From a virus, in the IMG/VR virus record IMGVR_UViG_3300042114_000252: a stretch of 64,000 bases of DNA, one strand, 5' to 3'. How positions within the stretch are numbered: position 1 is the first letter of the stretch; each line of letters opens with the position of its first letter. Both the position numbers and the translations under genes were made by a program. The notes beneath the pieces were generated by a model. The model did no database searches, had not been told where the DNA came from, and saw nothing but the letters and a program-made list of their open reading frames with translations. This document shows positions 1-64,000 of the stretch, piece after piece.

Positions 1-316
1 CTTATTTTTTACAGAAATAAATCCCTTTACACAACCAACAAACTCTCCATTTAAAAATCTTTCATCTGTTTTTGAAACGCTATAAGTTTTTCCTTCTTTA
101 TCTTTTACAGAAACTATTCCATTTGCTACATGAACCAATTCCCCATTTAAATATCTTTCATCTGTTTTTGAAACACTAAAAGTTTTTCCTTCTTTATCTT
201 TTACAGGAACAAATCCCTTTGAAAAAGCTACCAATTCACCATTTAAAAATCTTTCATCTGTTTTTGAAACACTATAAATATTCCCAGCTTTATCTTTTAC
301 AGTAATAAATCCCTTT
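1..316 (-). repeat. Coding tandem repeat, 96-bp unit, at least 3.3 copies (KGFITVKDKAGNIYSVSKTDERFLNGELVAFS-like)
   Basis: The 'ttttacag' anchor recurs with acag at 11, 107, 203 and 299, a period of 96. Confidence 0.95.
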
Positions 317-606
317 AAATGATCCCATCCACCCTCACCTCCTATTTTTAAATTATAAGTGTCTTTTCTTAAAACAAATTCTTCATTAACTAAATCACGT
401 TCTAAATCTAACATTTCTTTTTTATTATCAAATATAGAAATTATTTCTTTTTTAAAATTATTTAATCCATATTTATTTTGGGACATTTTTAGATATTTCC
501 CTGACCCCATATAATTATCTTCTAAATCATATGTTTCATGAATTCCAATATATATTTTATTATTAATTTGATTTGTTATTTTATAAACACAATAAAAAAC
601 TTCCAT
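1..606 (-). CDS. GIY-YIG (Seg-like) homing endonuclease with C-terminal 32-aa tandem repeats; 3' end lies outside the window
   Basis: Not in the ORF track; translated by hand from ATG at 606 with AAGGA upstream: MEVFYCVYKITNQINNKIYIGIHETYDLEDNYMGSGKYL... has the VY-x-IYIG and YMGSG motifs. Frame stays open to position 1. Confidence 0.85.
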   Translation of the reverse strand, partial: MEVFYCVYKITNQINNKIYIGIHETYDLEDNYMGSGKYLKMSQNKYGLNNFKKEIISIFDNKKEMLDLERDLVNEEFVLRKDTYNLKIGGEGGWDHLKGFITVKDKAGNIYSVSKTDERFLNGELVAFSKGFVPVKDKEGKTFSVSKTDERYLNGELVHVANGIVSVKDKEGKTYSVSKTDERFLNGEFVGCVKGFISVKNK

Positions 607-720
607 CCTTTATTTTTTTCCTTTTATTTTTTTTACCATTATAATTATGATAAATTATCTAAAATATAGAATAACATTTTTTCGCTTAAAATAAACTTAA
701 TCAATAACTTTTTTATTTTA

Positions 721-792
721 AACACAAAATAGGACTTGAACCTACAATCTTCTGATTTGCAATCAGATGCTTTACCATTTAGCTATTTGTGC
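721..792 (-). tRNA. tRNA-Cys(GCA), no encoded CCA
   Basis: Cloverleaf; anticodon arm TCTGA-TTGCAAA-TCAGA; U discriminator. Confidence 0.93.
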
Positions 793-810
793 ATCTTATT
801 TTTTTTTGTA

Positions 811-896
811 TGTCTGAAGTGAGACTCGAACTCACACTCATTATATTCAGAACTAGTGCCTAAAACTAGCGGGTCTACCATTTTCCCCATTCAGAC
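811..896 (-). tRNA. tRNA-Leu(TAG), long variable arm, no encoded CCA
   Basis: Anticodon arm CTAGT-TTTAGGC-ACTAG; T arm GTGAG-TTCGAGT-CTCAC. Confidence 0.93.
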
Positions 897-922
897 TTAT
901 TTCTTATATATACATTATTTTT

Positions 923-997
923 TGGTATCATTAGTAAGATTCGAACTTACATAAAACTCGTTAGAAGCAAGTTGCCTATCCATTAGACTATAATGAC
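923..997 (-). tRNA. tRNA-Arg(TCT)
   Basis: Anticodon arm ACTTG-CTTCTAA-CGAGT; ends ACCA. Confidence 0.92.
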
Positions 998-1009
998 ACA
1001 TATTAAAAT

Positions 1010-1084
1010 TGGAGCTCAATAACAGAATCGAACTGTTTTCTCTTGGTTACAAAACAAGTGCTTCACCTACAAAGCTTATCAAGC
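1010..1084 (-). tRNA. tRNA-Thr(TGT)
   Basis: Loop TTTGTAA; acceptor GCTTGAT/ATTGAGC; ends TCCA. Confidence 0.88.
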
Positions 1085-1098
1085 ATTTTTTGTTTTTT

Positions 1099-1172
1099 TG
1101 GATGGGCTAAGAGGACTCGAACCCCTATTCTTAGATCCAAATTCTAATGTCCTACCTTTAGACGACAACCCA
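1099..1172 (-). tRNA. tRNA-Gln(TTG)
   Basis: Anticodon arm TTAGA-ATTTGGA-TCTAA; ends TCCA. Confidence 0.92.
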
Positions 1173-1192
1173 TTATTTTCTTTTCTACTTTT

Positions 1193-1266
1193 TGGCAAAC
1201 CATGTAGGAATCAAACCCACTCGACAAGGATTTGGAATCCCGCCCGATATCATATCTGCATGGAAT
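1193..1266 (-). tRNA. tRNA-Trp(CCA), atypical (two acceptor-stem mismatches, short D loop)
   Basis: Loop TTCCAAA; T arm GTGGG-TTTGATT-CCTAC; ends GCCA. Confidence 0.7.
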
Positions 1267-1285
1267 ATATATTTTATATATTTAA

Positions 1286-1359
1286 TGGAGCGAACACTGG
1301 GACTCGAACCCAGTTAATTAGTTTGGAAGACTAACGCACAACCTATATGCCATGTTCGC
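1286..1359 (-). tRNA. tRNA-Gly(TCC)
   Basis: Anticodon arm TTAGT-CTTCCAA-ACTAA; ends TCCA. Confidence 0.94.
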
Positions 1360-1417
1360 ACTTATTAGTTATATATATACATATATATAACATTATTTTT
1401 TGTTTTTTATTACAATT

Positions 1418-1499
1418 GAGGGAAGAAAGTTTAAAAAGTTATATTTTGATTTTTTAAAGCCGCCCTCTTTTTACTAAGAAGGCAAACTCTTTTGAAAGA
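1418..1499 (-). promoter_or_regulatory. Conserved structured leader element, copy B (candidate attenuator)
   Basis: Near-identical to 2813..2893. Hairpin GCCTTCTT/AAGAGGGC competes with GAGGG/CCCTC pairing. Confidence 0.6.
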
Positions 1500-1637
1500 T
1501 TACCTGGTTAGTATTTTTGAACCGCCCTGTCTATACTGTGTTTTCGTTCCACAATTTAGACAAGATAAATTCCATAAAGATATAGTATATGTATTATTAA
1601 CATTAACTGTGTTTTGTATTTTTGAATTACTTAACAT
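1500..1637 (-). CDS. 45-aa small ORF, candidate leader peptide B (MLSNSKIQNTVNVNNTYTISLWNLSCLNCGTKTQYRQGGSKILTR)
   Basis: Translated by hand. RBS/start AAGGATATAAAAATGTT is identical to copy A; ends AGG TAA. Confidence 0.65.
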   Translation of the reverse strand: MLSNSKIQNTVNVNNTYTISLWNLSCLNCGTKTQYRQGGSKILTR

Positions 1638-1806
1638 TTTTATATCCTTATTTTTTTTTATTTTGTTTTAGAATTATAACTAAAAAATAAAATAATTAAA
1701 AAAAAAATAATATTTTTAAAAAATATTTAAAAATTAATACAATTTATTTATTTTATTTTAAGAAAACTATTCTTATTTATATTTTTCTAATCTTCTACAT
1801 TTTATT

Positions 1807-1883
1807 TGGTATGCTTGGGAGGATTTGAACCTACAACTTCTTTTGTCGAAACAAAGCACTCTATCCAGTTGAGTTACAAACAT
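1807..1883 (-). tRNA. tRNA-Arg(TCG)
   Basis: Loop TTTCGAC; acceptor ATGTTTG/CAAGCAT; ends ACCA. Confidence 0.9.
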
Positions 1884-1903
1884 AAAATTATTTATCTTAC
1901 TTA

Positions 1904-1979
1904 TGGTCTGAACTAAGGGATTTGAACCCTTTACCTTAGCGCCCCAAACGCCACATGCAACCAACTACACCTAATTCAG
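1904..1979 (-). tRNA. tRNA-Pro(TGG)
   Basis: Anticodon arm TGGCG-TTTGGGG-CGCTA; ends ACCA. Confidence 0.93.
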
Positions 1980-1999
1980 TTATTAATTTTTATATATTA

Positions 2000-2075
2000 T
2001 GGTATGTGTTGTAAGATTTGAACTTACTACCTCTACCTTGTAAGAGTAGCGCTCTACCTATTGAGCTAAACACAC
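2000..2075 (-). tRNA. tRNA-Val(TAC)
   Basis: Anticodon arm CTACT-CTTACAA-GGTAG; ends ACCA. Confidence 0.94.
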
Positions 2076-2085
2076 TTCTTTTTTT

Positions 2086-2162
2086 TGGGTTGACTGATGA
2101 AACTTGAATTCACAACATCTGGTGCCACAAACCAGCGCCTCTACCATTGGGCTACAGCCAAC
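2086..2162 (-). tRNA. tRNA-His(GTG) with encoded G-1
   Basis: Anticodon arm CTGGT-TTGTGGC-ACCAG; G-1:C73; ends CCCA. Confidence 0.92.
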
Positions 2163-2191
2163 ATACATTTATATATAATTTTTTCATCTTT

Positions 2192-2262
2192 TGGTACCAA
2201 ATACTTGAATTGAACAAGTCTAACCATACTTATGAGGCACGGGTGTCACCTTGACATTTGGC
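2192..2262 (-). tRNA. tRNA with CAT anticodon (elongator Met or Ile2), shortened D region
   Basis: Anticodon arm CGTGC-CTCATAA-GTATG; acceptor GCCAAAT/ATTTGGT; ends ACCA; 71 nt in total. Confidence 0.75.
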
Positions 2263-2281
2263 TTTTTTATCTTTATATTTT

Positions 2282-2366
2282 TGGCGGAAGATCTGAGAAT
2301 CGAACTCAGCAATGTTTAACCACCCAAGGTTTAGCAAACCTCTTATGCACCTTGCATGCATCTTCC
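2282..2366 (-). tRNA. tRNA-Ser(GCT)
   Basis: Anticodon arm GAGGT-TTGCTAA-ACCTT; long variable arm; ends GCCA. Confidence 0.9.
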
Positions 2367-2368
2367 AA

Positions 2369-2444
2369 TGGTGCCAACTGGAAGAGTTGAACTTCCGACA
2401 CAAGGATTTTCAATCCTTTGCTCTACCTCCTGAGCTAAGTTGGC
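2369..2444 (-). tRNA. tRNA-Phe(GAA)
   Basis: Anticodon arm AAGGA-TTGAAAA-TCCTT; ends ACCA. Confidence 0.95.
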
Positions 2445-2467
2445 ATATATAATTTTCTTCTTTTACA

Positions 2468-2553
2468 TGGCGGAGGAGGAGAGACTCGAACTCTCAATAG
2501 TTTTACCTACGGCAGTTTTCAAGACTGCTGCCTTACCATTAGACTACTCATCC
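2468..2553 (-). tRNA. tRNA-Ser(TGA)
   Basis: Anticodon arm GCAGT-CTTGAAA-ACTGC; long variable arm; ends GCCA. Confidence 0.95.
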
Positions 2554-2570
2554 TTATTTATCAAACTTTT

Positions 2571-2646
2571 TGGTACTTCCAAAGGAATTCGAATCCTTGT
2601 GTCCTCCTGGAAAGGGAGGCATCCTAAACCACTAGATGATGGAAGC
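2571..2646 (-). tRNA. tRNA-Glu(TTC)
   Basis: Anticodon arm CCTCC-CTTTCCA-GGAGG; ends ACCA. Confidence 0.92.
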
Positions 2647-2678
2647 TTCTTTTTCTTTTATCTAAATTCTTTATATTT

Positions 2679-2754
2679 TGGTGGAGTATATCAGATTTGA
2701 ACTGATAACCTTTTGGTTGCAAACCAAATGCTCTACCAATTGAGCTAATACCCC
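2679..2754 (-). tRNA. tRNA-Ala(TGC)
   Basis: Anticodon arm TTTGG-TTTGCAA-CCAAA; G3:U70 identity pair; ends ACCA. Confidence 0.95.
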
Positions 2755-2812
2755 AATATATAAACTATACATATAAAATAATATATATTAAACACATTAT
2801 GTTTTATTTTAA

Positions 2813-2893
2813 GAGGGAAGAAAGTTTAAAAAGTTATATTTTTATTTTTTAAAGCTGCCCTCTTTTCTAAGAAGGCGAACTTTTTTTGAAAGT
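2813..2893 (-). promoter_or_regulatory. Conserved structured leader element, copy A (candidate attenuator)
   Basis: Near-identical to 1418..1499 and directly follows the AGG TAA of the small ORF. Confidence 0.6.
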
Positions 2894-3031
2894 TTACCTA
2901 ATTAGAAGTTTAGAAACATCTCTACTTTGCTCCGACTTATCACTCGGATGCATAATAGAATCAGACATAAAAATGGCTTCTGTATTTTTTACAGATTTAA
3001 CATTAAAAATTGATTTATTAAAATTAAACAT
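2894..3031 (-). CDS. 45-aa small ORF, candidate leader peptide A (MFNFNKSIFNVKSVKNTEAIFMSDSIMHPSDKSEQSRDVSKLLIR)
   Basis: Translated by hand. Same length, RBS/start and terminal AGG TAA as 1500..1637. Confidence 0.65.
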   Translation of the reverse strand: MFNFNKSIFNVKSVKNTEAIFMSDSIMHPSDKSEQSRDVSKLLIR

Positions 3032-3167
3032 TTTTATATCCTTTATATTTTTTTATTTATTATTATATTTTGTTTTTTTATTGTAATAAAAAATATTTTA
3101 TTGAAAAAAATTAGTTTTTTTAAAAAAAACCAATAAACTAACATAGTTTTATTTTTTATGTATTGGC

Positions 3168-3196
3168 ATTATATATAAAAAATAAAATAATGTCAA
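3168..3196 (-). promoter_or_regulatory. Consensus sigma70 promoter TTGACA-N17-TATAAT driving leader A and the tRNA array
   Basis: -35 at 3191..3196, -10 at 3168..3173, 17-nt spacer. Confidence 0.8.
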
Positions 3197-3300
3197 GAAA
3201 AAAATAAAAAAATAAAAAATTTTGATAAACTAATTTTATTTTTTTATTTTAATTTAAGAAACAACTTCTCTTTTTGATTCTATATATATAATATTATAAG

Positions 3301-4953
3301 TTATTCTACAGTTAAATATCCACCACAAGAAGGGCATGTATTATAGTTTATTCTATTATAAACCTTTCCACAATCATTGCATTCAACAAATGTATCATCA
3401 TTATTTTCTTTTTTTACAAAACAATCTTCAATATCTTTTAACATTTTATCTGCTTCTTCATTATCTACATCTCTAACAGTTTGTTCTTTTTCAGTAGATA
3501 CATTTTCTTCTTTTTTTTCTTTATTAATATCTTCTTTTGAACTATCAAAACTTTCATTAAATCTTTTTGTTGTTTTATTTATAAAATCCATAACAGCATT
3601 AGAATTAGAAGTAGTGAAAATATTTTTAATTTCATAACCTTCTTTTAAATATGGATCTAAAAAAGTTTTTATTTCTTTATCTTCTAAAACACTTTTTATA
3701 TTTTTTTCGATTTTTTCAAATTCTTTTTTTATTTCTTCTTTATTAATTGGATTTAATATTTTAGGAAATTTATAATCTTTAAACATTTCATCTATATAAT
3801 CATACTTATCTTTTTTCACTGATTCATTAGTTTGTTCTTTTTCAGTAGATACATTTTCTTCTTTTTTTTTATTAGTATAATTAGTATTTAAAAAACTTTC
3901 CACATTATCTACATATTGATAAGTTGAAGAAGTATCTTCTTTTTTTATTTCTTCTTTTTCATCAACTTTTTTATTAGATTGTTCCTTTTCTTTTTTAGAA
4001 GCCATTTTTTCTTTAAATTGCTTTTCTAAATCATCTATAATTTCTTTTCCTCTTTTTTCAAACCCTTCTACATTACCAAAAATCTTAGAAGCATTTTCTT
4101 TTAAAAATTCAAATCCTTTTTTTATTTCTTCTTCACTATCTTTATCTGAAAAAACTAAACAACCTCCTAATCCTTTAAAAAGAGGAATATTGTCAGAAAA
4201 GTCTGTTGATATATTATTTACAAATCCTTTCCCTAATTCTATACTTTCATTTAGAATATCAAAACTAGTTTTTTCTTTTTCAGTAGATACATTTTCTTCT
4301 TTTTTATCAGTCGATTGTTCTTTTTTTACTTTTGATTTTTCTAATTCTTCACACAAATCTTTTGAAATATTATTTACAAAAAATTTTCCTAATTCTATAC
4401 CATCATTTATGATATCACATAATGTTTTTTCTTTTTTTTCTTCTTTTTTATTAGTTTCTTGTTTTTGTTTGTTTGAGGCTTTTTCTTTTTTATCTATTTC
4501 TTCAAATAATTCTTTGATAAATTCTTCTTCATCAAAATCTTCTTCCTTATTACACATACAATTACAAGAATAACATTCATCATTATTTTCTTCATAATCT
4601 TCATTAAAATAATCTTCTGTTTTTACTAAATTACAATTTTTAACCCATTTTTTTATTTCTTTTTTATTTGGTTCTACAAAATTAAAAACAGAAATTGGAT
4701 TAGATTCAATAACATCTTCAAGTTTTTTATTATTTTTTAGATCAACATATTCATTTAATTCTTCTTTATACTTTAATCCACAAACATAACTTTTAGACAC
4801 TTTAAAAATTGTATCTTTATAATCTTCTTTATCCCAACTATATTGGTCTTTTAATGCCTTAATTAAAACAATTAACACATTTTTTGCTTTCTTTTTTTCT
4901 TTTTCACACAATTCTTGAAAATCTTCTCCAAATACTATTACTTTATTTTCCAT
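3301..4953 (-). CDS. Hypothetical Lys/Glu-rich protein with internal repeats (KKEENVSTEKEQT) and a C-terminal zinc ribbon (CNDC...CPSC)
   Basis: ORF track, 550 aa; RBS AGGA. Confidence 0.75.
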   Translation of the reverse strand: MENKVIVFGEDFQELCEKEKKKAKNVLIVLIKALKDQYSWDKEDYKDTIFKVSKSYVCGLKYKEELNEYVDLKNNKKLEDVIESNPISVFNFVEPNKKEIKKWVKNCNLVKTEDYFNEDYEENNDECYSCNCMCNKEEDFDEEEFIKELFEEIDKKEKASNKQKQETNKKEEKKEKTLCDIINDGIELGKFFVNNISKDLCEELEKSKVKKEQSTDKKEENVSTEKEKTSFDILNESIELGKGFVNNISTDFSDNIPLFKGLGGCLVFSDKDSEEEIKKGFEFLKENASKIFGNVEGFEKRGKEIIDDLEKQFKEKMASKKEKEQSNKKVDEKEEIKKEDTSSTYQYVDNVESFLNTNYTNKKKEENVSTEKEQTNESVKKDKYDYIDEMFKDYKFPKILNPINKEEIKKEFEKIEKNIKSVLEDKEIKTFLDPYLKEGYEIKNIFTTSNSNAVMDFINKTTKRFNESFDSSKEDINKEKKEENVSTEKEQTVRDVDNEEADKMLKDIEDCFVKKENNDDTFVECNDCGKVYNRINYNTCPSCGGYLTVE

Positions 4954-5040
4954 TCTTTATTTCCTACCTTTTATATTTTTATATTTTAATAATACAATTA
5001 TATCTAAATAAAACTAAAAAGAAAATTAAAAAAAGTTTTT

Positions 5041-5895
5041 TTATTTTTTTTGATTTTTTGTTTTTTTTACACTAGTTTCTTTTATTTCTTTTTCTTGATT
5101 GAAAACTATCATATCTTCAAAAAAATCTTTTTTAAAATAATCTTTTACTCTTACACTCATATCTTCTATTACATCAGAATCATCATATTCATCAAAAATA
5201 TGTCTACCACTTGATGAACACAAAAAATTATTAACTAAAACATTATAAATATCTTTTGAAGAATCAAATACAACACCTTCTTCTTTTAATTTTTTAATAG
5301 CTTCTAAGTATTCTTTTTCAACTTCTTTATCAGTTTCAAAAGTTCTTAAATTACTTCCAATATAACCAAAAGGAGATGATCCTATATATTTCTGTAGCAC
5401 TTCATTCTTAAATAAATCATTTGAAAAACCACCTTGATATTCTTCTATAATTATATCTTTATGATTATATTTTACAAGTACACGATTTTTATCTTTTTGT
5501 TTTTGTTCATATTTTTCTATATAATATTCTTCTGCTTCTTCATTTACTTTTGCAATATCAATATCTTTACTATCTTTCAATCCATTTACATTTTTTTCAA
5601 TTTTTAATATTATATTTTCAATTTCTATATCAGAACGATCTTTTCTAGGATAAAAAAATTCAGTTTTTGTTGGAATACTTATATAATATACATCTATTGT
5701 TTTTGTATAACCTTTCGTAAAATTCTCTTTTTTTTCTAATCCATTTATTTCACAAACTTTAGAAACTTCAGTTATATCTTTTTTTAATTCTTCTAAATTA
5801 TCATATAATTTATATCTATCTACATCTTTTGGAGAAAAAGTATTATAAGAACCTTTTTTTACTGTAATATCAAGAATATATTTATTTTTTGCCAT
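5041..5895 (-). CDS. Hypothetical protein sharing a YQGGFS...PFGYI domain with 28024..29376
   Basis: ORF track, 284 aa; paralogous segment seen by eye. Confidence 0.8.
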   Translation of the reverse strand: MAKNKYILDITVKKGSYNTFSPKDVDRYKLYDNLEELKKDITEVSKVCEINGLEKKENFTKGYTKTIDVYYISIPTKTEFFYPRKDRSDIEIENIILKIEKNVNGLKDSKDIDIAKVNEEAEEYYIEKYEQKQKDKNRVLVKYNHKDIIIEEYQGGFSNDLFKNEVLQKYIGSSPFGYIGSNLRTFETDKEVEKEYLEAIKKLKEEGVVFDSSKDIYNVLVNNFLCSSSGRHIFDEYDDSDVIEDMSVRVKDYFKKDFFEDMIVFNQEKEIKETSVKKTKNQKK

Positions 5896-6115
5896 TTTTT
5901 ATTTACCTCTTCTTTTTTTATTTTATATTATTTATTATATATAATTTTTAATATTTATTTCATTTTTTAATTAAATTTACCATATTCTAACTATTTTAAT
6001 ACTTTTATAATTAATTTTTGTGAAACTCCCATTTTAATGACACTATATCTTACTTAAATGACTTTAATTAACAAATTATTTTTAACTTACACTAAGTTAT
6101 TCTTCTATATATACA

Positions 6116-6832
6116 TTAGATTGTTTTTCTAAAACTTGTTTTTAAATCAAATCCTTGTTGAACTATTTTTTCTTTATTTGAAAAAAAAACTTCTTTTTCT
6201 TGATTCTTTTCTTTCCTTAAATACATTTCTAACTCTTGTATTATCTGTTCAGGTGATAACTTTTTAATAAGTTCTAATTTTTTAAGAATTGGATTAATTT
6301 CAAGCATTGACTCCATCATAACCTTTTGAGCAATACTTCCATCCAAATTATCTTTATATAAAGAATAAGAAATCAATGGTTCTTTTGTTACAACCCTTAA
6401 AGATTTTAACAAATCATCCCAATTTTTAGTTAAAAAATTATTCAACCATTTTTTATCTAGTTTGTTTAATTCAAATCTTAAATATTCATCTTTATTTAAA
6501 ATATTAATTTTTTCTTCCAATTCTTCAATAGAATAAGCAACTATTGATTTATAACCAACAGATATTATATAATTTCTTATTGTAAAAAATGGAACAATAA
6601 TATCTCCCACTATAACAAAAGAATACATAACTTGGTTTTTATATATATTTCTTTCATTTCCATAAGAATATTTCTGAAAAACTTTTTTTATTTCTTTCCT
6701 TAATTTTCCTTCTTCACTTTGTTCATTTATATATTTATTATCCCTATATCTTTCTAAAACTAAATCTTTTTCTCCACACATACCCAAAGCACATCCATCA
6801 TAATAATCTTGAAAGTTTGTTAAAATCTTCAT
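6116..6832 (-). CDS. Hypothetical protein, phage-like (MKILTNFQDYYD...GFDLKTSFR)
   Basis: ORF track, 238 aa. Confidence 0.75.
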   Translation of the reverse strand: MKILTNFQDYYDGCALGMCGEKDLVLERYRDNKYINEQSEEGKLRKEIKKVFQKYSYGNERNIYKNQVMYSFVIVGDIIVPFFTIRNYIISVGYKSIVAYSIEELEEKINILNKDEYLRFELNKLDKKWLNNFLTKNWDDLLKSLRVVTKEPLISYSLYKDNLDGSIAQKVMMESMLEINPILKKLELIKKLSPEQIIQELEMYLRKEKNQEKEVFFSNKEKIVQQGFDLKTSFRKTI

Positions 6833-6912
6833 TTTTATTGTTTCCCTTCATTTTTATTGTTTCCCTTCATTTTTTTATTTTATATATATAAATATAACAT
6901 TAATTATATATT

Positions 6913-7173
6913 TTATCTTCTATTATTTGCCATTTTCTTTTTAACTTCCACAGTTTCTTTTTTTATATTATTTTCTATCAAATCTTTATAGCATTTTTCT
7001 ATTTGATTATCATTCATTTTTTCTAAAAAATCACTATGAACAGCATCACCAAAATATAAACCACAATCAGCCATATTTTCTTCAAACCAATTCCACATTT
7101 TTAATGAATCTTCTTTATTATCTATTAATTCTTGCAACTTTTCATATTTTTTATCTAAAACTAATAATTCCAT
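6913..7173 (-). CDS. Hypothetical protein
   Basis: ORF track, 86 aa; RBS GAGG. Confidence 0.65.
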   Translation of the reverse strand: MELLVLDKKYEKLQELIDNKEDSLKMWNWFEENMADCGLYFGDAVHSDFLEKMNDNQIEKCYKDLIENNIKKETVEVKKKMANNRR

Positions 7174-7254
7174 TTTTGATTTACCTCTTATTTTTTATCT
7201 TCTATACAACATTATTTATTATATATAAATTAACTTAAAAAAATGTTAATTTAT

Positions 7255-7986
7255 TTAATATATCACATCATTTTTTACAAACCACAATATTCTTTCAATA
7301 GGAGGTTTATTTTTTAAATTAAATCCTTGATATAAATTATTATATATATTTACATTTTTTTTAAATAATAACATATTCATTTCATTATCTAAAAATCCTT
7401 TTACACAATATTCTATATACTTCCATTGTCTAATGTGTGTATCACCATATATATATTCAGGAAAATATTCTTTATTTTTTTCTATTTCAAACATTATTCT
7501 TTTTATTTTATCATCAATAAAAAAGCTTTTGTAATTTGTAAACAAAAATTCATATATAGAAAAACTTTTAAAACTTTCAAAAGATATTTTATAATAATAA
7601 TACACACATGGATATGATAAAACTATTAAAACTTCACCAGTTATATATATTCTTACATAAAATACTATTCCATCTTTAAAATAATTTTGTGAATAATCCG
7701 AAGAAACTATCTTATATTTAAATGAATATTCTATAAATCTTTTAGAATTATGATATAACCTTACAATTGATTCTTTATTTACAAGCATATCTATTAAAAG
7801 CTTTTTATTTAGTTCTTTTTCTAATTCTATTAAATCATAATGATTAACCAAACAATTATGTTTAAATGTATCTATATTTTCTAAAAAATGATATGAACTA
7901 TTTTGTCTAGAACTATCAAATATTAATTTTTCTTGATTTTTAAATCTTGCATAAAACTGTGTTATTGTTTTTTTGTATTTATTCAT
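7255..7986 (-). CDS. Hypothetical protein
   Basis: ORF track, 243 aa. Confidence 0.7.
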   Translation of the reverse strand: MNKYKKTITQFYARFKNQEKLIFDSSRQNSSYHFLENIDTFKHNCLVNHYDLIELEKELNKKLLIDMLVNKESIVRLYHNSKRFIEYSFKYKIVSSDYSQNYFKDGIVFYVRIYITGEVLIVLSYPCVYYYYKISFESFKSFSIYEFLFTNYKSFFIDDKIKRIMFEIEKNKEYFPEYIYGDTHIRQWKYIEYCVKGFLDNEMNMLLFKKNVNIYNNLYQGFNLKNKPPIERILWFVKNDVIY

Positions 7987-7991
7987 TTGAT

Positions 7992-8399
7992 TTATTTTGA
8001 AGTAACATATCTAAAAGTCCAATATGGAAATCCATTTGAAACATTACAACCTTGTAATATTCTTTTTAAAACAATAGTATTATCTGTAAAATATAATCTT
8101 AAAAACTTTTCTATTTGTTGAGGTTGCCGATTATCAAAATATTGACCAGTATTCCCAAATATTTTTTTTGAACATTCATTATATTTATCATAATCCCATT
8201 GATATAATCTATCACTATCTACACCACAAATATTTTCTTTTTCATTTGTATTTTTTTTACTATTTGGTTTTCCATATATTATATAACTATCATAGCTATA
8301 TGGGTGGTTTTCAGGAGTTCTTTTTATTTCATTCCCATCATCATCTAAATAACCAGATATTTTACAATTTCCATTTTGATCAAAACTTACAATTCTCAT
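7992..8399 (-). CDS. Hypothetical protein, phage-like (RTPENHPYSYD)
   Basis: ORF track, 135 aa; RBS GGAG. Confidence 0.75.
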   Translation of the reverse strand: MRIVSFDQNGNCKISGYLDDDGNEIKRTPENHPYSYDSYIIYGKPNSKKNTNEKENICGVDSDRLYQWDYDKYNECSKKIFGNTGQYFDNRQPQQIEKFLRLYFTDNTIVLKRILQGCNVSNGFPYWTFRYVTSK

Positions 8400-8514
8400 A
8401 ATTTTACTCCATTTTTTTATTTATTTTATTTTAATTTGTATAATATAAGAAATTATACATTATAAAACATTAAAAAAAGCTTAAAAATATTTAAAAAAAA
8501 GGAAACATATAATT

Positions 8515-9144
8515 ATGAAAAAAATTAAAAACATAAATACACAAGAAAAAAATTCTAACCAAAAAGAAATAGCATTAACAATGTATCAAGAAATTATAGA
8601 AAACAATAATATTTTTGTAAAAACAAAAGGATCAAAATTTTTTAAATCTTTTTCTACTACACAACAACCAAGAGCTACAGTAGTAGGTTGCTCTGATTCA
8701 AGATTTCAAATCAATATGTTAGATTCAACTCCTGAAAATGACTTATTTATAATTAGAAATATTGGAAACCAATTTAAAAACAACATTGGTTCAATTGATT
8801 ATGGATTAAACCACTTGAACACACCATTACTATTAATTGTTGGACATACTCGTTGTGGAGCTATAAAAGCAGCACTTGAAGATAAAGAACATACAGACAA
8901 AGAACTTTTATCACTAAAATTTCTTAATAAAGAAAAATTTATTGGAAATGAAATAGAACAATGGACACAAGCTGTTGAAAAGAACATTCATAAACAAATA
9001 TCATTTTGTTTAAAAAGATATAAAGAAAAGGTACTAAACGAAGAACTCACAATAATAGGAATAATTTATGATTTAGCTAATGACTTAGGAAAAGGACATG
9101 GAAAACTACACACTATTAATATTAATGGAAAAGAACAAAGATAG
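8515..9144 (+). CDS. Beta-class carbonic anhydrase
   Basis: Zinc-ligand motifs CSDSR and HTRCG, plus DLFIIRNIGN. Confidence 0.95.
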   Translation: MKKIKNINTQEKNSNQKEIALTMYQEIIENNNIFVKTKGSKFFKSFSTTQQPRATVVGCSDSRFQINMLDSTPENDLFIIRNIGNQFKNNIGSIDYGLNHLNTPLLLIVGHTRCGAIKAALEDKEHTDKELLSLKFLNKEKFIGNEIEQWTQAVEKNIHKQISFCLKRYKEKVLNEELTIIGIIYDLANDLGKGHGKLHTININGKEQR

Positions 9145-9163
9145 TCAAAAAATAAATTATAGT

Positions 9164-12100
9164 TTAAAACTTAAATTCTCCTTGAATCCCATTTTTATTT
9201 TTTGTATATTCCAAAATATTTTCTTCTTTATTTTTATTTTTTGAATATTTTTGAATATTTTTATTTATTTTTTCTATTATTTCTTGAATATTCATATTAT
9301 TTCTTTCTTCTTCAACTATTTTAAAACAACCTCTATCAAAATCAGAATATAAATGTTTATCATAAGATATTTTTGTTTCACCATTTACTATTTGTTTTGT
9401 TGGTGGATATTCATCAGGAAAAAACTTTTCTTCTTCTTTTGGATTTTTTAATTTACATAAAACCTTTTCATCTAACTTTGTATAATTCAATCCCAATCCA
9501 GCAAATTTTATATTATTATTAAAAGATTTCAATACACTTACACATTCTTCTAAACCATTTACTACATCTTCTCCAACACTTGATACCCTAATCATTGAAG
9601 GAGCATTTGTATTTTCATCAATAATATAATTTCCTGTTTCATCTTTTTTCTTTATATATATTTTTCCACCTTCATAATTGTCAAAAATTATATTATTTTT
9701 TGAATCTAAATAAGAAATAGCAGCTCCAACATTTATAGAAATAGGATATAAAATATCAAATATTTTTTCTTCTAACTCTTCTTTTTCTATATTATAATCT
9801 TCTTCTTTATTGTATTTTTCTAATAATTTTAATAATTCTTCTGGTAATTCTTTAACCAAGATTTTTGTTCTTATAAAAGAAAAATATTTTTCAGGAACAA
9901 GTGGAACATTTTTTAATAAACTGGAAGCCGCTCCATTTATTGTATAACAACAACCAGTAGATATTCCCCAAGTAGTTGTTTGATGATTCATGCTAGGTAA
10001 TACTTGAGACATTGTAAAATAACCATCTTTATCTTGTTCTATACTTTTATAAAAATAAAAAGGATACTTTTCATCTTTTTCTTTAAAAAGATTATGCTGT
10101 TTTTGACCATCTTTAAACAAATTAACATATTTTCTAATATCATATTCTCCAATTGTTTCACCATTAGTTCCACAAGCATACTTTAGCTCTTTTGGAATAA
10201 TTACTTTTGTAATTTCTTCTTCTATCATATTAGCTAAATATTTTTTATTACACACATCTAAAACATCTAACAATTCATATCCACTTTTGGTTATATTATT
10301 ATTTTTAACATTTTTTTCTAATATATTAATATGTTTTTTAATTAAATACTCTTTATTTTTTTCTAATATATTTATCATATTAGGAAACATTTTCAGAAAT
10401 CCATCTAATCCAGCCTTAACCACCAATTCTTCTTTAAAATAAGGCATTATATTATCTACAATATATCTAACATTTTTTATATTTTCTATTTTTGATCTTT
10501 CATTTTTTATATTTTCATCCAAAGTATCATTTAATTCTTCATTATATAAAGATACATTATTTAAAAAAGAACCAAACCCATCATTATGTCTTAATTCATA
10601 CAACGTTTTCTTTCTCTCTACTATAAATCTATTTTTTTTATAATAAAAATCAATCATTTCTTTTTCTAATTCAAAAAACTCTTCCAACTTTCCTTGATTA
10701 AAATCTAAATCATAAAACATATTTATATTTTCAAAAAAATAATTTTCTATCTTATAATGACTATCCATTAATTCTTTATTTTCTTTCAAGAACATATTTT
10801 CATCTAAACCACCATGTATAGCTTTAAAATATTTAGAAAAAAACACATTTTCAAAAGAAGAAAATAATCTTTTCATTTTAATCAAATTATTATCTTTATT
10901 TGCTTCAAAAAAAGGAATATCATTTAATTCATACTCACTAGTTAATTTTTTTAATAAAGATTTATCCCAAATAGATTGCAAATCTTTTTTTTCTTCTTTT
11001 ACATTATTATAACCTATATCCTTTTTTAAGAAAAAACTTATAATTTTATTTATTTCTTTTATTTCAGTTCCTTCATAATTCATAAAAGAAAAAACATCAA
11101 AAACATATTCAAAATCTTCAATAGAAATTTTAGAAACCTTAATATTAAATATTTCTTTTAATTTTTTAAATTTCTCAATATCAAAATTATCAATTGTAAT
11201 TCTTTTATTTTCTATTTTTTTTATACAAGAAAAGAAAATATCATTTTTTATATTTATATCTTTAAACCAAGATGCTATTTGTTTTTTTAATTGTAAAAAT
11301 TCTAATTGAATATTTTCCAATTCTTCTTGTAAATTATTATAGCTAACTAAATCATAATTCTTTTCTCCATCTACCAATATTTTAATAGATTCTTCTACTT
11401 TATTTCTTTTATTTAGTAATTCTTCTTCTTTTTGTTCTTTGTATTTTATAGCTATAGGATTCATTAAAAATTCATTATACATTTCTTTTAATTCTTCTTC
11501 TTTTTCAAATAAAAACCTATAATCTATATTTGTAAAATGTTTACTATAATCTAAATCTATTTTATCTTTTTCATCAACATTTATACTTTCTTTTTTTTCT
11601 TCTATTTTTTCAACAATGCTACAATTTTGGTTTTTAAGATTAAAAACAATGTCATAATTAAGACTAAAATTTAAAACATCTATATCTTTGGTTATATTTT
11701 CTATTTCTTTTAAATAACTTTCTTCTTTCATAAAAGCAAGAGCAGAAAACAAAGCTCTTAAAAAAAAATCTATTTTCTTTTTATCTTTTTTATTTTCTTC
11801 TATATAAGTATTTATATAATTCATAATTTTTTCTTTATATAATTCATACTTTCCAATTCTCTTATAACTTTTAATTATTTCAAACATTTCTTTTGGATTT
11901 ATATTATTTAAATTCAAAACTTCATTTAAATAAATTTCTACCATATTATAAGAGTCTTTATTTACACTTGTTATAGCATTACAAAAAGGGAATAAAACTT
12001 CTTTAATATCATAATTTTTTTCTTTTGCTAATTTTAATCCTAAATTAAACAAATATTCTAATGAATCTTTATTTAATTTATAAGCCCAAGATTTTACAGT

Positions 12101-15100
12101 TATTAAATAATTTAAAACTATATTTCTCTTTTTTGAATCATTAAATGAAGAAATAAATTCTTCTAAAAATTGTTTCTTTTTTATATCATTCTTTTCATTA
12201 TTTGTATCAGTTGACAAAACGGTTAATAAGAATTCTTTAAACATTGTAGCCATACCAAATAATTTATCATCTTTTAAATATTCAAAATATAATTCTTTTA
12301 ACTTTATCTTTTTATTTTCAACAATAATTTCATTATCCATATATTCTATTAAATAATTAATATTTCTAATAGAATTATAAAATAACTTTATTACATCTTC
12401 TTTATCTAAAGAATAACCATTACTTATTGTTTCATTAATTGTTTTTACAAAACCTATTTCATTATCTAAATAATTACTAACCTTTATATATTCATTATCA
12501 CTAGAATTATTATATGGATTATTAAATAAATTAGTTTCTAATTGACTTCTAAATACACCGGTTAATTTAGGATTTAAAATAGCAACATTATTTTTATAAA
12601 ATATATCTACTAAATAACTTTTTTTATATATACATTTTTTATATTTCTCTATATCTCCTTGATTTTTTGTAAAAGCAAGAGGTATTAAATCTATATAAAA
12701 ATCATGATCAAACCCTAACTTATCTAAATATTTTTCTTTAAATAATCTATACCCATTTGTTAATTTCTTTAAATCTTCCTCTATCTTATAATAATTAGAT
12801 TTATCTCCTAAAGAATTTTCACCATAAGAATAATTTTTATATATATTATCATTCATTTTCATATAACGATATTCAGTTCTATCTCTATATATTTCTATAT
12901 TTTTTTCATAACTTCTATCAAAAACTTTATATTCTTCATAATTTTCACTATTTATAGAAAAAATTCTTTCTCTATACTTTTGATTTTCTTCTTTTTCACT
13001 AGGTCTATGTGTTTTACTAATTTCTATATTGTTTTTTAAATATTCTATTGTTTTTTCTGTTAAATTATTTTCTTTCCCTAATAGATTATTAGCTACAACA
13101 ACTTCTATTAACTTTGAAATACTTTCAACATTTAAATTAAAATCAATTCCATTAAAGTGTTTTTCAAAACCTATTTCAATAGCATTTTTATTACTATCAT
13201 TATGAAATACTAAATCATGAATAGACAAAACATTCAATTTATCATCAAAATTAAACATATAATCATCACTTAATATCTCTTTATTTATACTTTTTTCTGA
13301 AATATCATTCAAATATTCTTCAAAAGAAGAATAATCTTTTAATTTTAAAGCTCTATACTTATATTCTTTTATTACACTTTCAGTTTTAAAATTGTAAGAA
13401 TAAGAACCACTTTCTCCACTTTCTAGAACCCTTTCATTATTTATTTTTATATCATCTAACAAATTATATCTTTTATCAAAAATTATATCTTTATAATTAT
13501 CTATTTTTTCATTTATTATTCTTGTTGATCCAAAATAATTTTCTTCCATATTTTTTACTATATCTTTTTCAACCTTTAATATATTTAATGTATTTATTAC
13601 TAAGTATTTAACTTCTTCTTTTTTTATAGTTTCTAAATTAATTAGAAATTTATTTATTTCTAATACCTTATCCATTTTTTGTTTAAAATCTTCTAAATTA
13701 AAATTATTATCATAATCATAATAGTTAATTAAAATAGAAGCTTTTTGTTCAACAATGTTTTCTGATTTATTTTCACTTATTTTTTTAATTAATACAGACC
13801 TTTGTTCTTTGATATTTTCTATCATTTTTTTTACACTTTCTATATCATTTATTTTATTTGCAAAAATTAAATCCAACATACTATGATATATATATTCTTT
13901 TTTTATTATATTACTATTCTTTTCTACTAATTTTATATAAAATTCTTCATCAACTTCTTTATATCTTAATAAACTATCAAAAACTATTCCTACATAACCA
14001 TCAATATATTTATTTATATATTGTTTTTCCATTTTAGTTTTAGATATATTTAATACCTTTTCTTCTATTTTTTTATAATTTTCTAATATAAAATCTTTTT
14101 CTTCCTTATTGAAAATTATATCATTATCTTTATTTGTTAAAACATCAAATATTTTTACACTTATATTATTTATATTATTTTCTTTTTCTAAATATTCATT
14201 ATTATCTTTATTTTTATATTCTTCCTCTAATGGTTTATCAAAATAAGAAATAATATTTTCTAATAATAAAGGATTTTCATTTGCTATCATTGAAAAACTT
14301 TTATTTTCTATAAGTAAGTCATCTTTATTAAGCAAAGTGTATATTATTTCTTCCTTTTTTATATCAAAATCAGTAAACAAATCATTATTATTTAATAATG
14401 ATAAAATATTATTTTTTAAAACACTTGTTTTTTCATTTTTATCACTTTTAATATATTCTTGAACAAGAGAAACTAGCCAATCTTTTTTTGTTTCTACTCT
14501 TATATTTGTTGAAACAACATTTTCATATTTTTTAAAATCTTTTAAAAAAACAATACATCCATCAATAATTTCTTTTTGATTTTTAATACTATCTTTTAAT
14601 TTTTCTATTTCTTTTTGAGATAAGTCTATATTACTATTTTGAATTTTATTTTCAAAAATAGAACTTTTTAATAAATTAATATTTATATATAAATATATTA
14701 ATTTATTTATATTACTTGATGAATCTTTATACATATCTTTTTTTAAACCAAAAATATTTAAAAAATCTATTATACCTTCATTATTTTTTATTTTTGATAC
14801 AACATTTTCAAAAAACAAATTAGCAAAACCATCACATTCATTATTTTTAAACATATATTTTTCTAAAATAAATGTATCTTTAAATTTTTCCACAAAAGCT
14901 TTTTTTTGATTATCATCTTCAAAAAGTTTTATATTATGAACTATTTTATTTAAATTACCTCTAAAATAAGTATCTATATTAATTTTCATAGAATTAGTTT
15001 CTAAAGTTTGAACATAATAACCATTTCTATTTTTCATTAATCTATTATAATTTTTTATTCCTTTTCTTTCAATATATTGATCTTTCATTTCCCTATTATC

Positions 15101-16576
15101 TTTTTCAGCATTCAATATATCAAATAACTTTTGATTTTTGCTTTCTTTTACTACACTTTCAAAAGATTCTTTATATGAATAATCTACAGGTAAATTATCT
15201 AAAAATAAACTTGTAGCATTGTTATATGTAATGTTTTTTAACAACATATTTTTTAATATTATTTTTGATATAAAATCTAATCTTTCTTTTGAAATATTTG
15301 AAATAATATTTGAAATTAAAAAACTATTTTCTACTTCATTACTATAACCACTAACATTTGTTAAAAGTTTTTTCAAAGATTCTTTTTCTGTGCTTAAAAA
15401 ACGACTTCCTAATAAACTTTTAAATAATGGAGATACTTTTTTTTCTTTATAAACATTAAAAAAAGCAATTAATTCTTCTTCATTTGCTTTTTCATATATA
15501 TATTTCAATAAATCATATTTTGTTTCTAATTTATAATCTATATTCTTTTCTTTATTTTCTCCATCATTAGAAAGATTAAAAATAACATTTACTTTTTTTA
15601 TATTTTCATAATCTTTATCATTTTGGATTTTTTGACTATCTAAGCCTTTTAAGTATTCAAACTTTATAATATTTTTTAATAAAGGATTTTTTATAAAAAA
15701 AACCTTCAAATCTTCTTCTTTTAATATATCTAATTCTATACTTTTTATAAAAACATCTTTTAACAGACTTTGCATATCATAAGCTCTATCAGATAAACCT
15801 TTATATTTTTCTTCTATATTATTAAAATCTATAATAAAACTTTGATTAAATGTATATTCTAAAATATTTAATATTTCTTTTTTATTATTTTTATTTATTT
15901 CCAAAAAGTTAATTATATTTTTTTCATTATCCTTTAAATAACTAAAAAAAGAAATTGGATTATATTTAAATCCATTTTCTTCTTTTTTGTTGTCTTTTTT
16001 AATCATTAATTTTTTAACTAATTCTTCATAATAAGGTATATTATTTAAAAAACCTTGGCTTAAATTAAAACCATTTTTATAAATATAATTTTGAATAATT
16101 AACTTTAAATCTTTTTTATTTTTCTTTATATTATTATCTATTTCTTTTTCTAAATCTTTCCCTATTATATTATTATTATTTTTTAATCTTCTTTTTAATT
16201 CATTTGCTAAAACAAAAAAGAAATAAGTTTTATTTATTCTTAATTCATTTGATATATAATCTTTTAAAATAGGTAACACACCTTCTTTTAATAATAAATA
16301 ATCAAAAGTTACACTTGATCTTCCTACTTCACCTTCTTTTGAAAATTTTTCAAAATCCTTATTAGAAAAATCTTTATATAATGAAAATAAATGATTTAAA
16401 TTTGAAACATCTATTTCTTTTACAACTTCATTAAAATTTCTAAATAGTAACTCTTCATTATTATAATTTATATTTTTATTTACTTTTTCTATAGTTTCTT
16501 TATTTATTTTTTCATCTAATAATTTTATTAAATTATTTAGAGCTTCAATTTGAAAATCAGATATCTTTACTATCAT
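9164..16576 (-). CDS. Giant (2470 aa) protein of unknown function, paralogue 1
   Basis: ORF track; colinear similarity to 18903..26411, strongest in the C-terminal ~400 aa. Confidence 0.9.
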   Translation of the reverse strand: MIVKISDFQIEALNNLIKLLDEKINKETIEKVNKNINYNNEELLFRNFNEVVKEIDVSNLNHLFSLYKDFSNKDFEKFSKEGEVGRSSVTFDYLLLKEGVLPILKDYISNELRINKTYFFFVLANELKRRLKNNNNIIGKDLEKEIDNNIKKNKKDLKLIIQNYIYKNGFNLSQGFLNNIPYYEELVKKLMIKKDNKKEENGFKYNPISFFSYLKDNEKNIINFLEINKNNKKEILNILEYTFNQSFIIDFNNIEEKYKGLSDRAYDMQSLLKDVFIKSIELDILKEEDLKVFFIKNPLLKNIIKFEYLKGLDSQKIQNDKDYENIKKVNVIFNLSNDGENKEKNIDYKLETKYDLLKYIYEKANEEELIAFFNVYKEKKVSPLFKSLLGSRFLSTEKESLKKLLTNVSGYSNEVENSFLISNIISNISKERLDFISKIILKNMLLKNITYNNATSLFLDNLPVDYSYKESFESVVKESKNQKLFDILNAEKDNREMKDQYIERKGIKNYNRLMKNRNGYYVQTLETNSMKINIDTYFRGNLNKIVHNIKLFEDDNQKKAFVEKFKDTFILEKYMFKNNECDGFANLFFENVVSKIKNNEGIIDFLNIFGLKKDMYKDSSSNINKLIYLYININLLKSSIFENKIQNSNIDLSQKEIEKLKDSIKNQKEIIDGCIVFLKDFKKYENVVSTNIRVETKKDWLVSLVQEYIKSDKNEKTSVLKNNILSLLNNNDLFTDFDIKKEEIIYTLLNKDDLLIENKSFSMIANENPLLLENIISYFDKPLEEEYKNKDNNEYLEKENNINNISVKIFDVLTNKDNDIIFNKEEKDFILENYKKIEEKVLNISKTKMEKQYINKYIDGYVGIVFDSLLRYKEVDEEFYIKLVEKNSNIIKKEYIYHSMLDLIFANKINDIESVKKMIENIKEQRSVLIKKISENKSENIVEQKASILINYYDYDNNFNLEDFKQKMDKVLEINKFLINLETIKKEEVKYLVINTLNILKVEKDIVKNMEENYFGSTRIINEKIDNYKDIIFDKRYNLLDDIKINNERVLESGESGSYSYNFKTESVIKEYKYRALKLKDYSSFEEYLNDISEKSINKEILSDDYMFNFDDKLNVLSIHDLVFHNDSNKNAIEIGFEKHFNGIDFNLNVESISKLIEVVVANNLLGKENNLTEKTIEYLKNNIEISKTHRPSEKEENQKYRERIFSINSENYEEYKVFDRSYEKNIEIYRDRTEYRYMKMNDNIYKNYSYGENSLGDKSNYYKIEEDLKKLTNGYRLFKEKYLDKLGFDHDFYIDLIPLAFTKNQGDIEKYKKCIYKKSYLVDIFYKNNVAILNPKLTGVFRSQLETNLFNNPYNNSSDNEYIKVSNYLDNEIGFVKTINETISNGYSLDKEDVIKLFYNSIRNINYLIEYMDNEIIVENKKIKLKELYFEYLKDDKLFGMATMFKEFLLTVLSTDTNNEKNDIKKKQFLEEFISSFNDSKKRNIVLNYLITVKSWAYKLNKDSLEYLFNLGLKLAKEKNYDIKEVLFPFCNAITSVNKDSYNMVEIYLNEVLNLNNINPKEMFEIIKSYKRIGKYELYKEKIMNYINTYIEENKKDKKKIDFFLRALFSALAFMKEESYLKEIENITKDIDVLNFSLNYDIVFNLKNQNCSIVEKIEEKKESINVDEKDKIDLDYSKHFTNIDYRFLFEKEEELKEMYNEFLMNPIAIKYKEQKEEELLNKRNKVEESIKILVDGEKNYDLVSYNNLQEELENIQLEFLQLKKQIASWFKDINIKNDIFFSCIKKIENKRITIDNFDIEKFKKLKEIFNIKVSKISIEDFEYVFDVFSFMNYEGTEIKEINKIISFFLKKDIGYNNVKEEKKDLQSIWDKSLLKKLTSEYELNDIPFFEANKDNNLIKMKRLFSSFENVFFSKYFKAIHGGLDENMFLKENKELMDSHYKIENYFFENINMFYDLDFNQGKLEEFFELEKEMIDFYYKKNRFIVERKKTLYELRHNDGFGSFLNNVSLYNEELNDTLDENIKNERSKIENIKNVRYIVDNIMPYFKEELVVKAGLDGFLKMFPNMINILEKNKEYLIKKHINILEKNVKNNNITKSGYELLDVLDVCNKKYLANMIEEEITKVIIPKELKYACGTNGETIGEYDIRKYVNLFKDGQKQHNLFKEKDEKYPFYFYKSIEQDKDGYFTMSQVLPSMNHQTTTWGISTGCCYTINGAASSLLKNVPLVPEKYFSFIRTKILVKELPEELLKLLEKYNKEEDYNIEKEELEEKIFDILYPISINVGAAISYLDSKNNIIFDNYEGGKIYIKKKDETGNYIIDENTNAPSMIRVSSVGEDVVNGLEECVSVLKSFNNNIKFAGLGLNYTKLDEKVLCKLKNPKEEEKFFPDEYPPTKQIVNGETKISYDKHLYSDFDRGCFKIVEEERNNMNIQEIIEKINKNIQKYSKNKNKEENILEYTKNKNGIQGEFKF

Positions 16577-16687
16577 ATTTATTTCCTTATATATTTTATA
16601 TGCATAAATATATTATAAATAAAAATTAACAAATCTAATACTATTTATTTATTTTTATTTTAAATATCAAAATTATTAAGAAAATAC

Positions 16688-16716
16688 TTGACAAGCTTTA
16701 AAAAAAATGCTATTAT
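16688..16716 (+). promoter_or_regulatory. Sigma70 promoter TTGACA-N17-TATTAT upstream of the TAXI operon
   Basis: TTGACA at 16688..16693; TATTAT at 16711..16716 preceded by TG. Confidence 0.7.
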
Positions 16717-16758
16717 TCTACAATTTCCAAAAAAAATACATAGAAAGGTAAAAAAAAT

Positions 16759-17622
16759 ATGAATGAAATAGCAAAAATTGAAGAAGAAGTAAAAAAAGAA
16801 TTTGAAAACAAAGAAAAAACATCTTTGTTATTAAAAAGAATTGGAATTGGAATTGGAGGAATATTTATTTTAGCTTTAACAGGCACGTTATTAGCTAGTG
16901 CTTTAACAGCTGGAATTGCATTAAGTGGTCTACTTGTTATTGGAACAGTAGGAATTATAGCAGGAATATTTGTAAAAAATAATTTTCCAAGATGGGTTTT
17001 ATCTATTGAAAATAGAGTAAAAGAGGATAATCATAGGGAAATGTTAAAACATTTAGAAAATTTAAAGAAAAATGTTAAATCAAATCCTATTGAACAAATG
17101 GAAAATCAATATATTGAACAAAGAAATAAACTAGAAGCTTTTAAAGAAAATATTAAAGAATTTTCTGCAGCAATAGAATCAGCAAAAAGAAATCTAGATA
17201 ATAGTAAATCAAAATACCCTGATACAGATTTTTCTAGAGAAACAATTCAAATAAACAAAATGGATGAATTTAAGAATATAAAGAAGGCAAAATACAATAA
17301 AGCAAACGAAACTTTGGAATTATTCAAAAATAAAGTAGATATAGCTAGGGAAAAATGGAATCTCCAACTATCTGCAAACAAAGCTATAGCTAAAATGAAT
17401 AATACAGACAAAGATTCTCTAATTCAAAATATCCTTACAGAAGTTGCTTTTGAAGAAGTACATGCATCTAATGATGCATTGTTTGCTTCTTTAGAGATGG
17501 AATTGAATAGTATGGAAGACTATAAAATTGAAATTACTAAAAATATAACTAATCAATCTAATGAAAAAATTATTGATGTAGATATTCAAGAAGTGGAGGT
17601 TCAAAACAATGGAAGAAAATAA
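16759..17622 (+). CDS. Membrane-anchored coiled-coil protein (2 TM then long coiled coil; PspA-like architecture)
   Basis: Hydrophobic stretch at about aa 24-70 followed by helical K/E/Q-rich sequence. Confidence 0.6.
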   Translation: MNEIAKIEEEVKKEFENKEKTSLLLKRIGIGIGGIFILALTGTLLASALTAGIALSGLLVIGTVGIIAGIFVKNNFPRWVLSIENRVKEDNHREMLKHLENLKKNVKSNPIEQMENQYIEQRNKLEAFKENIKEFSAAIESAKRNLDNSKSKYPDTDFSRETIQINKMDEFKNIKKAKYNKANETLELFKNKVDIAREKWNLQLSANKAIAKMNNTDKDSLIQNILTEVAFEEVHASNDALFASLEMELNSMEDYKIEITKNITNQSNEKIIDVDIQEVEVQNNGRK

Positions 17623-17866
17623 AGAGATATCTACATTTAGTAAAGGAAGTAAAATATTTGGAATCTTAATTATTGTTATTTCTATTATATTTATATATAT
17701 TTCATATAAAATGGAAGATAGCAAAAACACAGAAACAATTTCAAACTATGAAAATGTAGTTAATAGTGAAATAAGTACATTAGAAAGTTCAGCAACACAA
17801 GAAGAAACACAAATAGTTGGAGTACAAAATAGTACACCTATAAAAGACGACAAATTTAATTTTTAG
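17609..17866 (+). CDS. Small single-TM protein
   Basis: ORF track, 85 aa; overlaps the end of the previous gene. Confidence 0.7.
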   Translation: MEENKEISTFSKGSKIFGILIIVISIIFIYISYKMEDSKNTETISNYENVVNSEISTLESSATQEETQIVGVQNSTPIKDDKFNF

Positions 17867-17886
17867 AAAAAAGGAAACATACAATT

Positions 17887-18813
17887 ATGAAAAAAACAAT
17901 ATTAATGAGCATTATTTTAGGACTATTAACAATAGGAAATTGTTATGCAGCAGATGAATTAAGGGTTGCAACTGGGCAAAAAGGAAAAGGGTATTCTAAA
18001 ATATTTGAAGAACTAAATGAAGTTTGTGGGAATGAAGTTACACTTGAAGAAATTGAATCAAAAGGTTCTTTAGACAATGTAGATAAATTGGTTACAAATG
18101 AAGCAGATGTTGGTTTTATTCAATTAGATACAATGTATCAAATGATGAATAGTGATGATCAAGTAAGAAAACTTAGAACAGTTGCTTCTATGCATACAAA
18201 CTTATTACATATATTAACTTTAACAAATGGAACCCCAATAAAACAATTAGTTAATAACAATAAAGAAGTTTATGAAATCTGGAAAGATAATAAAAAAGAA
18301 GTTATTAAAAATCTTAAAATTACAAAATTTTCTCAATTAAGAGGAATGAAAGTAGGACTTGTAGGAACATCACAAATTATAGTTAGAAAATTGAATGGAA
18401 TGATGAACTATGGATTACAAACTATTGATTATGAAAAAGATGATGATGCAATAGCAGCACTAAAAGAAGGAAAAATTATGGCAGTATTCACAGTAGCTGC
18501 TTTTCCACATGGAATAATTAATAAACTTACAACAACCAATGGAATGTCATTAATTCCATATGATTTAATTCCACCACAACCTTACGAATTATCTAAAAAA
18601 AGTTATAGTAAATTAGGAGCTTATGGAATTGGATTTTTAAGTTCAAGAAACATGCTAATGAGTAGAAATTTTAGTGGAAATAAAGCAAAAGTTGTTCAAA
18701 AATTAAAACAATGTATTTCTAAAAACTTAAATAACTTCAAAGACAATTATAGTCCAGCTTGGAGTGAAATAGATAGTTTAAACAACTATTATAACTTACC
18801 TCAAGCAAAATAA
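17887..18813 (+). CDS. TAXI-family (TRAP-associated) solute-binding protein with signal peptide
   Basis: Signal peptide; RVATGQKGKGY; GSLDNVDKL...ADVGFIQLD. Confidence 0.8.
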   Translation: MKKTILMSIILGLLTIGNCYAADELRVATGQKGKGYSKIFEELNEVCGNEVTLEEIESKGSLDNVDKLVTNEADVGFIQLDTMYQMMNSDDQVRKLRTVASMHTNLLHILTLTNGTPIKQLVNNNKEVYEIWKDNKKEVIKNLKITKFSQLRGMKVGLVGTSQIIVRKLNGMMNYGLQTIDYEKDDDAIAALKEGKIMAVFTVAAFPHGIINKLTTTNGMSLIPYDLIPPQPYELSKKSYSKLGAYGIGFLSSRNMLMSRNFSGNKAKVVQKLKQCISKNLNNFKDNYSPAWSEIDSLNNYYNLPQAK

Positions 18814-18828
18814 TCAAAAAATCTAGAA

Positions 18829-29385: not shown

Positions 29386-29943
29386 CTATCTTTTATTTTT
29401 TTTTATTATTTTTTTTTCTTTGATAACCTTTGGGGATTTTATTATAGTATCATTATTATCTTCACTCTCTTGGATATTATTATTTATTTCTTCTTTAATT
29501 AAATACCTATTAGGACTTCTCCACACACCATCATAACCCATTATTAAACCATCTTTAGCTTCTACTTCCTCACTACCTCTATTAAAAGATATATCTCTAG
29601 CATCAACATTTATTTTAAAAACTTCACCTTTCCTCATTTTTGCATATTCACCAGCTCCACAACTTCCACATGGCGTATTTTTTATTGTTGGGGCAAAAAA
29701 ACTAAATCCATCAAAAGTTTTTGAAGATTTAATTGATTCTAAATTTTCAAAACTTGTCCCATGATATAACACAACAGTTCCATCAGGATTTTGTATGCCT
29801 CTAATCCTTGATTCCCATAATTCTCTTATAAACAATTGACCAGAAAAATATCTTCTATGAAAATCAGCTGTTTTTTCATCTAATGTTTTTATATGTTTAG
29901 GTTCATCTTCTATTTCTTCACTTTTGAAATTTATATCATTCAT
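29386..29943 (-). CDS. Putative ADP-ribosyltransferase-fold protein
   Basis: LYHGTS, GAGEYAK and SEEVE match the H-Y-E arrangement. Confidence 0.5.
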   Translation of the reverse strand: MNDINFKSEEIEDEPKHIKTLDEKTADFHRRYFSGQLFIRELWESRIRGIQNPDGTVVLYHGTSFENLESIKSSKTFDGFSFFAPTIKNTPCGSCGAGEYAKMRKGEVFKINVDARDISFNRGSEEVEAKDGLIMGYDGVWRSPNRYLIKEEINNNIQESEDNNDTIIKSPKVIKEKKIIKKNKR

Positions 29944-29947
29944 TTTT

Positions 29948-32161
29948 TTATTTACCTACCTTTTTTTTAGAGCCTTTATATTTTGTTTCAACTTTATTTT
30001 CTAAATCTTTTATATTATAATTTTTTATTTCACCTTTTTCAAATATTAACTTTAAATTATCTTCATTTATTATACTTGAATCATCTTGGATATCTTCTCT
30101 TTTCATAAATAAAAAATCATTTACAAATTGCATATCAACACTTGGATATTGACCACTAACTTCAAAAATAGCCCTATCAGAAAAAGATCTTACAAACATT
30201 ATATGATTACTTAATTTCTCTTTATTACTTAATATTTCTTCTTTATATTTTTTTTGTTTTTCTTCAAAATCAGATTCATTTTCATTAGGAGCATAAAATA
30301 ATTTACTTTTTTCTATTGAACTTTCTTTCTCTTTTTTATTTAATAATAATTTATCTATATCTTCTAAAAAAACATTAAAACCTTCTTCAAAAAAATAATT
30401 CTTTTTAAAAGAAGTTTTTCCAAACCCTAGTTCTTCATATTTTTTTGAAATAAAAGTAGTTTTATTGTTTGTATCAATAGAAGTAAAAATAGTAGGCATA
30501 TCATTATTTAATGAAAAAGATATTCTTAATTTATCCATATCTTCTAAATCTACAAAAGTATGTTTTGCCAAACTTGATTCTTTATTATTTGTAGGAAGAT
30601 TTGGAATTTGATTAGTTTTTTCATAAAAATCTCTTAATAATTTTTCAATTTGGGTTTTGCTTTTGTTTTCTTTTATTATATTTTTTAAATAATTTATTAA
30701 AACATGTTCAAAACTTTTATCTTTATTTTCTTTTATAAATAACTTATATTCTTCTGTCTTTTGTATTTTAGATATAAGAATATTTACATTTTCATCTTCT
30801 AAATCATCTTTTATTCCAAAATAAGAAACACTATCTATACAATGAAAACCTTTATTATATTTTACATTTTTTTCTATTTGTTTCATTTCCTTTAATACAT
30901 CATTATTTTCAAAACCAAATAATACAGGCAAAATAAAAGAACTTCTATACTTTATCACTCCTTCTAATCTAAGTGCTGCATTTACACTAAAAGCATTATT
31001 TAATGTTTCAGCATCTAAATATTTATAATACATTAAAATATTTTCTTCAGTTAATTCATCTTCTATTACTAAATATTCATTTTCTATATCAAAAACTACA
31101 TTTAACCCATTAGAAGATACACTTTTTCCAGCTAACTCTTCATCTATTTCTTCAACAAGCTTAATTTTTGTTTTTCCATATTTTTTTAACATTGATTCTA
31201 AAGTTTCTTTTGTTAAATTAGTTTCTTGCTTATCTATTATTTTTCCATTTAGTTTTCTTTGTAAAACATTATTTTCTTCAAAAAATCTTTTATTTGTTTT
31301 TTGCCATTGATTACTAACTAATATTTCATAGACATTTTCATCTTCATTTTCATCTTTTGTTTTATTATTTTCTAAACTAGATTTATTATCTTTATCTTTT
31401 TTTAAATATTTATTTACAAGACCTTCTATCTCTTTTTTTATTTCTAATATAACTTTTTTATCATTAACCAAAAAATTTTCTTTATTTTTTATTAAAACTT
31501 TTTCTAATTCATCTAAAGCTTTACCATAATATTTCATTTGTATTTTAGATTCAAAAAGAAGTAAAGCTTCTTCAATAGAAGATTCTATTTCAAAACTAAA
31601 ATTAGACATCACAGTCACACCTACTTTTCTCAATAATTCTATTCTTTTTTCAACAATATATTGACGAGAAAAAGTTCCTATAGGACTGTTTTTTTTACTT
31701 TCTTCTATTTTTCCTTCTTTATATTCAAGCATCCTTCTTAAAGCATATCCTTCTTCTTGTTTTAATAATTCTTTTTTAAAATCTACTAAAGCATTATCAG
31801 TTGATTCTTCATCTATCATTTTTTGTGTTAAAATTGTTTCTTTTTCATTATCAAAACTTATTCTTTCAACAGCATATATATATTTTAATGTATTATTGAT
31901 GTGTTTTGTAAAATTTTCATTAAATATTTTTAAATAATCTACTTCTTGTGTTTTCAAAAAAGAAACAAATTCATTCTTTAAAAACATAACTTCTGGAACT
32001 TTTGAATCCATTATTTTATTTATTTCATTTACAATGTTTGAAATCTTAATCAAATTCTCAAACATATATTCAGAAGTTGGTGTTTTAAAAGCCCCTTCTA
32101 TAAACTTTTTAATATCCATATAATAATCTATTATTTTAATTCCATTTATTACTGTTTCCAT
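29948..32161 (-). CDS. Hypothetical protein
   Basis: ORF track, 737 aa. Confidence 0.85.
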   Translation of the reverse strand: METVINGIKIIDYYMDIKKFIEGAFKTPTSEYMFENLIKISNIVNEINKIMDSKVPEVMFLKNEFVSFLKTQEVDYLKIFNENFTKHINNTLKYIYAVERISFDNEKETILTQKMIDEESTDNALVDFKKELLKQEEGYALRRMLEYKEGKIEESKKNSPIGTFSRQYIVEKRIELLRKVGVTVMSNFSFEIESSIEEALLLFESKIQMKYYGKALDELEKVLIKNKENFLVNDKKVILEIKKEIEGLVNKYLKKDKDNKSSLENNKTKDENEDENVYEILVSNQWQKTNKRFFEENNVLQRKLNGKIIDKQETNLTKETLESMLKKYGKTKIKLVEEIDEELAGKSVSSNGLNVVFDIENEYLVIEDELTEENILMYYKYLDAETLNNAFSVNAALRLEGVIKYRSSFILPVLFGFENNDVLKEMKQIEKNVKYNKGFHCIDSVSYFGIKDDLEDENVNILISKIQKTEEYKLFIKENKDKSFEHVLINYLKNIIKENKSKTQIEKLLRDFYEKTNQIPNLPTNNKESSLAKHTFVDLEDMDKLRISFSLNNDMPTIFTSIDTNNKTTFISKKYEELGFGKTSFKKNYFFEEGFNVFLEDIDKLLLNKKEKESSIEKSKLFYAPNENESDFEEKQKKYKEEILSNKEKLSNHIMFVRSFSDRAIFEVSGQYPSVDMQFVNDFLFMKREDIQDDSSIINEDNLKLIFEKGEIKNYNIKDLENKVETKYKGSKKKVGK

Positions 32162-32165
32162 TATT

Positions 32166-33143
32166 TTATTTACCTAACCTTTTATTATTATTTTTTTTTG
32201 GGTTTTCTTCTTTTTTTAAAAAATCTTCTTTATTTATTAGAATTTGATTATCAAACTTTAACTTTCTTATATTCTCTATTAATTCTTGGAACAAATAAGA
32301 ACTAAAAAGTGGAGAATCTTTAATATCATATTTAGTAGTTTTTTCTAAATTTAATGTATCTTCATAACTTTCTATATCACCTACATTATAACGATAAGGA
32401 TCAACTCCGCTAGACACATCAATTATATAAAAACCTTTTTTTAACTTTATTCCATAAGCATATTTGTTATATCCTAATCCACTATTTGTTTCATAAATAT
32501 CTACAAAACTATAATCTTTTTCATAAATATCTTTATTATTTATTATTTCATCTTCATTATCTATTACTTTTATATTTTCTTCTTTTTCTTGATTCATAAA
32601 TCTATTAAAATCATTTAATAATTGTACTTCAGAAATTTTTAAGTTTCTGTTATCTTTAATACTTTCTAATAACTTGGTTACATTTGACATACTTTCTTGG
32701 ATTATTTTTTTATTTTCTTCATTATAGTGTTTATCTTCTATTAATTCTATTACACTTTCACTAAGCATTTTTGTTTTTTCACAAATTTCTACTCTTGTTT
32801 TTTCTTTTTCATATAATTCTTCATTTCTTTCTAACAAAGAACCACTTATTAATTTTAAATTTCTATCATAATAAAGATAAATTTTACCATCTTCCATTCT
32901 TTTAACAACAAAAGGATTATCATTAGCTAACCCTTGTTTCTTATTTCCATTATTATCTAAAATTAAAATCTTTACTTCTGTTTTTGAAACATCTTCTATT
33001 TTTGCCATATACATATAACCATAAGAACTATTACTTCTTGCTAAATAAACAATATCCCCAACATATAAACATTCTTCTTTAAATTTATTGTTTTCTTTAT
33101 CCCAACCCTTTAATATTACAAAATTATCTTTATTATTTGCCAT
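32166..33143 (-). CDS. Hypothetical protein
   Basis: ORF track, 325 aa. Confidence 0.8.
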   Translation of the reverse strand: MANNKDNFVILKGWDKENNKFKEECLYVGDIVYLARSNSSYGYMYMAKIEDVSKTEVKILILDNNGNKKQGLANDNPFVVKRMEDGKIYLYYDRNLKLISGSLLERNEELYEKEKTRVEICEKTKMLSESVIELIEDKHYNEENKKIIQESMSNVTKLLESIKDNRNLKISEVQLLNDFNRFMNQEKEENIKVIDNEDEIINNKDIYEKDYSFVDIYETNSGLGYNKYAYGIKLKKGFYIIDVSSGVDPYRYNVGDIESYEDTLNLEKTTKYDIKDSPLFSSYLFQELIENIRKLKFDNQILINKEDFLKKEENPKKNNNKRLGK

Positions 33144-33245
33144 TTTTAACCATTCCTTTTATATTTATTTTATTATAATATTATATATAATTTAATATAA
33201 ATAAATGCTTATTTTTTAATTTTTTCAATATATATATAAAAAAAA

Positions 33246-35399
33246 TTAAAAAATACTAGAAGCATATAATTTTTGCATTGAAAAATAATCTCCTTCATTA
33301 TTTTTTAATAAAAAACTAGAAAACAAACCTTTACAAGTAAAAGGATGCAATCCATTATATCTATTTTTAATTAATTCAAATTCTTTATCATCTAAATCAA
33401 AATAACTTTGAAATCTACTCAAATCACTTTCACACAATTTCATAATAATATAATTATTTACATTTTCTACTAAAATTCTTCCAAAATCAGAAAACTTTTC
33501 CTTTTCAATTCCAAACTTATTTTGGTTTTCAAAATCAGAAAAAGATTCAGAAATAATATAAACATATGAATTTGCCATTCTAGAAACTTTCAAAAAGTTT
33601 TCTAATATATGATTTGAACCAGTTATTAATCTTTTATTTTCTATAGCTTTTGAAAAAGAAACTTCATTAAACAAAACATTTGTTGTTTCTTTATTTTTAT
33701 TTAAAAGAAAATTATTTACCATAGATATTATAAAAGAAGAAATAGTTAATTCTTTTGAAATATCATCTAATAAATAAGTATCAAAATTAATTATAACCAT
33801 ATCTTTTTCAAAACTTATTTTTTCTTTATTTTTATTAAATAAATCACAATATTTTCCATTATCACAATATAACTTCAAATTATTTATTTCTTTTTCACAT
33901 TCAGGATATTTTTTTTCAAACAATTCAGTTATATTTTTTATATCTAAATAAACACCATATAAATCATAAGCTTCTTTAAAAATAAATCCTATTTTATTTG
34001 TAATTCCATAATAATAATTTCTATATTCAGAATCATTTTTATCATATATTCTATTAATCATCAATGAAAAAATAAAATCTCTTAAGAATGGATACATTTT
34101 ATCACTAAAAAAAATCTTTTCATAATTTTCTTCACTAGAACTTTTAATTGCTTCAACATTAGCAAACATTCCTAAAGGATTTATATTAAAATTTAATGTT
34201 CCATCTTTATTTACAACATTAATAATTTGAGCATCACATAATTCAGCAAACTTATTAAGCTCACCATTTCTTGCAAAAACAATAACTTGTTCACCTTTTG
34301 AATATTTTTCTAAAGCTATTGTTTTTTTTAATGTTGTTAATCCACATCCTCCACATCCAACAATTAAACAATGATTGTTATCATAAACATCACCTAATTT
34401 CAATTCACTTATTTTATGTTCATTTAACAATAATAGATTTTCTTGTTTTTTATTATTATTTGTATCAAATATAAAATCAGAAAATTGCAATATTTGTCTT
34501 GTAGACAACAAATTCTTTTTATTTTTCATTCTTTTCTCATATTCTTCTATATTAAAACCAATAGGTAATCTTGACACCATTTCTTTACTAGAAACATTTT
34601 CTTTTATATGTTTAATATCACTAGAAATAAAACTACTTCTAACAAAACCTTTTCCATTACTAATATTACTAGTTGTAAATAAATTAAATTCTACATCATA
34701 CAATTGACGAAAATTATTTTCACTTTTTATTAATGTATTTAAAAAAGAATCTTTATCCTTGTCAAAAAAAGAAAAAAAATTACTTATTTTTTCTTTTTCT
34801 TTTTTAATCCATAATTCTTTTATTGTTTTTTGTTTAAATGTAAAACATAATAAAAAATCATCATCTAAATATTTTTTTATAGCCTTATTAAAATCTATAT
34901 TTTTTATTTTTTCATCATCTTCAGTTAAATCAAATTCTATATGATTCCAAGTTTTACTTAACACATAATCTACATTTTCTAAACCTTTATCATAATTAAT
35001 TATATTATCTAAAACATATTCTTTATTTTCATAATCTTTAATTAAAAAATTAATTTTTTCTACATCTTCTTCATATTCAGTTGTTATTGTTAAGAAAACT
35101 TTGACATAAAATGGATCAGCATTTTCTTTAAATTCTATAGACATATTTTTTATAACTTCATTTATTTTTTCATTCTTTTTATTATGGTTTAAATTAAATA
35201 AATCCAATTCTTCACTTATTTCTTTTGTTGCTGAATAATATATTTGGATATAAGATGAGTTTGGAATATTTTTAATTAGATGTTCTAAAATATCATTATG
35301 AAATCTATTATTTATACATTTATCTATTTCACAAATAACACAATATTTATTAACTCCCTTACTTGAATCTATTTTTACTATTCTTTTTTTTAATAACAT
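33246..35399 (-). CDS. TraC/VirB4-like ATPase with degenerate Walker motifs
   Basis: NNHCLIVGCGGCGLT, NINPL and VLFNEV, then ..VSRMANSYVYIISESFSDF; layout typical of F-type TraC. Confidence 0.7.
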   Translation of the reverse strand: MLLKKRIVKIDSSKGVNKYCVICEIDKCINNRFHNDILEHLIKNIPNSSYIQIYYSATKEISEELDLFNLNHNKKNEKINEVIKNMSIEFKENADPFYVKVFLTITTEYEEDVEKINFLIKDYENKEYVLDNIINYDKGLENVDYVLSKTWNHIEFDLTEDDEKIKNIDFNKAIKKYLDDDFLLCFTFKQKTIKELWIKKEKEKISNFFSFFDKDKDSFLNTLIKSENNFRQLYDVEFNLFTTSNISNGKGFVRSSFISSDIKHIKENVSSKEMVSRLPIGFNIEEYEKRMKNKKNLLSTRQILQFSDFIFDTNNNKKQENLLLLNEHKISELKLGDVYDNNHCLIVGCGGCGLTTLKKTIALEKYSKGEQVIVFARNGELNKFAELCDAQIINVVNKDGTLNFNINPLGMFANVEAIKSSSEENYEKIFFSDKMYPFLRDFIFSLMINRIYDKNDSEYRNYYYGITNKIGFIFKEAYDLYGVYLDIKNITELFEKKYPECEKEINNLKLYCDNGKYCDLFNKNKEKISFEKDMVIINFDTYLLDDISKELTISSFIISMVNNFLLNKNKETTNVLFNEVSFSKAIENKRLITGSNHILENFLKVSRMANSYVYIISESFSDFENQNKFGIEKEKFSDFGRILVENVNNYIIMKLCESDLSRFQSYFDLDDKEFELIKNRYNGLHPFTCKGLFSSFLLKNNEGDYFSMQKLYASSIF

Positions 35400-35525
35400 T
35401 TTTTTACTCCAAAGTGTTTTTATTCTTTTTATACATTATATAAATAACTTTTTTTAATTAAAAAAATATGCTATAATATTATTATTAGACACCTTAAACA
35501 AAAGAAAGGAAGAACAAATTATAAA

Positions 35526-35951
35526 ATGAAAAACTTAGGAAAATGTCCATATTGTGATGATGGAACTATAGAAGTTAAAGAAATTAAATACTCAGATCAA
35601 TCAAAAGGTAAAATATTTAAATGTTCTAATATTAAATATGACTATGATGAATCTGTAACCATTACATTAGATAGTAAGTGTAGATATCAAATATTCTCTA
35701 ATTGTTTAAGCAGATATAATAAAAAGCATTTAGGAGAAAATGAAGTTAAAAGAATGCTACAAGACGGAGATGTTGAAGTTATTTTACATAGTAGAAAAGG
35801 ATTTATTGATTTTGAAGAATTGAATAAACAAAAAGCTAACATTGATTTTTCTAATTCAAATAAAAAAAATAATAAAGTAAAAAAGATACACAAAGAATAT
35901 ACTAAAAAAATTATACCAAATTTAGAATATGGTATAGAAATACTATTTTAA
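35526..35951 (+). CDS. Stand-alone topoisomerase C-terminal repeat / zinc-ribbon protein
   Basis: LGKCPYC...FKCSN...CRYQIF...KHLGENEVKRML. Confidence 0.7.
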   Translation: MKNLGKCPYCDDGTIEVKEIKYSDQSKGKIFKCSNIKYDYDESVTITLDSKCRYQIFSNCLSRYNKKHLGENEVKRMLQDGDVEVILHSRKGFIDFEELNKQKANIDFSNSNKKNNKVKKIHKEYTKKIIPNLEYGIEILF

Positions 35952-36419
35952 TTTTTCTTTTATATTTTCTATTTTTTCTTCTACTTTTCTTTTTTGATTT
36001 TCTTTATCTATTTCAACAAGAAAATTAGCCAATTGTGAAAATTCTTTGTTTGTAATTTTATTATCAGTACTATATTCTTTATATTTTTCAAAATAAACAT
36101 CTATGTTTTTATCATGTATAAGATAATAATCATCAATTTTCAATTTATTTATTTTTGTATTTATTTCAAAATAACCAAAATTTCTTATTCCTTTTTGATA
36201 CTTAAATGCAGCATCTATATCATATAATTTTTCATAATCTTTAAGACTTATTTCTTCGTTTCTTCTATTTTCAAAAACTATATTTATTATAGTTAATATT
36301 AGAATAACCAAAAAAAAGAAAATAAATAATTTTTTTTTATTTTTTATTTTTTTATATATTTCATTTAACATAAACAACCCCCTATTATTTTTTTTATAAA
36401 TTGTATTTCTAAAAATCAA
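35943..36419 (-). CDS. Single-TM hypothetical protein
   Basis: ORF track, 158 aa. Confidence 0.7.
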   Translation of the reverse strand: MIFRNTIYKKNNRGLFMLNEIYKKIKNKKKLFIFFFLVILILTIINIVFENRRNEEISLKDYEKLYDIDAAFKYQKGIRNFGYFEINTKINKLKIDDYYLIHDKNIDVYFEKYKEYSTDNKITNKEFSQLANFLVEIDKENQKRKVEEKIENIKEKLK

Positions 36420-36457
36420 TTTTTAAATTATAATATAAAATAATAAAATATAAATAT

Positions 36458-37882
36458 TTATTTTATTAAATCATATATATGTTTAGCTATTTCTTTTGCC
36501 AATAGAGGAGGAACAGCATTTCCAACTTGTGTGTATTGTGGAACTTCAAACCTTCTATTTTTTCCACCTGTTGTTTCCTTCGATCTAAATTCAAAAATAT
36601 CAGGAAAAGATTGAAATCTTGCTTGTTCTCTAACAGACATTGTTCTAGGATATATTGGATGAATAACATCATCAGGAATGCTAACTACTGTAGGGGAAGG
36701 TAAATCTAATTCTAAAGCCTTTTGAGAATTCTTCTTTGTTGCTAAACTTAAAATTAAATTAAACAATTCTAATTTATCTTTAGCTAAAAGAAAACCATCA
36801 GGAGAGTAAGCCGGATATTCACAATTATTAATATATATCAACATAATTTTATTATATAATTCTAAATCATTTTGTTCATTGTATTTTGCAGCTAAATTTA
36901 ATAACTTTGATGACACTTTATTATTTGCTAAATATTGATATAACCTAAATCTTGTTTTTACTTTTTCAGAATGTTCTCTTAAATTATTATTTAATAATTT
37001 ATTTTTTGTTTGTTTTGTTTTTATAACCCTACCAAACAAACTTACATCATTTAGTTTTTCTATATATAAATTACTTTTTAAATCTTTTTTATCTTTTTCT
37101 TCAAAAAAATCTCCAATAGCATCTTTTACACAATAAAAATCATTTTCATTTTTTATAGTTGGTTTTGGACAAAAAATAGATCCAATATCTTCATTGAAAA
37201 AATAACTAGAATTCCATATTTTATCATTAGGAACAATATTTTTTTCAATAGCAATATCTTCTCTTATAGCAAGTAAAAAAAGCCTTTTTCTATTTTGTGG
37301 GACTCCATAATGTATAGCATTTAGTTCTAATGCTTGCACTTTATATTTTGTTTTGTTTAAATCTTCATCATTATATTTAAAACCTTCTTCTAATACTTTT
37401 TTTATTTTCAAAAACACAGAATCTTCATCATTTTCAGAAAAAGTGCTTTTCATCCCTAATACATTTTCCATTAAAACAGCTTTAGGTTTAAATATTGATA
37501 CAAACTCTAAAAATTGCCAAGGTAATTCGTTTCTATGATCTTTTGGATTTCTTTTTCCTGCCAAAGAAAAACCTTGACAAGGTGGACCACCAACTATTAA
37601 ATCTATATTTCCAATACTTTCTTTTATTTTTTTTAATAATTCATTATTTTCTAATAAAGATATAGTTTCTCCTATATATAATCCACTTTTAAGTTTTTCT
37701 TCATCACTTTGTTTTAAATAATTTTCCCAATCTTCTTTTTTCTCTATATTTTTAATTAAATTATGATAAAATGTTTCACCTGCCATTTTTGATTTTTCAA
37801 TAGCAAAAGCTAATTCAAAACCAACAGATTCAAAACCTAATGACAATCCACCACATCCTGCAAATAAATCTATATATTTCAT
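36458..37882 (-). CDS. dcm: DNA (cytosine-5)-methyltransferase, orphan
   Basis: Motifs FAGCGG, GGPPCQGFS, ENV, QNRKR and QVGNAVPP. Confidence 0.95.
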   Translation of the reverse strand: MKYIDLFAGCGGLSLGFESVGFELAFAIEKSKMAGETFYHNLIKNIEKKEDWENYLKQSDEEKLKSGLYIGETISLLENNELLKKIKESIGNIDLIVGGPPCQGFSLAGKRNPKDHRNELPWQFLEFVSIFKPKAVLMENVLGMKSTFSENDEDSVFLKIKKVLEEGFKYNDEDLNKTKYKVQALELNAIHYGVPQNRKRLFLLAIREDIAIEKNIVPNDKIWNSSYFFNEDIGSIFCPKPTIKNENDFYCVKDAIGDFFEEKDKKDLKSNLYIEKLNDVSLFGRVIKTKQTKNKLLNNNLREHSEKVKTRFRLYQYLANNKVSSKLLNLAAKYNEQNDLELYNKIMLIYINNCEYPAYSPDGFLLAKDKLELFNLILSLATKKNSQKALELDLPSPTVVSIPDDVIHPIYPRTMSVREQARFQSFPDIFEFRSKETTGGKNRRFEVPQYTQVGNAVPPLLAKEIAKHIYDLIK

Positions 37883-37911
37883 TATTTTCTTCTTCTATAT
37901 ATTTATATATA

Positions 37912-38283
37912 TTAAAAATGTTCTTCAACATCATTATAATAATTATCTTCTTCAATAGCCCATTCCATTGAAAGAGCAAAAGAATTTATAGCACTTTCAA
38001 TATTTATTTTTTTTACAACATTAGTTATCTTTTTTTCAGAAATAGCTCTAAAATCATCACCAATACCTTCTACTTCACCATATTCTTTTGAAAAATGTTT
38101 CACCTTATAATAAAAATCAGGTTCATACCCTTTTAACCATACATATCCTTCATTTTCTTTTGGAATAACAGTTTCTATTTCATTCACTTCATAAATATCT
38201 ATTTTTCTATTTAATACTTTTATTGTTTTTATAAATATTTTACCTAATTCTTTCATTGGATTAAATATATTTTTATTTTTCAT
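37912..38283 (-). CDS. Hypothetical protein
   Basis: ORF track, 123 aa. Confidence 0.65.
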   Translation of the reverse strand: MKNKNIFNPMKELGKIFIKTIKVLNRKIDIYEVNEIETVIPKENEGYVWLKGYEPDFYYKVKHFSKEYGEVEGIGDDFRAISEKKITNVVKKINIESAINSFALSMEWAIEEDNYYNDVEEHF

Positions 38284-38795
38284 AGCTTTATTTTTCCCTT
38301 CATTTTTAAAACATTTTTTAAATACAACTTAATTATATATGATTTTTACTTAAAACACACTTAATCAATAACATACAAAAAAAATATTTTTTGTTGTTTT
38401 GAAAAAAAATTATTATCTAAATCTAATTTTTCTATTGTTATCAACATTATTCTGGCTTAAATATTATCTTGCTATTATAATATTTAAAACCATTCAAAAA
38501 CCCTATACCATAGATGTTTAAATATTATAAAGGTTTTTAATTTTTATTATATATAAAAACAAAATATGTAACTAGAAGTCCTATTGTGTAGTGTTTATAT
38601 TATAGCTACTTTTATATTATAGCAACAAAGCCAGAATAATTCTTCCAAATTTTCTTTACCATCTTTTTTTTATTTTTTTTAAATACATTATATAAAAATA
38701 AAATCTTTTTTTATTTTTCTTTATTTTTTAGTATAATAATTTTAATTCATTTTACAAAAAAACTACACATACATAAAAAAAAGGAAAAACAAACA

Positions 38796-39074
38796 ATGCC
38801 AACAACAAAAGAAAATAAAACAATAAAACAATATACATTCAAAGAAATAACTATTTTAATTAATAGTTTAAAAAACTTTCTACCAATGCTAGAAGAAGAA
38901 GCAAAAAAAGAAAATGCTAGCTCAATAGAAATCAAACAAGCAAAAGAACAAATATATAGTTTAATTGCTGATTTAAGTAAAATGACAGAAACATATATTG
39001 ATCATGAAAAAGGGCAAATAGCTTTAGAAGTTTTAGACATTGCTAAAAAATGGATCTCATATAAAAGAAAATAA
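38796..39074 (+). CDS. Hypothetical protein
   Basis: ORF track, 92 aa; RBS AAGGA. Confidence 0.7.
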   Translation: MPTTKENKTIKQYTFKEITILINSLKNFLPMLEEEAKKENASSIEIKQAKEQIYSLIADLSKMTETYIDHEKGQIALEVLDIAKKWISYKRK

Positions 39075-39087
39075 AACTTGCTTTAAA

Positions 39088-40656
39088 TTAACACTTTAAT
39101 TCAAAATCACTAAAATACGATTCTTTGTTATATGGAACTTTATTTAAATAATCTTCCAATAATTTAATTCTAACATCTTGTTTAATTTTTTTTGTTTTAA
39201 ATATATTTTCTTTCAATTCTTTAAATATTGAAAAAAAACTTTTATCTTCTGAAACTACTTTATTTTTATCATCAATATTATCATTTACAGAATTAAATAC
39301 ATATAACTTTTCTATATTTTTTTTCATTTCTTCTTTATTTGGAGTAAATTCTTTTATATCACTCAATATAAACTTTCCAAAATTAAAAACTTTGTTATCA
39401 TTAATAACTATATTTTCTAATAACAAACCTATAAATTCATAGACAAAAAAATCTTTATTTTTTTCTTTTTCTTGATTATTTTCTTCTTCAATAATTCTTT
39501 TAAATAGCAAAAAATTATTTATTAAAAAATCTTCTTTTTTTATATTTTCAGACAAATTAAAAAAAGTATTTTCTAGATAAGCAATAGAAAAAGGATTTAT
39601 TACTTCTATTTTATTTAAGAAATATTTTTTATCAATACAACCACCAAAACATTTTTTACCAAATAATTCATTTATCATATTCTCACATTTTTCTTTTTCT
39701 TTGTTTAAAGAATTTTTTGATTCATAATCATTATTTAAAAAATTAGAAAAAATTATATTATTATGTATTTTGTTATAGTTTTTTACTAATTCTTTTGAAA
39801 TAAAACTTATTTGATTTATATTATTTTTGATATTAACAAACTCTTTATTTTCTTTGTTATATTTTATAATAGAACTATCTTGCTTTTTAAATAACACAAG
39901 ATATAAACGTTTATATAGATTTTCTTCTTTTTTATAATTTATTTGTTTTTTCCATACTAAAAAATCTTCATCTTCCATAATATATTTATTATATTCTTCT
40001 TTTTTTAATTCTTCTTTGATTTTTTCATATTCATTACAATAAAAAGGATATGTATTCTTTTTATTATTTTCAATCATTAAACTATAATTGTAATTTAATT
40101 CATTATATAAACTTGCACTAGTTTCTACTAAATAATTTGTGTGGCTCATAAACTTAGCAAAAACTTCAAAAATTGGAGCAATATCTTTTTGTAAAGTTTG
40201 TTCCATAGCATCACTTATTTTATTTTCTTCTTGAACCTTAGCAAACCTTGAAGTAAACAAAGAAAGATAAAATGTTGCTAACACACCAACAATAGAAAAT
40301 AATTGTGCTATAAATATAATATAATATGAAATCTTTGATTCTAATTTAATTTTAGAATCCAACTTAGAGCTAAACTTATCTAATTCTTTTAATACTAAAT
40401 AATTACCATCATTCATAAATTCTTGTTTTTTAATGTTTGTTGGAATATTTTCTTGTTGCTTATCTACATAGTTTATTAACTTTTCTTTTATTTCTAAATT
40501 TTCTGTCAATGAATATTTAGCATCAGTTTTTACTAAAACTTCATTATCAAAAGAATAATTTAAGTAATAAAATGTTGTTACAAACATTAAAAAAAATGAA
40601 ACTAATGATATTTTAATTGTTTTAATAAAAGAAGTATTTTGATTGTTATTTTCCAT
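39088..40656 (-). CDS. Two-TM membrane protein with extracytoplasmic loop and long cytoplasmic tail
   Basis: Hydrophobic segments near aa 15-33 and 110-133. Confidence 0.7.
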   Translation of the reverse strand: MENNNQNTSFIKTIKISLVSFFLMFVTTFYYLNYSFDNEVLVKTDAKYSLTENLEIKEKLINYVDKQQENIPTNIKKQEFMNDGNYLVLKELDKFSSKLDSKIKLESKISYYIIFIAQLFSIVGVLATFYLSLFTSRFAKVQEENKISDAMEQTLQKDIAPIFEVFAKFMSHTNYLVETSASLYNELNYNYSLMIENNKKNTYPFYCNEYEKIKEELKKEEYNKYIMEDEDFLVWKKQINYKKEENLYKRLYLVLFKKQDSSIIKYNKENKEFVNIKNNINQISFISKELVKNYNKIHNNIIFSNFLNNDYESKNSLNKEKEKCENMINELFGKKCFGGCIDKKYFLNKIEVINPFSIAYLENTFFNLSENIKKEDFLINNFLLFKRIIEEENNQEKEKNKDFFVYEFIGLLLENIVINDNKVFNFGKFILSDIKEFTPNKEEMKKNIEKLYVFNSVNDNIDDKNKVVSEDKSFFSIFKELKENIFKTKKIKQDVRIKLLEDYLNKVPYNKESYFSDFELKC

Positions 40657-40748
40657 TATATAAGTTCCTTATTTTTTTATATAAAATATTAAGAACTTAT
40701 TTTAATTATTTATTAAAATATGTATTTAATAAATAATTATACAAAAGC

Positions 40749-42080
40749 TTATTTTTTTAAATTATTATTTTTTATTTTATCTTTTTTTAATTCCAAACTA
40801 GAAAAAACAACTTCTTTAGTTAAAAAACATCCTTCTCCATTTTCACCCTCTTCATATTCAAAAGAACCTAAATCTACTTCTATTTTTCTATTTAAATAAT
40901 CTTCTATTCCAGTAATTCTTTCTATTACTTTTTCTTTTAAAGAATTTTTAAATTGTTGCCAAACTCCTAAATCATTCATAATGGATTTAGCATATTTCAT
41001 TGAAAAATAATTTATTGAGAACCTTGTAGTATCATTTTGTTCATTATAACTTAAAGATACTTTTAAATGAGGGAAAACATTATACTTATATAATAAATAT
41101 TCCTTATTATTTTCTTTTTTTAACTTACCCTCTTGTTCTAACTTTAATAATTCATTAAAGTTAGGATTTTTATCTATTTTTTCTCTTAATTTATTATCTG
41201 CATTTAAAACTATTTCTTTAATCATCAAAGAAGGAGTTCTTTTTATATAAATAAAACCTTCTTCTTCCAACTCTTCTAATATTTTTTTTAAATTAGCAGA
41301 ATTTACTTTTTTAAAAAAAAGCTCTGCAAAAGCTTTTATATTTTTTACAGAAGAAAAAACACCACAAGTCAAACTTTCCTTAACTGCCTCTTTTGTAATT
41401 ACATCAAATTCCTTAGATAAAACAATTATATTTTTTATACTATATTTATTTATTTGTTCATCATCGTACCCATAAGTATTACTATTATATTTTGAAAAAT
41501 CTAAATCTTCACCTAAATAATCTATTTTAGAAATCCCATGTTCTATTTTTGAAAAACTAGTGTCACCAATTTTAGGCAAAAATCCTGTTCTATTTACATT
41601 TTTATCTTTTTTATATAGTTCAGATTGTATTTTATAAAATTCTGTTAATTTTAAAATATTTACATTTGAATTATTTATAGAAAGCTCTTTTTGATATTTT
41701 TCTATAAATAATTCATCATAATTTTTTATATTATTTTTTATTTCTTCTTTATTCCAAACACCAAATAATAGTTCTAAAAAATATGAATTTGAAACATTAT
41801 TTAAACTACTACTATTACTTATTCCTACATTAACTAAAAAATCTATTTTTTTTGTTTCTATAGCATAATTTAAAATCTCAAAAAATTCTTTTTTATAACT
41901 CCTCATTAAGCATAAACATATAAAAAAGAAATTTTCATTATCAGAAAGGGTTTTTCCATAACTACCATTCAAAAATTCTAAACTTTGTTCATCTATATAT
42001 TTTTTAAATAAATCTACTTCTTTTTTATTTGTTTTGGCAACAAATAAATAACTTTTACTACTTTTATCATTTATTTTCAT
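40749..42080 (-). CDS. Hypothetical protein
   Basis: ORF track, 443 aa. Confidence 0.8.
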   Translation of the reverse strand: MKINDKSSKSYLFVAKTNKKEVDLFKKYIDEQSLEFLNGSYGKTLSDNENFFFICLCLMRSYKKEFFEILNYAIETKKIDFLVNVGISNSSSLNNVSNSYFLELLFGVWNKEEIKNNIKNYDELFIEKYQKELSINNSNVNILKLTEFYKIQSELYKKDKNVNRTGFLPKIGDTSFSKIEHGISKIDYLGEDLDFSKYNSNTYGYDDEQINKYSIKNIIVLSKEFDVITKEAVKESLTCGVFSSVKNIKAFAELFFKKVNSANLKKILEELEEEGFIYIKRTPSLMIKEIVLNADNKLREKIDKNPNFNELLKLEQEGKLKKENNKEYLLYKYNVFPHLKVSLSYNEQNDTTRFSINYFSMKYAKSIMNDLGVWQQFKNSLKEKVIERITGIEDYLNRKIEVDLGSFEYEEGENGEGCFLTKEVVFSSLELKKDKIKNNNLKK

Positions 42081-42163
42081 ATTTTATAATTCCTTTTACA
42101 TATTTTATATATGGTATATTATATATAAAATAACTTTAATTTTGTTGAATTTATAAATAATAA

Positions 42164-42853
42164 TTAAACTATATCTATTTCCAAAACTTCCTGTTGAAAA
42201 ACATTCATTGTACCTAATTCTATAGCAGTTAATTTATTCCCATACACACAACCAGTATCAATTCCATAATATTGTTTATTTTCATCTATTAACACTTCAT
42301 TAAAATTACAATGCCCAAACACATTCACTATGCCTTTATCTAATAAAAGAATATCTTCCCAATCTTCTTTATAAGAATCATTATCTATCCTGTTTGACAT
42401 TAAAGACTTTTTACTTTTTTCAACATCTTTTCTTTTATAATATGGTAATCCATAACCATGAGTAATAAAATAAGTTATTCCATTAATTTCTTTTTCTATA
42501 TATGAAGGTAATTCTTCAACCCATTTTATATGTTTATCAATTATTTTTAAATTATTTCTATAATTTTCTATTGTTTTAATACCACCCCAAGAAGGATGGT
42601 TAGACCAATTTGATATTTTTTTATTTCTAAATAAAACATCCCTAATATAATTATAAAACAAATACTCATGATTACCTAAAACACATTGAAAATTATTGTT
42701 TATTACATATTCCATAGTGTTTAATGGATAATTCCCTTTATCCATTAAATCACCTACAAATATTAAATCTTTTTCTTTTGGTAATTGCTCCAATAATTTT
42801 AATAATGTGTTAAAACATCCATGAACATCACCTATTACATATGTTTTTTTCAT
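42164..42853 (-). CDS. Calcineurin-like metallophosphoesterase (Ser/Thr protein phosphatase family)
   Basis: GDVHG, GDLMDKG, GNHE and IDTGCVYG. Confidence 0.93.
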   Translation of the reverse strand: MKKTYVIGDVHGCFNTLLKLLEQLPKEKDLIFVGDLMDKGNYPLNTMEYVINNNFQCVLGNHEYLFYNYIRDVLFRNKKISNWSNHPSWGGIKTIENYRNNLKIIDKHIKWVEELPSYIEKEINGITYFITHGYGLPYYKRKDVEKSKKSLMSNRIDNDSYKEDWEDILLLDKGIVNVFGHCNFNEVLIDENKQYYGIDTGCVYGNKLTAIELGTMNVFQQEVLEIDIV

Positions 42854-43398
42854 TATATTTTTCTTCCATATATATTCTTTAATTTTAACACAATTAGATA
42901 TTTAATCACTAAAAAAAGTATCAACACAACTAAAATTGCTTTCCAAGCAAAACTAAATAGATTAGCATAAGGTTTATATGTTGCAGCATCTAATCTTTCA
43001 GCTCTTATCAATTCTTGATTTAGTCTTTTTAATTCTAAAAAATAAAAATCTTTATATTTTCCATTTCCATACAAAACAGGGTAAAAAAGGGCTTCTTGTT
43101 TAAAAAATGAATGATAATACTTACCTTTAATATCCCAAAAGACACCATTATTACAATAATCTTCTAAAGCTTCTTTTTGAATAGTATCATATTTCATTTT
43201 ATCTAAAGAAGGATTAGCAACATTAGAACAAAAACTATATCTTACTATTTCAGAAGTAATTTCTTTAACTTTTTCACTATTTCCATAACCATTCAAAGTT
43301 CTATAATCATTTACAAAAATAAATGCCAATATAATTACAAAAAACATTACCAAATATTTTCTAATATTAATTTTTTCTAAATTGTTCTTTTCTATCAT
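42853..43398 (-). CDS. Two-TM hypothetical protein
   Basis: ORF track, 181 aa; N- and C-terminal hydrophobic segments. Confidence 0.7.
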   Translation of the reverse strand: MIEKNNLEKINIRKYLVMFFVIILAFIFVNDYRTLNGYGNSEKVKEITSEIVRYSFCSNVANPSLDKMKYDTIQKEALEDYCNNGVFWDIKGKYYHSFFKQEALFYPVLYGNGKYKDFYFLELKRLNQELIRAERLDAATYKPYANLFSFAWKAILVVLILFLVIKYLIVLKLKNIYGRKI

Positions 43399-43513
43399 TT
43401 TTTTTATTTCCTTTTTTTATATATAACATTATATGTAAAAAAGACTTAAAAAACACTTATATTTATTTGAATAATAAATGGAATCCTTTTTAAAACTTAG
43501 ATAAACAAACAAA

Positions 43514-44884
43514 TTATTTTAAGACTATATCTATACTTATATTTTCTATAGAATCATTTTCATTCATTTTAGTTATTGTTTTAATAACTTTTTTTAATAT
43601 ATCTTTATCTTTTTCTAAAATAAATGAATCTAACTTTATAGAATATTTATTTTCTTTATTTTTTTCTTTTTCTATTGGTTTTATTGAATCAAAATTTAAA
43701 TTACTTGCTTCTATTTTTTTTACATCAAAATAATATAATTCGTAATAATTATTATTTATATCAAAAATAATATGTTGAATATTTTCTATATTTTCTTTTT
43801 GAATATTCGAAATTGAAATATTAGACTTTAAATAATTTATTCCTACTTCTTTCATAATTTCCATTATAAACTGTTCTAAAGACATATCAACATCTTCTTT
43901 ATATTTTTCTATTTTTTCTTGACTAACAACACCACCTAACATCAAATTTTCTATTAAACAAGCTAAACTAAATGAAAAATAAAAACAATAAACAATATTA
44001 TTTGTTTCTTTTTCATATACAACTACTTTTTTATATTTTTTATCACAACTAAGAGGATTGTCTAAAAAAATCTTATCCATATCTATTTTAGAATCTTTTT
44101 CTATACCTATTTTTTCTACTTCAAAATATCTACCCATATTAACTAACATTTTTGAAGCTATATTTTTATCATTTATTAGTTTTTCAATAGTATTTTCATT
44201 TTCAATTCCAAAAACACTTTTTTTATTAATAAACTTTTTTTCTATTTCTAATCTTTCCATTACTTCTAAAGCAGTTAAACCAAAGAAAAATTCATTATTT
44301 AGAGTTCCATCTTTTTTAATTCTATAATCTATAAATAATAAATTATATTTTTTATTATTTATTAAAAGTGTTAAATCTGTTATAACATCTTCATTTTTTA
44401 TTGTAAGATTATAATTATTTAATTGGATATGAGAAACACTTGTTTCTATTTCTAAATTATCAGCCATAACTAAAAAATCTTTATTAAATATGAATTTTAA
44501 ATTTTCTTCTATTTCATCAAATTCTATCATATTTTCATCTTTTAATTCACCTATTCCACCTAAACTAAAATATTCTATTAAACAAGCCAAATCCAAAGAA
44601 ATAAAAAAAGTAAACATTAATTTATTATCAATTTTATTTTTTATATTGAGTTTTTTAAAATATTTATTTTCTACTTTTGTATTAATAAAATTTAATATAT
44701 TTGTTTCTACAATAGAAACACTTGTACTAATACACTCCTCTAAAGACTTTATTATTTTTTGATTTTGTGACTCAATATAATATTCAAGATTAATTTTTTC
44801 TATTCTATTTTTTATATATAAATAATTATCTAAATCTTCTTTTTTTATATGAAATGGTTTTGTGGTGGTATTTTTTTCTATCAT
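43514..44884 (-). CDS. Protein with two FliY-N/CheC-like domains
   Basis: Internal duplication LACLIEYFSLGGIGELK / LACLIENLMLGGVVSQE; resembles the Campylobacterota FliY N-domain from recall. Confidence 0.5.
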   Translation of the reverse strand: MIEKNTTTKPFHIKKEDLDNYLYIKNRIEKINLEYYIESQNQKIIKSLEECISTSVSIVETNILNFINTKVENKYFKKLNIKNKIDNKLMFTFFISLDLACLIEYFSLGGIGELKDENMIEFDEIEENLKFIFNKDFLVMADNLEIETSVSHIQLNNYNLTIKNEDVITDLTLLINNKKYNLLFIDYRIKKDGTLNNEFFFGLTALEVMERLEIEKKFINKKSVFGIENENTIEKLINDKNIASKMLVNMGRYFEVEKIGIEKDSKIDMDKIFLDNPLSCDKKYKKVVVYEKETNNIVYCFYFSFSLACLIENLMLGGVVSQEKIEKYKEDVDMSLEQFIMEIMKEVGINYLKSNISISNIQKENIENIQHIIFDINNNYYELYYFDVKKIEASNLNFDSIKPIEKEKNKENKYSIKLDSFILEKDKDILKKVIKTITKMNENDSIENISIDIVLK

Positions 44885-44890
44885 TGTTTT

Positions 44891-45121
44891 TTACTTCCTT
44901 ATTTTAATTATGTTACTATGTACCATTTGTAAAATCCTATATAAGTCATCCTTATCGTAACCACTTACTGTATCATCTTCAAATAAGATATTTACTCTAT
45001 GAGGAAGAACTTTTACTGATTTTATTTTATCTTTTGAAAAATATTCTTGTAAACTATTTAAATACATTTGATTACATGAATCAATATGATTAACTTTATT
45101 TGTTTTTATTTCATATAACAT
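44891..45121 (-). CDS. Hypothetical protein
   Basis: ORF track, 76 aa. Confidence 0.6.
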   Translation of the reverse strand: MLYEIKTNKVNHIDSCNQMYLNSLQEYFSKDKIKSVKVLPHRVNILFEDDTVSGYDKDDLYRILQMVHSNIIKIRK

Positions 45122-45146
45122 ATTTTACTTCCTTATTTTAAATTTA

Positions 45147-45878
45147 TTAAATTATTTCTATGTTTATTTCATCAAAATAAGATATTGATTTCACATTAAG
45201 ATTTTCTATTATATTTTGTAAAATAGAATTATCTTCCTTTATATCTTCTTTTTTTATTTTTATATTTATTTTTGTGGATTTTCTTTTATCATTTATATAA
45301 TATTCTTCTTTTTTATCATTATTAATTTCTTTTTTCATATATTCTGGATATTTAATCAATCCTCTTAAAACATTATCTACATTATTTAATTCTTTATCTA
45401 CCCTATAATCTATATAAAATAATTCATAATTTTCTCCATTAATAAACAATTGCAATCTATTTAAGTAAGAATTTTTTGCTCTAAATGTATCTTTATTTAT
45501 TTTTCCATTTGAAATAATATTTTCTATATTCAAAAAACAATCTAAATCTAGCATTTTTATATCAAAAACTTCTTGTAAGCAATCATGTATTTCATTATCA
45601 AATATAATATTATTACTATCTTTTAATTCACCTATTCCAGCCAAACAAAGGTATTCTATTAAAGAAGCTAATCTATTAGAAACAAAAATCGAAAATATAG
45701 TTTCTTTATTATATTGATTTACAAAACTTATTTTTTTTGTTTCTGGAATTAACATTACTTCTAAATCTTCATAAGTAAATGAATAATTTGTAACTAATTC
45801 TACACCTGTGCTAACATATAGTTCCAATCTATCAATTATTTTTTTTTCTATATTTTTATTATATTCTATCATATCCAT
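45147..45878 (-). CDS. FliY-N/CheC-like domain protein, paralogue of 43514..44884
   Basis: FSIFVSNRLASLIEYLCLAGIGELKDSNNIIFDNEIHDCLQEV. Confidence 0.55.
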   Translation of the reverse strand: MDMIEYNKNIEKKIIDRLELYVSTGVELVTNYSFTYEDLEVMLIPETKKISFVNQYNKETIFSIFVSNRLASLIEYLCLAGIGELKDSNNIIFDNEIHDCLQEVFDIKMLDLDCFLNIENIISNGKINKDTFRAKNSYLNRLQLFINGENYELFYIDYRVDKELNNVDNVLRGLIKYPEYMKKEINNDKKEEYYINDKRKSTKINIKIKKEDIKEDNSILQNIIENLNVKSISYFDEINIEII

Positions 45879-45920
45879 TTATTTATTTTCCCTTATTTTT
45901 TTTAACACATTATATATATA

Positions 45921-46232
45921 TTAAGAGTTGATTTTAAACAACCAATATTTTAATTCTTCATCTATATTTTCTATATTTAAATCATCTTTTCCACAAACTA
46001 CATTATTTTCTTTTAATATAAAAAAGCTATATTTATTATATATATCAAACATAACTTCTATATATAAATCCATTTCTTTATATTTCCCCCAATATATATA
46101 ATCCAATTTCTCCTTTTCCAGAAACCATAATTTTTGGACACTCTATTTGGTTTTCATTTAATATGTTTAAAAATAATTCACAAGTAATTATTATATCATT
46201 AGAAGGACATATATATTCCACCATAACCGTCC
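45921..46232 (-). pseudogene. 3' remnant of a (W)DGYGG...GEIGLYW-type gene, cut by the tnpB element and frameshifted twice
   Basis: DGYGGI, PSNDIIITCELFL...GEIGLY and WGKYKEMDLYIEV lie in three successive frames. Confidence 0.55.
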
Positions 46233-46344
46233 GGTCAATTATTTTATAAAATATCTATAAAATACTATAAAAATTATAGATATTTTATTATATTTTTTGT
46301 ACAGACCGTTATTTGTACACACCTACTATTTTGTAAAATATATA
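46231..46344 (-). ncRNA. Putative omegaRNA scaffold, 3' part (copy 1)
   Basis: TGTACA hairpin whose loop CGGTC can pair with terminal GACCG; 13-bp stem AAAATATCTATAA/TTATAGATATTTT. Confidence 0.6.
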
Positions 46345-47862
46345 TTATAATAATATTTTACAAAACTCATAGTTACTTTTGATTTTTACAGGGTTACAGA
46401 TTTTGTGTTTATGTTTTATAAGCCAGTCATAGTTAGTTCTGTTATCAGTTCCAACCTTTATATGATTAGCACTTGCAGACATATCACAATTCCATTCAAA
46501 ATATCCCATTTTTTTCATATTTTTTTTATAAAGATTTTTATTCTTAAATGTTTTTTTTTGTGTAATATTGTTAGTGTATAAACCACGTTTTGCGCGTTTC
46601 CCGTTCGAAACATTAGCAAAACCTTGTTTTTGAGCACCAACTACATCAGAAAAAACTGATTCTTTACTTGTATAAGCCTCATCTATTACATGAACTCTGA
46701 TTCCCACTTCATTACACTTCTCCTCTATTAATTTTAATAACTTACCAAATGGAATTTGATAAAATTGTTGTTTAGTACTTTTTCTTTGTTTGAAAGTTTC
46801 TTTATCTTCTTTTTTAGTGTTCTTTAAAAATGATAAATTTTTACTTATGTAAAAATCTGACACATTTGCTTTTAATAAAAATTCTACAACTCTTTTACTT
46901 ATTGCATGGAATTCTGAATAGTAATAATTACTTCTGTTAGCTAGATTTTGTTTTCTTTTTTTATTTATTTGAATACCTATTTCGTCATATTCGGGATAAT
47001 ATTTATGAGGATATAATTCGATTAAAGTTGTATGTTTAGATAATTCTTTTTGAAGATCATCATTATTTTTGTTGAATTGATAGTTTTTATATTTTATAGG
47101 TTTACCGTCATAAATTATTGATTTTGTTTCTGTATCTTCTACAAAAATTGACAACAAGTTATTTATTCCTACATCACAACCAGCATTTTTTCTAACACTA
47201 TTGTTAAATTCTCCAGTAGTTGCATTATATAAAAGAGATAGTTTATTTAATTCTAATTCTTGATAAACATATGATATATTAACCCAATATTCTCCATTTG
47301 TATATGAAAAATTTACTGCTTGAATACTTTTTTCATTGAAAATAATTCTTGAAATATTTTTATTGTTTATGTAAAAATATTTCATTTTTTTACCAAGATT
47401 TATTCCTATCTTTTTTTTATCTTTTTGTTTCAAAGACCACTTTGTTTGATCTAGTGGCAAACTCCATCTGTTAATTTGTGAAAGTCTTTTAGGTTGAATG
47501 AAATTGCTTTTTATTCCTTGTTTTAGGTTTGTTAAGTGCTTTTTAAAGTCCCCATTTAACCTTTCTAATAAAGTTGCTATATTATGGGAGTTAAGAACTT
47601 CACAAACTTTTTGCATAGGTTCTAATGTTTCTTTATATTTTTGTTTAAAAACATTTACTTCTTCTTCTTTTTTACCACCTTTTGTTTTAAATAAGGCTGG
47701 ACGCATAAAACTTTTGTTTAAAAAATTAAAATCATTATGTTTTTTAAATGCAATTAATATCATATTTTCTAAATGTTTGTATTGAAAAAGAATCTTATGT
47801 GTTTCTTCGTCCCCATTTATTCGCATTTTTAATGTTTTGTATTTTTTATTATTAGATCTCAT
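46345..47862 (-). CDS. tnpB: TnpB RNA-guided nuclease with rearranged RuvC-II
   Basis: RuvC-I GCDVGINN, DEAYTSK, GKRAKRGLY and RuvC-III NCDMSASAN. Confidence 0.9.
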   Translation of the reverse strand: MRSNNKKYKTLKMRINGDEETHKILFQYKHLENMILIAFKKHNDFNFLNKSFMRPALFKTKGGKKEEEVNVFKQKYKETLEPMQKVCEVLNSHNIATLLERLNGDFKKHLTNLKQGIKSNFIQPKRLSQINRWSLPLDQTKWSLKQKDKKKIGINLGKKMKYFYINNKNISRIIFNEKSIQAVNFSYTNGEYWVNISYVYQELELNKLSLLYNATTGEFNNSVRKNAGCDVGINNLLSIFVEDTETKSIIYDGKPIKYKNYQFNKNNDDLQKELSKHTTLIELYPHKYYPEYDEIGIQINKKRKQNLANRSNYYYSEFHAISKRVVEFLLKANVSDFYISKNLSFLKNTKKEDKETFKQRKSTKQQFYQIPFGKLLKLIEEKCNEVGIRVHVIDEAYTSKESVFSDVVGAQKQGFANVSNGKRAKRGLYTNNITQKKTFKNKNLYKKNMKKMGYFEWNCDMSASANHIKVGTDNRTNYDWLIKHKHKICNPVKIKSNYEFCKILL

Positions 47863-47924
47863 GTTTATATTATATCGTATTTTTTATTTTTTTTAAAATT
47901 TTTCCCTTTATATTTTATACCTAT

Positions 47925-48827
47925 TTATAATTCTTTGATTAACATTTCTTGCAATTCTTTAGATAAATCTTCCATTTTAGGAATAACAACATTAACAGTT
48001 ACAATCAGACTTCCATATTCTTTTGTAGATTGATTTGCCAATACTCCTTGATCTTTGATTTTAAACCTTTGATTTTGTTTCGTATTTTTTGGAATAGATA
48101 ATAACACATCTTTATATAATGTTTTTACATTTACTTTTCCACCAAAAATAGCATCTTTTAATGATATATTTATAGTCAAACTTAAATCATTTCCATTTCT
48201 TTTATATTCTTCATCTTCCAAAACATTTAAAGTTATATATAAATCTCCCCTATTTTGGCCACTATATATTCTTCCTTTTCCTTTAATTCTAAGTTTCTGT
48301 CCAGTTCTTACACCTTGGGGAATTTTTATAGAAATATTTTCATTTTGCATTGAAATTGTTTTTGTTCCTCCAATAATAGATGTTCTAAAATCAATATTTA
48401 AACTAGACTCTATATCTAAATCCTTATTTGAAAATCCCTTATTCCCAGAATATCCTCTACTAGTAAATGGATCAAACCCTTGACCTCCACCAAAACCAAA
48501 ATCTTCACCTGTTCTTTTTTTATTAAACATATTCTTTAATATATCATTTAAATCCATATCACCATAAGAAGCTTTTTGTGATTGTGAAAAATCATGAAAA
48601 TTTTGTCCACCAAAAATATTATCACCATATTGATCATATTCAGCTTTTCTTGTTTTATCTCCCAAAACTTCATAAGCAGCATTTATTTCTTTAAACTTAT
48701 CTTCTGCTTCTGGTGATTTATTTAAATCAGGATGATATTTTTTTGCTAATATTCTATATTGTTTTTTTATTTCAGCTATTGTAGCATTTTCTGCAACTTC
48801 TAATGTTTTATATAAACTTTTTGCCAT
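47925..48827 (-). CDS. cbpA: DnaJ-family co-chaperone CbpA (J domain + DnaJ_C, no zinc finger)
   Basis: HPD motif, KFKEINAAYEVL and GGQNFHDFS, typical of Campylobacterota CbpA. Confidence 0.9.
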   Translation of the reverse strand: MAKSLYKTLEVAENATIAEIKKQYRILAKKYHPDLNKSPEAEDKFKEINAAYEVLGDKTRKAEYDQYGDNIFGGQNFHDFSQSQKASYGDMDLNDILKNMFNKKRTGEDFGFGGGQGFDPFTSRGYSGNKGFSNKDLDIESSLNIDFRTSIIGGTKTISMQNENISIKIPQGVRTGQKLRIKGKGRIYSGQNRGDLYITLNVLEDEEYKRNGNDLSLTINISLKDAIFGGKVNVKTLYKDVLLSIPKNTKQNQRFKIKDQGVLANQSTKEYGSLIVTVNVVIPKMEDLSKELQEMLIKEL

Positions 48828-48842
48828 TCTTTATATACTCCT

Positions 48843-49076
48843 TTATATTTTAGTAATCATATCGTTCCATCTTCTAGTTACATTATCTATAGCATGAGGA
48901 CTTATTTTTCCACCATTATGTTGAGCTTGAGAAAAGACAGAAACTAAAAATGTTGCTGTTTCATATGATAAATTAGCATCCATTAAAATTGTTTTAAACA
49001 AAGCCTCCTTTTCCCAAACTTCTTTTATTTGAGAAATATCATCTACTGTTATTGTATATTTAGGTTCTTCTTGCAT
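48843..49076 (-). CDS. Hypothetical protein
   Basis: ORF track, 77 aa. Confidence 0.65.
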   Translation of the reverse strand: MQEEPKYTITVDDISQIKEVWEKEALFKTILMDANLSYETATFLVSVFSQAQHNGGKISPHAIDNVTRRWNDMITKI

Positions 49077-49136
49077 TTTTTTCTTTTTCCTTTATTCTTT
49101 TTTGTTTTTATATTTTAGCATTTTTTTTTTTATTAT

Positions 49137-49508
49137 TTAATAAAAATAACCTTCAGCTTTTTCATCAAATTTATCAGAAAAAACTTTTTTTGCTATTTTA
49201 AAACCATCTTCTAATTCTTTATGTTGTAATCCACCAACAACAACAAGATGAAAACCATCATATTCATCACCATTTTCGTTTCTTACACTTCTTTGACTAT
49301 TTCCAGAAATCCAACCTTCATTCCAATATATATAACAATAATTTGATTTTGCTAATTCTTCTATATTTTCAATATGTATAGGTCTATTTTCTCCACATAA
49401 AGAATCCACTTCTGATAAAACAATAGATCTAATTGTTGCATCCAAATCTTCTTTAGAACCACTAAAACACAAAAAACCATCAGTAGGTTTAAAAATTAAA
49501 AATCTCAT
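49137..49508 (-). CDS. Hypothetical protein
   Basis: ORF track, 123 aa. Confidence 0.7.
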   Translation of the reverse strand: MRFLIFKPTDGFLCFSGSKEDLDATIRSIVLSEVDSLCGENRPIHIENIEELAKSNYCYIYWNEGWISGNSQRSVRNENGDEYDGFHLVVVGGLQHKELEDGFKIAKKVFSDKFDEKAEGYFY

Positions 49509-49616
49509 TTTTTTATTTATCTCACTTTCATTAAAATTATATTTCTATTTAATGTATTATATATATTTTAACTTAATTATTGTTTAATTTAAAATATTAA
49601 TTTGTTTGTAAATATA

Positions 49617-50189
49617 TTATAATATTTGTTTATCTATATCTTTTATATATTCAACAAGATTTTCTTTATTTATACTTAATATATTCAATAATATTTTCTT
49701 TTCAAAATTTATAATTGAACTTGAAATTCCAAATTCTTTTCCATTTATTACAAAAGAAAGATCAGAAACAAATCTGTTTTCATTAAGGTTAATCAAAACA
49801 AAATCTCCTTTTTTTGCTTTTACAAATTCATTAAATCTAAAATCTTCTTTCAATTGATATCCTATTTTTTCTTTTTCTAAAAAATTAAAAAACAAATCTT
49901 TCGTTGCAATAGGAATTTTTATATCTTCACAAACATATAATAAACTTTGTGAAGAATTATTATTTAATAATTTGATATTTTCTAAAGAATTTACTTTCAT
50001 TATTTGAGGGTCTATCTTTATTTGCCATCTTTTTTCAGCATTTTGTTTGTTTTTTTGAAATAGACCTTCTATAGAATTAATTAATTCGCTTTTTTCTTGA
50101 TCTTTTTTAATTAATTCTACTTTTTCTTTTTTTTGTTCAACTATTTCATCTATATCTTTTTTTAATCTATTTTTTATATTTCTATTCAT
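49617..50189 (-). CDS. Hypothetical protein with a possible FliM/FliN C-terminal (SpoA)-like domain
   Basis: DFRFNEFVKAKKGDFVLIN...LSFVINGKEFG. Confidence 0.35.
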   Translation of the reverse strand: MNRNIKNRLKKDIDEIVEQKKEKVELIKKDQEKSELINSIEGLFQKNKQNAEKRWQIKIDPQIMKVNSLENIKLLNNNSSQSLLYVCEDIKIPIATKDLFFNFLEKEKIGYQLKEDFRFNEFVKAKKGDFVLINLNENRFVSDLSFVINGKEFGISSSIINFEKKILLNILSINKENLVEYIKDIDKQIL

Positions 50190-50194
50190 TTTTT

Positions 50195-51043
50195 TTACTT
50201 CCTTTTGTTTTTAACATCTTTTTCTAAACTTCTTATTTCTTCATATTTTATTTCATTTTGTGTTATTGTTTGATCTTCTTCTATTTTTTTATCTTTAATT
50301 GATTTTATTAATTCTTTTTCTATTAAAAGATTTAATGAATCTAAAATATTCAAAGTTTTTTCTTTTTTTGCAGTATCCACTATAGATTTATAATCTACTT
50401 TTAAAGTATCCGATATTTTTTGATTATTTCCATTTTCATATTTCAAAGTAATATCTTCTACTTTTTTTTGATTTATATCTATTTCAATAATATCCGTTTT
50501 TATTTTATCGTTATATGGAGTTATAGAATTAAAAAATTGCCAGATTTTATTATCAAAAGCATAAAAAGAAATCTTAACATTTTCATCATTATATTTTCCA
50601 CCTTTTTTTATCTCATGTTCATTATAAGAAGACATTTTTTCTACATCTTTATTTTTTAATTCTTTTTCTATTCTTTTTATTTCTTCTTTAAAAAATAAAG
50701 AAATTTTACTTAATATTATTGCATTTTTTTCTATAATTGATTTATTATTAAAATCTGGAAATTCTCTTAAACTTTCTTTTATAAATGTTGATACAAAATT
50801 CTTATTAAAATAATCTATTGTTTCAAACTTTCCTCTCTCTTTATTTAATAATATTTGTAAATTAATTAAATAAGTTCCTTTACCTATATCTATATTTACT
50901 TCTGATTTATAATTACAACTTTCTGATTCAAAAAAAATTGAAGCAACAAACTTATCATTTGTAAATGAAACAATTTTTTCTTCTACTTTTATTTCTTTTT
51001 CTATTTTATCCTCTTTTACAAAATCATTTTTATTTAATTCCAT
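50195..51043 (-). CDS. Hypothetical protein
   Basis: ORF track, 282 aa. Confidence 0.75.
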   Translation of the reverse strand: MELNKNDFVKEDKIEKEIKVEEKIVSFTNDKFVASIFFESESCNYKSEVNIDIGKGTYLINLQILLNKERGKFETIDYFNKNFVSTFIKESLREFPDFNNKSIIEKNAIILSKISLFFKEEIKRIEKELKNKDVEKMSSYNEHEIKKGGKYNDENVKISFYAFDNKIWQFFNSITPYNDKIKTDIIEIDINQKKVEDITLKYENGNNQKISDTLKVDYKSIVDTAKKEKTLNILDSLNLLIEKELIKSIKDKKIEEDQTITQNEIKYEEIRSLEKDVKNKRK

Positions 51044-51183
51044 TATATATATCCTTCACATTATTTTATTTTTTTTAATATACATAAATATTATATATAA
51101 AAATAAATTATTTTTAACTTAATTTATAATTTATTTATAATTATTGACATAAACATATTATAACATACATTAAAGGAACAAAC

Positions 51184-51726
51184 ATGACAAAAATATTACA
51201 AAAAATATTAAACTTGTTTTATATAAATAAACAAAATAATGAAATAAATGAAGATTCGTTAGATAAAGAATTTTTATTTCATTTTCTTTTTCTCTTTGGA
51301 GATGCTATTCATAATATTAAAGATTTTGGATATATGTATTCAAATATCAAAGAGGAAGATAGGGATTTTGAAAAAATTGGAAAATTATTCTTTCAAAATA
51401 ATAATGCTAAAATTATTTCTATAGTAGGACAAATATTAAGATCTATATCATCTACAGGATATAATCATCATTCTGTAAAAAACCTTTTAAAAAAAGAATA
51501 TAAAGAATTGTTAAATTATGAAAACCTTAAAAAAACTTATAGAAATCAAAATTATATAATAAATGAAACTAAAACTTTTTCTTTCATTGAAAAAGCTAAT
51601 CTTTTAGCATTAATTGATATAACAATGAAAGCAGCAAATGGACATAAAATAAATGAAATAGAATTAGATTTTTTATCTGAAATATTTGAAGTTCCAAAAG
51701 AAAAACTTTTTACACAAAATATATAA
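51184..51726 (+). CDS. Hypothetical protein
   Basis: ORF track, 180 aa; RBS AAGGA. Confidence 0.7.
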   Translation: MTKILQKILNLFYINKQNNEINEDSLDKEFLFHFLFLFGDAIHNIKDFGYMYSNIKEEDRDFEKIGKLFFQNNNAKIISIVGQILRSISSTGYNHHSVKNLLKKEYKELLNYENLKKTYRNQNYIINETKTFSFIEKANLLALIDITMKAANGHKINEIELDFLSEIFEVPKEKLFTQNI

Positions 51727-51738
51727 CTTTTACTTTAA

Positions 51739-52035
51739 TTATTTAGTTGGAATAATATAAGTTAAATCTTTTTTTATACATTGTTTTATAAAATCTTCTT
51801 TGTTTCTAGCATATATATAACTATATCCTCTACAACCTATATCTATATTATTATCATATTCTGTAAATCTAACATTTGATTGACAAACATCTCTTATTTG
51901 AAAACCATCATATTCTCCACCAACAAAAGCTTCTCCATAATTTACAAAACAAACGATTCTACTAACCTTTACTAAATAATAAAGAGTATCATAATCTTTA
52001 CTTGTTTCATACTGTTGTTCTAGTAATTTAATCAT
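51739..52035 (-). CDS. Hypothetical protein
   Basis: ORF track, 98 aa. Confidence 0.7.
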   Translation of the reverse strand: MIKLLEQQYETSKDYDTLYYLVKVSRIVCFVNYGEAFVGGEYDGFQIRDVCQSNVRFTEYDNNIDIGCRGYSYIYARNKEDFIKQCIKKDLTYIIPTK

Positions 52036-52039
52036 TTAT

Positions 52040-52246
52040 TTAATAACCTAGCCTTTTTTTTAATTCTTCTTGTCTTTCAATAAAATAATCCAAACTATGT
52101 AATGTTGAACAATTTCCACAAACTATATAAACATCATCACTATTTTTGTTATCACCATTATCTATTTCATCTTTTTCTATTCTGTAACTAAATTCATCAT
52201 TACAACCACAATTTCCACAAATTATATGCATTCTATCTCTTGCCAT
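52040..52246 (-). CDS. Small zinc-ribbon protein (CGNC...CGNC)
   Basis: Two CxxC motifs. Confidence 0.7.
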   Translation of the reverse strand: MARDRMHIICGNCGCNDEFSYRIEKDEIDNGDNKNSDDVYIVCGNCSTLHSLDYFIERQEELKKRLGY

Positions 52247-52560
52247 TTTTTAGCCCCCTTAGTATTTCTAAAAAAATGTTTTAATTCACAAGAAAAAATA
52301 GCATTTTTAAATGTTGTAGTTTCTATGTCATTATCAAAATTATCATTTATAATTTTTTTTAATTCTTTATGTTTATCTACATTATACTCACCAAATAATT
52401 CAGTATATTCTTTTTTTAAACTTTTTAAAGCCAATCTTATTCCAAAAAACCTTGAAAAACCTGTCCCAAGTTGAGCATTCATTTCTCTTTCAGTTGAAAA
52501 TGTTTCAAAGACAAAATCCTTCTTATCTTCTGTTATTAAAAATATATAATATTTGTTCAT
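52222..52560 (-). CDS. Hypothetical protein
   Basis: ORF track, 112 aa. Confidence 0.6.
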   Translation of the reverse strand: MNKYYIFLITEDKKDFVFETFSTEREMNAQLGTGFSRFFGIRLALKSLKKEYTELFGEYNVDKHKELKKIINDNFDNDIETTTFKNAIFSCELKHFFRNTKGAKKWQEIECI

Positions 52561-52637
52561 TAATCTTTCCTTATCTAAAAAATTGGATTTTTTATATATA
52601 TAATTATATAAAAAATTTACTTTCTTTATAAAAACTA

Positions 52638-53057
52638 CTAAAAAAAACTTTTTAAAAAACCATCACTTATTTTTTTTAAATTAGTATCTTCATTCATTCT
52701 TTCTTTTAATCTTATTTTACATTCTTTTAATGTTGTTTCCATTTTTTTATATTCTACTAAAAATCCATTTTTTTCAAAAAAAACATTTGCATTTTTAATA
52801 TTTTTTTCAAATGACAAATAAGGATCAGCTATTACTAAAAAATCTATATCTTCAATTAAATCTACTAAATCTTCCAATTTATTACAAAAAACAGATAAAT
52901 CGTCTAAAAATACTTTTTTTATTGTTTTTTCTTCTTTTATTTTTTTTAACTTATCAAGTGAATCTACTAAAACAATATCTTTATAATTATTATTTACAAA
53001 TGTTGTTTTACCAGAACAAGGTGCTCCTCCAATTAATAAACATTTTTTTAATAACAT
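52638..53057 (-). CDS. P-loop kinase (AAA_33 / polynucleotide-kinase-like)
   Basis: LLIGGAPCSGKTTF; LKECKIRLKER. Confidence 0.7.
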   Translation of the reverse strand: MLLKKCLLIGGAPCSGKTTFVNNNYKDIVLVDSLDKLKKIKEEKTIKKVFLDDLSVFCNKLEDLVDLIEDIDFLVIADPYLSFEKNIKNANVFFEKNGFLVEYKKMETTLKECKIRLKERMNEDTNLKKISDGFLKSFF

Positions 53058-53073
53058 AAAATATTTTCTTTAA

Positions 53074-53571
53074 TTATAAATATTTTTGTAAAATATTTAT
53101 AATTTGATCAACCTTATATTCCCAATATTCATAGTCACTAGAATTACCATAATATTCATATTCAGTTTCAGTATTTATATCTTTAATAGTTTCTAATTCA
53201 CTAATAACCAAAGGATTTAGAAAACCTTGATTATATAAAAAATCAAATAATGAACCATTATCTATTTTTTCTTCATTATATGTTTTTTCATATTCAGGAG
53301 TTGAATTATCCCAACAATTACCACCTTTAAAACCACCAATATATACTCCTCCAAAATATATACTTTTATTTTCTTTTATCTTTTCTTTAAATGAAGAAGA
53401 AAAACTATAAGCATTTTCCTGATAGAATTTTTCATTTTGTTTTTTTATATATTCTTCTAAGTTTTCTTTAAATAAAGACATATCTTTTTGTTCTAATTGT
53501 CTTTCTCCACAACAAGAACAATAATTATCTTCATCTTTTAATATTTTATCACACTTTCTACAATTTTTCAT
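53074..53571 (-). CDS. N-terminal zinc-ribbon hypothetical protein
   Basis: CRKC...CSCCG. Confidence 0.7.
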   Translation of the reverse strand: MKNCRKCDKILKDEDNYCSCCGERQLEQKDMSLFKENLEEYIKKQNEKFYQENAYSFSSSFKEKIKENKSIYFGGVYIGGFKGGNCWDNSTPEYEKTYNEEKIDNGSLFDFLYNQGFLNPLVISELETIKDINTETEYEYYGNSSDYEYWEYKVDQIINILQKYL

Positions 53572-53766
53572 TTTTTTATATTCTCACTTTTTTTCTTTTT
53601 TTTTCTTTATAATATATATTAAATTGAATTATATAGAAAATAACATTAAAAATAACTTAAATAATCTTCATATAACTATTTTATTTTTTCAAAAAATACA
53701 TAAAATATAAAAAAAACATATATAATACATTATTATATATATTATAAACTAAGGAAACATAATTAA

Positions 53767-54426
53767 ATGAAAAAAAAGAACAATACATTATACAAAAATA
53801 ATTTAGGAGATATAATAGAATTTAATACACACAACACAGGAACTATTATTCTTTCTGAAAGTGAAAATTTTAAACAAGGACATTTTGAAACAGGATTAAT
53901 TTCTCTTTCAAAAGATGACTATTGGAAAAGAATTGTTTCTGAATCTGAATTTAAAGAAATAGAAACAAATGGGCAAAAAGTATTTGATAAAGAATTTAAA
54001 GATAAAATATTTTTTTATTTTATAAAAAAACAACAAACCATTTCAATCAATAATATAAATGAAATAGAACAATTATCTCTATATTTGGATACACATAAAG
54101 ATAGTGATATTTGTGTAATAATTAACCATTCTATATATGGAGAATATTTAGAATTAATTAAAAACAATGAAAAATTAAAAAAAACTTCTATATTAACAAC
54201 TATTATCAACAAAGAAAACAATGAAATACAAGAAATAGAATACATTGATATTGATAGAATTATATTTAAATTAAGACCAATGCAAACTAATTTATTTTAT
54301 TTTAAAATACCTGAAAACATTTTAAAAGATGTAATTAACAACAATACTAATCATATTAATTTATTAGAATCAAAAGAAAATAATAAAAACAATGAATCAT
54401 TAAAAAAACAAAACAAAAGAATATAA
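53767..54426 (+). CDS. Hypothetical protein
   Basis: ORF track, 219 aa. Confidence 0.75.
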   Translation: MKKKNNTLYKNNLGDIIEFNTHNTGTIILSESENFKQGHFETGLISLSKDDYWKRIVSESEFKEIETNGQKVFDKEFKDKIFFYFIKKQQTISINNINEIEQLSLYLDTHKDSDICVIINHSIYGEYLELIKNNEKLKKTSILTTIINKENNEIQEIEYIDIDRIIFKLRPMQTNLFYFKIPENILKDVINNNTNHINLLESKENNKNNESLKKQNKRI

Positions 54427-54470
54427 AAGAAAATAAATATATATTTATCTTTTTAAACCTTTTGAATATT

Positions 54471-55670
54471 TCACAACTTTATTTTATTTTTTAAACTTTT
54501 TTCTTTTCTTGATTTTTCTATTCCTATTTCTTTTTTTAATAAATTAACATCTTCATATTTATTTTTTATTTCCACATATCCATTTTCTTTATAAAAAGCC
54601 ATTAATTCATATTCTTCTATTTCACCTTCTTGTGGTTCCGCATTTAATAAAATTGTTTTAATATTTTGTTCTTTAATATATTTTTCAGCTTTTTTTAATA
54701 AATAAGAACCTATACCCATTCTTCTTAAATCTTTATCTATATTTAAATATTGAATAAAAGCATATTCTTTTGTGTCTGAAAATTCTTTTAAATACCCTTC
54801 AATTTCTTCTATTGAATCTTCTTCATTTTCATTAGAAAAAGTATCTTTCCAAGTTTTTTCAAAATCTTTTTCTATTTGAATAACAACTTGACTACTATGA
54901 TTTTCTTTTAATCTTATAGTAGAATAACTATTTTCTTTATCTTCTATAATTTCTATTTCTTTACTTTTAAGTTTTTTTGAATAATCATTAAAAAAATACC
55001 TCAACTTTTCTCTATTTTCTTCATTTTTTTTATCTGCAATTTCAACATATTCATAATACTTTATCTTTTTTATTTCTTTTATTTTTTTTAGATTAAATAA
55101 AGCCAAAACATCTTCAACACCACCATTATAATTTTGAACAAATGAACAATCTATATTATTTTCTAGAAAGAAATTATTCCATAACTTTGTTGCCTTTTCT
55201 GTTTTAGCTATAACTTCCATATTTATAGCTAAATTATTTAAAACTTCAGCATTTATTTCTAATTCTTTATTTTTGTCTTGCTTAGATATTTCTAACAAAT
55301 CAATATCTTTTAAATTATTTGCTTGAATATATTCTTTATTCATTCTTTTAAAGTTTTTTTCTAAATAATTAAAATATTCTTTTTTCTTTTTATTTGGTAG
55401 ATTTTCTTCTAAAAAAATGATAGCTTTATATAACTTTATTTTCTTTTTTTCTATATGTTGCATCATATAACCTACATCATTTTCTAATTCTATTTTTAAT
55501 TCATATATAGTTCCGCCACCTTTAGAATATTCTTTAGCAGTATCTATATTAGAAGTCAAATAAAGACCAGGACCATATTCTATTTTACCCTTTGTTCCTT
55601 TATATTCATTAATATTATCTTCTAAACTTCTACCACCATGATATAATGTTATTTCTTTTAATTCTTTCAT
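54471..55670 (-). CDS. ART-like domain fused to a GNAT acetyltransferase
   Basis: N-terminal LYHGG...EYGPGLYLTS...AKEY; C-terminal YLNIDKDLRRMGIGSYLL...LMAFYKENGY. Confidence 0.75.
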   Translation of the reverse strand: MKELKEITLYHGGRSLEDNINEYKGTKGKIEYGPGLYLTSNIDTAKEYSKGGGTIYELKIELENDVGYMMQHIEKKKIKLYKAIIFLEENLPNKKKKEYFNYLEKNFKRMNKEYIQANNLKDIDLLEISKQDKNKELEINAEVLNNLAINMEVIAKTEKATKLWNNFFLENNIDCSFVQNYNGGVEDVLALFNLKKIKEIKKIKYYEYVEIADKKNEENREKLRYFFNDYSKKLKSKEIEIIEDKENSYSTIRLKENHSSQVVIQIEKDFEKTWKDTFSNENEEDSIEEIEGYLKEFSDTKEYAFIQYLNIDKDLRRMGIGSYLLKKAEKYIKEQNIKTILLNAEPQEGEIEEYELMAFYKENGYVEIKNKYEDVNLLKKEIGIEKSRKEKSLKNKIKL

Positions 55671-55704
55671 ATTTTATTATTTTTACCTTTATTTTTCTTT
55701 TAAT

Positions 55705-55872
55705 TCAAAAATTTTTACAAACACAACTTACTAACTTATGATTTTTATATAATTCATCTACTTTTTCTTTACTTAATGTTTCAAAACAATACTTATCAAC
55801 AACTGGTTTTATTGCATCAGATACTAATTTTATAATTTCTAGTTGTCTATCATAATTTAATTGCCTAGTCAT
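55705..55872 (-). CDS. 55-aa small ORF (MTRQLNYDRQLEIIKLVSDAIKPVVDKYCF...)
   Basis: Translated by hand; AAGGA upstream; below the ORF-track cutoff. Confidence 0.5.
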   Translation of the reverse strand: MTRQLNYDRQLEIIKLVSDAIKPVVDKYCFETLSKEKVDELYKNHKLVSCVCKNF

Positions 55873-56614
55873 TTTTTTTATTTCCTTTTATTTTTTATTT
55901 TTGTATGTATATTATAAGTATTTTTTTGATTTTTTTTCTTTAATTAATTAATTTAATATAATATCTATATATATAAAAAGGAAGTACATATAATGGAAAC
56001 AAAAAATACAATAGAAAAAAATACAATAGAACTAATAGAAAAATTATATGATGAAAATAATTTTGAAAAATCAATAGAAATATGTCAAAAAGAACTTTCA
56101 TATAATAACCAAACTAACATAAACAAAACATATCTATTTAATATGCTAGGAAATAATTATAGCAACATTGAAAACGTTGAAAATAGTGATGCATTTGCTA
56201 TTGAATATTACAACAAAGCTATTGAAATTGATCCTACCAATTTAACTGCTTTTTTTAATTTAGCACATCTATATATTAACTTAGAAAAATATGATAAAGC
56301 TATTAAATATTTCAATAAATATATAGAACTTGTTCCAAATGATTCTGAAACTTATTATTATTTAGCTATTGCAACTTACAAAAGATGGGTTAACAAAGAA
56401 CTTGATAAAATACCTTTTTCTGAAGCACAAGACAACAAATTTAATTTATCCTTTGAATATTTTAATAAAGCAATAGAAATAAATCCAACAAATTCTTTTT
56501 ATTATTATGAATTAGCATTAGCTCATGAAGAATCATGTGATAGATATTATCAATATAACTACAAATTTAATTTAGAAGAAGCAATAAAAAACATTAAAAT
56601 AGCTATTGAACTTG

Positions 56615-56732
56615 CCGGTCAATTATTACATATAATATCTATAAAAAACTACATATTTTTTAGATACTTTTGTAGTTTTTTATAGATATTATATTTTGTA
56701 CAGACCGTTTTTATATTGTACACACCTACTAT
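56615..56732 (-). ncRNA. Putative omegaRNA scaffold, 3' part (copy 2)
   Basis: 20-bp perfect stem AATATCTATAAAAAACTACA/TGTAGTTTTTTATAGATATT; loop CGGTC can pair with terminal GACCG. Confidence 0.6.
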
Positions 56733-58289
56733 TTAGCAAGATAAAATCTTGCAAAATTCATAGTTACTTTTGATTTTTACAGGGTTACAGATTTTGTGTT
56801 TATACTTTAGCAACCAATCATAGTTAGTTCTATTATTAGTTCCAACTTTTATATGATTAGCGCTTGCAGACATATCACAATTCCATTCAAAATATCCCAT
56901 TTTTTTCATGTTTTTTTTGTGTTCTTTATATTTTTTTGACTTTTTTTGTGATCTTTTATTCTTAAAAGAATTTTGTCTTTCTATGTTGTTAGTATATAAA
57001 CCACGTTTTGCGCGTTTCCCGTTCGAAACATTAGCAAAACCTTGTTCTTGAGCACCAATTACATCAGAAAAAACTGATTCCTTACTTGTATAAGCCTCAT
57101 CTATCACATGAACTCTGATTCCCACTTCATTGCATTTCTCCTCTATTAAACTTAGCAATTTACCAAATGGAATTTGATAAAATTGTTGTTTAGTGCTTTT
57201 TCTTTGTTTGAAAGTTTCTTTATCTTCTTTCCTAGTGTTCTTTAAAAATGATAAATTTTTACTTATGTAAAAATCTGACACATTTGCTTTTAATAAAAAT
57301 TCAACAACTCTTTTACTTATTGCATGGAATTCTGAATAATAATAATTACTTCGGTTAGCTAAATTTTGTTTTCTTTTTTTATTTATTAAAACACCTATTT
57401 CGTCATATTCAGGATAATATTTATGAGGATATAATTCAACTAAAGTTGTATGTTTAGATAATTCTTTTTGGAAATCTTCATTGTTTTTATTGAATTGATA
57501 ATTTTTATATTTTATAGGTTTTCCGTCATAAATAATTGATTTTGTTTCTATATCTTCTACAAAAATTGATAACAAATTATTGATTCCTATATCACATCCA
57601 GCATTTTTTCTAACGCTATTTTTATTATTAAATTCTCCAGTAACTACATTATATAAAAGTGATAATTTATTATTTAAGTCAAATTCTTGATAAAGGTATG
57701 ATATATTAACCCAATATTCTCCGTTTGCATAAGAAAAATTCACAGCTTGAATATTCTTTTCATTTGAAATAATTCTTGATATATTTTTATTATTTATATA
57801 AAAGTATTTCATTTTTTTACCAAGATTTATACCTATTTTCTTTTTATCTTTGTTTTTTAATGACCATTTACCACTATCTAGTGGTAAGCTCCATCTATTA
57901 ATTTGCGAAAGTCTTTTAGGTTGAGAAAAATTACTTTTTATTCCTTTTTTTAGGTTTGTTAAGTGCTTTTTAAAATCCCCATTTAACCTTTCTAACAAAG
58001 TTGCTATATTATGGGAATTAATGGCTTCACAAACTTTTTGCATAGGTTCTAATGTTTCTTTATATTTTTGTTTAAAAACATTGACTTCTTCTTCTTTTTT
58101 TCCACCTTTTGTTTTAAACAAGGCTGGACGCATAAAACTTTTGTTTAAAAAATTAAAATCATCATGTTTTTTAAATGCAATTAATATCATATTTTCTAAA
58201 TGTTTGTATTGAAAAAGAATCTTATGTGTTTCTTCGTCTACATTTATTCGCATTTTTAATGTTTTGTATTTTTTATTATTAAATCTCAT
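56733..58289 (-). CDS. tnpB: TnpB RNA-guided nuclease with rearranged RuvC-II, copy 2
   Basis: GCDIGINN, DEAYTSK and NCDMSASAN; closely similar to 46345..47862. Confidence 0.9.
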   Translation of the reverse strand: MRFNNKKYKTLKMRINVDEETHKILFQYKHLENMILIAFKKHDDFNFLNKSFMRPALFKTKGGKKEEEVNVFKQKYKETLEPMQKVCEAINSHNIATLLERLNGDFKKHLTNLKKGIKSNFSQPKRLSQINRWSLPLDSGKWSLKNKDKKKIGINLGKKMKYFYINNKNISRIISNEKNIQAVNFSYANGEYWVNISYLYQEFDLNNKLSLLYNVVTGEFNNKNSVRKNAGCDIGINNLLSIFVEDIETKSIIYDGKPIKYKNYQFNKNNEDFQKELSKHTTLVELYPHKYYPEYDEIGVLINKKRKQNLANRSNYYYSEFHAISKRVVEFLLKANVSDFYISKNLSFLKNTRKEDKETFKQRKSTKQQFYQIPFGKLLSLIEEKCNEVGIRVHVIDEAYTSKESVFSDVIGAQEQGFANVSNGKRAKRGLYTNNIERQNSFKNKRSQKKSKKYKEHKKNMKKMGYFEWNCDMSASANHIKVGTNNRTNYDWLLKYKHKICNPVKIKSNYEFCKILSC

Positions 58290-58930
58290 GCTTGTATTAT
58301 ATCGTATTTTTTATTTTTTTTAAAATTAAAATATATATTACAAATATAAAAAACTATAACTAAAAACTATAATTTTTATAGTTTTTAGTAGTTTTCAAAT
58401 TACAGTTTTTACCCCCATTAAATCCACATTATTATTATACATTGGGAAGATTATATCAAAATCATATATTACTAAATTATGAACTTTCATTAGAAGCATT
58501 GAAAAAAGCTATAGAATTAGATCCATCATCAGCATATTATCATCATGTTATTGCAGAATTATACAATAATAATTTAAACAATCCTATATATAATCCTAAA
58601 TTAGCAATAGAATATTATAAAAAAGCTATTGAATCAGATCCAACAGTTTATAGCTCTTATTTATATATAGCTAGAATTTATCTAAAAAAAGAAAAAAAAT
58701 ATAAACAAGCTTTAGATTATTCTTTATCATATATTTTAAATGAAAAAATTGATTCAAAAAATATAGATAATCTAAATGAAGGATATCAAATTTTTGGAGA
58801 AGCACAATTTAACATTATTATGCAATAAATAATATATTTAATATATTTAATATTCTAAATATTTCAAAAATAATATAACTTAAATGAAAATACACAAAAT
58901 GGAAACACAAAAATAGACCTATATAACTTT

Positions 58931-58975
58931 CAACAACCACTACCTAAAGGAAGTGGGTTTTCTTGCTGAGATTTG
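58931..58975 (+). mobile_element. 45-bp palindromic mini-element (PATE-like, IS200/IS605-IscB-type ends)
   Basis: CAACAACCACTACCTAAAGGAAGTGGGTTTTCTTGCTGAGATTTG; removing it restores the frame ...LYNF-IKYRTNYY. Confidence 0.6.
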
Positions 58976-59312
58976 ATAAAATATAGAACAAATTATTATA
59001 TATCATTTAATTATTTTAGATTAAATAATTTTCAATTAGCAATAAAGCATACTTTTATTTATATTAAAAACATTAATAAATTGAATGAACCCTTTGATTA
59101 TGAAGATTATTATAAAGAAAACAATGCTTATAAAATTATTTGGAGATCTTATTTTAATCTTGAAAACAATTAAATATTATTTTTGTTTCTTTCTAACATT
59201 ATTTTTTTATATTTAATCTTTTTTTTTAAAAACATTAAAAACAAAATACATTATTTTTTAATTATAATATTTTAAATACATACATCTATCTATATCAATT
59301 AGGAAAATAAAA

Positions 59313-60035
59313 ATGATACAACTATTAAACATTTCAACAACAACACTACAATTTTTTTCTTTAAAAATATTAAAAGAACAAGAATTAGAATTTGAAACAA
59401 CATTAAAAGAAGATTTCTTACAAATATGCAATAAATCAGAAAATGATTTAGTTTATAATTTACAAAATGAATATCCAACAATTAAATATGATATTTTAAA
59501 AGCATTATTAGAAACTAACACAACTACTACTGAACCTAAACAAGAAATAAATGATGAAGTTAGTTTATTATTACAATCTAATAATAATTTTAAAGACCTA
59601 CAACCAACATTAAAAGAAAATAATTTAATTATTAAATTAGACTATTCTCAATATAAAGAAACTAATAAATATTTACAAGCAAAAGAAAAATATGTAGATT
59701 ATAGAACAAAAATAATTTCTTTAGAACAAGAAATTATTCATAGAGTTAAAAATGAAACTTCTAAAACAAAAAAATGTTCACATTGTAATAGCATAATAGC
59801 AAAAGAATATTTAGAAAATATTTCATGTCCAGTTTGTAAATCAAAAGATTATTTAATTACAGAAACAGATTCTAGAAGATTTGCAAGTTATCAAAATTAT
59901 TTAGAAAAAAACAAAGAAGCATTTTTAGAAAGTATTTCTTTAGACAAAGAAAATGAAGAATATACTTATTATTTTTTTATCAATTTTAATATTTTATTAT
60001 TACCTACACTTTTAGAAAAATATCAAAATATTTAA
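59313..60035 (+). CDS. Hypothetical protein with a zinc ribbon (CSHC...CPVC)
   Basis: ORF track, 240 aa; RBS AGGA. Confidence 0.75.
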   Translation: MIQLLNISTTTLQFFSLKILKEQELEFETTLKEDFLQICNKSENDLVYNLQNEYPTIKYDILKALLETNTTTTEPKQEINDEVSLLLQSNNNFKDLQPTLKENNLIIKLDYSQYKETNKYLQAKEKYVDYRTKIISLEQEIIHRVKNETSKTKKCSHCNSIIAKEYLENISCPVCKSKDYLITETDSRRFASYQNYLEKNKEAFLESISLDKENEEYTYYFFINFNILLLPTLLEKYQNI

Positions 60036-60183
60036 GCTTTGTTTTATATTTATAACAATACAATATATAAAACAAAAAAAAGGAATATTAAAATGGCAGA
60101 ATCACAAAAACATGGTTTTAAATTTGAAGAATATGTTTTAGATAACAAAATGTTAGAAATAAGAAACATTTTTAAAAAAAATA

Positions 60184-62421
60184 TCAAAACATAACAATCC
60201 TAATATTCCCACTATCATAAATTCTTCTAAAACCTATATTATATAAATTATAAGTTTTACTAATATTATCATTATATTCATAATTTAAATTAACATTTTT
60301 ATTATTTCTATATTTTAAATATTCTTTTTTATTTTGTTTTAATTCATTAACTATATTAATAATTTTGTTCTTATTATTTAATTCTTCTTTTTGATATATT
60401 TTGTGAATATTATTATTTAAAATATATAAATAATTTGGTTTGGTTTTAAATGCTATAACATTAGTTTCATTATTATCTACTTCATTATTAATTAACATTA
60501 AATCATTAAAACTATCAATCAATGAAAACTTATTCCATCTTCTATTAGCATAATAAGTTATTTTTTCTACATTTTGTGTGGAAAATAATATATTATTTAT
60601 ATCAGTATTATTTGTTTTTAAATAATTAAACAAATATTTAATTACTTTATAATTATTTAATTTTGAATCAATTTGAAAATCTTGTTCTATAAAATCTATT
60701 GAATTACATATATCTACAATAGTAAATTCTTTTTGTTGGAAGTTTGAGACATTGTTAACTACAAAACCTAAAAAACCATATATTAAACTTATTAAATTAC
60801 TAGTTTTTTTATCATATAAACCAAAAAATACTACATTATTTTCTTTATGTTTTAAAAATAAATTATTAAAACTATATTCATTGTATTCCAAAGAATTATT
60901 TTCTAAAAAAGTAATGATTATTTCTTTATTTTTTTGAATATTATTGTAGTCTATTTCTTTTATATATATATTTTCATTATATTCATAACTTAAATTAACA
61001 TTTTCATTATTTTTATTATTTAGTTCTTTTAATTTAATAGAAATATTTTGTTTTAATATATTTAACCATATTTTTTTCTTTTGTTGATTTAGCCACTCAT
61101 CTTCATTAATTTGAAATAAACTAATCCCTTTTTCTTCACATAAATTAGTTTTAATTTGATGCAAATATTTTTCTTTTGCTTCTTTTTCAAAATTATTAAA
61201 AATAGAACGCTTATGTTTTCCAAATGAATGATACAACAAACCATTATATTCTATAGCTATATTAAGCTTAGGAATATAAATATCTAATTCTTTTCTTACA
61301 TTTTGTAAAGCTTTTCTATCATTAATTAAAACTTCTTCTTTAGCTAAATCAAGAGGAAACATTTTTAATATTTCTTTTTGTAATTCCTTTTCCATATTTC
61401 CAAAACTGTCTAATTGTATTCCTTCAAATGCTTTTTTGTTATTTTTTAAATAAGTGTTTAAAGATGTTATATTTATATTAAAAAATAATAAAACCTTTTT
61501 TTTATCTAATTTTTTTTTTCCTCTATTGATATATACAAAATTATTTATTATATATTCTACATTAAATAATTCTATATTTAATATATGTTTTTGAGTCGGA
61601 CTTTTACAACCATATCTTTTTAAACTAGTATTTATTGCTCTTTCTCTTATTTCTTTATTTTGTAAAGTATATTCTTTTCCATAATTTTCTAAACAAGTAA
61701 CCTTTCGTTTTTCTTTCACTTCTTCATTTTGTAGAGCATATTCATTTCCATATCTTTCTAAACATGTTTTTTTTGATTTATTCCTTACTTCTTTATTTTG
61801 TAGAACATATTCATTTCCATATTTTTCTAAACATGTCTTTTTTGATTTCTTTTTTACTTCTTCATTTTGAGAAGCATATTCTACACCATATCTTTCCATT
61901 GTAGTTTTTTTTGCTTTATTTTTTATTTCTTCATTTTGAAATGGATTTTCACATCCATATTTTTTTAATGAAACATTCTTTATTTTTTCTTTTATTTCTT
62001 CATTTTGAAATGGATTTTCACATCCATATTTTTCTAAACATGTTTGTTTTATTTTTTCTTTAAATTCTTCTTTTTGAAATGGATTTTCACAACCATGACG
62101 TTCTAAACAAGTTTTTTTGATTTTTTCATACCTACACTTATTTGAACAAGTTGAAGAATATAATATTCTATTAAATTTAGTTGGGTTTAAATTACATATT
62201 TCACACATATTTCTTTTTGTAATATTATTATTTAAACAATAATACCTTTCTTCATTTGATATTGTATTATCATTAGGAAGAAAACTAGTAAAGTGAAATA
62301 AAGATTCTTTGAGAATTATATCATTTTTTAGATATTGATTTATTTTTGAAGAAGACAAAAAACTTGTTTTAGTTAAACAATTTGTCTTTAAAAATTTAAG
62401 TAATTCTTCTTTTGAAAGCAT
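60184..62421 (-). CDS. Putative homing endonuclease (Hef/Vsr-like nuclease domain) with eight 23-aa TCLEKYG repeats
   Basis: Repeats TCLEKYGCENPFQNEEIKEKIKN; nuclease motif ELDIYIPKLNIAIEYNGLLYH...QINEDEW. Confidence 0.75.
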   Translation of the reverse strand: MLSKEELLKFLKTNCLTKTSFLSSSKINQYLKNDIILKESLFHFTSFLPNDNTISNEERYYCLNNNITKRNMCEICNLNPTKFNRILYSSTCSNKCRYEKIKKTCLERHGCENPFQKEEFKEKIKQTCLEKYGCENPFQNEEIKEKIKNVSLKKYGCENPFQNEEIKNKAKKTTMERYGVEYASQNEEVKKKSKKTCLEKYGNEYVLQNKEVRNKSKKTCLERYGNEYALQNEEVKEKRKVTCLENYGKEYTLQNKEIRERAINTSLKRYGCKSPTQKHILNIELFNVEYIINNFVYINRGKKKLDKKKVLLFFNINITSLNTYLKNNKKAFEGIQLDSFGNMEKELQKEILKMFPLDLAKEEVLINDRKALQNVRKELDIYIPKLNIAIEYNGLLYHSFGKHKRSIFNNFEKEAKEKYLHQIKTNLCEEKGISLFQINEDEWLNQQKKKIWLNILKQNISIKLKELNNKNNENVNLSYEYNENIYIKEIDYNNIQKNKEIIITFLENNSLEYNEYSFNNLFLKHKENNVVFFGLYDKKTSNLISLIYGFLGFVVNNVSNFQQKEFTIVDICNSIDFIEQDFQIDSKLNNYKVIKYLFNYLKTNNTDINNILFSTQNVEKITYYANRRWNKFSLIDSFNDLMLINNEVDNNETNVIAFKTKPNYLYILNNNIHKIYQKEELNNKNKIINIVNELKQNKKEYLKYRNNKNVNLNYEYNDNISKTYNLYNIGFRRIYDSGNIRIVMF

Positions 62422-62430
62422 TAAAAAAAA

Positions 62431-63465
62431 TTATTCATCAGAATCAGAAGATTCATCAGCTAAAACTACACTTGAATCAGTTTTAATTACTTTTAATATT
62501 TTTTCTTCTATTTCTTGAGCTATTGAAGGATTTTCTTTTAAATAAACTTTACTATTTTCTTTTCCTTGCCCTAATTTAGAATCATTATAACTAAACCAAG
62601 CACCAGCTTTGTCAATAATATTTAATTTAACTCCATAATCTATTAACTCTCCCAATTTAGAAATACCCTCTCCAAACATTATATCAAACTCTGTTGTCTT
62701 AAAAGGGGGCGCTACTTTGTTCTTAACTATTTTCACTTTAGTTCTATTTCCAATAGGGTTTTCTCCTTGCTTTAAAGTAGCAATTCTTCTAATATCTAAC
62801 CTAACACTAGCATAAAATTTAAGAGCATTTCCTCCAGTTGTTGTTTCAGGACTTCCATAACCCATCATACCAATTTTCATTCTAATTTGGTTAATAAAAA
62901 TAACTGTTACATTCATTTTATTCATAATACCAGTTATTTTTCTCAATGCTTTTGACATTAATCTAGCTTGAACTCCAACTTGTTGATCATCCATATCTCC
63001 ATCTATTTCAACTTTTGGAGTAAGTGCAGCAACACTATCCACAACAATTAGATTAACAGCTCCACTTCTTACAAGAGTTTCAAGTATTTCTAAAGCTTGT
63101 TCACCATAATCAGGCTGAGAAACCAAAAGATTTTCAACATCTACACCAATATCTTTAGCATATTTTATATCTAAAGCATGTTCAGCATCTATAAATGCAC
63201 AAACCCCCCCATTTTTTTGGCATTCAGCAATAGCATGTAAAGTAAGTGTTGTTTTTCCTGAACTTTCTGGTCCATATATTTCTATAACTCTACCTTGAGG
63301 AAGTCCCCCAACACCTAATGAAACGTCTAAACCAATAGAACCTGTACTAATTACATCAATAGGCTCTATTACTTTATCTCCAAGTCTAATCACTGTCCCT
63401 TTTCCAAAAGACTTATCTATTTGTTTAATCGCATTTTCTAAATTCTTTTTTTGATCTTCTGTCAT
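62431..63465 (-). CDS. recA: Recombinase RecA
   Basis: [21 protein letters not shown] and [19 protein letters not shown] (Campylobacterota-type). Confidence 0.98.
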
Positions 63466-63482
63466 TTTTTTTTACCTTTATT

Positions 63483-63600
63483 TTTTTTTTGTATGGAATT
63501 ATATTATATTTTTAAAATAAAAACAAAAAACATTTTTTTATTCTTTCTATATTACTTTTATTTTTTTATTTTTTTTTAATATAATTCCATACAAAAAAAA
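63483..63600. repeat. Perfect 24-bp inverted repeat around a 70-bp spacer, between recA and the divergent ORF
   Basis: TTTTTTTTGTATGGAATTATATTA at 63483..63506; its reverse complement at 63577..63600. Confidence 0.9.
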
Positions 63601-63702
63601 CACAAACAACCTATATATACTCTTTTCATATTTTCTTTTTGTTTTTTAATAATATTAAACTTTTTATATAATATACATATATAATTTTAAGGACAAAAAA
63701 AG

Positions 63703-63909
63703 ATGCTAGAATTAACTCATTTAGAAAAAAAAGAACAATATGATAACATTTGTAAAAGTGTTATAGAAAATGCTTATCATAAAAAAACATATAATGTTTT
63801 AGAACAAATGTATTTAGATGGAATAACATTTTCCAAAGAATTAGTAGAATATATACTAAGTTTTGATTGTCCAGAATTTAACAAAATCTTACATACTTAT
63901 CAAATTTAA
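63703..63909 (+). CDS. Hypothetical protein
   Basis: ORF track, 68 aa; RBS AAGGA. Confidence 0.65.
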   Translation: MLELTHLEKKEQYDNICKSVIENAYHKKTYNVLEQMYLDGITFSKELVEYILSFDCPEFNKILHTYQI

Positions 63910-64000
63910 AATATATATACAATATATATATAAAAATATTTAATTAAAAAAGAAAAACACAGATACATATACTAAATGGAAAAACATAATACAAACCAAA

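What the first reader, a model, noticed from the sequence alone, without database searches (positions are those of the whole stretch)
1418..3196. Duplicated leader-peptide + RNA-switch cassette heading each tRNA array
Seen: both tRNA arrays are preceded on the - strand by the same cassette. It starts with an identical 17-mer RBS/start (AAGGATATAAAAATGTT). A 45-codon ORF follows (2894..3031 and 1500..1637); the two interiors have diverged, but both are exactly 138 nt and end SK[IL]L[TI]R with AGG-TAA. Next comes an ~82-nt element that is nearly identical in the two copies. It can fold GCCTTCTT/AAGAGGGC, or, mutually exclusively, GAGGG/CCCTC with an inner TTTAAAAA/TTTTTAAA stem. A perfect TTGACA-N17-TATAAT promoter sits upstream of copy A. 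Established: leader-peptide attenuators use ribosome position near the leader stop codon to choose between competing folds, and some bacterial tRNA arrays (e.g. the cyanobacterial trn operon) are induced by translational stress. Inference: a ribosome-sensing switch turns on the element's backup tRNA supply when translation is impaired or an Arg codon or release step stalls. I know of no described leader-peptide control of mobile-element tRNA arrays. Neither ORF is in the ORF track. No strong U-tract follows either fold on the sense strand, so any termination may be Rho-dependent.
Basis: partly seen in the sequence, partly recalled or inferred. Interest (0 to 1): 0.85.

Follow-up and report, generated by a model that had tools for sequence, protein, structure and literature searches.

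The report
Codon-matched leader genes before tRNA arrays
Each of the two tRNA gene clusters on this very AT-rich mobile element sits behind a 45-codon mini-gene written mostly in the codons that its own cluster's tRNAs read, joined to a conserved three-hairpin RNA switch. It therefore looks like a ribosome-operated sensor of tRNA supply, a control I could not find described for tRNA genes.

Summary
Both tRNA arrays on the - strand are headed by the same cassette: an identical SD/ATG 17-mer, a 45-codon ORF, and a 3' block of about 105 nt that is 93% identical between copies.

- The block forms three overlapping hairpins. HP1 encloses the AGG-UAA stop.
- Each leader is enriched in codons read by its own array. 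Leader A has 22 own and 6 other codons; leader B has 19 own and 7 other (Fisher p=1.6e-4). The paired test against the window's real genes gives p about 1e-4, and there is no signal in the other five frames. Leader B samples all 7 tRNA species of array B. Leader A samples 9 of 10 of array A.

I found the same design, with canonical terminators, in public phage phiCbK. This scan has noted it before on DNA of many other genomes. I found no paper describing it.

Weak points: no relatives of this cassette exist in any collection searched, so there is no covariation evidence. No hairpin is followed by a U-tract, so the output step and its sign are inferred.

Verdict: probably a translation-sensing leader for tRNA arrays, a new variant of leader-peptide attenuation.

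The parts
3168..3196 (-). Consensus sigma-70-type promoter TTGACA-N17-TATAAT upstream of cassette A
   Evidence: Matches 12 of 12, the only perfect site in 600-3400.
3104..3133 (-). A/U-only hairpin followed by U7, between the consensus promoter and leader A. It resembles this element's ordinary terminators.
   Evidence: Fold. It aligns with a like element in copy B. Ordinary gene ends here use A/U hairpins plus U-runs.
3027..3043 (-). SD plus start 17-mer AAGGATATAAAAATGTT of leader A
   Evidence: One of two exact copies in the window. The SD type and spacing are the same as in most genes of the window.
2894..3031 (-). Leader ORF A: 45 codons plus TAA, MFNFNKSIFNVKSVKNTEAIFMSDSIMHPSDKSEQSRDVSKLLIR
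   Evidence: Of the 44 codons after the start, 22 are read by array A tRNAs and 6 by array B tRNAs. It covers 9 of 10 array A tRNA species.
2865..2907 (-). HP1 of copy A. The 5' arm is the last ORF codons plus AGG-UAA; the 3' arm is GCCUUCUUAGAA.
   Evidence: RNAfold minimum-free-energy structure.
2851..2883 (-). Middle hairpin of copy A. The core is GCCUUCUU/AAGAGGGC at 2876-2857. It extends to AAAGUU/AGCUUU when the ORF end is blocked. It excludes both HP1 and HP2.
   Evidence: Pattern hit. Constrained folds give -14.4 to -15.6 kcal/mol.
2813..2862 (-). HP2 of copy A: GAGGG...CCCUC with inner stem UUUAAAAA/UUUUUAAA. The 3' side is the pyrimidine tract CUUUCUUCCCUC.
1807..2754 (-). tRNA array A: Ala(UGC), Glu(UUC), Ser(UGA), Phe(GAA), Ser(GCU), Met(CAU), His(GUG), Val(UAC), Pro(UGG), Arg(UCG)
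   Evidence: ARAGORN. Rfam supports 8 of these 10; Met gets no hit and Ser(GCU) only a weak one.
1698..1728 (-). A/U-only hairpin followed by U10, between array A and cassette B. It is the likely terminator of unit A.
   Evidence: Fold; sequence.
1633..1649 (-). SD plus start 17-mer of leader B, identical to that of leader A
1500..1637 (-). Leader ORF B: 45 codons plus TAA, MLSNSKIQNTVNVNNTYTISLWNLSCLNCGTKTQYRQGGSKILTR
   Evidence: Of the 44 codons after the start, 19 are read by array B tRNAs and 7 by array A tRNAs. It covers 7 of 7 array B tRNA species.
1472..1513 (-). HP1 of copy B, enclosing AGG-UAA. The outer stem is UACUAA/UUAGUA, against UUCUAA/UUAGAA in copy A.
1462..1483 (-). Middle hairpin core of copy B: GCCUUCUU-AGUAAA-AAGAGGGC
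1418..1467 (-). HP2 of copy B
721..1359 (-). tRNA array B: Gly(UCC), a low-scoring tRNA-Trp(CCA)-like gene at 1266-1193, Gln(UUG), Thr(UGU), Arg(UCU), Leu(UAG), Cys(GCA)
   Evidence: ARAGORN. The Trp-like gene appears only at the 80% threshold and gets a weak Rfam hit.

Best explanation
Each cassette is a ribosome-operated sensor placed in front of a tRNA operon.

A short ORF with a normal SD and ATG is translated. Its 45 codons sample the tRNAs encoded directly downstream. The last four codons and the stop codon form the 5' arm of hairpin HP1.

If the ribosome is delayed inside the ORF because those tRNAs are scarce, HP1 forms. HP2 then also forms, so both arms of the middle hairpin are locked away. 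If the ribosome runs through to the stop codon, it melts HP1. The freed GCCUUCUU arm then pairs with AAGAGGGC as soon as that segment is made, and the pyrimidine tract CUUUCUUCCCUC is left single-stranded.

The two RNA states are proposed to set how much transcript reaches the tRNAs. The more likely logic is negative feedback: the hungry state (HP1 plus HP2) is permissive, and the sated state (middle hairpin) is restrictive. The restriction would work through weak hairpin-dependent or Rho-dependent termination at the exposed C/U-rich tract, or through a processing step.

Shown: the anatomy, the codon match, the open frames and the competing folds. Inferred: that the ORFs are translated, that the folds switch in vivo, and the nature and sign of the output.
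For: 1. Codon match. Leader A has 22 codons read by array A and 6 by array B. Leader B has 7 and 19 (one-sided Fisher p=1.6e-4).
- At the amino-acid level the counts are 23/4 against 8/20 (p=3e-5). All 14 discriminating amino acids go the concordant way. The real split of tRNAs between arrays is the single best of 3003 possible 8/6 partitions.
- A paired statistic against random 44-codon windows of the window's own genes gives p=1.1e-4.
- The result survives dropping Met, Trp and the conserved last six codons (p=1.5e-4). It is absent in the other two sense frames and all three antisense frames (p>=0.44).
- Leader B covers 7 of 7 array B species and 3 of 10 of array A (joint background frequency 2.6e-4). 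Leader A covers 9 of 10 and 4 of 7.

2. Signs of translation.
- The SD plus ATG is identical in both copies and of the type used by 30 of 42 genes here.
- Each frame is open in only about 1.4% of shuffles, and both are exactly 45 codons although their interiors are at chance identity.
- The ORFs have 26-28% G+C, against 7-10% in the flanking spacers.

3. Switch anatomy.
- The minimum-free-energy fold is HP1 plus HP2, with z = -6.1 and -3.0.
- Blocking the ORF end as a ribosome would gives the extended middle hairpin in both copies.
- The middle-hairpin bases are invariant. The few differences between copies fall in loops or keep pairing: U-A to U-G, A-U to G-U, and UUCUAA/UUAGAA to UACUAA/UUAGUA.
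- G-U pairs make the folds better on the - strand than on the + strand.

4. Precedent checked here. In phiCbK, two tRNA blocks are each preceded by a mini-ORF plus an annotated terminator. The two mini-ORFs match their own blocks (23/1 against 3/10, p=8e-6).
Against: - No hairpin is followed by a U-tract on the - strand, so the defining output element of classical attenuators is missing.
- Ordinary terminators of this element are A/U hairpins plus U-runs, and nothing like that follows the switch.
- No relatives of the cassette, the leaders or the neighbouring gene were found in any collection. There are only two paralogous copies and essentially no covariation.
- Only about half of each leader's codons are matched, less pure than in phiCbK.
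- I noticed the codon match by eye before testing it, which leaves some hindsight risk.
- The sign of regulation is ambiguous. A trp-like reading, with HP2 restrictive and the middle hairpin permissive, fits the geometry too.
- Promoter-like sites between the switch and the first tRNA cannot be excluded.
- Two of the array tRNAs, Met(CAU) and the Trp-like gene, are poorly supported.
Confidence: 0.55

Rival explanations
1. The ORFs are ordinary small protein genes, or are translated without any sensing role. The conserved 3' block is a structured 3' UTR that stabilises the small mRNA or marks an RNase processing site separating it from the tRNA precursor. The codon match is a coincidence.
For: - Small protein genes with repeated promoter and 5' UTR modules between tRNA sub-arrays are common in phages. 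L016 has five such repeats heading ordinary 60-90-aa proteins.
- There is no canonical terminator in the block.
- Two stable hairpins at the 3' end of a message are a usual stabiliser.
Against: - The codon match is specific to the reading frame and to the array, at p about 1e-4.
- The peptides have no homologues among 5.8 billion and 1.84 billion proteins. They share nothing with each other beyond their ends.
- The stop codon lies inside HP1. The invariant middle hairpin competes with both stabiliser hairpins, which a plain stabiliser does not need.
Confidence: 0.17
2. The block is a non-coding cis-acting RNA that works without translation. It could be a two-hairpin processive antitermination element in the manner of HK022 put, or a protein-binding or RNase III site that lets RNA polymerase cross, or lets enzymes process, long untranslated tRNA arrays. 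The ORFs are incidental.
For: - Two adjacent hairpins, HP1 and HP2, sit downstream of a promoter at the head of each untranslated operon. This placement is the same as for put sites (from my own knowledge).
- The block is far more conserved than the ORF interior.
Against: - Both frames stay open at exactly the same length despite saturated divergence, with a joint shuffle probability of about 2e-4.
- The SD/ATG is identical, and there is the codon match.
- Translation would run into HP1, which is odd for an element that must fold undisturbed.
- Rfam has no hit.
Confidence: 0.12
3. The hairpins are + strand or bidirectional terminators that stop antisense transcription. The rest of the similarity is a relic of a tandem duplication kept alike by gene conversion.
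For: On the + strand the middle hairpin is followed by T7 in copy A and T4 in copy B. HP2 is followed by T4-5.
Against: - No + strand gene lies upstream of either copy; only the antisense of the tRNA arrays does.
- Both G-U pairs of the middle hairpin become mismatches on the + strand.
- The + strand fold of copy B is not better than shuffles (z = -1.3).
- Gene conversion does not explain open, equal-length, codon-matched frames.
Confidence: 0.06
4. The real genes are the antisense + strand ORFs at 2886-3086 and 1492-1671. They would be small hydrophobic peptides, for example type I toxin-like, with the - strand transcript acting as their antisense RNA.
For: Both antisense frames are open across the leaders. 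The chance of this is 0.19 and 0.06 given codon-shuffled leaders. An SD-like AGAAGG lies about 10 nt before each TTG.
Against: - Both use TTG starts, in an element where 43 of 44 long ORFs start with ATG.
- A hydrophobic F/I/L composition is the automatic antisense of an A-rich strand.
- Each ORF starts right after a hairpin and a T-run.
- These frames show no codon signal.
Confidence: 0.03

Closest known systems
Multivalent leader-peptide transcription attenuators of amino-acid operons (ilvGMEDA leader: Ile/Val/Leu; thr leader: Thr/Ile; also trpL, hisL, leuL, pheL)
   Same: It has a short translated ORF with its own SD just upstream of the controlled genes. The ORF is enriched in several kinds of codons tied to the product being controlled. 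The ORF end overlaps the first of a set of mutually exclusive hairpins (1:2, 2:3, 3:4).
   Different: - The controlled genes are tRNAs, not enzymes, so the sensed molecules are the operon's own products.
- The matched codons are scattered over 45 codons rather than set in a tight run.
- The stop codon lies inside segment 1.
- No hairpin carries the U-tract of an intrinsic terminator.
pheST attenuator (pheM leader) of E. coli
   Same: It is leader-peptide control of a gene of the translation apparatus, read out through the supply of charged tRNA.
   Different: The target there is a synthetase, with a single amino acid and a canonical terminator.
tna operon leader TnaC (Rho-dependent attenuation)
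   Same: It offers a possible model for a leader ORF without an intrinsic terminator. There the position of the ribosome at the leader's stop codon decides whether Rho can load on adjacent RNA. Here a C/U-rich tract, CUUUCUUCCCUC, is either hidden or exposed.
   Different: TnaC senses free tryptophan through the nascent peptide. Nothing here shows peptide-specific arrest, a rut site or Rho involvement.
Mini-ORF plus terminator units before the tRNA blocks of Caulobacter phage phiCbK (NC_019405.1); noted by this scan in many phages, and I found no publication
   Same: Each tRNA block is preceded by a small ORF whose residues match that block's tRNAs. I checked this myself: 23/1 against 3/10, p=8e-6. 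One of the phiCbK ORFs is also 45 codons long.
   Different: - phiCbK has canonical G+C-rich terminators with U-tracts, annotated in the record.
- There is no sequence similarity to the present cassette.
- The present leaders are less purely matched.
T-box riboswitches
   Same: They sense tRNA status to control genes of the translation apparatus.
   Different: T-boxes bind uncharged tRNA directly and have no ORF. There is no Rfam T-box hit here at E<=1.

Membership tests
Leader-peptide (ribosome-mediated) transcription attenuator | A short ORF with a ribosome-binding site lies immediately upstream of, and co-oriented with, the regulated genes | tested here: met
   AAGGA-N7-ATG is identical in both copies and is the SD type of the element's genes. 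The ORFs have 45 codons and are open in about 1.4% of shuffles each. They end 140 nt before the first tRNA.
Leader-peptide (ribosome-mediated) transcription attenuator | The leader is enriched in codons whose decoding reports on the regulated product | tested here: met
   Own-array against other-array codons are 22/6 and 19/7, with p=1.6e-4. Only the ORF frame shows this. The test against background windows gives p=1.1e-4.
Leader-peptide (ribosome-mediated) transcription attenuator | Mutually exclusive RNA pairings exist, and one of them overlaps the leader ORF so that ribosome position selects the fold | tested here: met
   This is a prediction only. HP1 encloses the stop codon. The middle hairpin shares arms with HP1 and HP2. 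Blocking the ORF end switches the minimum-free-energy fold in both copies.
Leader-peptide (ribosome-mediated) transcription attenuator | One of the alternative folds is an intrinsic terminator: a hairpin followed directly by a U-tract | tested here: not met
   The tails are AGCUUUAAAAAA after the middle hairpin and UUAAAAUAAAA or AAUUGUAAUAA after HP2. The terminator scan finds none on the - strand in the cassettes.
Leader-peptide (ribosome-mediated) transcription attenuator | The ORF and the pairings are conserved across relatives, with compensatory changes | tested here: inconclusive
   No relatives were found anywhere. With two copies, 26 of 30 pairs never vary, 2 have one-sided changes that keep pairing, and 2 pairs each have one unpaired cell. 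One two-sided change in the outer HP1 stem depends on where a 2-nt indel is placed.
Rho-dependent leader attenuation (tna type) | A rut site next to the leader stop codon, and dependence on Rho | not testable with these tools
   Only a C/U-rich tract that HP2 can hide is seen. The host and its Rho are unknown.
T-box riboswitch | A specifier loop and the T-box sequence, recognised by Rfam RF00230 | tested here: not met
   There is no hit at E<=1 in 1-6000.
Processive antitermination RNA (HK022 put type) | A two-hairpin RNA acts in cis on RNA polymerase, independent of translation | not testable with these tools
   Two adjacent hairpins are present, but an ORF runs into the first. Whether Rfam holds a put-type model was not checked, and the Rfam search gave no relevant hit in the cassettes.

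The most novel reading that the evidence does not exclude
Mobile-element tRNA operons are autoregulated by 'test-reading'. Each array carries a leader ORF written in the codons of its own tRNAs, so the element measures the decoding capacity for exactly the tRNAs it can supply and adjusts their synthesis. In this element the switch works without an intrinsic terminator. Instead it uses a three-hairpin device in which two hairpins each sequester one arm of a central hairpin, with the output through Rho or RNA processing. The two paralogous cassettes have kept the switch nearly identical, while their leaders have been rewritten to follow the split of the tRNA set between arrays.
Probability: 0.45. 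Interest if true: 0.85.

Novelty: new variant of a known kind. Interest (0 to 1): 0.72.

Why it matters
tRNA genes are usually thought to be controlled at their promoters, through growth rate and the stringent response. Ribosome-mediated attenuation is known for amino-acid biosynthesis genes and a few synthetase genes. A leader ORF that samples the very tRNAs encoded behind it would be direct product feedback on tRNA supply.

It would also explain how phages and giant plasmids decide when to express their large tRNA sets. Possible triggers are codon-usage mismatch with the host, or tRNA depletion by host defence nucleases.

This locus is a clean natural experiment. It has one conserved switch and two leaders that diverged completely in sequence, yet each tracks its own array. 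It also shows the design can exist without a classical terminator. That widens what to look for in AT-rich genomes and makes a simple leader-swap test possible.

Tried and rejected
**Search for relatives**
- Blastn of the region against INPHARED phages and PLSDB plasmids matched only tRNAs.
- The hairpin pattern in IMG/VR gave one chance hit inside a coding region (L001).
- The same pattern in JGI metagenomes and GTDB genomes gave 12 hits, all G+C-rich chance terminators.
- Two tRNA-derived patterns in IMG/VR gave nothing.
- The neighbouring 550-aa protein has no relatives.
- Both leaders have no homologues.
- Exact-protein look-ups returned only identical short Logan contigs from one run, SRR35147462.

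**Reaching DNA left of the window.** I tried through the full-length GIY-YIG protein, to look for a third array. The protein is not on record.

**Covariance model R1.** It found no third copy in the window and no hit in 11 loci from phages carrying related GIY-YIG or DUF7487 genes. The records behind the IMG/VR loci are not held.

**Rfam.** It found no family besides tRNA: no T-box and no known leader.

**Giant-virus origin.** Some DUF7487 relatives sit on GVMAG-labelled contigs. I rejected this origin for the purpose of translation signals, because 30 of 42 genes have SD sites.

**L016 and L039 small ORFs between tRNAs.** These are ordinary small proteins behind repeated promoters, not codon-matched leaders.

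**Rare-codon use.** G/C-ending rare codons in the leaders show only weak enrichment, p=0.04-0.09, so I did not use this.

**Antisense ORFs.** I considered them and set them aside.

**Host taxon.** RecA is only 60-69% identical to any plasmid or phage-borne RecA.
Full report
**Context.** The window has about 20% G+C, and no whole genome is held for it. It lies on a 92.9-kb contig.
- The genes are almost all on the - strand. They include a bacterial-type RecA, a DnaJ, TnpB transposases, a C5 methylase, two 2,500-aa paralogues and many orphans.
- Genes use Shine-Dalgarno sites such as AAGGA, GGAG or AGGT about 7-10 nt before ATG. This holds for 30 of 42 genes, against 9% of random windows. So translation is of the bacterial type, and coupling of transcription and translation is plausible.
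- ARAGORN finds 16 tRNA genes, all at 721-2754 on the - strand. A 17th, a low-scoring tRNA-Trp(CCA)-like gene at 1266-1193, appears at a relaxed threshold.
- The tRNAs form two arrays separated by cassette B. A GIY-YIG homing endonuclease follows array B.

Aligning the 450 nt upstream of each array shows three kinds of sequence.
- An identical 17-mer holds the SD and ATG. It has two exact copies in 64 kb.
- The ORF interior is at chance identity, 36% observed against 29% expected from composition.
- A 3' block of 107 columns is 93% identical. It starts about 20 nt before the stop codon and ends at CCCTC.
- Both ORFs are 45 codons plus TAA. They end SKLLIR and SKILTR, with AGG-TAA.
- A covariance model of the block scores 123 and 120 bits on the two copies and at most 18 bits elsewhere in the window.
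- The perfect TTGACA-N17-TATAAT lies at 3196-3168.

**The fold is richer than described.** RNAfold of the - strand gives two adjacent hairpins in both copies, with z = -6.1 and -3.0 against dinucleotide shuffles.
- HP1 pairs the last ORF codons and the stop (UUCUAA..AGGUAA..) with GCCUUCUUAGAA.
- HP2 pairs GAGGG with CCCUC around an A/U inner stem.
The layout is therefore the classical 1:2 / 2:3 / 3:4.
- When I block the ORF end up to 13 nt past the stop, as a terminating ribosome would, the best fold in both copies becomes an extended middle hairpin, AAAGUUCGCCUUCUU / AAGAGGGCAGCUUU, at -12.8 to -14.4 kcal/mol.
- The middle-hairpin bases are invariant between copies.
- The few differences between copies lie in loops or keep pairing: U-A to U-G, A-U to G-U, A.C to A-U, and UUCUAA/UUAGAA to UACUAA/UUAGUA. 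One difference breaks a pair.
- With two sequences this is not covariation evidence.
- Two G-U pairs make the structures better on the - strand.

**Evidence that the frames matter.**
- Each ORF stays open in only 1.3-1.5% of shuffles of its own bases.
- Both keep exactly the same length although their interiors share no detectable similarity.
- Their G+C is 26-28%, against 7-10% in the spacers.
- The translation start region is the element's standard one.

**The new result: each leader matches its own array.** Array A encodes tRNAs for Ala, Glu, Ser (two), Phe, Met, His, Val, Pro and Arg(UCG). Array B encodes Gly, Trp-like, Gln, Thr, Arg(UCU), Leu(UAG) and Cys.

| | residues in the A set | residues in the B set |
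|---|---|---|
| Leader A | 23 | 4 |
| Leader B | 8 | 20 |

- Fisher's test on this table gives p=3e-5. All 14 discriminating amino acids go the concordant way. The real partition is the single best of 3003 possible 8/6 partitions.
- At the codon level the counts are 22/6 against 7/19 (p=1.6e-4). The other two sense frames and all three antisense frames show nothing (p>=0.44).
- Against random 44-codon windows of the window's own genes, the paired statistic has p=1.1e-4.
- Leader B covers all 7 species of array B but only 3 of 10 of array A, a pattern with background frequency 2.6e-4. Leader A covers 9 of 10 and 4 of 7.
- Dropping the doubtful Met and Trp-like tRNAs and the conserved last six codons leaves p=1.5e-4.
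- I saw the pattern by eye before testing it. However, it is the test that the attenuator hypothesis itself prescribes.

**Precedent.**
- After this test I consulted the scan's earlier notes. They hold many entries on codon-matched leader ORFs before phage tRNA arrays in other genomes, so the scan has found this design before on other DNA.
- I treated these notes as leads and checked one claim myself in the public record of Caulobacter phage phiCbK.
  - The annotated 45-aa gp335 and an annotated terminator precede tRNA-Pro, Pro, Lys, Lys, Leu x3 and Ser x2.
  - An unannotated 32-codon ORF (MSKTYRQFVRQIQVV...) and an annotated terminator precede tRNA-Phe, Val, Ile, Ile, Val, Gln and Gln.
  - The cross-match is 23/1 against 3/10, p=8e-6.
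- Five full-text searches found no paper on leader-peptide control of tRNA genes or arrays.

**Mechanism.**
- What is shown: an ORF with good translation signals, a codon match specific to the array, and three competing hairpins with the stop codon inside the first.
- What I infer: a ribosome delayed within the ORF lets HP1 and then HP2 form. A ribosome that reaches the stop melts HP1 and lets the middle hairpin form first, leaving CUUUCUUCCCUC unpaired.
- By analogy with phiCbK, the hungry state should be permissive and the sated state restrictive. In phiCbK an in-ORF segment competes with the terminator's 5' arm.
- The missing piece is the output. No hairpin has a U-tract. The element's ordinary gene ends are A/U hairpins with long U-runs. 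Such elements sit upstream of both leaders, not downstream.
- Candidate outputs are Rho loading on the exposed pyrimidine tract, weak hairpin-dependent termination in an all-A/U hybrid, or a processing or stability effect. None can be tested here.
- A trp-like reading with the opposite roles for the middle hairpin and HP2 also fits the geometry, so the sign is open.

**Rivals.**
- A small gene plus a 3' stabiliser or processing site.
- A translation-independent antitermination or processing RNA.
- + strand terminators plus gene conversion.
- Antisense small ORFs.

Each of these leaves the frame-specific, array-specific codon match unexplained. Most also leave the equal-length open frames unexplained.

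**No relatives.** The cassette, the leaders, the neighbouring 550-aa gene and two of the tRNAs have no relatives in INPHARED, PLSDB, IMG/VR, JGI metagenomes, GTDB genomes or the protein collections. The only other copies are identical short contigs from one sequencing run. Comparative tests therefore wait for more sequence, first of all the 29 kb of the contig outside the window. That stretch may hold a third array for the missing Asn, Lys, Ile, Asp, Tyr and Leu(UAA) tRNAs.

**Verdict.**
- It works like a leader-peptide attenuator.
- It should not be filed as a canonical member of that family, because the intrinsic terminator was looked for and is absent.
- Relative to published knowledge it is a new variant of a known kind.
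- Confidence that the ORFs are translated sensors that regulate the arrays is about 0.55. Confidence in the particular sign and output is much lower.

Noticed in passing
window 1-606 (-); L016 10001-10873; L039 7001-7873; L040 7001-8050; L042 7001-7777: The GIY-YIG (SegE-like) endonuclease just downstream of array B is 290 aa at full length and has three 96-nt internal repeats. Its relatives, 45-63% identical, also sit inside or beside tRNA genes on unrelated large phage contigs. One contig has 24 tRNAs plus RtcB, and another has 22 tRNAs. It looks like a homing endonuclease family that targets tRNA regions.
   Followed up: partly
window 1193-1266 (-): A degenerate tRNA-Trp(CCA)-like gene lies in the gap between tRNA-Gly and tRNA-Gln. 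It has two U.U mismatches in the acceptor stem. ARAGORN finds it only at the 80% threshold, and its only Rfam hit is a weak 16 bits to the tRNA-Sec model.
   Followed up: partly
window 2192-2262 and 2282-2366 (-): ARAGORN's tRNA-Met(CAU) has a reduced D-arm and a G1.U72 pair, and gets no Rfam tRNA hit at E<=1. Its identity as initiator, elongator or Ile2 is open. tRNA-Ser(GCU) gets only a weak tRNA-Sec hit.
   Followed up: no
window 721-2754: The 17 tRNAs cover 15 amino acids but none of Asn, Lys, Ile, Asp, Tyr or Leu(UUR). These are the codon families this element uses most (AAA 11.9%, AAT 9.4%, TTA 6.7%). Either the host supplies them or a further array lies on the 29 kb of the contig outside the window.
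   Followed up: partly
window 2886-3086 (+) and 1492-1671 (+): Antisense ORFs of 66 and 59 codons, with TTG starts and hydrophobic products, are open across both leaders. The chance of this is 0.19 and 0.06 given codon-shuffled leaders. It is probably a by-product but is not fully explained.
   Followed up: partly
window 3104-3133 (-) and 1698-1728 (-): Terminator-like A/U-only hairpins with U7 and U10 runs sit 75-95 nt upstream of both leader start codons. In copy A this one lies between the perfect consensus promoter and the leader, which is an odd place for a terminator.
   Followed up: partly
L016 8613-12732: Five copies of a promoter-plus-5'UTR repeat (TTGACA...GATATATT...CTTCTTAACGAAAGAGAG) are interspersed among the 24 tRNA genes of an unrelated phage contig. 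They head ordinary small protein genes or tRNAs directly.
   Followed up: partly
L038 (phiCbK NC_019405.1 47000-53000): phiCbK tRNA blocks are preceded by mini-ORFs matched to the block's amino acids and by annotated terminators. These are gp335 and an unannotated 32-codon ORF starting at record position 51341. The second ORF holds CCGGGCGGGCC, a near-copy of the terminator's 3' arm.
   Followed up: partly
window 60184-62421 (-): The DUF7487 protein next to RecA has relatives, 33-54% identical, on IMG/VR contigs of 23-38% G+C, some labelled as giant-virus MAGs. The window itself uses bacterial SD sites.
   Followed up: partly

Follow-up and report, generated by a model that had tools for sequence, protein, structure and literature searches.

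The window, by which we mean the whole stretch of 64,000 nucleotides that was analysed, carries two genes whose giant, predicted soluble products make up a genuine orphan family of two members, old in origin and typified by a strongly constrained C-terminal module. Giant gene 1 (9164..16576, minus strand) is an intact ORF of 2,470 codons with an RBS (AAGGA) located 7-8 nt 5' of its ATG, and giant gene 2 (18903..26411, minus strand) is an intact ORF of 2,502 codons as annotated. A sequence-only reading of this DNA had described two colinear genes in the same orientation, and both ORFs are indeed found exactly at these coordinates and on this strand, stop-free on translation (2,470 and 2,502 residues). 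The coding strand of the giant genes is 45-47% A and 34-35% T, such that stops make up a fraction of ~0.12 of random codons, or one in every ~8-9 codons of a random frame of this composition. The chance probability of frames so long is ~1e-138 for giant gene 1 and ~1e-133 for giant gene 2, on which grounds we regard both ORFs as genes. Translation of giant gene 2 probably begins at the second ATG (26396), five codons downstream of the annotated one, as GGAG lies 9 nt upstream of the second ATG and is lacking at the annotated ATG. Initiation at an internal site ahead of the core of the giant proteins was also considered and dismissed, an RBS being absent there. The predicted products are ~290-kDa soluble proteins that, as had been claimed from the letters, possess neither a TM segment (peak Kyte-Doolittle 19-mer values of 1.45 and 1.11) nor an N-terminus with the look of a signal peptide.

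The giant proteins are 41% identical to one another over their full length, with 6% gaps (BLASTP), where 8% identity would be expected for unrelated sequences of the same composition. When identity is scored per 100 columns, it measures 27-50% up to residue 1708 (23-48% over most of the length), 65% at residues 1709-1808, 34-43% at 1809-2104, and 62, 75 and 64% over residues 2105-2403 of the tail, with the last columns of the alignment identical in 36 of 68. The C-terminal module thus spans residues ~2105-2423 of giant protein 1 (9308..10264, minus strand; 62-75% identical to the paralogue, dN 0.24) and is conserved as residues ~2137-2455 of giant protein 2 (19047..20003, minus strand). Within it, a core of 85% identity and strongest constraint occupies residues 2185-2244 in giant protein 1 (9845..10024, minus strand) and 2217-2276 in giant protein 2 (19584..19763, minus strand). 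Common to both cores are His2198, Trp2203, the Cys2209-Cys2210 pair and Arg2237 (gene 1 numbering), including a His-x10-Cys-Cys arrangement, though with only two sequences compared (n=2) such invariant residues carry little weight. The residues G/A/S/T/P/C/W/H account for 42% of the core (2185-2244) vs. 5-26% in the rest of the giant protein. All Cys, His and Trp residues kept between the copies lie beyond residue 1497, five conserved Cys fall within 2109-2345, and both proteins end alike, with G-x-Q-G-x-F-x-F at the extreme C-terminus. The conserved blocks that had been listed earlier, MNHQTTTWGIST to YSDFDRG, are all exact common runs. The description of the C-terminal blocks as near-identical is right in that this is the most conserved part of the proteins and overstated in that the tail is only 62-85% identical; similarly, the N-terminal halves are divergent, as had been said, yet they remain strictly colinear and clearly constrained.

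A second conserved island, absent from the sequence-only reading, lies upstream of the module at residues 1685-1860 of giant protein 1 (10997..11524, minus strand; ~63% identity) and 1738-1914 of giant protein 2 (20670..21200, minus strand), and is marked by the exact common runs DYRFLF, FLMNPIAIKYKEQKE, WFKDINIKN and ISFFLKKDIGY. No internal repeats were seen in the giant proteins, and no third copy was seen in the 64-kb window. Scans of the giant proteins for Walker A, HExxH, DEAD, CxxC and GDSL returned no motif, and GxSxG matched once per protein, at positions that are not shared.

The distribution of constraint is more clearly appreciated at the level of substitutions. Following dN/dS along the alignment, a check proposed together with the earlier claims, places the strongest constraint in the C-terminal ~320 residues; as dS is saturated, dN was used, and it measures 0.24 in residues 2105-2403 vs. 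0.54 in residues 1-2104. GC3 of the giant genes is 8%, and in a benchmark of full synonymous randomisation 72% of identical residues still have the same codon. The observed same-codon fraction among identical residues is 0.59-0.86 along the genes (0.73, 0.80 and 0.59 in the tail windows, ~0.71 together). These fractions match the 0.72 saturation benchmark, and we therefore consider synonymous sites to be saturated throughout and the duplication to be old. Given the saturated dS, an omega near 1 in the body does not signify neutrality; rather, the 30-40% identity of the body against the 8% floor indicates that it is constrained as well. The whole polypeptide is hence under purifying selection, with length and order kept. 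Judged from their sequences, the giant genes represent an old tandem duplication in which the copies have separate upstream regions and are parted by 2.3 kb of genes on the opposite strand.

These intervening genes (16759..18813, plus strand) encode a 287-aa protein with two TM-like segments followed by a 308-aa TAXI-type protein (NMT1_3, E 1e-12) with a signal-like N-terminus, in keeping with the claim that the giant genes flank TAXI genes. An AT-rich divergent intergenic region (16577..16758) lies upstream of giant gene 1 and would provide this gene with its own transcription start region. The AT-rich region upstream of giant gene 2 (26412..26620, minus strand) holds a 22-nt tandem duplication, in which the unit ATATATATGTAAAATAATTTAT occurs twice at ~26440-26490 (minus strand). 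With ~180-210 bp of non-coding AT-rich DNA upstream of each, both giant genes probably have their own promoters. A promoter consensus scan found 176 sites vs. 192 expected, and promoter and terminator scans are uninformative in DNA that is 80% AT. A 7-bp AT-rich hairpin (AGTAGAA/TTCTACT) at 18831-18850, in the gap where the 3' ends of the TAXI gene and giant gene 2 converge, may act as a terminator in both directions.

The wider replicon measures ~93 kb with 20% GC; the window is 17-27% GC throughout, and nearly all of its genes are on the minus strand. Directly upstream of giant gene 2 is a gene for a 338-aa protein (26621..27637, minus strand) with ~7 TM-like segments and no family match, which by topology alone could be a VirB6-like channel protein. 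A 717-aa VirB4/TraC-like ATPase is encoded 7 kb upstream of giant gene 2 (33246..35399, minus strand) and is recognised by three weak concordant matches (AAA_10, E 2.5e-4; Rickettsiales plasmid TraC, E 3e-4; PDB 4ag5, E 0.09 over 350 residues). The ORF at 28024-29376 (minus strand) encodes a 450-aa orphan with two sub-threshold matches, to the N-terminal domain of a T4-type large terminase (E 0.054) and to a PADLOC Cas8a row (E 3e-4). At 60184-63465 (minus strand), a well-conserved RecA (Pfam, E 3e-137) adjoins a 745-aa DUF7487/homing-endonuclease-like protein, and a full DnaJ/CbpA-type co-chaperone with a J domain and DnaJ_C is encoded at 47925-48827 (minus strand). Elsewhere, the window holds 16 tRNA genes, a C5 methylase and two TnpB genes. 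No capsid, portal or tail genes, and no complete phage or conjugation module, were recognised in the 64 kb.

As far as searched, the giant genes form a family of two. The exhaustive HMMER scan covered the tail (401 residues) and the body (residues 1-2100) was searched by word index. The former, run against 1.84 billion representatives (~15 billion proteins), found no relative beyond the two copies; one match, to a 74-residue translation of a tandem repeat in which 25 residues matched seven times, was taken as chance. A word-index search of 5.8 billion proteins returned the two copies alone for the tail, and for residues 1-2100 it returned only the query, missing even the paralogue and so proving insensitive for the body. 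Neither the tail nor the whole protein matched plasmids or 50,697 phage records by tblastn, and no back-translated pattern was matched in IMG/VR, in GTDB genomes or in JGI metagenomes; a degenerate DNA pattern for NHQTTTWGI matched nothing, its own contig included. A pattern identical to the window likewise had no hit in the JGI metagenomes or IMG/VR, which places the source contig in a different archive. No family was found in either giant protein in Pfam (E up to 1 for whole proteins, up to 10 for the tail), NCBIfam or PADLOC, PHROGs yielded a single non-significant row (E 0.24), and a PDB sequence search gave no credible match. Each giant protein is listed once in the protein database, both on one contig of 92,906 bp. 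Attempts to locate related elements through RecA gave only host-like or unrelated contigs with nothing else in common, the RecA of the window being 76% identical to one from an IMG/VR “provirus” contig of 27% GC on which no other gene of the window recurs. TnpB led to no related element, the VirB4-like protein and the product of ORF 6116-6832 had no relatives among phages, and no related replicon was found in the collections scanned.

With respect to function, the best explanation is a tentative one, in which each giant protein would be an effector of the mobile element and consist of a carrier body plus a cysteine-dependent head, either enzymatic or binding. The long body is probably helical for the most part and would act as a carrier or scaffold, the two copies of which have diverged; its hydrophobic periodicity at 100 degrees shows a weak excess (1.10 vs. 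0.98 in a shuffled control). The C-terminal module would serve as the common working head, most likely as a cysteine-dependent enzyme or a tight-binding module. The low dN of the tail, the clustering of Cys, His and Trp and the unusual composition of the core all argue for such a head. The giant proteins would probably act inside a cell as element-encoded effectors, a view favoured by their having no TM segment or signal peptide and by the VirB4-like ATPase and 7-TM protein encoded upstream on the same strand, and they may be handed over by this adjacent VirB4-type apparatus. Against a catalytic head stands the finding of no family, PDB or fold match, and the type IV secretion (T4SS) context consists of one weakly matched ATPase and one membrane topology. 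Moreover, the strong conservation of the tail is just as compatible with a docking or assembly domain.

Such a domain lies at the heart of the closest competitor, a somewhat doubtful proposal that is nonetheless nearly as likely as a carrier with a cysteine-dependent head. Here, the C-terminal module would be a shared, non-catalytic domain for docking, incorporation or translocation, by which both giants are loaded into the same machine, either a capsid or a VirB4-type channel, and the functions would reside in the bodies. T4SS substrates carry their signals at the C-terminus, and packaging of the phage N4 virion RNA polymerase requires its C-terminal domain. A slowly evolving tail on a faster body, the presence of a VirB4-like ATPase and a polytopic membrane protein as neighbours, and the like C-terminal ends of the two proteins would all be accounted for. 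Less readily accommodated are the last 67 residues, which belong to the less conserved portion of the tail (the 36 of 68 columns noted above), and the Cys/His/Trp/Thr/Gly-rich core, which resembles an active or binding site more than a signal; in addition, a complete secretion or virion gene set was not recognised in the window.

A bolder version of the catalytic reading, which we consider rather unlikely, holds that the tail would be a new enzyme family with a new fold and a His-x10-Cys-Cys centre, known from this replicon alone and mounted on two diverged bodies of 2,100 residues. If this were the case, the pair would stand for a class of giant effectors of mobile elements that has yet to be described and that is invisible to sequence methods. 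Structure prediction offers little guidance in this regard: AlphaFold models built from two-sequence alignments reached a mean pLDDT of 34.6 for the 401-aa tail and 38.7 for the 238-aa core, too low for a fold, and Foldseek on the 238-aa model (pLDDT 38.7) returned a best hit at E 0.3 and TM 0.11, which is noise.

It is improbable that the giants instead have a structural role in a phage-like particle, as fibre, internal body or ejection proteins, with the tail as a folding or trimerisation module. Their size, the lack of an export signal and the array of 16 tRNA genes on the replicon would suit such a role, as would the faint large-terminase match of ORF 28024-29376 (E 0.054) and the matches of ORFs 6116-6832 and 16759-17622 to PHROGs of unknown function. 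On the other hand, capsid, portal, tail and Peptidase_S74 matches occur nowhere in the window, the giant proteins have no internal repeats, tblastn against the 50,697 phage records was empty, and fibres usually keep the N-terminus and vary the C-terminus. An intramolecular chaperone of the Peptidase_S74 type at the C-terminus of the giant proteins gave no match in Pfam or PHROGs.

More improbable still is a specific enzymatic identity for the tail, namely that of a diverged Cys-Ntn amidohydrolase of the choloylglycine hydrolase/AAT/NAAA clan, in which self-cleavage before Cys2209 or Cys2210 would free an enzyme of ~260 residues from the giant body. This lead stems from language-model neighbours, all of which belong to this clan for both the 401-residue tail and the part from the Cys onward, with scores of 0.85-0.87 (lead grade). 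The 262 aa from the Cys pair to the C-terminus are comparable to hit lengths of 228-305 aa, and a small residue (Gly) precedes the Cys pair in one copy. Opposed to this are hhalign probabilities of 0.2% for the tail against C. perfringens CBAH and 0.1% (E 0.4-0.5) against a 13-sequence CBAH alignment, with the Cys pair off the nucleophile; within the clan the comparison covered CBAH, with an alignment of the C. perfringens protein and 12 plasmid genes, and the query profile comprised two sequences. Pfam showed no match even at E 10, and 102-121 of 256 language-model features were in common, where true members usually have at least 170. As compared with the Cys-Ntn hydrolases at large (PF02275 choloylglycine hydrolase/penicillin V acylase, PF03417 AAT, NAAA/acid ceramidase), the tail is alike in its conserved Cys and similar downstream length. 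It does not reproduce the Cys-Arg-Asp spacing of the family, as the tail Arg lies at +27/28 vs. +16, and the residue before the Cys varies between the giant proteins (Gly in one, Lys in the second). The Cys-Ntn lead is not supported at the profile level, a judgement that pertains to a query profile of only two sequences.

Finally, it is scarcely credible that the tail is conserved only through recent gene conversion homogenising the two 3' ends, for although the longest exact nucleotide match between the giant genes (41 nt at 9687..9727, partner 19426-19466, minus strand, encoding GAAISYLDSKNNII) falls within the tail and the element carries its own RecA, tail and body are equally diverged at synonymous sites (pS 0.46 vs. 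0.43), the same-codon fraction of the tail sits at the saturation value (~0.71 vs. 0.72), and the top 300-nt block is just 78% identical. An equal pS together with a lower dN argues that the tail is held by stronger purifying selection and not by recent conversion. The two genes do constitute direct repeats ~9.74 kb apart (register spacing 9,676-9,775 bp), and a crossover between them would leave one chimeric gene and remove the opposite-strand genes. It had been proposed that recombination between the 3' ends would excise the TAXI operon. The direct-repeat geometry fits this proposal, but the top DNA blocks, 165-300 nt in length, reach no more than 72-78% identity and no exact match exceeds 41 nt; such excision is accordingly possible and should be rare.

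Few products of the mobilome are as poorly understood as the giant soluble proteins of mobile elements, and where one has been solved, it proved to be an injected polymerase, an anti-defence enzyme or an effector carrier. The present pair costs its replicon ~15 kb, or ~16% of ~93 kb, and has remained unbroken since a duplication that lies far enough back for synonymous sites to be saturated, with a tail that has no relative in 1.84 billion representatives. Residues ~2100-2470 and the island at 1685-1860 represent clean, well-delimited targets for structure determination. The value of the pair is at present potential.

Among known systems, the virion RNA polymerases of N4 and crAss-like phages are giant proteins packaged in the virion. 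These are soluble proteins of 2,000-3,500 residues from AT-rich elements, like the giant pair, and a terminal domain that serves packaging, as in these polymerases, would give a conserved tail. Unlike them, the giant proteins have no polymerase match in Pfam, PHROGs or the PDB, their sole D-x-D is DFDRG with no invariant third Asp, in contrast to the Asp triad of the polymerases, and no virion genes were recognised in the window. A comparison with T4SS substrates draws on the VirB4-like ATPase (E 2.5e-4, 3e-4 and 0.09) and the 7-TM protein; no coupling protein or relaxase was recognised in the window. The polyvalent proteins of phages and conjugative elements, which carry 2-15 recognisable domains of disparate activity per chain (Iyer, Burroughs, Anand, de Souza and Aravind, 2017; PMC5512222), were invoked in the sequence-only reading, together with anti-host proteins, as a likeness. 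The giant pair is similar to them in being very large and soluble, in having no export signal and in its location on a probably mobile replicon near a VirB4-like ATPase. It differs in that zero domains are recognised (Pfam, PHROGs, NCBIfam, PADLOC), where at least two recognisable disparate domains define a polyvalent protein, and the likeness is hence retained as an analogy only. By that analogy, an early role after entry, as for polyvalent proteins, is plausible for the giant proteins as well.

Follow-up and report, generated by a model that had tools for sequence, protein, structure and literature searches.

Paralogues of the Arcobacteraceae FliY N-terminal domain on an AT-rich mobile element, candidate soluble mimics at the flagellar switch

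Introduction

Campylobacterota FliY (NCBIfam NF006272) is a C-ring protein with a CheC-like domain at its N-terminus and a C-terminal SPOA/FliN domain, through which it assembles with FliM and FliN, and its gene has other genes of the flagellar motor as neighbors (fliM-fliY in C. jejuni, and fliY-motA-motB in the two Arcobacteraceae loci that we read). Phosphatases of the CheC/FliY type have two active sites, D/S-x3-E-x2-N(-x22-P), located in the first helix of each half of the protein, and FliM carries an N-terminal peptide, LSQxEIDALL, that serves as the docking site for CheY-P. The FliY proteins of Epsilonproteobacteria were reported to be without phosphatase active sites (PMC6946799). The N-terminal domain of H. 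pylori FliY is dispensable for assembly, FliY does not bind FliG, and the role and position of the CheC-like domain are unclear; what it does in the motors of Campylobacter, Helicobacter, and Arcobacter is recognized in the field as unsettled (PMC6946799, PMC8809382). Elements that act on host motility are represented by a filamentous-phage inhibitor of type IV pili, which provides superinfection exclusion via a host motility organelle (PMC8764522), and by phage TldR regulators, which act on flagellin transcription (PMC13418256). An earlier note on the DNA studied here, made from its letters alone, pointed out FliY-like domains on a mobile element and knew of no such described system; in agreement, we found no published description of an element-encoded copy of a rotor-protein domain.

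Results

The window analyzed is the whole 64-kb stretch of IMG/VR record IMGVR_UViG_3300042114_000252, which comes from a cave metagenome and represents 64 kb of a ∼93-kb contig. Two co-oriented genes on its minus strand contain one ∼165-residue domain in three copies, with one copy in the 243-residue P0002 (45147..45878, minus strand) and two in the 456-residue P0001 (43514..44884, minus strand). P0002 includes LASLIEYLCLAGIGELKD at residues 70-87 and DNEIHDCLQEV at residues 94-104, whereas P0001 possesses LACLIEYFSLGGIGELKD at residues 99-116 and LACLIENLMLGGVVSQE at residues 307-323. BLASTP matched P0002 to copy 1 of P0001 with an E value of 3e-19 (38% identity over 158 residues) and to the degenerate copy 2 with an E value of 0.003, a repeat that, judged from sequence, is far beyond chance. 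These results bear out the three copies claimed by the earlier note, all of whose quoted strings are present, along with the 'LE...ST.V' helix that it placed ahead of two of them (RLELYVSTGVELV and SLEECISTSVSIV). A hidden Markov model (HMM) of all five known element domains delimited the copies at residues 1-175 of P0002 and at 28-204 and 231-400 of P0001, with scores that are circular for the window copies included in the model, and it revealed no fourth copy among the 116 window ORFs.

P0002 consists of a single FliY-N/CheC-like domain (approximately residues 1-165; 45384..45878, minus strand) followed by a 70-80-residue, non-SPOA tail. When P0002 is aligned with FliY sequences from the Arcobacteraceae and from other Campylobacterota, LAGIGELK (45621..45644, minus strand) takes the place of the 'GGxG' loop of FliY/FliM, with the first Gly replaced by Ala. 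P0001 has a 29-residue leader, a tandem pair of the domains, and a short tail. Copy 1 (residues 30-200; 44285..44797, minus strand) retains the loop as LGGIGELK (44540-44563, minus strand). Copy 2 (residues 231-400; 43685..44194, minus strand) is the most divergent by BLASTP, HMM, and alignment, and its loop, LGGVVSQEKIEKYK, has a 6-residue insertion and has lost the last Gly. The C-terminal tail of P0001 (residues 401-456; 43517..43684, minus strand) is weakly similar to those of P0002 and of two relatives from other samples, P0004 and P0005 (BLAST E values of 0.001-0.02 in a tiny database). Between the two genes lies a 76-residue ORF, P0003 (44891..45121, minus strand), for which no relatives were detected and no Pfam, NCBIfam, or PHROG match of note was obtained. 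Shine-Dalgarno-like sequences precede all three genes (AAGGGA upstream of P0002, AAGGAAG 8 nt before the ATG of P0003, and AAGGAAG overlapping the end of P0003 for P0001) and the intergenic gaps are 25 and 6 bp; P0003 is probably co-transcribed with the flanking genes. A weak consensus scan placed a promoter-like TTTAAA-18-TATAAT (45909..45938, minus strand) ahead of the block, but shuffled versions of the region contain more sites of this kind than the region itself, and the scan is uninformative in AT-rich DNA.

The element is very AT-rich (∼20% GC) and exhibits the marks of a mobile element, including a 16-tRNA array, a NinI-like phosphatase, a methylase, TnpB, a homing endonuclease, and many orphans. 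Its RecA shares 80-85% identity with that of the Arcobacteraceae, and the recA gene shows no chromosomal synteny. From this RecA similarity and the FliY affinity described below only, we infer that the host belongs to the Arcobacteraceae. No capsid, terminase, portal, conjugation, or replication module was detected in the scanned part of the window, and the carrier may be a large phage or plasmid of that family. The FliY-like genes are located outside any flagellar operon, with orphans, a membrane protein, the NinI-like Ser/Thr phosphatase, TnpB, and a DnaJ-like protein as neighbors, none of them chemotactic. As the earlier note had stated for the vicinity, no flagellar gene was found among ∼40 of the larger window ORFs, those scanned (Pfam and/or PHROGs), a set that excludes two proteins of ∼2,500 residues.

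A profile of the five element domains alone (the three window copies plus those of P0004 and P0005) matched one gene per genome in 156 of 184 Arcobacteraceae genomes, in frames of 280-310 residues and with per-genome E values down to 5e-12. We identify this gene as fliY because the profile matches its N-terminal domain, a FliN/SPOA domain (FliMN_C) is present at its C-terminus, and motA/motB-like genes come after it in both loci read. The product also matched NF006272 with an E value of 3.5e-44 (below the curated cut-off of that model), and source names give it as 'FliY'. Additional matches of the profile that could pass for extra copies in some host genomes were rejected as weak hits to a low-complexity tail. 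When the search was reversed by using an HMM of host sequences only, exactly two window ORFs were picked out, P0001 (E value of 2.4e-5) and P0002 (2.6e-5). Comparison of the element family with the host FliY N-domain by hhalign gave a probability of 97.5% and an E value of 5.9e-12, and BLASTP of P0004 against FliY gave 5e-12. The resemblance that the earlier note had pointed out, between these copies and the CheC-like domain at the N-terminus of FliY from Campylobacterota, is real homology, as established by profiles, hhalign, and BLASTP.

The element HMM scored 26-48 bits on 120 Arcobacteraceae FliY sequences compared to only 3.6-10 bits on those of H. pylori, C. jejuni, Wolinella, and Sulfuricurvum, and it failed to match host FliM (P0129) or host CheC-like ORFs. 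At the sequence level, the element copies resemble the Arcobacteraceae form of the FliY N-domain specifically. This affinity is taken from the HMM scores because the tree cannot place the element clade: the three groups in the tree form a trichotomy with an assumed root and long branches, so that positions inside and beside Arcobacteraceae are not distinguished. Within the tree, copy 1 of P0001 groups with the P0002 copy (sub-threshold support of 90/73) and copy 2 of P0001 is the longest branch. Identity to host FliY is ∼17-28%, and similarity is weak outside the motif region; the best conserved segment is strand-helix-'LGGxG..K'-helix. The LMLGGxG..K / D.E..DA..E motif block that marks the FliY domain is recognizable in the element family. 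Copy 1 of P0001, P0004, and P0005 have its loop intact, P0002 has AGIG at that place, and in copy 2 of P0001 the loop is disrupted. No match of P0001-P0003 to CheC, CheX, or FliM was obtained even at E ≤ 10 (Pfam, NCBIfam, PHROGs; the FliM domain PF02154 had no Pfam match in the element proteins), and a PDB sequence search with the three-copy profile returned 0 matches.

The SPOA/FliN domain (PF01052), which is detected in host FliY with an E value of 6e-18, had no match in the element proteins at E ≤ 10, and hhalign of the element tails against the host FliY C-terminus gave a probability of 0.2%. By these comparisons, the missing SPOA/FliN anchor domain is the main difference from FliY. The CheC domain (PF04509) likewise had no match at E ≤ 10. 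In the alignment, the first phosphatase site of the element copies reads K-x2-D, K-x2-K, and similar, the second site reads D-x3-E-x2-D in P0002, E-x3-F-x2-N in copy 1 of P0001, and D-x3-E-x2-R in P0004, and the catalytic Glu and Asn pair is absent at both sites in every copy. The earlier note was thus correct in describing the motif as degenerate in all three window copies, but its term 'catalytically dead mimics' holds only in part. The alignment of host FliY agrees with the published absence of active sites (PMC6946799) and, because host FliY is also without them, the element copies would be heirs of a non-catalytic domain rather than killed enzymes.

AlphaFold2 (AF2) modeled the P0002 domain with pLDDT 78.5 and pTM 0.77, in a topology of helix-3 strands-helices-3 strands (H3-22, E26-34, E47-54, E60-67, H68-78, more helices, E118-125, E139-146, and E149-157); the input alignment was dominated by host FliY, so this model does not count as separate evidence from the homology claim. 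Foldseek searches with the model returned the CheC-like superfamily for all of the top 38 PDB matches (E values down to 2e-7). VIA-align over model residues 1-167/172 gave Z scores of 9.9-12.2 against the FliM middle domain, FliY, CheC, and CheX, with the next unrelated fold at 3.3. A single-sequence model from the ESM Atlas pointed to the same families (TM 0.50-0.54). The element domain is thus predicted to have a CheC/FliM-like fold, an alpha/beta arrangement with pseudo-twofold repetition of helix-3 strands, and the comparison with FliY, CheC, and FliM proposed in the earlier note came out positive. AF2 with a 5-row alignment (pLDDT 39) and the ESM Atlas model of P0001 (pLDDT 0.38) were too poor to use, and no protein with this CheC-like fold was found in the BFVD viral structure library.

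P0004 and P0005 were the only further relatives among 1.8 billion representative proteins. Both derive from samples other than that of the window, the motif being kept across samples of different studies, and P0005, the only one with readable context, resides on a phage-like contig. No relatives were found in INPHARED phages or PLSDB plasmids (megablast, tblastn) or among further IMG/VR or JGI metagenome contigs, and a word-indexed protein search with P0002 returned only itself. Both relatives possess EEIEALM at residues 6-12, which fits the FliM docking peptide (strict pattern, chance of 1.2e-4); the host FliM peptide is DEIDALL at residues 8-14. The motif is too short for BLASTP, which returned nothing when the P0004 leader was compared with the N-terminus of FliM, and the pattern test was used for this reason. 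This FliM-type peptide is a hint of possible CheY-P capture in at least the P0004/P0005 branch. The P0001 leader contains EDLDNYL at residues 16-22 (44819..44839, minus strand), recognized by a loose, post hoc pattern (chance of 3.4% over the full protein and of 0.14% within its first 30 residues), that is possibly a weak, degenerate 'EIDAL'-like CheY-docking motif; P0002 has neither leader nor docking peptide. The dN/dS ratio of P0004 versus P0005 is 0.50, with 23.75 synonymous changes seen compared to 14.6 expected (chi-square p ∼0.008). This ratio, together with ORFs that stay long and open at 19% GC, shows that the family is genuine and constrained.

Discussion

We propose, tentatively and with slightly less than even confidence, that P0001 and P0002 mimic the FliY domain as soluble, non-catalytic proteins and act as competitors where the switch and chemotaxis meet. 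They are viewed as such because they lack the SPOA anchor and the phosphatase motif and appear to keep a FliG-facing type of surface: the conserved strand-helix-LGGxG..K-helix segment would correspond to the top of the FliM middle domain, its homologue, on the side that faces FliG. The mimics may bind partners of the resident FliY domain (neighboring FliM/FliY domains, an accessory chemotaxis protein, or CheY-P), with the tandem P0001 acting as a covalent pair of FliY-like domains, and they would compete with or decorate the switch. Switching or assembly of the motor, or chemotaxis, would then be altered for as long as the cell harbors the element. Several points count against the proposal. 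The published work outlined above, in which the role of the FliY CheC-like domain is unclear, the H. pylori N-domain is dispensable for assembly, and FliY does not bind FliG, does not specify a partner to be mimicked. Binding specificity may have drifted, given the low identity and the weak similarity outside the motif region, and neither window protein has a clear CheY-docking peptide. More generally, the element copies probably disturb or exploit the apparatus for swimming and chemotaxis. The fuller scenario, in which the element captured, duplicated, and re-tooled a host FliY domain to yield soluble mimics that take over the flagellar switch or sequester CheY-P, is a possibility that we hold with less assurance.

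The long branches and low identity to FliY, the disrupted loop in copy 2 of P0001, the new C-terminal tails weakly common to the family, and the orphan, membrane protein, and Ser/Thr phosphatase neighbors, with nothing chemotactic among them, would also suit a FliY-derived domain that now serves a non-motility job (as a scaffold, in anti-defense, or as an adaptor to some other target in the host), with GGxG kept only for folding. We consider this exaptation unlikely, though deserving of some weight, as the best conserved stretch lies outside the hydrophobic core, on a loop and helix surface that the FliM homologue uses for binding, and the docking peptide of the relatives is sensible only in a chemotaxis/switch setting. 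The binding logic of the mimicry proposal applies equally if the domains merely bring their own proteins, along with the tails or the 76-residue product, to the C ring or the flagellated pole, so that element functions are located there while motor output is unchanged; variable tails on a SPOA-less domain and three tightly linked genes that could form a complex fit such a localization tag, but no recognizable effector domain is attached, and we regard it as improbable.

Slightly less probable still is that the genes are neutral passengers, fliY fragments decaying or drifting on the element without function. The rarity of the family, its great divergence, and a dN/dS value indicative of relaxed constraint are compatible with that idea; however, in the absence of selection, open frames as long as 243 and 456 codons would hardly survive at 19% GC, a good ribosome-binding site precedes each gene, the domain is present in three copies, dN/dS is significantly <1, and the motif persists across studies. 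That the proteins shut down the chemotaxis signal as active CheY-P phosphatases of the CheC/FliY type is very improbable. The fold, the D-x3-E-x2-D at the second-site position of P0002, and the docking-like peptides of P0004 and P0005 agree with such activity, but no copy has the catalytic pair at either site, PF04509 is not matched, and the parental FliY lineage was itself reported without active sites (PMC6946799).

If the mimicry proposal is true, this would be the first case found of an element that controls swimming or chemotaxis by a copy of a motor subunit. The free-standing copies, having kept the best conserved surface, would provide ready-made baits for the partner of the FliY N-domain. 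If the motor is blocked or re-tuned, the proteins would represent a new route of host-behavior control (flagellum-dependent phage exclusion, energy saving, or a change in dispersal), and rotor-protein domains would be recruitable as dominant-negative regulators.

With FliY, the element proteins share a homologous N-domain, the (L/A)GGxG(D/E)LK loop and 'LE..lS.SV.I' first helix, and the predicted fold. They differ in being mobile-element-borne, in the duplication of the domain (including a tandem fusion), in their new short tails, and in the absence of SPOA/FliN and hence of any known way into the C-ring base. The best structural matches are to the FliM middle domain (PDB 4FHR, 4FQ0, and 2HP7; Salmonella C ring 8UMD), with Z scores of 11.5-12.2 over ∼160 residues. 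FliM has a GGxG loop at the equivalent place, where it contacts FliG, and P0004 and P0005 carry an N-terminal peptide resembling its EIDAL type; unlike FliM, the element proteins have neither a PF02154 sequence match nor SPOA. The phosphatases CheC, CheX, and Thermotoga and Bacillus FliY (PDB 1XKR, 1XKO, and 4HYN) have the same fold (Foldseek E value of 2e-7 to 4HYN; Z scores of 10.8-11.6), but their D/S-x3-E-x2-N motifs are absent or degenerate here, which makes a phosphatase role unlikely. The pilus inhibitor and TldR offer an analogy of purpose only, as element factors that act on the host motility apparatus; the titles and abstracts of their reports do not describe them as copies of host organelle subunits, whereas the candidate factor in this case is a paralogue of a rotor-protein domain.

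A FliY-like gene block on a putative mobile element

Three closely spaced genes on the minus strand of the window encode P0002 (243 aa; 45147-45878), the 76-aa ORF product P0003 (44891-45121), and P0001 (456 aa; 43514-44884). The gaps between them are 25 and 6 bp and a Shine-Dalgarno-like site (AAGGAAG or AAGGGA) lies ahead of each, so the three genes look like a single operon. P0002 aligned with the first half of P0001 (copy 1) at 38% identity over 158 residues (E 3e-19), and the second half of P0001 (copy 2) was a further, more degenerate copy (E 0.003), in agreement with an earlier sequence-only note that had described three copies of one domain in two neighboring genes; all of the strings quoted in that note were found in translations of the window genes. 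The five element domains (copies 1 and 2, P0002, and the relatives P0004 and P0005 from other samples) were built into an HMM, whose scores are circular for these, its own members; it set the domain limits at residues 1-175 of P0002 and residues 28-204 and 231-400 of P0001. This HMM detected no fourth copy among the 116 window ORFs.

The GC content of the window is 17-27% (∼19% at the FliY-like locus), nearly all genes share one strand, and an array of 16 tRNAs is present along with genes for a C5 methylase, TnpB elements, a GNAT protein, and numerous orphans. The window RecA (62431-63465) shares 80-85% identity with its Arcobacteraceae counterparts, and the flanks of its gene have nothing in common with 80 chromosomal recA loci. 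No capsid, terminase, or conjugation genes and, as had been noted earlier, no flagellar genes were detected in a scan of ∼40 of the larger ORFs, a set that excluded both proteins of ∼2,500 aa and roughly a dozen ORFs of middle size. The only sequencing run containing the window DNA is a cave metagenome. In our reading the window is a large element, mobile or extrachromosomal (phage or plasmid), of an Arcobacteraceae-type host.

Several other genes were observed. A 745-aa DUF7487/homing-endonuclease-like ORF (60184-62421) begins 10 bp after recA, and a beta-class carbonic anhydrase (PF00484, E 1e-25; 8515-9144, plus strand), an unusual cargo, lies amid minus-strand genes. A DnaJ/CbpA-type co-chaperone (47925-49076), with J and DnaJ_C domains and no detected zinc finger, is encoded downstream of a 77-aa orphan ORF, and a TnpB insertion (46345-47862) lies between it and the FliY-like operon. 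Starting 115 bp downstream of the FliY-like block (42164-43398) is a pair of genes, overlapping by stop/start codons, for a 181-aa protein with a hydrophobic segment at each end and, as the second gene downstream, a NinI-like Ser/Thr phosphatase (phrog_246, E 4e-37); together with the FliY-like genes, this pair may form a host-directed module.

Predicted fold

AlphaFold modeled residues 1-175 of P0002 with a pLDDT of 78.5 and a pTM of 0.77, using an alignment of 82 rows (5 element, 77 host) in which the model leans on the host rows. When this model was compared with the PDB by Foldseek, the top 38 matches all belonged to the CheC-like superfamily, including Thermotoga maritima FliY (4HYN, E 2e-7), the middle domain of Helicobacter pylori FliM, CheX, and CheC, and the Swiss-Prot model matches were FliM, Bacillus subtilis FliY, CheC, and CheX. 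VIA-align gave Z scores of 9.9-12.2 over ∼160 residues for the superfamily, followed by a drop to 3.3. The single-sequence ESM Atlas model of P0002, made without host rows, was nearest to FliN/FliY, FliM, and CheC clusters (TM 0.50-0.54), and language-model features of P0002 and P0004, with scores at the level of leads, indicated CheX, CheC, and FliM. The fold comparison proposed in the earlier note therefore came out in favor of a CheC-like domain.

Relatives and homology to host FliY

Curated family libraries returned nothing for P0001, P0002, or P0003. A set of 1.84 billion representative proteins, searched in full with HMMER, yielded a single relative from outside the window, P0004 (307 aa, E 6.7e-6; L002:553-1476), and its 84% identical sister P0005 (L003:1824-2762) lies on an 18.9-kb contig with genes of phage type, for MazG, an endolysin-like transglycosylase, and a phage-type tRNA-His guanylyltransferase. 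No relatives were present in deposited phages (INPHARED), plasmids (PLSDB), or IMG/VR or JGI metagenome contigs. The tree gave all five element domains a single origin (support 98/95) and grouped P0002 with copy 1 at 90/73, below the threshold of the tool; the three-way split is left unrooted.

The profile of the element domains alone matched one gene per genome in 156 of 184 Arcobacteraceae genomes, always within a 280-310-aa frame and with per-genome E values down to 5e-12. This gene is fliY: it matched the NCBIfam model "flagellar motor switch protein FliY" over the full length (E 3.5e-44, short of the model's curated cut-off), encodes a C-terminal FliN/SPOA domain (E 6e-18), and is named FliY by NCBI. 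The match falls on the N-terminal domain of FliY, and an HMM of 77 host N-domains recovered exactly the two FliY-like ORFs from the window (E ∼2.5e-5) as well as P0004 and P0005 (E ∼3e-10). Comparison of the two families by hhalign (probability 97.5%, E 5.9e-12) and BLASTP of P0004 against FliY (E 5e-12, 153 residues) agreed, upholding the likeness to the N-terminal CheC-like domain of Campylobacterota FliY that the earlier note had proposed. The element HMM scored 26-48 bits on 120 of 120 Arcobacteraceae FliY proteins versus only 3.6-10 bits on those of Sulfuricurvum, H. pylori, Wolinella, and Campylobacter jejuni, and matched neither host FliM nor host stand-alone CheC-like ORFs; judged by these scores, the element domain specifically resembles the Arcobacteraceae form, which fits its putative capture from an Arcobacteraceae-type host.

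Among the host loci, fliY starts with TTG and is followed directly by motA-/motB-like genes in both Arcobacteraceae loci examined (L087:1474-3387 and L091:250-1914), whereas fliM precedes fliY in C. jejuni (PMC6946799). Two of four Arcobacteraceae genomes have a 216-218-aa stand-alone frame (G001:C1:2115119-2115220; G004:C2:375269-375370) that narrowly exceeds the Pfam CheC cut-off, is distinct from FliY, and is unmatched by the element profile. The FliY match is split over 196-aa and 112-aa frames in H. pylori hp60 (L102, G185:C1:659927-660759), and the FliY motif lies within a 96-aa frame in one Arcobacteraceae genome (L110, G094:C1:2219012-2219167); these may be frameshifted or phase-variable alleles, or assembly errors.

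Possible functions and comparison with known systems

The element carries duplicated, SPOA-less, non-catalytic paralogues of the host FliY CheC-like domain. SPOA/FliN, which builds FliY into the C ring, gave no PF01052 match in the element proteins, and their tails reached an hhalign probability of 0.2% against the C-terminus of host FliY. Helix 1 ('LE..lS.SV.I') is kept in the alignment, as is the strand-helix-(L/A)GGxG(D/E)LK-helix block. The GGxG face of FliM binds FliG, as established by FliM-FliG structures, and the GGxG face of the element domains would be its equivalent. The FliM peptide that docks CheY-P has the consensus LSQxEIDALL, and host FliM has DEIDALL at residues 8-14. P0004 and P0005 begin with MAMTREEIEALM..., in which EEIEALM (residues 6-12) fits [DE]E[ILV][DE]AL[LMI], a pattern built from that consensus and host FliM after the P0004 motif was noticed; in 100,000 shuffles its chance was 1.2e-4 anywhere in the protein, with 0 occurrences in the first 30 residues. 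The candidate docking peptide of these two proteins lies at the same N-terminal position as that of FliM, whereas host FliY has none. The 29-residue leader of P0001 contains a loose EDLDNYL (for which a match by chance within the first 30 residues has a probability of 0.14%, with a pattern chosen post hoc), and P0002 has no leader. We regard the peptide of P0004 and P0005 as a hint from sequence.

Our tentative preference, held at somewhat less than even confidence, is that the element proteins are soluble mimics at the switch/chemotaxis interface that would compete with resident FliY/FliM domains or capture CheY-P. Exaptation to an unrelated job is a less probable alternative. Use as a polar or C-ring localization tag seems improbable. 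Constraint between P0004 and P0005 is relaxed, as might be expected of drifting passengers, though dN/dS is below 1 (0.50; 23.75 synonymous changes versus 14.6 expected, chi-square on counts p ∼0.008), and we consider that explanation rather improbable. Active phosphatases are highly improbable: the CheC catalytic Glu and Asn are missing at both sites in the alignment, bearing out the degenerate motif reported earlier.

The earlier author knew of no such system, and the searchable literature likewise yielded no description of a mobile-element, anchor-stripped, multiplied form of the FliY domain, nor was a counterpart of these proteins found in BFVD, INPHARED, or PLSDB. The domain family itself is already known. 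Epsilonproteobacterial FliY likewise lacks phosphatase active sites (PMC6946799). It is also reported that where the CheC domain of FliY sits in the ring is uncertain, that assembly in H. pylori does not require the FliY N-domain, and that FliG is not bound by FliY (PMC8809382); a binding partner reported for FliY of C. jejuni is CheO, a chemotaxis protein (PMC9665402).
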